A stretch of 12,958 nucleotides of DNA from an uncultured archaeon (GCA_964447495.1 CAYUTF010000088.1:1-12958); one strand, 5' to 3'; positions 1 to 12,958 are shown, numbered from the stretch's first letter. The notes: generated by a model from the letters alone, not told the origin. Made by a program: numbers and translations.

Positions 1-428
1 GGTTCATATATGGGTTCGGTTACTGCTTTAATAAGAGGTTGATCTACAATAAAAGGATTCTCTTCGGGTTGTATCATTTCTGGTCCCAAATAGATTTCCT
101 TTGCTTTGATCTTCTTCTTATTTAATCTCACTTCTAAAGTGAATGTCTTTGGTGTTAGAAAATCAAAACCTACAAGTTGATCTTGCCCTTGAGCATTCCA
201 TTCTATTGTATTATTTCTTGTTTTTGTAATCTTATCATCAGCTTGAACATTCTCTTTATTGATAATCATTATTTTATCTTGAAAAGTTAAGGTCCCTTGA
301 AAAGAATCTTTTTTCCCTTTTTTACTCATCCATCTTAGATGGAACCCGTCTGAAAGTTTCCATAACATATATCCTGAAAACTTTTTTATATTGAAACTCG
401 GTTTACCTTTAAGTTCGTTTACATTCAT
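1..428 (-). CDS. Hypothetical protein, 3'-truncated by window edge (not in ORF track)
   Basis: Manual translation from ATG at 428 stays open to base 1: MNVNELKGKPSFNIKKFSGYMLWKLSDGFHLRWMSKKGKKDSFQGTLTF...EIYLGPEMIQPEENPFIVDQPLIKAVTEPIYE; 142 codons without a stop in very AT-rich DNA. Confidence 0.85.
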   Translation of the reverse strand, partial: MNVNELKGKPSFNIKKFSGYMLWKLSDGFHLRWMSKKGKKDSFQGTLTFQDKIMIINKENVQADDKITKTRNNTIEWNAQGQDQLVGFDFLTPKTFTLEVRLNKKKIKAKEIYLGPEMIQPEENPFIVDQPLIKAVTEPIYE

Positions 429-575
429 GAAAGCTCTTAATTATATTTTACTTTAATGTAGTTAAATTATGAAAGATTTTGTTTATAAAGATTTTTAAAA
501 CCATAAGAGATATTACTCAAACATATGAAATTGGAAATAAGCAAAGCTTACTTTTTTTCGTTTTGAAGAATTAAA

Positions 576-1742
576 TTATTGAATTTTCGATAGAAATTCA
601 TTACTTGGAACTTTTTTTGACATAAAGATGTCTACAACCTGACTCCTAAATTCAGGATCTTTTTCTGCTAATTTAAATATTTTATTAAGAAGCTTTCCAT
701 TATCTTTATAAAAAAACTCCCGCAAGGAACTTTTCAATTTAAAAGATCTCACTTGATTTTTTATTTGAGGGTGGTTTTTATACTTTTTTAAAGTGTTTTT
801 AGAAAAGTCTTCTTCTTCAAAGGCATATATAGCGGTTTCTGCAGCGATTTTACCCGATAACATTGCATGTTGGATGCCTTCACCACTAATTGGAGAAACA
901 AAACCACCAGTATCCCCAACAAGCATGATATGATCATCAACCAAACTTTTCTCAATTATTCCATTCACAGGAAAGGGATAAGCACCTGACCAACATACTT
1001 TATAATCCGAATTACCAAGAAATTGTTTAATTTGTGGATTTTTTATAAAATCCTCATATAAACTATTTAGATTATAATTGAGATTATCCTCAGAAAAGGT
1101 ATAGATACCAATATTTAAATGCAATTCATCTAATGGGAATATCCAGGCATATCCTTTAAATGGTTTAAAGTAAATATAGATGGACTGTTCATCAAGTTGA
1201 TGTTTCCCTTCCATTATAGCACACTTACCATTTGCCAATTCTTCAATTTTCCACTTATCTCGTATACCCGATTTAAAAGCTAATTTTGAACTCATTCCAT
1301 CAGCTATTATCATGATTTTTCCATAATACTCCTTCGTACCTGATGGTGATCTTGTTTTTATTCCAATTTTCGTTTGATTTTTTGTTATAAAATCATATGA
1401 AAGATTTTTATCAAATATTTCTGCACCAGTGTCTATAGCCATATTTCTTATATAATTATCAAGCTCTAAACGATCCATAATAGTGCCACGTGATTGCTTT
1501 GGTGCTTTATATTCTAATTTATGAAATTCCGCAGAATGCATTATTATTGTCCTAATTTTTGGTAAATTTAATTTTCTCAATCTAGGATACATATCAAGAA
1601 CTTTATGATTAAGCCCACCCCCACAAGGTTTTCTCCAGGTAGTATCCTTTTCTATTAAAGCCACTTTAAATCCTGCTTTAGCTAAAACATCGGCACACTG
1701 AGAGCCCGATGGACCCGCACCTGAAATTATAACATCAAACAT
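576..1742 (-). CDS. Geranylgeranyl reductase family FAD-dependent oxidoreductase (DGGR-like)
   Basis: N-terminal FAD-binding DVIISGAGPSG, KPCGGG motif, DRxxLD, IIADG, GYAWIFP and LVGDTGGFVSPISGEGI motifs; 388 aa is typical of the family. Confidence 0.92.
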   Translation of the reverse strand: MFDVIISGAGPSGSQCADVLAKAGFKVALIEKDTTWRKPCGGGLNHKVLDMYPRLRKLNLPKIRTIIMHSAEFHKLEYKAPKQSRGTIMDRLELDNYIRNMAIDTGAEIFDKNLSYDFITKNQTKIGIKTRSPSGTKEYYGKIMIIADGMSSKLAFKSGIRDKWKIEELANGKCAIMEGKHQLDEQSIYIYFKPFKGYAWIFPLDELHLNIGIYTFSEDNLNYNLNSLYEDFIKNPQIKQFLGNSDYKVCWSGAYPFPVNGIIEKSLVDDHIMLVGDTGGFVSPISGEGIQHAMLSGKIAAETAIYAFEEEDFSKNTLKKYKNHPQIKNQVRSFKLKSSLREFFYKDNGKLLNKIFKLAEKDPEFRSQVVDIFMSKKVPSNEFLSKIQ

Positions 1743-2031
1743 AAATTATCGACAAATTCTTTAATTTAGTTAATAGGACGCCATTCAATATTAGACTAAT
1801 TAATTAAATACTGATTTAAAGTTTTGTGGGAAATTAAAATATTAAACTATGAAATATACTTATATGATTGGATAAAACAGAGTTTCCATAAATGATTTCT
1901 TATCCATTTACAACGGATAAAAAAATATATCTGTAATATCAAAGTAATTAAAGATGCACAATAAATACATTAAATATTTCTCTTAAGAAACATTTCTTTT
2001 ACTTAAGAAATATAATATTTGGGGTCTTCTT

Positions 2032-2415
2032 ATGAAAAGTGATCAACATGTTGAAAAAGGATATAGTTCTAAAGAGATTGTTGGAAAGTTTATTGTTTTG
2101 AATAAATCGCAAACTAAATGGCTGGAAGGTTGGGTTGCCATTGAGAAAAATTTAAAAGAATTTTCGAAGACTTTGAGAGAAGAGATCGAATATGAGTGGA
2201 AATATGATAAATTAATTTTTGAAAATCTTAAACTTTTTGCGGTTGATATGAAAGATAAGACTATTATTGAAATAGTTGATAATATGATATTGAATAAAAT
2301 TAGGAGAAATGATAAGGTTCTCATAGTTCTTCTCGACAAATCGACAGGGGTAAAAAATGTTGAAGATATTGAGCTTGTCAATAAATGGGTTGTTCAAAAT
2401 ATAACACATTATTAA
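2032..2415 (+). CDS. Hypothetical soluble protein, 127 aa
   Basis: ATG-initiated ORF with natural K/E/I/V-rich composition, divergent from the GGR gene and followed by a hairpin and T-tract; no family motif recognised. Confidence 0.75.
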   Translation: MKSDQHVEKGYSSKEIVGKFIVLNKSQTKWLEGWVAIEKNLKEFSKTLREEIEYEWKYDKLIFENLKLFAVDMKDKTIIEIVDNMILNKIRRNDKVLIVLLDKSTGVKNVEDIELVNKWVVQNITHY

Positions 2416-2456
2416 ATTATTATAGATTTAATAATGTGCTGAAAGCCTTTTTTTTT
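2405..2456 (+). terminator. Hairpin plus oligo-T putative terminator
   Basis: Perfect 13-bp inverted repeat CACATTATTAAAT (2405-2417) / ATTTAATAATGTG (2426-2438) overlapping the stop codon, then T9 at 2448-2456. Confidence 0.6.
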
Positions 2457-2578
2457 AATATATAGGTTAAGAACTTCTTTTTTCTTTATGTTATCTCTGA
2501 ATGTCCATATAGTAATATTATGCCTTGATGTACACACATAAGTATAGAGAATTTCAACTAAAGATATAATACCTGAGA

Positions 2579-3139
2579 TTAACTAAAACTGACAAACTTT
2601 TGAGTAAAAAGCGCATACCCATATTCATCAAGCCCACCACATTGTTCTATTATTTTTTCGGGTATAGGGTTATTTCCAATTCTTAATTTCTGTAATTTAG
2701 CGAGGTTTTCAAGGCCTTCAATATTCGATATACAATTACCATATAAATTCAAATCCCTTAAGTTTTTTAACTTATCTAATCCTTTAATTCTTTTTACCTT
2801 ATTATCTTCCAGTGAAAGAACTTCTAAATCTGTCAAAGTAGTTAATCCCTCTATTTGCTCAATTTCATTATTTGAAAGATATAAAATCTTTAATCTTCGA
2901 AGGTGCTCCAAACCTGTAATCTTGGTTATTTTATTGCCATAGAGATTCAACTTTTCTAAATTAAATATTGAATCTAAATTTTCAATAAGAGAAATATGGT
3001 TTTTAAAGAGAATCAGACTTTTTAAATCAGTAATTTTTTCCAATCCCTTAATTTGAGAGATATTATATAATTGCATATTTCCTAAGTATAAGGTGTGATC
3101 CTTAACTAAAACTTTCTTTCCGTGTACTATAACAAACAT
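2579..3139 (-). CDS. SDS22-like leucine-rich repeat protein
   Basis: Five full 22-aa repeats LxxLxLxxNxIxxIxGLxxLxx plus partial repeats at each end, finishing in LRIGNNPI. Confidence 0.93.
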   Translation of the reverse strand: MFVIVHGKKVLVKDHTLYLGNMQLYNISQIKGLEKITDLKSLILFKNHISLIENLDSIFNLEKLNLYGNKITKITGLEHLRRLKILYLSNNEIEQIEGLTTLTDLEVLSLEDNKVKRIKGLDKLKNLRDLNLYGNCISNIEGLENLAKLQKLRIGNNPIPEKIIEQCGGLDEYGYALFTQKFVSFS

Positions 3140-3171
3140 TTCTGTAAATTTTTAGTTATTAATAATAGAGC

Positions 3172-3702
3172 TTACCGCCATGAAGTATTATAAGTCTCGA
3201 GCATAAGAGTCGTTAAAGTTTCAAAAAGGTTTTCTACATTATGCCCTGATTTACTAGATGTTTCTAAGAATGTACTTAATTTTCGTGATTTCGAAAAATC
3301 ATTACCTTCTTCAATGCTTACTTGCCGATCTTCTTCTAAATCTTCCTTCCCTCCAGTTAATACAATTGGAAAATCCTGATTAGTCTCTCTAATCACCGAA
3401 AGCCAATCATCCACATGGCTAAGTGATGCTGAATTTGTGATATCATACATCATAATGCCTCCATGTGAACCTTTTATATAACCTCCAAGGAAAAATCGAA
3501 AGCGTTCTTCTCCACCAAAATCCCAAATCTGCAATTTGATATTCTTTTTATCGATCTTAAGTTTTTTTGTCTCTAAGCTCACTCCAATTGTCATATGTGT
3601 ATCGGATACAAATCGATTCGTCATATATCTCTTTGCTAAGGCAGTTTTACCACATCCCGCGTCCCCAAAAATACATACCTTAAAAATAGCATCAAATGAC
3701 AT
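3172..3702 (-). CDS. Rab-like small GTPase (Ras superfamily), paralog A
   Basis: G1 GDAGCGKT, G2 TIGV, KLQIW-DFGGE (G3), RFR, YDIT, G4 variant GKED, G5 ETSSK; GAGGA upstream of the ATG; no C-terminal Cys motif. Confidence 0.95.
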   Translation of the reverse strand: MSFDAIFKVCIFGDAGCGKTALAKRYMTNRFVSDTHMTIGVSLETKKLKIDKKNIKLQIWDFGGEERFRFFLGGYIKGSHGGIMMYDITNSASLSHVDDWLSVIRETNQDFPIVLTGGKEDLEEDRQVSIEEGNDFSKSRKLSTFLETSSKSGHNVENLFETLTTLMLETYNTSWR

Positions 3703-3815
3703 ATAATATCCTCAATTCTAATATTACTAACGCCTTTAATAAATAATATTTAATAAAACTAATTAAAAAATTTTTAGCAAATATATTAAAAAGTGTCTAA
3801 TAGATTATCTTCATT

Positions 3816-3830
3816 AAAAAAAAAAAGAAA
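3816..3830 (-). terminator. Oligo-T terminator of VOC gene
   Basis: Minus strand reads TTTC followed by T11 immediately after the stop codon at 3831. Confidence 0.6.
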
Positions 3831-4208
3831 TTATTTTGCAGTGGGGTCTTCCTGCATGACTCCTGTGACAATTCCTTCGAAATCTTTAATATAAACTAAC
3901 CAACCAACTCCTGGGACCGCATGTTTTGGGCGGACAATCTTGCCACCATTTTCTTCTGCTTTTTTAACAATAGCATCTACATTTTTCACATCGACTGTAT
4001 TAACCACTGAAGGAAAATCTTCCTCTGCTAAACCTAAACCCCCATCAATTCCTGGTTCACTCTCATCTCCCGTCATGATTAACCAGTAATCCATAGGACC
4101 TTCCCATTTCTCAATTTTCCAGCCAAATACATTCTTATAAAACTCCATCGTTTTATCAATATCCTTGACATTTAGTTCAAAATGGACAATTCTAGCCGTA
4201 AATCTCAA
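3831..4208 (-). CDS. VOC / glyoxalase-bleomycin resistance family protein (start uncertain)
   Basis: RIVHFE, FYKNVFGW, PGIDGG, GGKIV...VPGVGW...DFEG motifs typical of single-domain VOC proteins; called start is TTG. Confidence 0.92.
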   Translation of the reverse strand: MRFTARIVHFELNVKDIDKTMEFYKNVFGWKIEKWEGPMDYWLIMTGDESEPGIDGGLGLAEEDFPSVVNTVDVKNVDAIVKKAEENGGKIVRPKHAVPGVGWLVYIKDFEGIVTGVMQEDPTAK

Positions 4209-4307
4209 CTCGTATTTAGTTGATATAGTAGATTTTAGCCATAATGTAAAACTCCCTATTATAAAATATTAATACGTTAGCTTTAACTTGAATTTTCTTA
4301 TGAGACC

Positions 4308-4353
4308 AAAAAAGAATATTAAAAGAAAAAAAGATTTGAAATTTAAAATTTCA
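4308..4353 (-). terminator. Palindrome plus T-rich tracts downstream of NlpC/P60 gene
   Basis: TGAAATTT-A-AAATTTCA inverted repeat (4337-4353) followed on the minus strand by T-runs (A-runs at 4321-4332 and 4308-4313 on plus). Confidence 0.45.
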
Positions 4354-4373
4354 TTTAATTGTCTCTTTATAAT

Positions 4374-5651
4374 CTAAAAGACTGAATCTATTTTAAACCA
4401 GATTGTATATCGACAGTCTCCCATATCATAGCGAGACCCTGACCAGTACCATCCATTATTTATATAATTATGCCACGATGATGGGCTCCACCACCATTGA
4501 AATATAGGATAGTCATCATCACCGGAAGTAGAATCATATTCTGACGCCTGAACCCTAACTTTGCAATATGAATTGTAAGAAAGAAGTGCAAAGTGATAAT
4601 TATTCCAATCTAACGCTTCATGGCTTCCTGCTTTTTCATAATCATCTCCCGCATCGTCAATTTTATCAAGATGATTATCATTTAGATCACCACCCGCAGC
4701 ACAGCTTGGGAAGTATGCTTCACCAATCCAAAGCTTAAGATACATCTCGCCATCTCCCATAAGCCACCCTTCATGCTCATCATCATAGTATACCTCATCA
4801 ATATATACTGTTAATTTATACAAATCATTAGATGCATCCACAGCATACGCACCACCAGGTACACTATTACCATTAGGATCAGAATTCATTTCTAATGCGA
4901 TTACCTGAGCATATTGGGACCAATAAAGATCTTCTGGGGAAACTCCAATATTAAAGGGTGAGAAATCACCATCAAGATCTATCCCTAGCACTGATTTGTA
5001 CGCTGCCCACGCTAATTCTGAACAATAATATCCATCAGGCGCAATTTCTGGATCTGCTGTATCAATACCGACTTGTTTACCAAGCCAATTCCAATCATAA
5101 CCCTCATCTAAACCGATTTTACTTACCGCAAAATTTACAATCGCTTGACGTTCAGAGGCACTCATTAAATATCCTCCTGGTTTTAGAACTCGCATTGCAA
5201 CTACATTTCCCGCATGGTTATTTACAACATTATTGAAACGAGATGTCCTTAACCCCGAGTCAATAGAATCTTTTGTCGAGTGGACCACCCATGTCTCTCC
5301 TTGGGGTACCCACATACCCTCTTCTACAGCCCAAACTTCATGATATCCCGCAATTCCCCCAACAATTACCGTATGAGACCATTTTCCGGGAATTAAAAAA
5401 TCAAAAAAGGTGTCATCCGTCCCTAATAGGATTATATCTCCTGGCAAAAGATTATTCGGACTCATATCATTTGTTCCAGAACTAGCAAACGCAATTTTTA
5501 CATTTTCCGATGATAGCTCGTCTTGAAAACTGGGTGTAACAACAAACGATGCACCATACACAGAGATCAAGCTAGATATCATCAAACAAGGAAAAATCAA
5601 TAGAATTAAGGCTAATATTGCTCTCTTTTTTATTGAATTTCTACCATTCAT
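4374..5651 (-). CDS. Secreted permuted papain-like NlpC/P60 enzyme (YiiX/YaeF/LRAT-like) with C-terminal C2-like domain
   Basis: Basic N-terminus plus hydrophobic signal; LLPGDIIL, GKWSH (His93), VVHS (His124), K-I-G...YDW, YYCSELAWAAY (Cys210), VSPEDL; His precedes Cys, the permuted order; acidic beta-rich C-terminal region with EYDSTSGDDD. Confidence 0.85.
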   Translation of the reverse strand: MNGRNSIKKRAILALILLIFPCLMISSLISVYGASFVVTPSFQDELSSENVKIAFASSGTNDMSPNNLLPGDIILLGTDDTFFDFLIPGKWSHTVIVGGIAGYHEVWAVEEGMWVPQGETWVVHSTKDSIDSGLRTSRFNNVVNNHAGNVVAMRVLKPGGYLMSASERQAIVNFAVSKIGLDEGYDWNWLGKQVGIDTADPEIAPDGYYCSELAWAAYKSVLGIDLDGDFSPFNIGVSPEDLYWSQYAQVIALEMNSDPNGNSVPGGAYAVDASNDLYKLTVYIDEVYYDDEHEGWLMGDGEMYLKLWIGEAYFPSCAAGGDLNDNHLDKIDDAGDDYEKAGSHEALDWNNYHFALLSYNSYCKVRVQASEYDSTSGDDDYPIFQWWWSPSSWHNYINNGWYWSGSRYDMGDCRYTIWFKIDSVF

Positions 5652-5906
5652 GGATTCTCACATTTTAGTAAATATATGATTACTTTAGTAATAGGTTAAA
5701 GTTATATATAAAAGTTAACGTTGATTTGCAAATATCTCATATCTAATTACGTATGAATTTCGAAGTTATACCCTATTTTCGTTATTAAGCTCACGACAAA
5801 AAATGATTTGGGTAAGATTTAGGGTATAAATAATGCGATGAGAATGATATTATATCTTACCACTAGTCACTATCTTGATTGACACCTCATCCTTAAGATG
5901 GGGAAT

Positions 5907-7211
5907 TCATTGGTTTAAGTATAAGAATCGTTCCAAGTAATAAAGCCAGACTTGACCATAAGGATTATTCACCAGCATTTCATTCGCATGTCCAGCGAAA
6001 GGAAATAATAATCTACAACATTTTACTCCAGCCAGATCCATTGCAACTTCGATTTCTTCTGACATATAAGGTTGAACTAAAGCATCAGACATACCTTGGA
6101 AAATAAGTGCTGGTGGATCATTTGCGTCGACTAATTTAGAGGGCGTAAAGGCTTCAAATATATTCGAAGGCGAAGTATAAGGCACTCCTAAGAGCTTGTC
6201 GCCCAACCCTGAAGCGATCTCTCTTATATTATTTCCAGGATACAGTGGAACGATTGCGTTTATTGTCAAATTCTTAGCAAATGTATTATTGTAATATTCC
6301 GAATAAATACCTTCTCCTTCATTATATCCAAACCCTACTACTCCCGTAAGATGACCTCCCGCAGAGCCGCCCATTATGAATAAACTATCGAGATTTGCAT
6401 TATACGTGGTAGCATAATCTGAAACCAACTGTTTAGTAAAATTCCCTATATGCCGTACTTGATCTTTAATGGTGATATTTTCTCCGATATTTCTCGGATC
6501 AAATCCCGCAGCGCTAAAGTATTCGCGTACGTCCGGCATGTCGATCAAACCGTATTGAATATCAAAGATCACATACCCTTGAGCAGCTAAATATTTTATA
6601 ATTAAAGTTCCCTGCCCTTTATCACCAGTCGCCCAACCACCTCCATGAATCATGATTATAGTACTTCGGTTTCCCGGAAGATTTGGATTACTTTCCATCG
6701 GCATGTAAACATCAAAAAGAAGGCGAATCTCTCCATCATCATAGTATTCTATATCCCGATCCACTCTACATTCACTACCAGGCCATCCCAGAAATGCAGG
6801 TCCAAACGTAAATGGAGAGGATAAAAAATAATTGCTTTTTACATCATCTGGGATTTGATGTTCCCAATTTTCCCCAAAAGCCACTGAAAACTCAGATTCT
6901 GCGTAAGAAATTGAGATCGGTGTCGTTATTATGGGAAGACTCATCATAATTGTAAGTACCATGCCAGTTATCGCAATACTCAAATGCAACTTACGTCTCT
7001 TCTGTTTATTTATTAATTTAAGGAATAGAATTGTAGTTGCAAACATGATAATGATTTGAAAAGTAAGAAGTTGGGGGATAATAACTCCAAATACTCTTGA
7101 AAAGGGATCTATCCCTCCCGTAAATAAAATATAAATTATATAAAAACCAAATATGAGCGTCCCAGAACAAAGCCCTCCTAATAATATTTTTATAATCTTA
7201 AGCTTATTCAA
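5907..7211 (-). CDS. Membrane-anchored alpha/beta hydrolase (HSL-like esterase/lipase)
   Basis: Three N-terminal hydrophobic helices; LLFDVYMP, oxyanion HGGGW, nucleophile GGSAGGHL, catalytic Asp (QGMSDALV) and His (AGHA); TTG start preceded by AGGAG (7223-7227). Confidence 0.92.
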   Translation of the reverse strand: MNKLKIIKILLGGLCSGTLIFGFYIIYILFTGGIDPFSRVFGVIIPQLLTFQIIIMFATTILFLKLINKQKRRKLHLSIAITGMVLTIMMSLPIITTPISISYAESEFSVAFGENWEHQIPDDVKSNYFLSSPFTFGPAFLGWPGSECRVDRDIEYYDDGEIRLLFDVYMPMESNPNLPGNRSTIIMIHGGGWATGDKGQGTLIIKYLAAQGYVIFDIQYGLIDMPDVREYFSAAGFDPRNIGENITIKDQVRHIGNFTKQLVSDYATTYNANLDSLFIMGGSAGGHLTGVVGFGYNEGEGIYSEYYNNTFAKNLTINAIVPLYPGNNIREIASGLGDKLLGVPYTSPSNIFEAFTPSKLVDANDPPALIFQGMSDALVQPYMSEEIEVAMDLAGVKCCRLLFPFAGHANEMLVNNPYGQVWLYYLERFLYLNQ

Positions 7212-7644
7212 AATGCATTACACTCCTATTATCTATGTTTATTATATCAAAATATGCTAATAATACTCCAAAAGTAGCAATTCCAATTAATGCTATTAAT
7301 GCCAAAATAAGAAACATAAGTGGAGAAGAAGCAAGATAAGCTGAAGTTAGACTGTAGAGCGTGTATACCCCCATGCTTATTATAATAAAGATCAACATAT
7401 AATAGCTAAATCGATTTATTTTTTTTCCAATAATATTAGCCTTCAGGATCACTTTATCATTGAAGTAGACTAATGCTATGTCTAAAATCCAAGTAATAAA
7501 TAAGATAATCCCCAGAAGATTCCATAGCCAAAAAAAACTGGTTGTTGCTAAACTATAGTAAATACTTCCAGAAACGAGAGTGACTATATTCAGGATAATT
7601 GAAATTTCACAAATTAATTTAAAATATCTCTTTTTTAGCTTTAT
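7204..7644 (-). CDS. Four-TM membrane protein; probably longer than the 82-aa call, start uncertain
   Basis: The frame of 7204..7452 stays open up to 7674 and adds KLKKRYFKLICEISIILNIVTLVSGSIYYSLATTSFFWLWNLLGIILFITWILDIALVYFNDK (two more TM helices); no in-frame ATG/GTG/TTG upstream of 7452; candidate ATA at 7642-7644; overlaps the hydrolase start by 8 nt. Confidence 0.65.
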   Translation of the reverse strand: MKLKKRYFKLICEISIILNIVTLVSGSIYYSLATTSFFWLWNLLGIILFITWILDIALVYFNDKVILKANIIGKKINRFSYYMLIFIIISMGVYTLYSLTSAYLASSPLMFLILALIALIGIATFGVLLAYFDIINIDNRSVMHFE

Positions 7645-7845
7645 AATACCCCACCGTAAAATTTGCTGTAAGATTTAATATAATAGTAAATAACTACTTT
7701 ATAATTAGTAATATCCTATTTTAGCATTTAAGGATAAGTATTAAACAGGAATCTAATCATACACTATTGAACGTTGATATTATGAAATAGACAAGATTTG
7801 AAATCATAATAAAAGAAATGAATGATTATTATTATTTTTCTCTTT

Positions 7846-8664
7846 TCATAATTCTGGTTTAGTTTTATTTATACGTTCTTTATTAATACGTTCTAAAAGT
7901 TCCTCTTCTGTAAGCTCTTTTTCTTCAATTATTTGAAAATCTTTATTGAAATATCGTTTTAATTTTTTAGGCATAACCCACGCAACAAATGTACATAGTG
8001 AATAAAAAATAGTGAATCCTAGTATTATATATGAGAATATATTATTTGGGAAGGCATAAATCCCTATCACGTTATGAGGTATGAAATAGTATATAAATAT
8101 GCTTAAAGCATAAGCTAGAGAGCTAATGCTAATCAAATAATACCGCTTTTTTATCCAAGGCTCTATGTTTTCGGACTTAAGTGATCTATAGTACCGAAGG
8201 GAAATGATACCTAGCCATCCGTGAGAAAGCAAAAACGATATCGTTATTGAGAAGAGGATATAATAATAAAATATCAAATCAGATTCATTTAAAGCATAAG
8301 TCATGGGAATAGAAATATTGAAATTTAATCTGATTATGAAATCTATGCTTCTTACAATAATAAGGATAAGAAGCAGGATTGTAAAAGGGCTCTTTTTATA
8401 CTTATAAAAGGTTAATTTGGTAAATATTATTAAAAGGATGTTTGGAAATTGGATTAGGAGTAAGTAAATCGGAAATAACGATGGAATAATCACAATAAAA
8501 AAAATGCGAAGACTGCTAATTATCAGAAATAGAATTAAGGGAACGAGATTATATCTTTTGGTTTTTAACATTTTTTTTAATAAAAATATTGCCACGACAA
8601 GTTGTAGAACGATCCATACTACTTGTAGCGAGTAATTGAAGATTATTTCAACTTGAAATAACAT
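7846..8664 (-). CDS. Seven-transmembrane hypothetical membrane protein
   Basis: Seven hydrophobic segments counted by eye, basic loops after TM1, TM3 and TM5, WVMPxxLKRYFN after TM7 and a charged C-terminal tail; AGGAGG RBS. Confidence 0.85.
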   Translation of the reverse strand: MLFQVEIIFNYSLQVVWIVLQLVVAIFLLKKMLKTKRYNLVPLILFLIISSLRIFFIVIIPSLFPIYLLLIQFPNILLIIFTKLTFYKYKKSPFTILLLILIIVRSIDFIIRLNFNISIPMTYALNESDLIFYYYILFSITISFLLSHGWLGIISLRYYRSLKSENIEPWIKKRYYLISISSLAYALSIFIYYFIPHNVIGIYAFPNNIFSYIILGFTIFYSLCTFVAWVMPKKLKRYFNKDFQIIEEKELTEEELLERINKERINKTKPEL

Positions 8665-8673
8665 TTTAATTTT

Positions 8674-8679
8674 CCTCCT
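8674..8679 (-). promoter_or_regulatory. Shine-Dalgarno AGGAGG overlapping upstream stop codon
   Basis: Minus strand reads TAAGGAGGAAAATTAAAATG: stop of the 91-aa gene fused to an RBS 9 nt before the 7-TM ATG. Confidence 0.75.
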
Positions 8680-8954
8680 TATATTTTCTCCATAGTTATT
8701 ATTGATTGATTTTTCAAGACCTCATCTAAGAGATATTGTACAATTTCTTGATAATTAGTGATACTTAAATTTTGGAGCCTTTTTTTAAGTGCATTATTGA
8801 TAAAATTTTGAAAATCTCTTACCCCTAACGTCTCCAATTTTTTAAAAGGACCAAATTGATCTTTGATTGCTAATTTTATTAATCCCCGTGAAGCCGCTAC
8901 TGATATTCCGATCCTTTCTGATAAAATATATCCTAGATAATAGATAATTTGCAT
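8679..8954 (-). CDS. Small helical hypothetical protein, 91 aa
   Basis: ATG ORF with amphipathic helical pattern (ASRGLIKLAIKDQFGP; INNALKKRL); coupled to the downstream 7-TM gene. Confidence 0.8.
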   Translation of the reverse strand: MQIIYYLGYILSERIGISVAASRGLIKLAIKDQFGPFKKLETLGVRDFQNFINNALKKRLQNLSITNYQEIVQYLLDEVLKNQSIITMEKI

Positions 8955-9117
8955 ATATTTATTTCCAACTTAAATGAAAATAATGAGAAGAATTTTAAAT
9001 CTTCTTCTAATTTCTATCATAATTATGAATTACTCCTTTATATATTTACGAAAAATCATCATTAAAAGAGTATAGTATGAACAAGAATTATATCAAACAA
9101 GAACACACAAAATATTC

Positions 9118-9639
9118 TTAGATAAATGCAATGTTGAGCATAGTTTTTACTAAGCTCTGAAATATTTTTTCGATATTCTCTCCCGTCTTACTCGAACATT
9201 CAAAAAAGGCATGGAGGTTCATTTTCTTTGCAATCTTCAATCCCTCTTTATAAGGAACCTCCCGCAAGACATCTAAATCTGCTTTTCCCCCAATTAATAT
9301 AACTGGGAGCTGATTATTCTTTGCATTTACTAATGTTAGCCAATCTAATGCATGTGAGAGGGAGGAATAATCCGTAATATCATACATTAAGATGCCTCCC
9401 ATCGCACCACATAAATAGTTAGGAAAAATAAACCGAAAGCGTTCTTCTCCACCAAAATCCCAGATCATTAGTTTTACTTCAAATCCATCAAGTCTCAGGC
9501 TCTTAGTTTCAAAATCGACTCCAATTGTCATTTTTGTATCGGATATAAATAAGTCTGTTATATACTTCTTCAATAAAGTGGTCTTACCACATCCCCCATC
9601 GCCAAAAATAACTATTTTGAAGATTGCATCATACGTCAT
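9118..9639 (-). CDS. Rab-like small GTPase (Ras superfamily), paralog B
   Basis: G1 GDGGCGKT, RabF1-like TIGVDF, KLMIW-DFGGE, RFR, YDIT, G4 variant GKAD, G5 ECSSK; no C-terminal Cys motif. Confidence 0.95.
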   Translation of the reverse strand: MTYDAIFKIVIFGDGGCGKTTLLKKYITDLFISDTKMTIGVDFETKSLRLDGFEVKLMIWDFGGEERFRFIFPNYLCGAMGGILMYDITDYSSLSHALDWLTLVNAKNNQLPVILIGGKADLDVLREVPYKEGLKIAKKMNLHAFFECSSKTGENIEKIFQSLVKTMLNIAFI

Positions 9640-9850
9640 TTCCGATACCTAAACCCTAAACTATGTGGTAATTTTGTCGAAACCTTATCCGGTAAAATCT
9701 ATATAAAAATAACCCTATTTAATATTTTGCATTCCTTACCTCAATTTTTTCATAAGAGAAAAGCGAATTCATAATCTTATTTTCAAAAATTGCTTCATTT
9801 CAGCAATAATGATTTTTACTACCAATCTGTATCTTTACAGAAATAAAACT

Positions 9851-9859
9851 TTTTTATAA
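9851..9859 (+). promoter_or_regulatory. Putative TATA box of TPR gene (leaderless spacing)
   Basis: TTTTTATAA about 25 nt upstream of ATG 9881, preceded by an A-rich BRE-like stretch; no RBS before the ATG. Confidence 0.4.
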
Positions 9860-9880
9860 GATGGCAAACTCATTAATAAA

Positions 9881-10822
9881 ATGAAGTACGAAGAGAACAT
9901 ACAAAAGAAAGATCCCAACGACGCAGAAGGTTGGTTTAATCGTGGTTTAGTTTGTGGAGGGAATGGTGATATTAAAGGTGCTATCAATGCATTTAAACAA
10001 GCTCTCGTTTTAGATCCGGCTAATATTGAAGCGTGGATCAATTTAGGATTAGCATTTGGAATGCAAGGCAACTTGAGTGAAGAAATAAAATCTTATAAGA
10101 AAGCTTTAGAGTTGAACCCGAAAAATTCGGAGTTATGGGTTAACTTAGGAGTAGCACTTGGGCAAAATGGTGATGTAGATGCCGAAATTGAGGCTTATAG
10201 AAAAGCATTAGAGATAAATCCCCTTGATTCGGATATTTTATTTAATCTCGGTGCGGCTCTTGGAAAAAAGGAAAACTATGATGAGGCAATAGAATTATTT
10301 CAAGAAGCGTTAAAATTAAAGCCCAAGGATGCGGAATTATGGAATAATTTAGGTATGGCTCATGGATTTGCGGGAAATAGCAGTGAAGAACTAAAAGCTT
10401 TCAAGAAAGCAATAGAAATTGACCCTCAGCATGAGATTGCATGGTTTAATCTTGGTCTAATACATATTGACAATAATGATTTCGATAAAGCAATAGTGCA
10501 CTTTAAAGAAGCAATATCAATTGATCCTGAATTTAGTAATGCTTATTTTGGGTTAGGTTTTTCGTATGAAAAAGAAGAAGCATTTCAAGAAGCAATACAA
10601 ATGTATGAGAAGGTATTGGATTTAGAACCCGATGATGTTGAGACATGGCTTCATCTTTCTCTAGTTCTTCAAAAAATGGGAAACATTGATGATGCGTTAG
10701 ATACTTTGGAACGCGCAGTCATTCTTGATAAAGAGTTGGTATTACTTCTAGATAAAGAAGAGAACCTTCTTGAACCATTGCGCAAGCTTAAAAGTTTTGA
10801 TGAGATCATGAATAAAGCATAG
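9881..10822 (+). CDS. Tetratricopeptide repeat protein (8 TPRs, no other domain)
   Basis: Eight consecutive 34-aa repeats of type AWxNLGxx...AIxxFxKALELxP. Confidence 0.95.
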   Translation: MKYEENIQKKDPNDAEGWFNRGLVCGGNGDIKGAINAFKQALVLDPANIEAWINLGLAFGMQGNLSEEIKSYKKALELNPKNSELWVNLGVALGQNGDVDAEIEAYRKALEINPLDSDILFNLGAALGKKENYDEAIELFQEALKLKPKDAELWNNLGMAHGFAGNSSEELKAFKKAIEIDPQHEIAWFNLGLIHIDNNDFDKAIVHFKEAISIDPEFSNAYFGLGFSYEKEEAFQEAIQMYEKVLDLEPDDVETWLHLSLVLQKMGNIDDALDTLERAVILDKELVLLLDKEENLLEPLRKLKSFDEIMNKA

Positions 10823-10871
10823 TTAAACAAGTAATAATTTGACCCCTTTTTTATATATTATATCTTCCATA

Positions 10872-10946
10872 TTTTTCTATTCAAATCACGACCATTTTGT
10901 TTAGAGTGTGGTTAGGCAAGGTATTTTTCTAAATTGAATAGAAAAA
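10872..10946. repeat. 13-bp intergenic inverted repeat with internal partial direct repeat
   Basis: TTTTTCTATTCAA (10872-10884) / TTGAATAGAAAAA (10934-10946); TATTTTTCTA occurs at both 10870 and 10922. Confidence 0.55.
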
Positions 10947-10989
10947 ATAATAACATTTAATAATGAAAATATTTGATTAAATTACAATT

Positions 10990-11002
10990 AAAAATATATT
11001 TA
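10990..11002 (+). promoter_or_regulatory. Putative BRE/TATA element for the PAKKK microprotein gene
   Basis: AAAAA-TATATTTA about 35-45 nt upstream of ATG 11037; the AT-rich background weakens the call. Confidence 0.35.
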
Positions 11003-11036
11003 ACAATAACAACAGAATAAGGGTAATAGAGGAATT

Positions 11037-11141
11037 ATGGCAAAAAAGAAAGCTCCGGCAAAAAAGAAAGCTCCAGCAAAGAAAGCTCCAGCAAAAAAGA
11101 AGGCTCCAGCAAAAAAGAAAGCTCCAGCCAAGAAAAAGTAA
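11037..11141 (+). CDS. 34-aa Lys/Ala/Pro repeat microprotein, histone H1 tail-like (not in ORF track)
   Basis: Translates to MAKKKAPAKKKAPAKKAPAKKKAPAKKKAPAKKK*; AGAGGA at 11028-11033; base differences between repeat units are synonymous (CCG/CCA, AAA/AAG, GCA/GCC) and the one indel is a whole codon. Confidence 0.85.
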   Translation: MAKKKAPAKKKAPAKKAPAKKKAPAKKKAPAKKK

Positions 11142-11188
11142 AATAATGTTAATAGGTATAATTTGTACTATTTAGAATTTAATTAATA

Positions 11189-11200
11189 TTTTTTTTCTTT
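11189..11200 (+). terminator. Oligo-T terminator of microprotein gene
   Basis: T8-C-T3 starting about 48 nt after the TAA. Confidence 0.5.
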
Positions 11201-11450
11201 ACAATATGTTGATAGAATCTGATTAAAAATCCTGAAATTATTACATCTAAGCGCTTAAGAAAAAAATTTTAACTCAAACTTCCAAAACGCTTTCTTCAAG
11301 TTATAAATTATGATATGCTACTTTTCTTTATTATTAACATTAGACTATCCAAATAACTGAATTTGAAGAATTCGTGCAATTTGAATTAAATCTCTAAAAT
11401 TGTATCTAAAATTAAATCTTAATAAATGCTTAATTCAAAATATTATACTA

Positions 11451-11963
11451 ATGATGTTGTTTGATCAACTTGATAAAACACAGTTAAAAGAACTCCTCGT
11501 AAAATGTTGGATGACTCATGATGGATCATGGTTTTATAATTGCGCCCGTGAATTAGGTATTGATACTGCTAACAGATTAAATAAAGCGGCTATCAAAAGT
11601 CTCTCGGTACTTGAGATGCAACGAATAAAGAAAGCAATGGGACAAGAGAAACTAAAAATTAAGACGTTTGAGCAATTAAAAAGCTTTATAGATGATGCAT
11701 TTAGTATATTAAAAGGAGATTTTATGGATTTTGAGTATACTTTCCCTGAAAAGAATCGGATTCATTGGGAAATGAACCAATGCTTTGCTTACAATGGAAT
11801 GAAAATGATTGGATTTAGCAAGCAATATGAATGTGGAGTTATTTATCGTATTAGTTGCTGGTTAGATGCTTTGGGAATTGACCATACCATCGAACCTGAA
11901 ATTGATATGTGCCTATTAAACTCGTATGAAAAATGTTCTGGAGATATTATTTTAAAGCTTTAA
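11451..11963 (+). CDS. DUF6125-like protein (V4R/H-NOX-like ligand-binding fold suspected)
   Basis: WMTHDGSWF...LGIDTANRLN...EMQRI motif and Cys pattern (QCFAY, YEC, C-L-L...KC). Start moved from TTG 11400 to in-frame ATG 11451/11454, since the extension is low-complexity AT-rich. Confidence 0.7.
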   Translation: MMLFDQLDKTQLKELLVKCWMTHDGSWFYNCARELGIDTANRLNKAAIKSLSVLEMQRIKKAMGQEKLKIKTFEQLKSFIDDAFSILKGDFMDFEYTFPEKNRIHWEMNQCFAYNGMKMIGFSKQYECGVIYRISCWLDALGIDHTIEPEIDMCLLNSYEKCSGDIILKL

Positions 11964-12071
11964 ATGTTAAATATACTATTATACTCCTTATTGGTATCAT
12001 ATTATTCATAGTTCTATCATTTAAAGAATCAAACCATTAGAACTGAATTTGCATATAATAAAATAGATAAG

Positions 12072-12085
12072 AAAAATAAAAAAAA
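12072..12085 (-). terminator. Oligo-T terminator of surface-protein gene
   Basis: Minus-strand T-tracts directly after the stop codon at 12086. Confidence 0.5.
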
Positions 12086-12958
12086 TTATTTGAGCATTTT
12101 TTTCTTATTAATTAATAGTACCATAGTAGCTCCTAAAAGAACAAGAATTAAGTAAAGGTTATAACCAGGAATTAATGGGAAATCACTAGGTGCCACACAA
12201 CCAAACATGAAGTAATAGAGGTAAGAATCGCTAAATTGTTCTTGAATGTTGATATCAGTTGCAGAAAATACCCAATAATTACTCCCCACAAAACTCATGG
12301 TGCCATACCCTCCTACGATAATCCCTAAATGGTGTCCCGGATCGTAATGCTCTAATTCGCTTTTTGGAATCTTTATTTCAAACATTCTATGATCTGAAGC
12401 ATTATTGAAACTTGGACCAAACGACCACTCGATTTGATAGCTATTAATAGAAGTATAAGGGTAAGAAACAGTTGCAACAGAATTAGTCATATTGTAATAA
12501 GGAGTTAAATGTAAACTATCAATGTGTGATGTAAACGGGGAAGAACTATTCGCATAAAGCACAAATTTGAGCTTATGATCCGCAGTAAAATTTGCAGCGC
12601 CATACTCAAACCGCGTTTCAGCTATGATGGGAGCATTATTTAATTCTTTTACTTGATAAGGATCGCTAGGATCTAATGTACCATCCCCATAATAAAGATA
12701 TATATAATGCTCTAGAATAGATTCATTGGCTCCCGCATATATTTGAAAATCAAGCCACTGCGTACTAGCAGCAAATATGTCTTTGAAAACCCAAAACCAT
12801 TTGGTGGTATCTACCTCAAATTCAACCCAATTGACATAATATCCATTAACTAATTCAGCAGTAACATTAAAGTAGACCATATTAAGGTTATCCATTTCCG
12901 CTACGCCACCAGAAATAGTGCCATATGTTGCCGAATATTCAGAGGCATCATTTACGCG
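12086..12958 (-). CDS. Cell-surface protein with Loki-CTERM-like sorting tail, 5'-truncated by window edge
   Basis: Frame is open from 12958 (RVNDASEYSATYGTISGGVAE-MDNLN...); aromatic/Asn/Ser/Thr-rich beta content, several N-x-S/T sequons, FEIKIPKSEL motif; ends IPGY + hydrophobic helix + KKKMLK. Confidence 0.85.
   Translation of the reverse strand, partial: RVNDASEYSATYGTISGGVAEMDNLNMVYFNVTAELVNGYYVNWVEFEVDTTKWFWVFKDIFAASTQWLDFQIYAGANESILEHYIYLYYGDGTLDPSDPYQVKELNNAPIIAETRFEYGAANFTADHKLKFVLYANSSSPFTSHIDSLHLTPYYNMTNSVATVSYPYTSINSYQIEWSFGPSFNNASDHRMFEIKIPKSELEHYDPGHHLGIIVGGYGTMSFVGSNYWVFSATDINIQEQFSDSYLYYFMFGCVAPSDFPLIPGYNLYLILVLLGATMVLLINKKKMLK

Follow-up and report, generated by a model that had tools for sequence, protein, structure and literature searches.

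The locus considered here raises the question of whether a short and highly repetitive reading frame in an archaeal genome, which encodes a peptide of lysine, alanine and proline after the initial methionine, is a gene in its own right, and if so, to which known proteins its product is most closely related and which function may be assigned to it. The analyzed stretch of DNA (in the following referred to as the window) is 12,958 nt long and represents the whole of contig C88 of genome G000 (3.81 Mb, rated 98.4% complete). It has a G + C content of approximately 30% and carries two Ras-family GTPase genes, one LRR gene, and one TPR gene, a combination that gives the window an Asgard-like character, and the relatives with the same peptide carry the label Promethearchaeota. 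Both observations are consistent with the probable Asgard origin that had been proposed in a preliminary description of the window.

The reading frame and its flanking signals

The reading frame begins with an ATG at position 11037 and ends with a TAA stop codon at 11139–11141 on the plus strand. As had been described, it is complete and comprises 34 codons; its product, MAKKKAPAKKKAPAKKAPAKKKAPAKKKAPAKKK, consists of MAKKK followed by five APAKK(K) units and contains 17 Lys (50%), 11 Ala, 5 Pro, 1 Met, and no acidic residue, which was confirmed from the sequence and corresponds to a net charge of about +17. Tandem Repeats Finder delimited the repeat at 11040–11128 with a period of 18 nt, 5.1 copies, and a score of 143. 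Five APAKK-coding units were observed where 0.01 were expected, and none of 200 shuffled sequences got to five. Codon reading bore out the earlier statement that the repeats differ synonymously and by a single in-frame indel: the repeat-to-repeat variation is confined to CCG/CCA, AAA/AAG, and GCA/GCC exchanges, all of which are silent, and to one absent Lys codon. The ORF is the only copy in the whole genome. The features of the locus are as follows:

10956–10963 (+): TATA-like box TTTAATAA within the conserved block AACATTTAATAATG, 81 nt upstream of the ATG; putative archaeal promoter
10964–11036 (+): conserved leader region with the purine-rich, SD-like motifs AAGGG (11019–11023) and AGAGGA (11028–11033)
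11037–11141 (+): 34-codon ORF plus TAA stop codon (MAKKK, then five times APAKK(K)), based on the sequence, the ORF call, and the repeat scan
11142–11196 (+): 3′ untranslated stretch that ends in a run of eight T (11189–11196); putative oligo-T terminator

In archaea, the TATA box of a promoter lies approximately 25 nt before the start site, and transcription terminates at oligo-T with no need for a hairpin. The TATA-like, ribosome binding site-like, and oligo-T signals noted in the preliminary description are present in the window, and all three are conserved in the ortholog found in genome G046. In a MAFFT alignment, the TATA-like box was in register with AACATTTATTAATG of the G046 ortholog and also with the CTTTAAAAA-type boxes at other micro-ORF loci. 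The leader aligned with that of G046 from about position −100 up to the ATG, with no alignment further upstream. At the position of the SD-like motif, other loci have AAGGAGAGGTAT (genus g1) or TAAGGAGACGTA (genus g22). The 3′ side of the G046 ortholog reads TTTAGAATT...T9...CTT, as in the window, approximately 47 nt past its stop codon. A hairpin terminator was looked for at the locus and none was found; a scan for sigma-70 promoters and hairpins yielded 8 promoter-like sites (4.0 expected) and no terminators, numbers that carry little information for an archaeon, given the bacterial consensus of the scan. These putative signals predict that the ORF constitutes an independently transcribed single-gene unit.

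Two other readings of the same stretch were considered. An RNA element is without support, since an Rfam scan and a tRNA scan of the window gave no matches and the folding of the predicted transcript revealed no notable RNA structure (z = 0.26). An antisense ORF at 11000–11131 (43 aa, TTG start) was rejected, because its start is not conserved, unlike the sense ATG, SD-like motif, and promoter-like box; that this frame is open follows from the inability of Lys, Ala, and Pro codons to yield stop codons on the opposite strand.

The ORF is situated between the TPR gene, which ends at 10822, and a gene coding for a DUF6125 protein. The intergenic gap measures 577 nt if the latter gene begins at the TTG of its longest frame (11400) and about 628 nt if it begins at an ATG near 11451, which is suggested by an alignment of orthologs that starts only at residue ~16; the isolated position in a gap of roughly 630 nt, as noted previously, was corroborated within this range. 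A linkage to the downstream DUF6125 gene was rejected based on the lack of an APAKK unit at all 19 orthologous loci of other genomes. No conserved chromatin-related neighbor of the micro-ORF was found either, and the flanking genes vary among loci. In three genomes (G017 C3, G019 C16, and G009 C96), a micro-ORF of a second sequence type lies approximately 7–8 kb from a DUF6125 ortholog, which hints at a loosely conserved neighborhood of the two genes. The DUF6125 genes themselves are present in multiple copies, often in tandem, in relatives (for example G026 C143 and C17, G017 C3, G019 C16, and G009 C73). Elsewhere in the window, at 2579–3702 (−) and 9118–9639 (−), an LRR protein directly adjoins a Ras/Roc-family GTPase in a Roco-like layout split in two, and a second Ras-family GTPase is encoded upstream of the TPR gene. 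A sharp local skew of G over C (+0.40) at 2001–2500, with negative values in the surroundings, coincides with two overlapping ORFs at 2032–2415 (+) and 2043–2381 (−), both without a Pfam match.

Conservation and distribution of the stand-alone peptides

Stand-alone ORFs that encode K/A/P-rich peptides of 27–38 aa, all beginning with MAKK, were detected in 36 of the 135 genomes of the family. They occur in three genera, with 17/42 genomes in g1, 18/54 in g22, and 1/10 in g21. These counts were obtained by pattern and profile searches with strict queries, followed by manual reading of the loci, and represent a lower bound; 13 of the 36 copies stem from candidates first found as pattern or profile matches. 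The pattern obtained by back-translation of the first ten residues matched 25/42 genomes of the genus and 88/154 genomes of the order (reversed control pattern: 0), whereas the profile search alone retrieved 24/135 family genomes and missed five verified copies. When the 29 pattern matches from the genus were aligned, they comprised 11 histone genes, in which a MAKKKAPAKK start runs into the histone fold, 9 stand-alone ORFs of the APAKKK type (including that of the window), and 7 stand-alone ORFs of a MAKKKAPKKKPAPKKK type; the remaining two belong to none of these sets and are a longer K/P/T-rich frame (G050_C49) and an unrelated protein (G010_C160). Upstream, all three sets show a conserved block that is particular to each of them, and no genome on the genus-g1 list contains both stand-alone types together.

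In an alignment of the window with 18 other stand-alone ORFs, the start MAKKKAPxKK was found in all 19 rows. A second alignment (window plus 13) showed M1, A2, K3, K4, A6, P7, K9, and K10 to be fixed in 14/14 rows, and position 5 to be an alanine or a gap in four rows. Neither alignment contained internal stop codons, and all length changes involved whole codons. At 13 loci, little or no variation was seen in a box of the form GAAAnCTTTAAAWA approximately 80 nt upstream of the ATG, in TAAGGAGACGTA just before the ATG, in the stop codon, and in a T-run 25–35 nt past the stop; very similar motifs, AATCTTTAAAAA and AAGGAGAGGTAT, are present at the G014-type loci of g1, and in all subgroups the TATA-like box is located approximately 75–80 nt upstream of the ATG. 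The version of these signals in the window is more divergent than that of the other loci and is common to the window and its closest ortholog in G046, where a neighboring gene is also kept (70% identity) in the same divergent orientation. Between the window and G046, 16 codon differences are silent and three are replacements (an APA-to-PAP swap), in addition to one codon indel; this hand count covers one pair only and is complicated by the repeats. Part of the silent AAA/AAG swaps could have arisen from repeat slippage.

The preliminary description had taken the repeat pattern as a sign of selection on the peptide as opposed to a neutral satellite, and had set conserved in-frame orthologs against frequent frameshifting in relatives. 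The orthologs in the 36 genomes are conserved and in frame, a stop codon follows the repeats in 36/36 copies, and no frameshifted copy was seen among the 36 ORFs read. In two copies (G018, L058, C353; and G138, L140, C140), a TAG or TAA occupies the position of a Lys codon in the relatives and shortens the peptide by about six residues, with the repeat running on in frame beyond the stop, which indicates that peptide length is loosely constrained. The comparative sequence data indicate that the ORF is a real, selected, stand-alone peptide gene that has been overlooked by gene callers, and not a satellite. Its predicted product is an intrinsically disordered polycation and belongs to a family of MAKK(K)AP... 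peptides of 27–38 aa in one Lokiarchaeia-like (Promethearchaeota) family of the Asgard archaea.

The gene is not universal, as many complete genomes of the family show no copy: these queries found no free peptide in 99 of the 135 family genomes, among them four of the nine genus-g1 genomes rated 100% complete (G007, G011, G016, and G053). Either the gene is dispensable or variants escape the queries. In the family f2 (14 genomes, some of them single contigs), the profile gave no match and the pattern matched four genomes; the two matches that were read are tailed histones. Among 265 genomes from the rest of the phylum, two gave a profile match, in both cases inside long frames (316 and 470 aa), and the free peptide was not found with these queries there, including the cultured Lokiarchaeia relatives searched. 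Viral contigs contained no match to the coding pattern.

Consistent with the earlier suggestion that the gene is unannotated and missed by gene callers, none of ten peptide sequences (the exact one of the window and nine relatives) was present in a collection of 15 billion proteins. A phmmer search against 1.84 billion representatives, for which the query is short and of low complexity, retrieved four matches at E ≤ 0.001, all of them in proteins of 181–383 aa. No Pfam or NCBIfam model matched the peptide (best E-values 0.81 and 0.98, respectively; the best Pfam model in a scan up to E = 1 was DUF1388). The clusters that lie nearest to the peptide in the ESM Atlas consist of unnamed hypothetical proteins of 36–43 aa (score 0.96). 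Among the named clusters, the nearest one (score 0.91) carries PF07382 in 17% of its members; this is regarded as a lead only.

Relationship to histone tails, HU extensions, and H1-like proteins

The genome G000 encodes a tailed histone of 80 aa on contig C24 (L068 1504–1746, +), which starts with MAKKKAAPAKKTKAESYIAKAPIRR (MAKKKAAPAKK...) and matches PF00808 with an E-value of 3.8e-9. Three more histone-fold matches on C17, C36, and C40 lie in frames of 73–76 aa, which are too short for a tail, and these histones are therefore apparently untailed. All four are encoded on contigs other than C88, and C88 contains no histone-like sequence; accordingly, a first-exon or frameshift link of the micro-ORF to a histone fold was rejected. 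The peptide itself includes no sequence of fold length and does not match the archaeal histone models (PF00808, NF043032). Tailed histones with a MAKKKAPAKK... start are found across the family and in family f2. One relative's tailed histone possesses a 23-residue tail, MAKKKAPAKKAAPAKKKAPAKKK, that is nearly identical to the free peptide, and another has a PAPKGK motif in common with the second-type free peptide. In a joint alignment of four free peptides, five tailed histones, and two bacterial forms, MAKKKA was invariant in 11/11 rows.

According to passages of a recent preprint (10.64898/2026.07.02.735847), tailed histones are abundant in Asgard archaea, their tails have a length of 16–32 aa with more than 30% Lys and are acetylated, and the HLoB histones of Loki have lysine-rich tails that are modified by an acetyltransferase; these passages contain no mention of free tail-like peptides. 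The peptide resembles tails of the HLoB/HMpB type in its start, its K/A/P composition, and the organisms in which it occurs, and the tail lengths overlap with its own. In contrast to these tails, it stands without a histone fold, is equipped with a promoter-like box, an SD-like motif, a stop codon, and a terminator-like run of its own, and is more repetitive and more lysine-rich (50%). As judged from sequence and context, the closest relative of the peptide is the N-terminal lysine-rich tail of the same genomes' histones rather than H1. An origin as the broken-off tail of a longer gene, which the preliminary description had named as a finding that would refute its reading, agrees with the occurrence of the same N-terminus at the head of longer genes, but an intact tailed histone is present elsewhere in G000, and conservation of the free form extends over three genera.

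The exact coding pattern was also searched in approximately 185,000 species genomes, which yielded 11 Asgard-labelled and 10 bacterial matches (21 in total). The Asgard matches represent eight free peptides, in genomes already among the 36 mentioned above, and three tailed histones. The bacterial matches are four HU proteins, one 63-aa frame, two long all-repeat proteins, and three free ORFs:

L115 1865–2344 (−), L120, L122, and L123: HU proteins of 159–165 aa with an N-terminal MAKKKAPAKKKAPAKKK tail, from Pseudomonadales and Gammaproteobacteria
L121: 63-aa frame with a start as in the HU fusions, which may be a truncated HU gene copy
L124 6883–7239 (−) and L125: Gemmatimonadota all-repeat proteins with AKKKAP-type units only, 118 aa and at least 66 aa
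L126 3337–3420 (−), L131 5514–5606 (−), and L132 1593–1745 (−): free MAKKKAPAKK... ORFs of 27–28 aa (counted from the ATG), from high-G+C Chloroflexi and Dormibacterota MAGs

The MAKKKAPAKKKAPAKKK start is identical in the four HU proteins, the two all-repeat proteins, and the three free bacterial ORFs. One of the HU proteins was scanned and matched PF00216 with an E-value of 4.3e-14; the other three have the same HU-domain sequence. By these sequence comparisons, a single peptide sequence exists in three settings: unattached, on a histone fold, and on HU.

The peptide had initially been likened to the tail of linker histone H1, a view of which only the compositional part could be upheld. A Lys/Ala/Pro composition like that of the H1 C-terminal domain is present, although composition alone is no proof of homology. 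Membership in the H1 family did not hold, as the peptide consists of repeats only, lacks the winged-helix globular domain of linker histones H1/H5 (PF00538), has no Pfam or NCBIfam match, and is closer to the histone N-terminal tail. Chlamydial Hc2 is a bacterial H1-like K/A/P repeat protein, and its model (PF07382) did not match the peptide at E-values up to 1. With the defining features examined being absent, the peptide is placed outside the H1, Hc2, and histone families. The accompanying statement that H1 is not a recognized component of archaeal chromatin is dated, since a linker-histone-H1-like structural cluster of Asgard proteins is listed in an October 2026 preprint (PMC13734099); that cluster is defined by fold comparison and is thus a different entity from the repeat peptide.

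Among eukaryotes, H1-like proteins that lack the globular domain and are associated with chromatin are described for kinetoplastids, dinoflagellates, and Toxoplasma gondii (PMC9769792). Both these proteins and the peptide stand alone, are rich in Lys, Ala, and Pro, and are similar to an H1 C-terminal domain on its own; the former are, however, eukaryotic, longer (91 aa in the case of TgH1-like), and experimentally supported in their function. With regard to bacteria, published work states that KPAA-repeat peptides bind DNA in vitro (PMC9239181), that PAKKA extensions of HU are implicated in DNA protection and charged extensions modulate DNA binding (PMC5683647), and that mycobacterial Ku carries a PAKKA extension (PMC3553676); in Streptomyces, a sirtuin appears to raise the DNA affinity of the lysine-tailed HupS. 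The KPAA domain of AlgP and PhaF, the PAKKA extensions of HU and Ku, and Hc2 have the same repeat chemistry as the peptide, but most bacterial H1-like repeats are parts of larger proteins or longer than 100 aa and belong to a different domain of life. The similarity to the bacterial K/A/P repeats may be convergent. Among proteins that stand alone, the tail-only H1-like proteins of the eukaryotes named above and the bacterial K/A/P repeat proteins come closest to the peptide as analogues. In the literature searched (supplements excluded), no description of a free K/A/P microprotein or tail-like peptide gene in archaea was found. Because the sequence is of low complexity, homology is beyond proof, and convergence could likewise account for its resemblance to histone tails, HU tails, and H1.

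Predicted function and meaning for Asgard chromatin

A polycationic, nucleic-acid-binding role is predicted as the most reasonable function of the peptide. More specifically, it is proposed with moderate confidence, based on sequence and on the analogies described above, that the peptide acts in free form as a polycation and attaches to DNA or to histone chromatin much as a histone tail or an H1 C-terminal domain does. The free peptide would then do in trans what the tails of histones and HU do in cis. It would bind by charge to the DNA phosphate backbone, probably of AT-rich DNA and also of DNA that has been wrapped beforehand by the histones of the cell, most of which lack a tail; neutralization of charge would be followed by compaction or bridging, as with protamines, histone tails, or the C-terminal domain of H1. 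Since the histone fold and HU, the two fusion partners, both package DNA, chromosomal or histone-wrapped DNA would be the most likely target. K/P motifs of the SPKK-like and AT-hook-like kinds bind AT-rich DNA preferentially in its minor groove, and such a preference would suit a genome with 30% G + C. The many lysines would provide a natural substrate for the acetylation and deacetylation machinery of Asgard histone tails; regulation by acetylation is plausible given the acetylated tails reported in the passages of the Asgard preprint (10.64898/2026.07.02.735847) and the four SIR2 (sirtuin) genes of G000.

Several alternatives have to be weighed against DNA binding. The peptide might be an RNA- or ribosome-associated polycation that binds rRNA, tRNA, or mRNA instead of DNA, for example as an extra tiny ribosomal protein, an RNA chaperone, or a condensate former. 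Charge alone does not tell DNA from RNA, the strong SD-like motif and the compact transcription unit would suit an abundant protein, and the tail-only H1-like protein of Toxoplasma gondii is also found with the nucleolus and ribosomal proteins (PMC9769792). However, both fused forms sit on DNA-binding folds (histone and HU) and none was seen on an RNA-binding domain, ribosomal genes adjoin the micro-ORF in no locus read, and the patchy distribution (36/135 genomes) is unlike that of a core ribosomal protein. An RNA-directed role is thus considered rather unlikely. Also unlikely, to a slightly greater degree, is a function as a mimic of histone tails, which would serve as a decoy, buffer, or titrator for acetyltransferases, sirtuins, and tail readers and would tune chromatin without DNA binding as its main task. 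The near-identity of the peptide start with the tail of the cell's own histone and the sirtuin genes of G000 are in line with such a role, but the micro-ORF has no linked enzyme gene, free peptides of the same kind are also encoded in MAGs of Chloroflexi and Dormibacterota, and a peptide with a charge of +17 will bind DNA anyway.

That the ORF is non-functional, being either a microsatellite of coding appearance or what is left of the 5′ part of a tailed-histone gene that was duplicated and is now decaying, is very unlikely. It is true that the same first ten codons open real histone genes, that the ORF is short and repetitive, and that two copies are truncated by stop codons; yet the start, stop, and flanking signals of the free form are kept in 36 genomes of three genera, substitutions appear skewed to silent sites in the ortholog pair counted, the contig contains no histone-fold remnant, and the promoter-like and SD-like blocks are conserved per subgroup and look alike between g1 and g22. 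Binding of polyphosphate had been listed as an alternative in the preliminary description. The K/P/A repeat domain of AlgP spaces polyphosphate granules and associates with them (PMC9239181), and any polyanion is bound by a polycation; this explanation has been weakened to the point of being highly improbable, as PPK1 (PF02503), PPK2 (PF03976), and VTC (PF09359) are absent from the 98.4% complete genome, while the control genomes gave matches. A regulatory leader peptide, in which a Lys-rich upstream ORF would sense the supply of Lys-tRNA or stall ribosomes to control DUF6125, can be dismissed with similar firmness despite its position upstream of this gene on the same strand and its many consecutive Lys codons, because a conserved T-run separates the ORF from the next gene, no such ORF precedes any of the 19 DUF6125 orthologs of other genomes, and the downstream genes differ at every other locus read and are convergent in G046.

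The proposed binding of DNA or histone chromatin can be combined with the occurrence of the peptide sequence on different folds into a more far-reaching reading, which is speculative and on balance improbable. The peptide would be a detachable histone tail, probably regulated by acetylation, that acts in trans on hypernucleosomes formed by mostly tail-less histones; it would be a precursor of linker histones in function, or an analogue of them, and also the mobile module that gave rise to the lysine-rich tails of chromatin proteins when it was fused to HU in bacteria and to the histone fold in Asgard archaea. If this were true, histone tails would have started out as genes of their own, or could still occur in that form.

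Much current work is directed at Asgard chromatin as the point of departure for eukaryotic nucleosomes, and lysine-rich histone tails count among the key transitions. The distinctive feature here is that the tail sequence of the host's histone also exists as a conserved, separate gene for a free peptide. Its host genomes also code for sirtuins and for histones, one of them tailed and several without a tail. Standard annotation is blind to this gene and tryptic proteomics would miss its product; it belongs to a class of tiny polycation genes in archaea and bacteria that is systematically missed by gene callers. The peptide would add an unrecognized component to Asgard chromatin, and it offers a testable model for the origin of tails or linker-type polycations, either by the fusion of separate genes or by tails breaking free.
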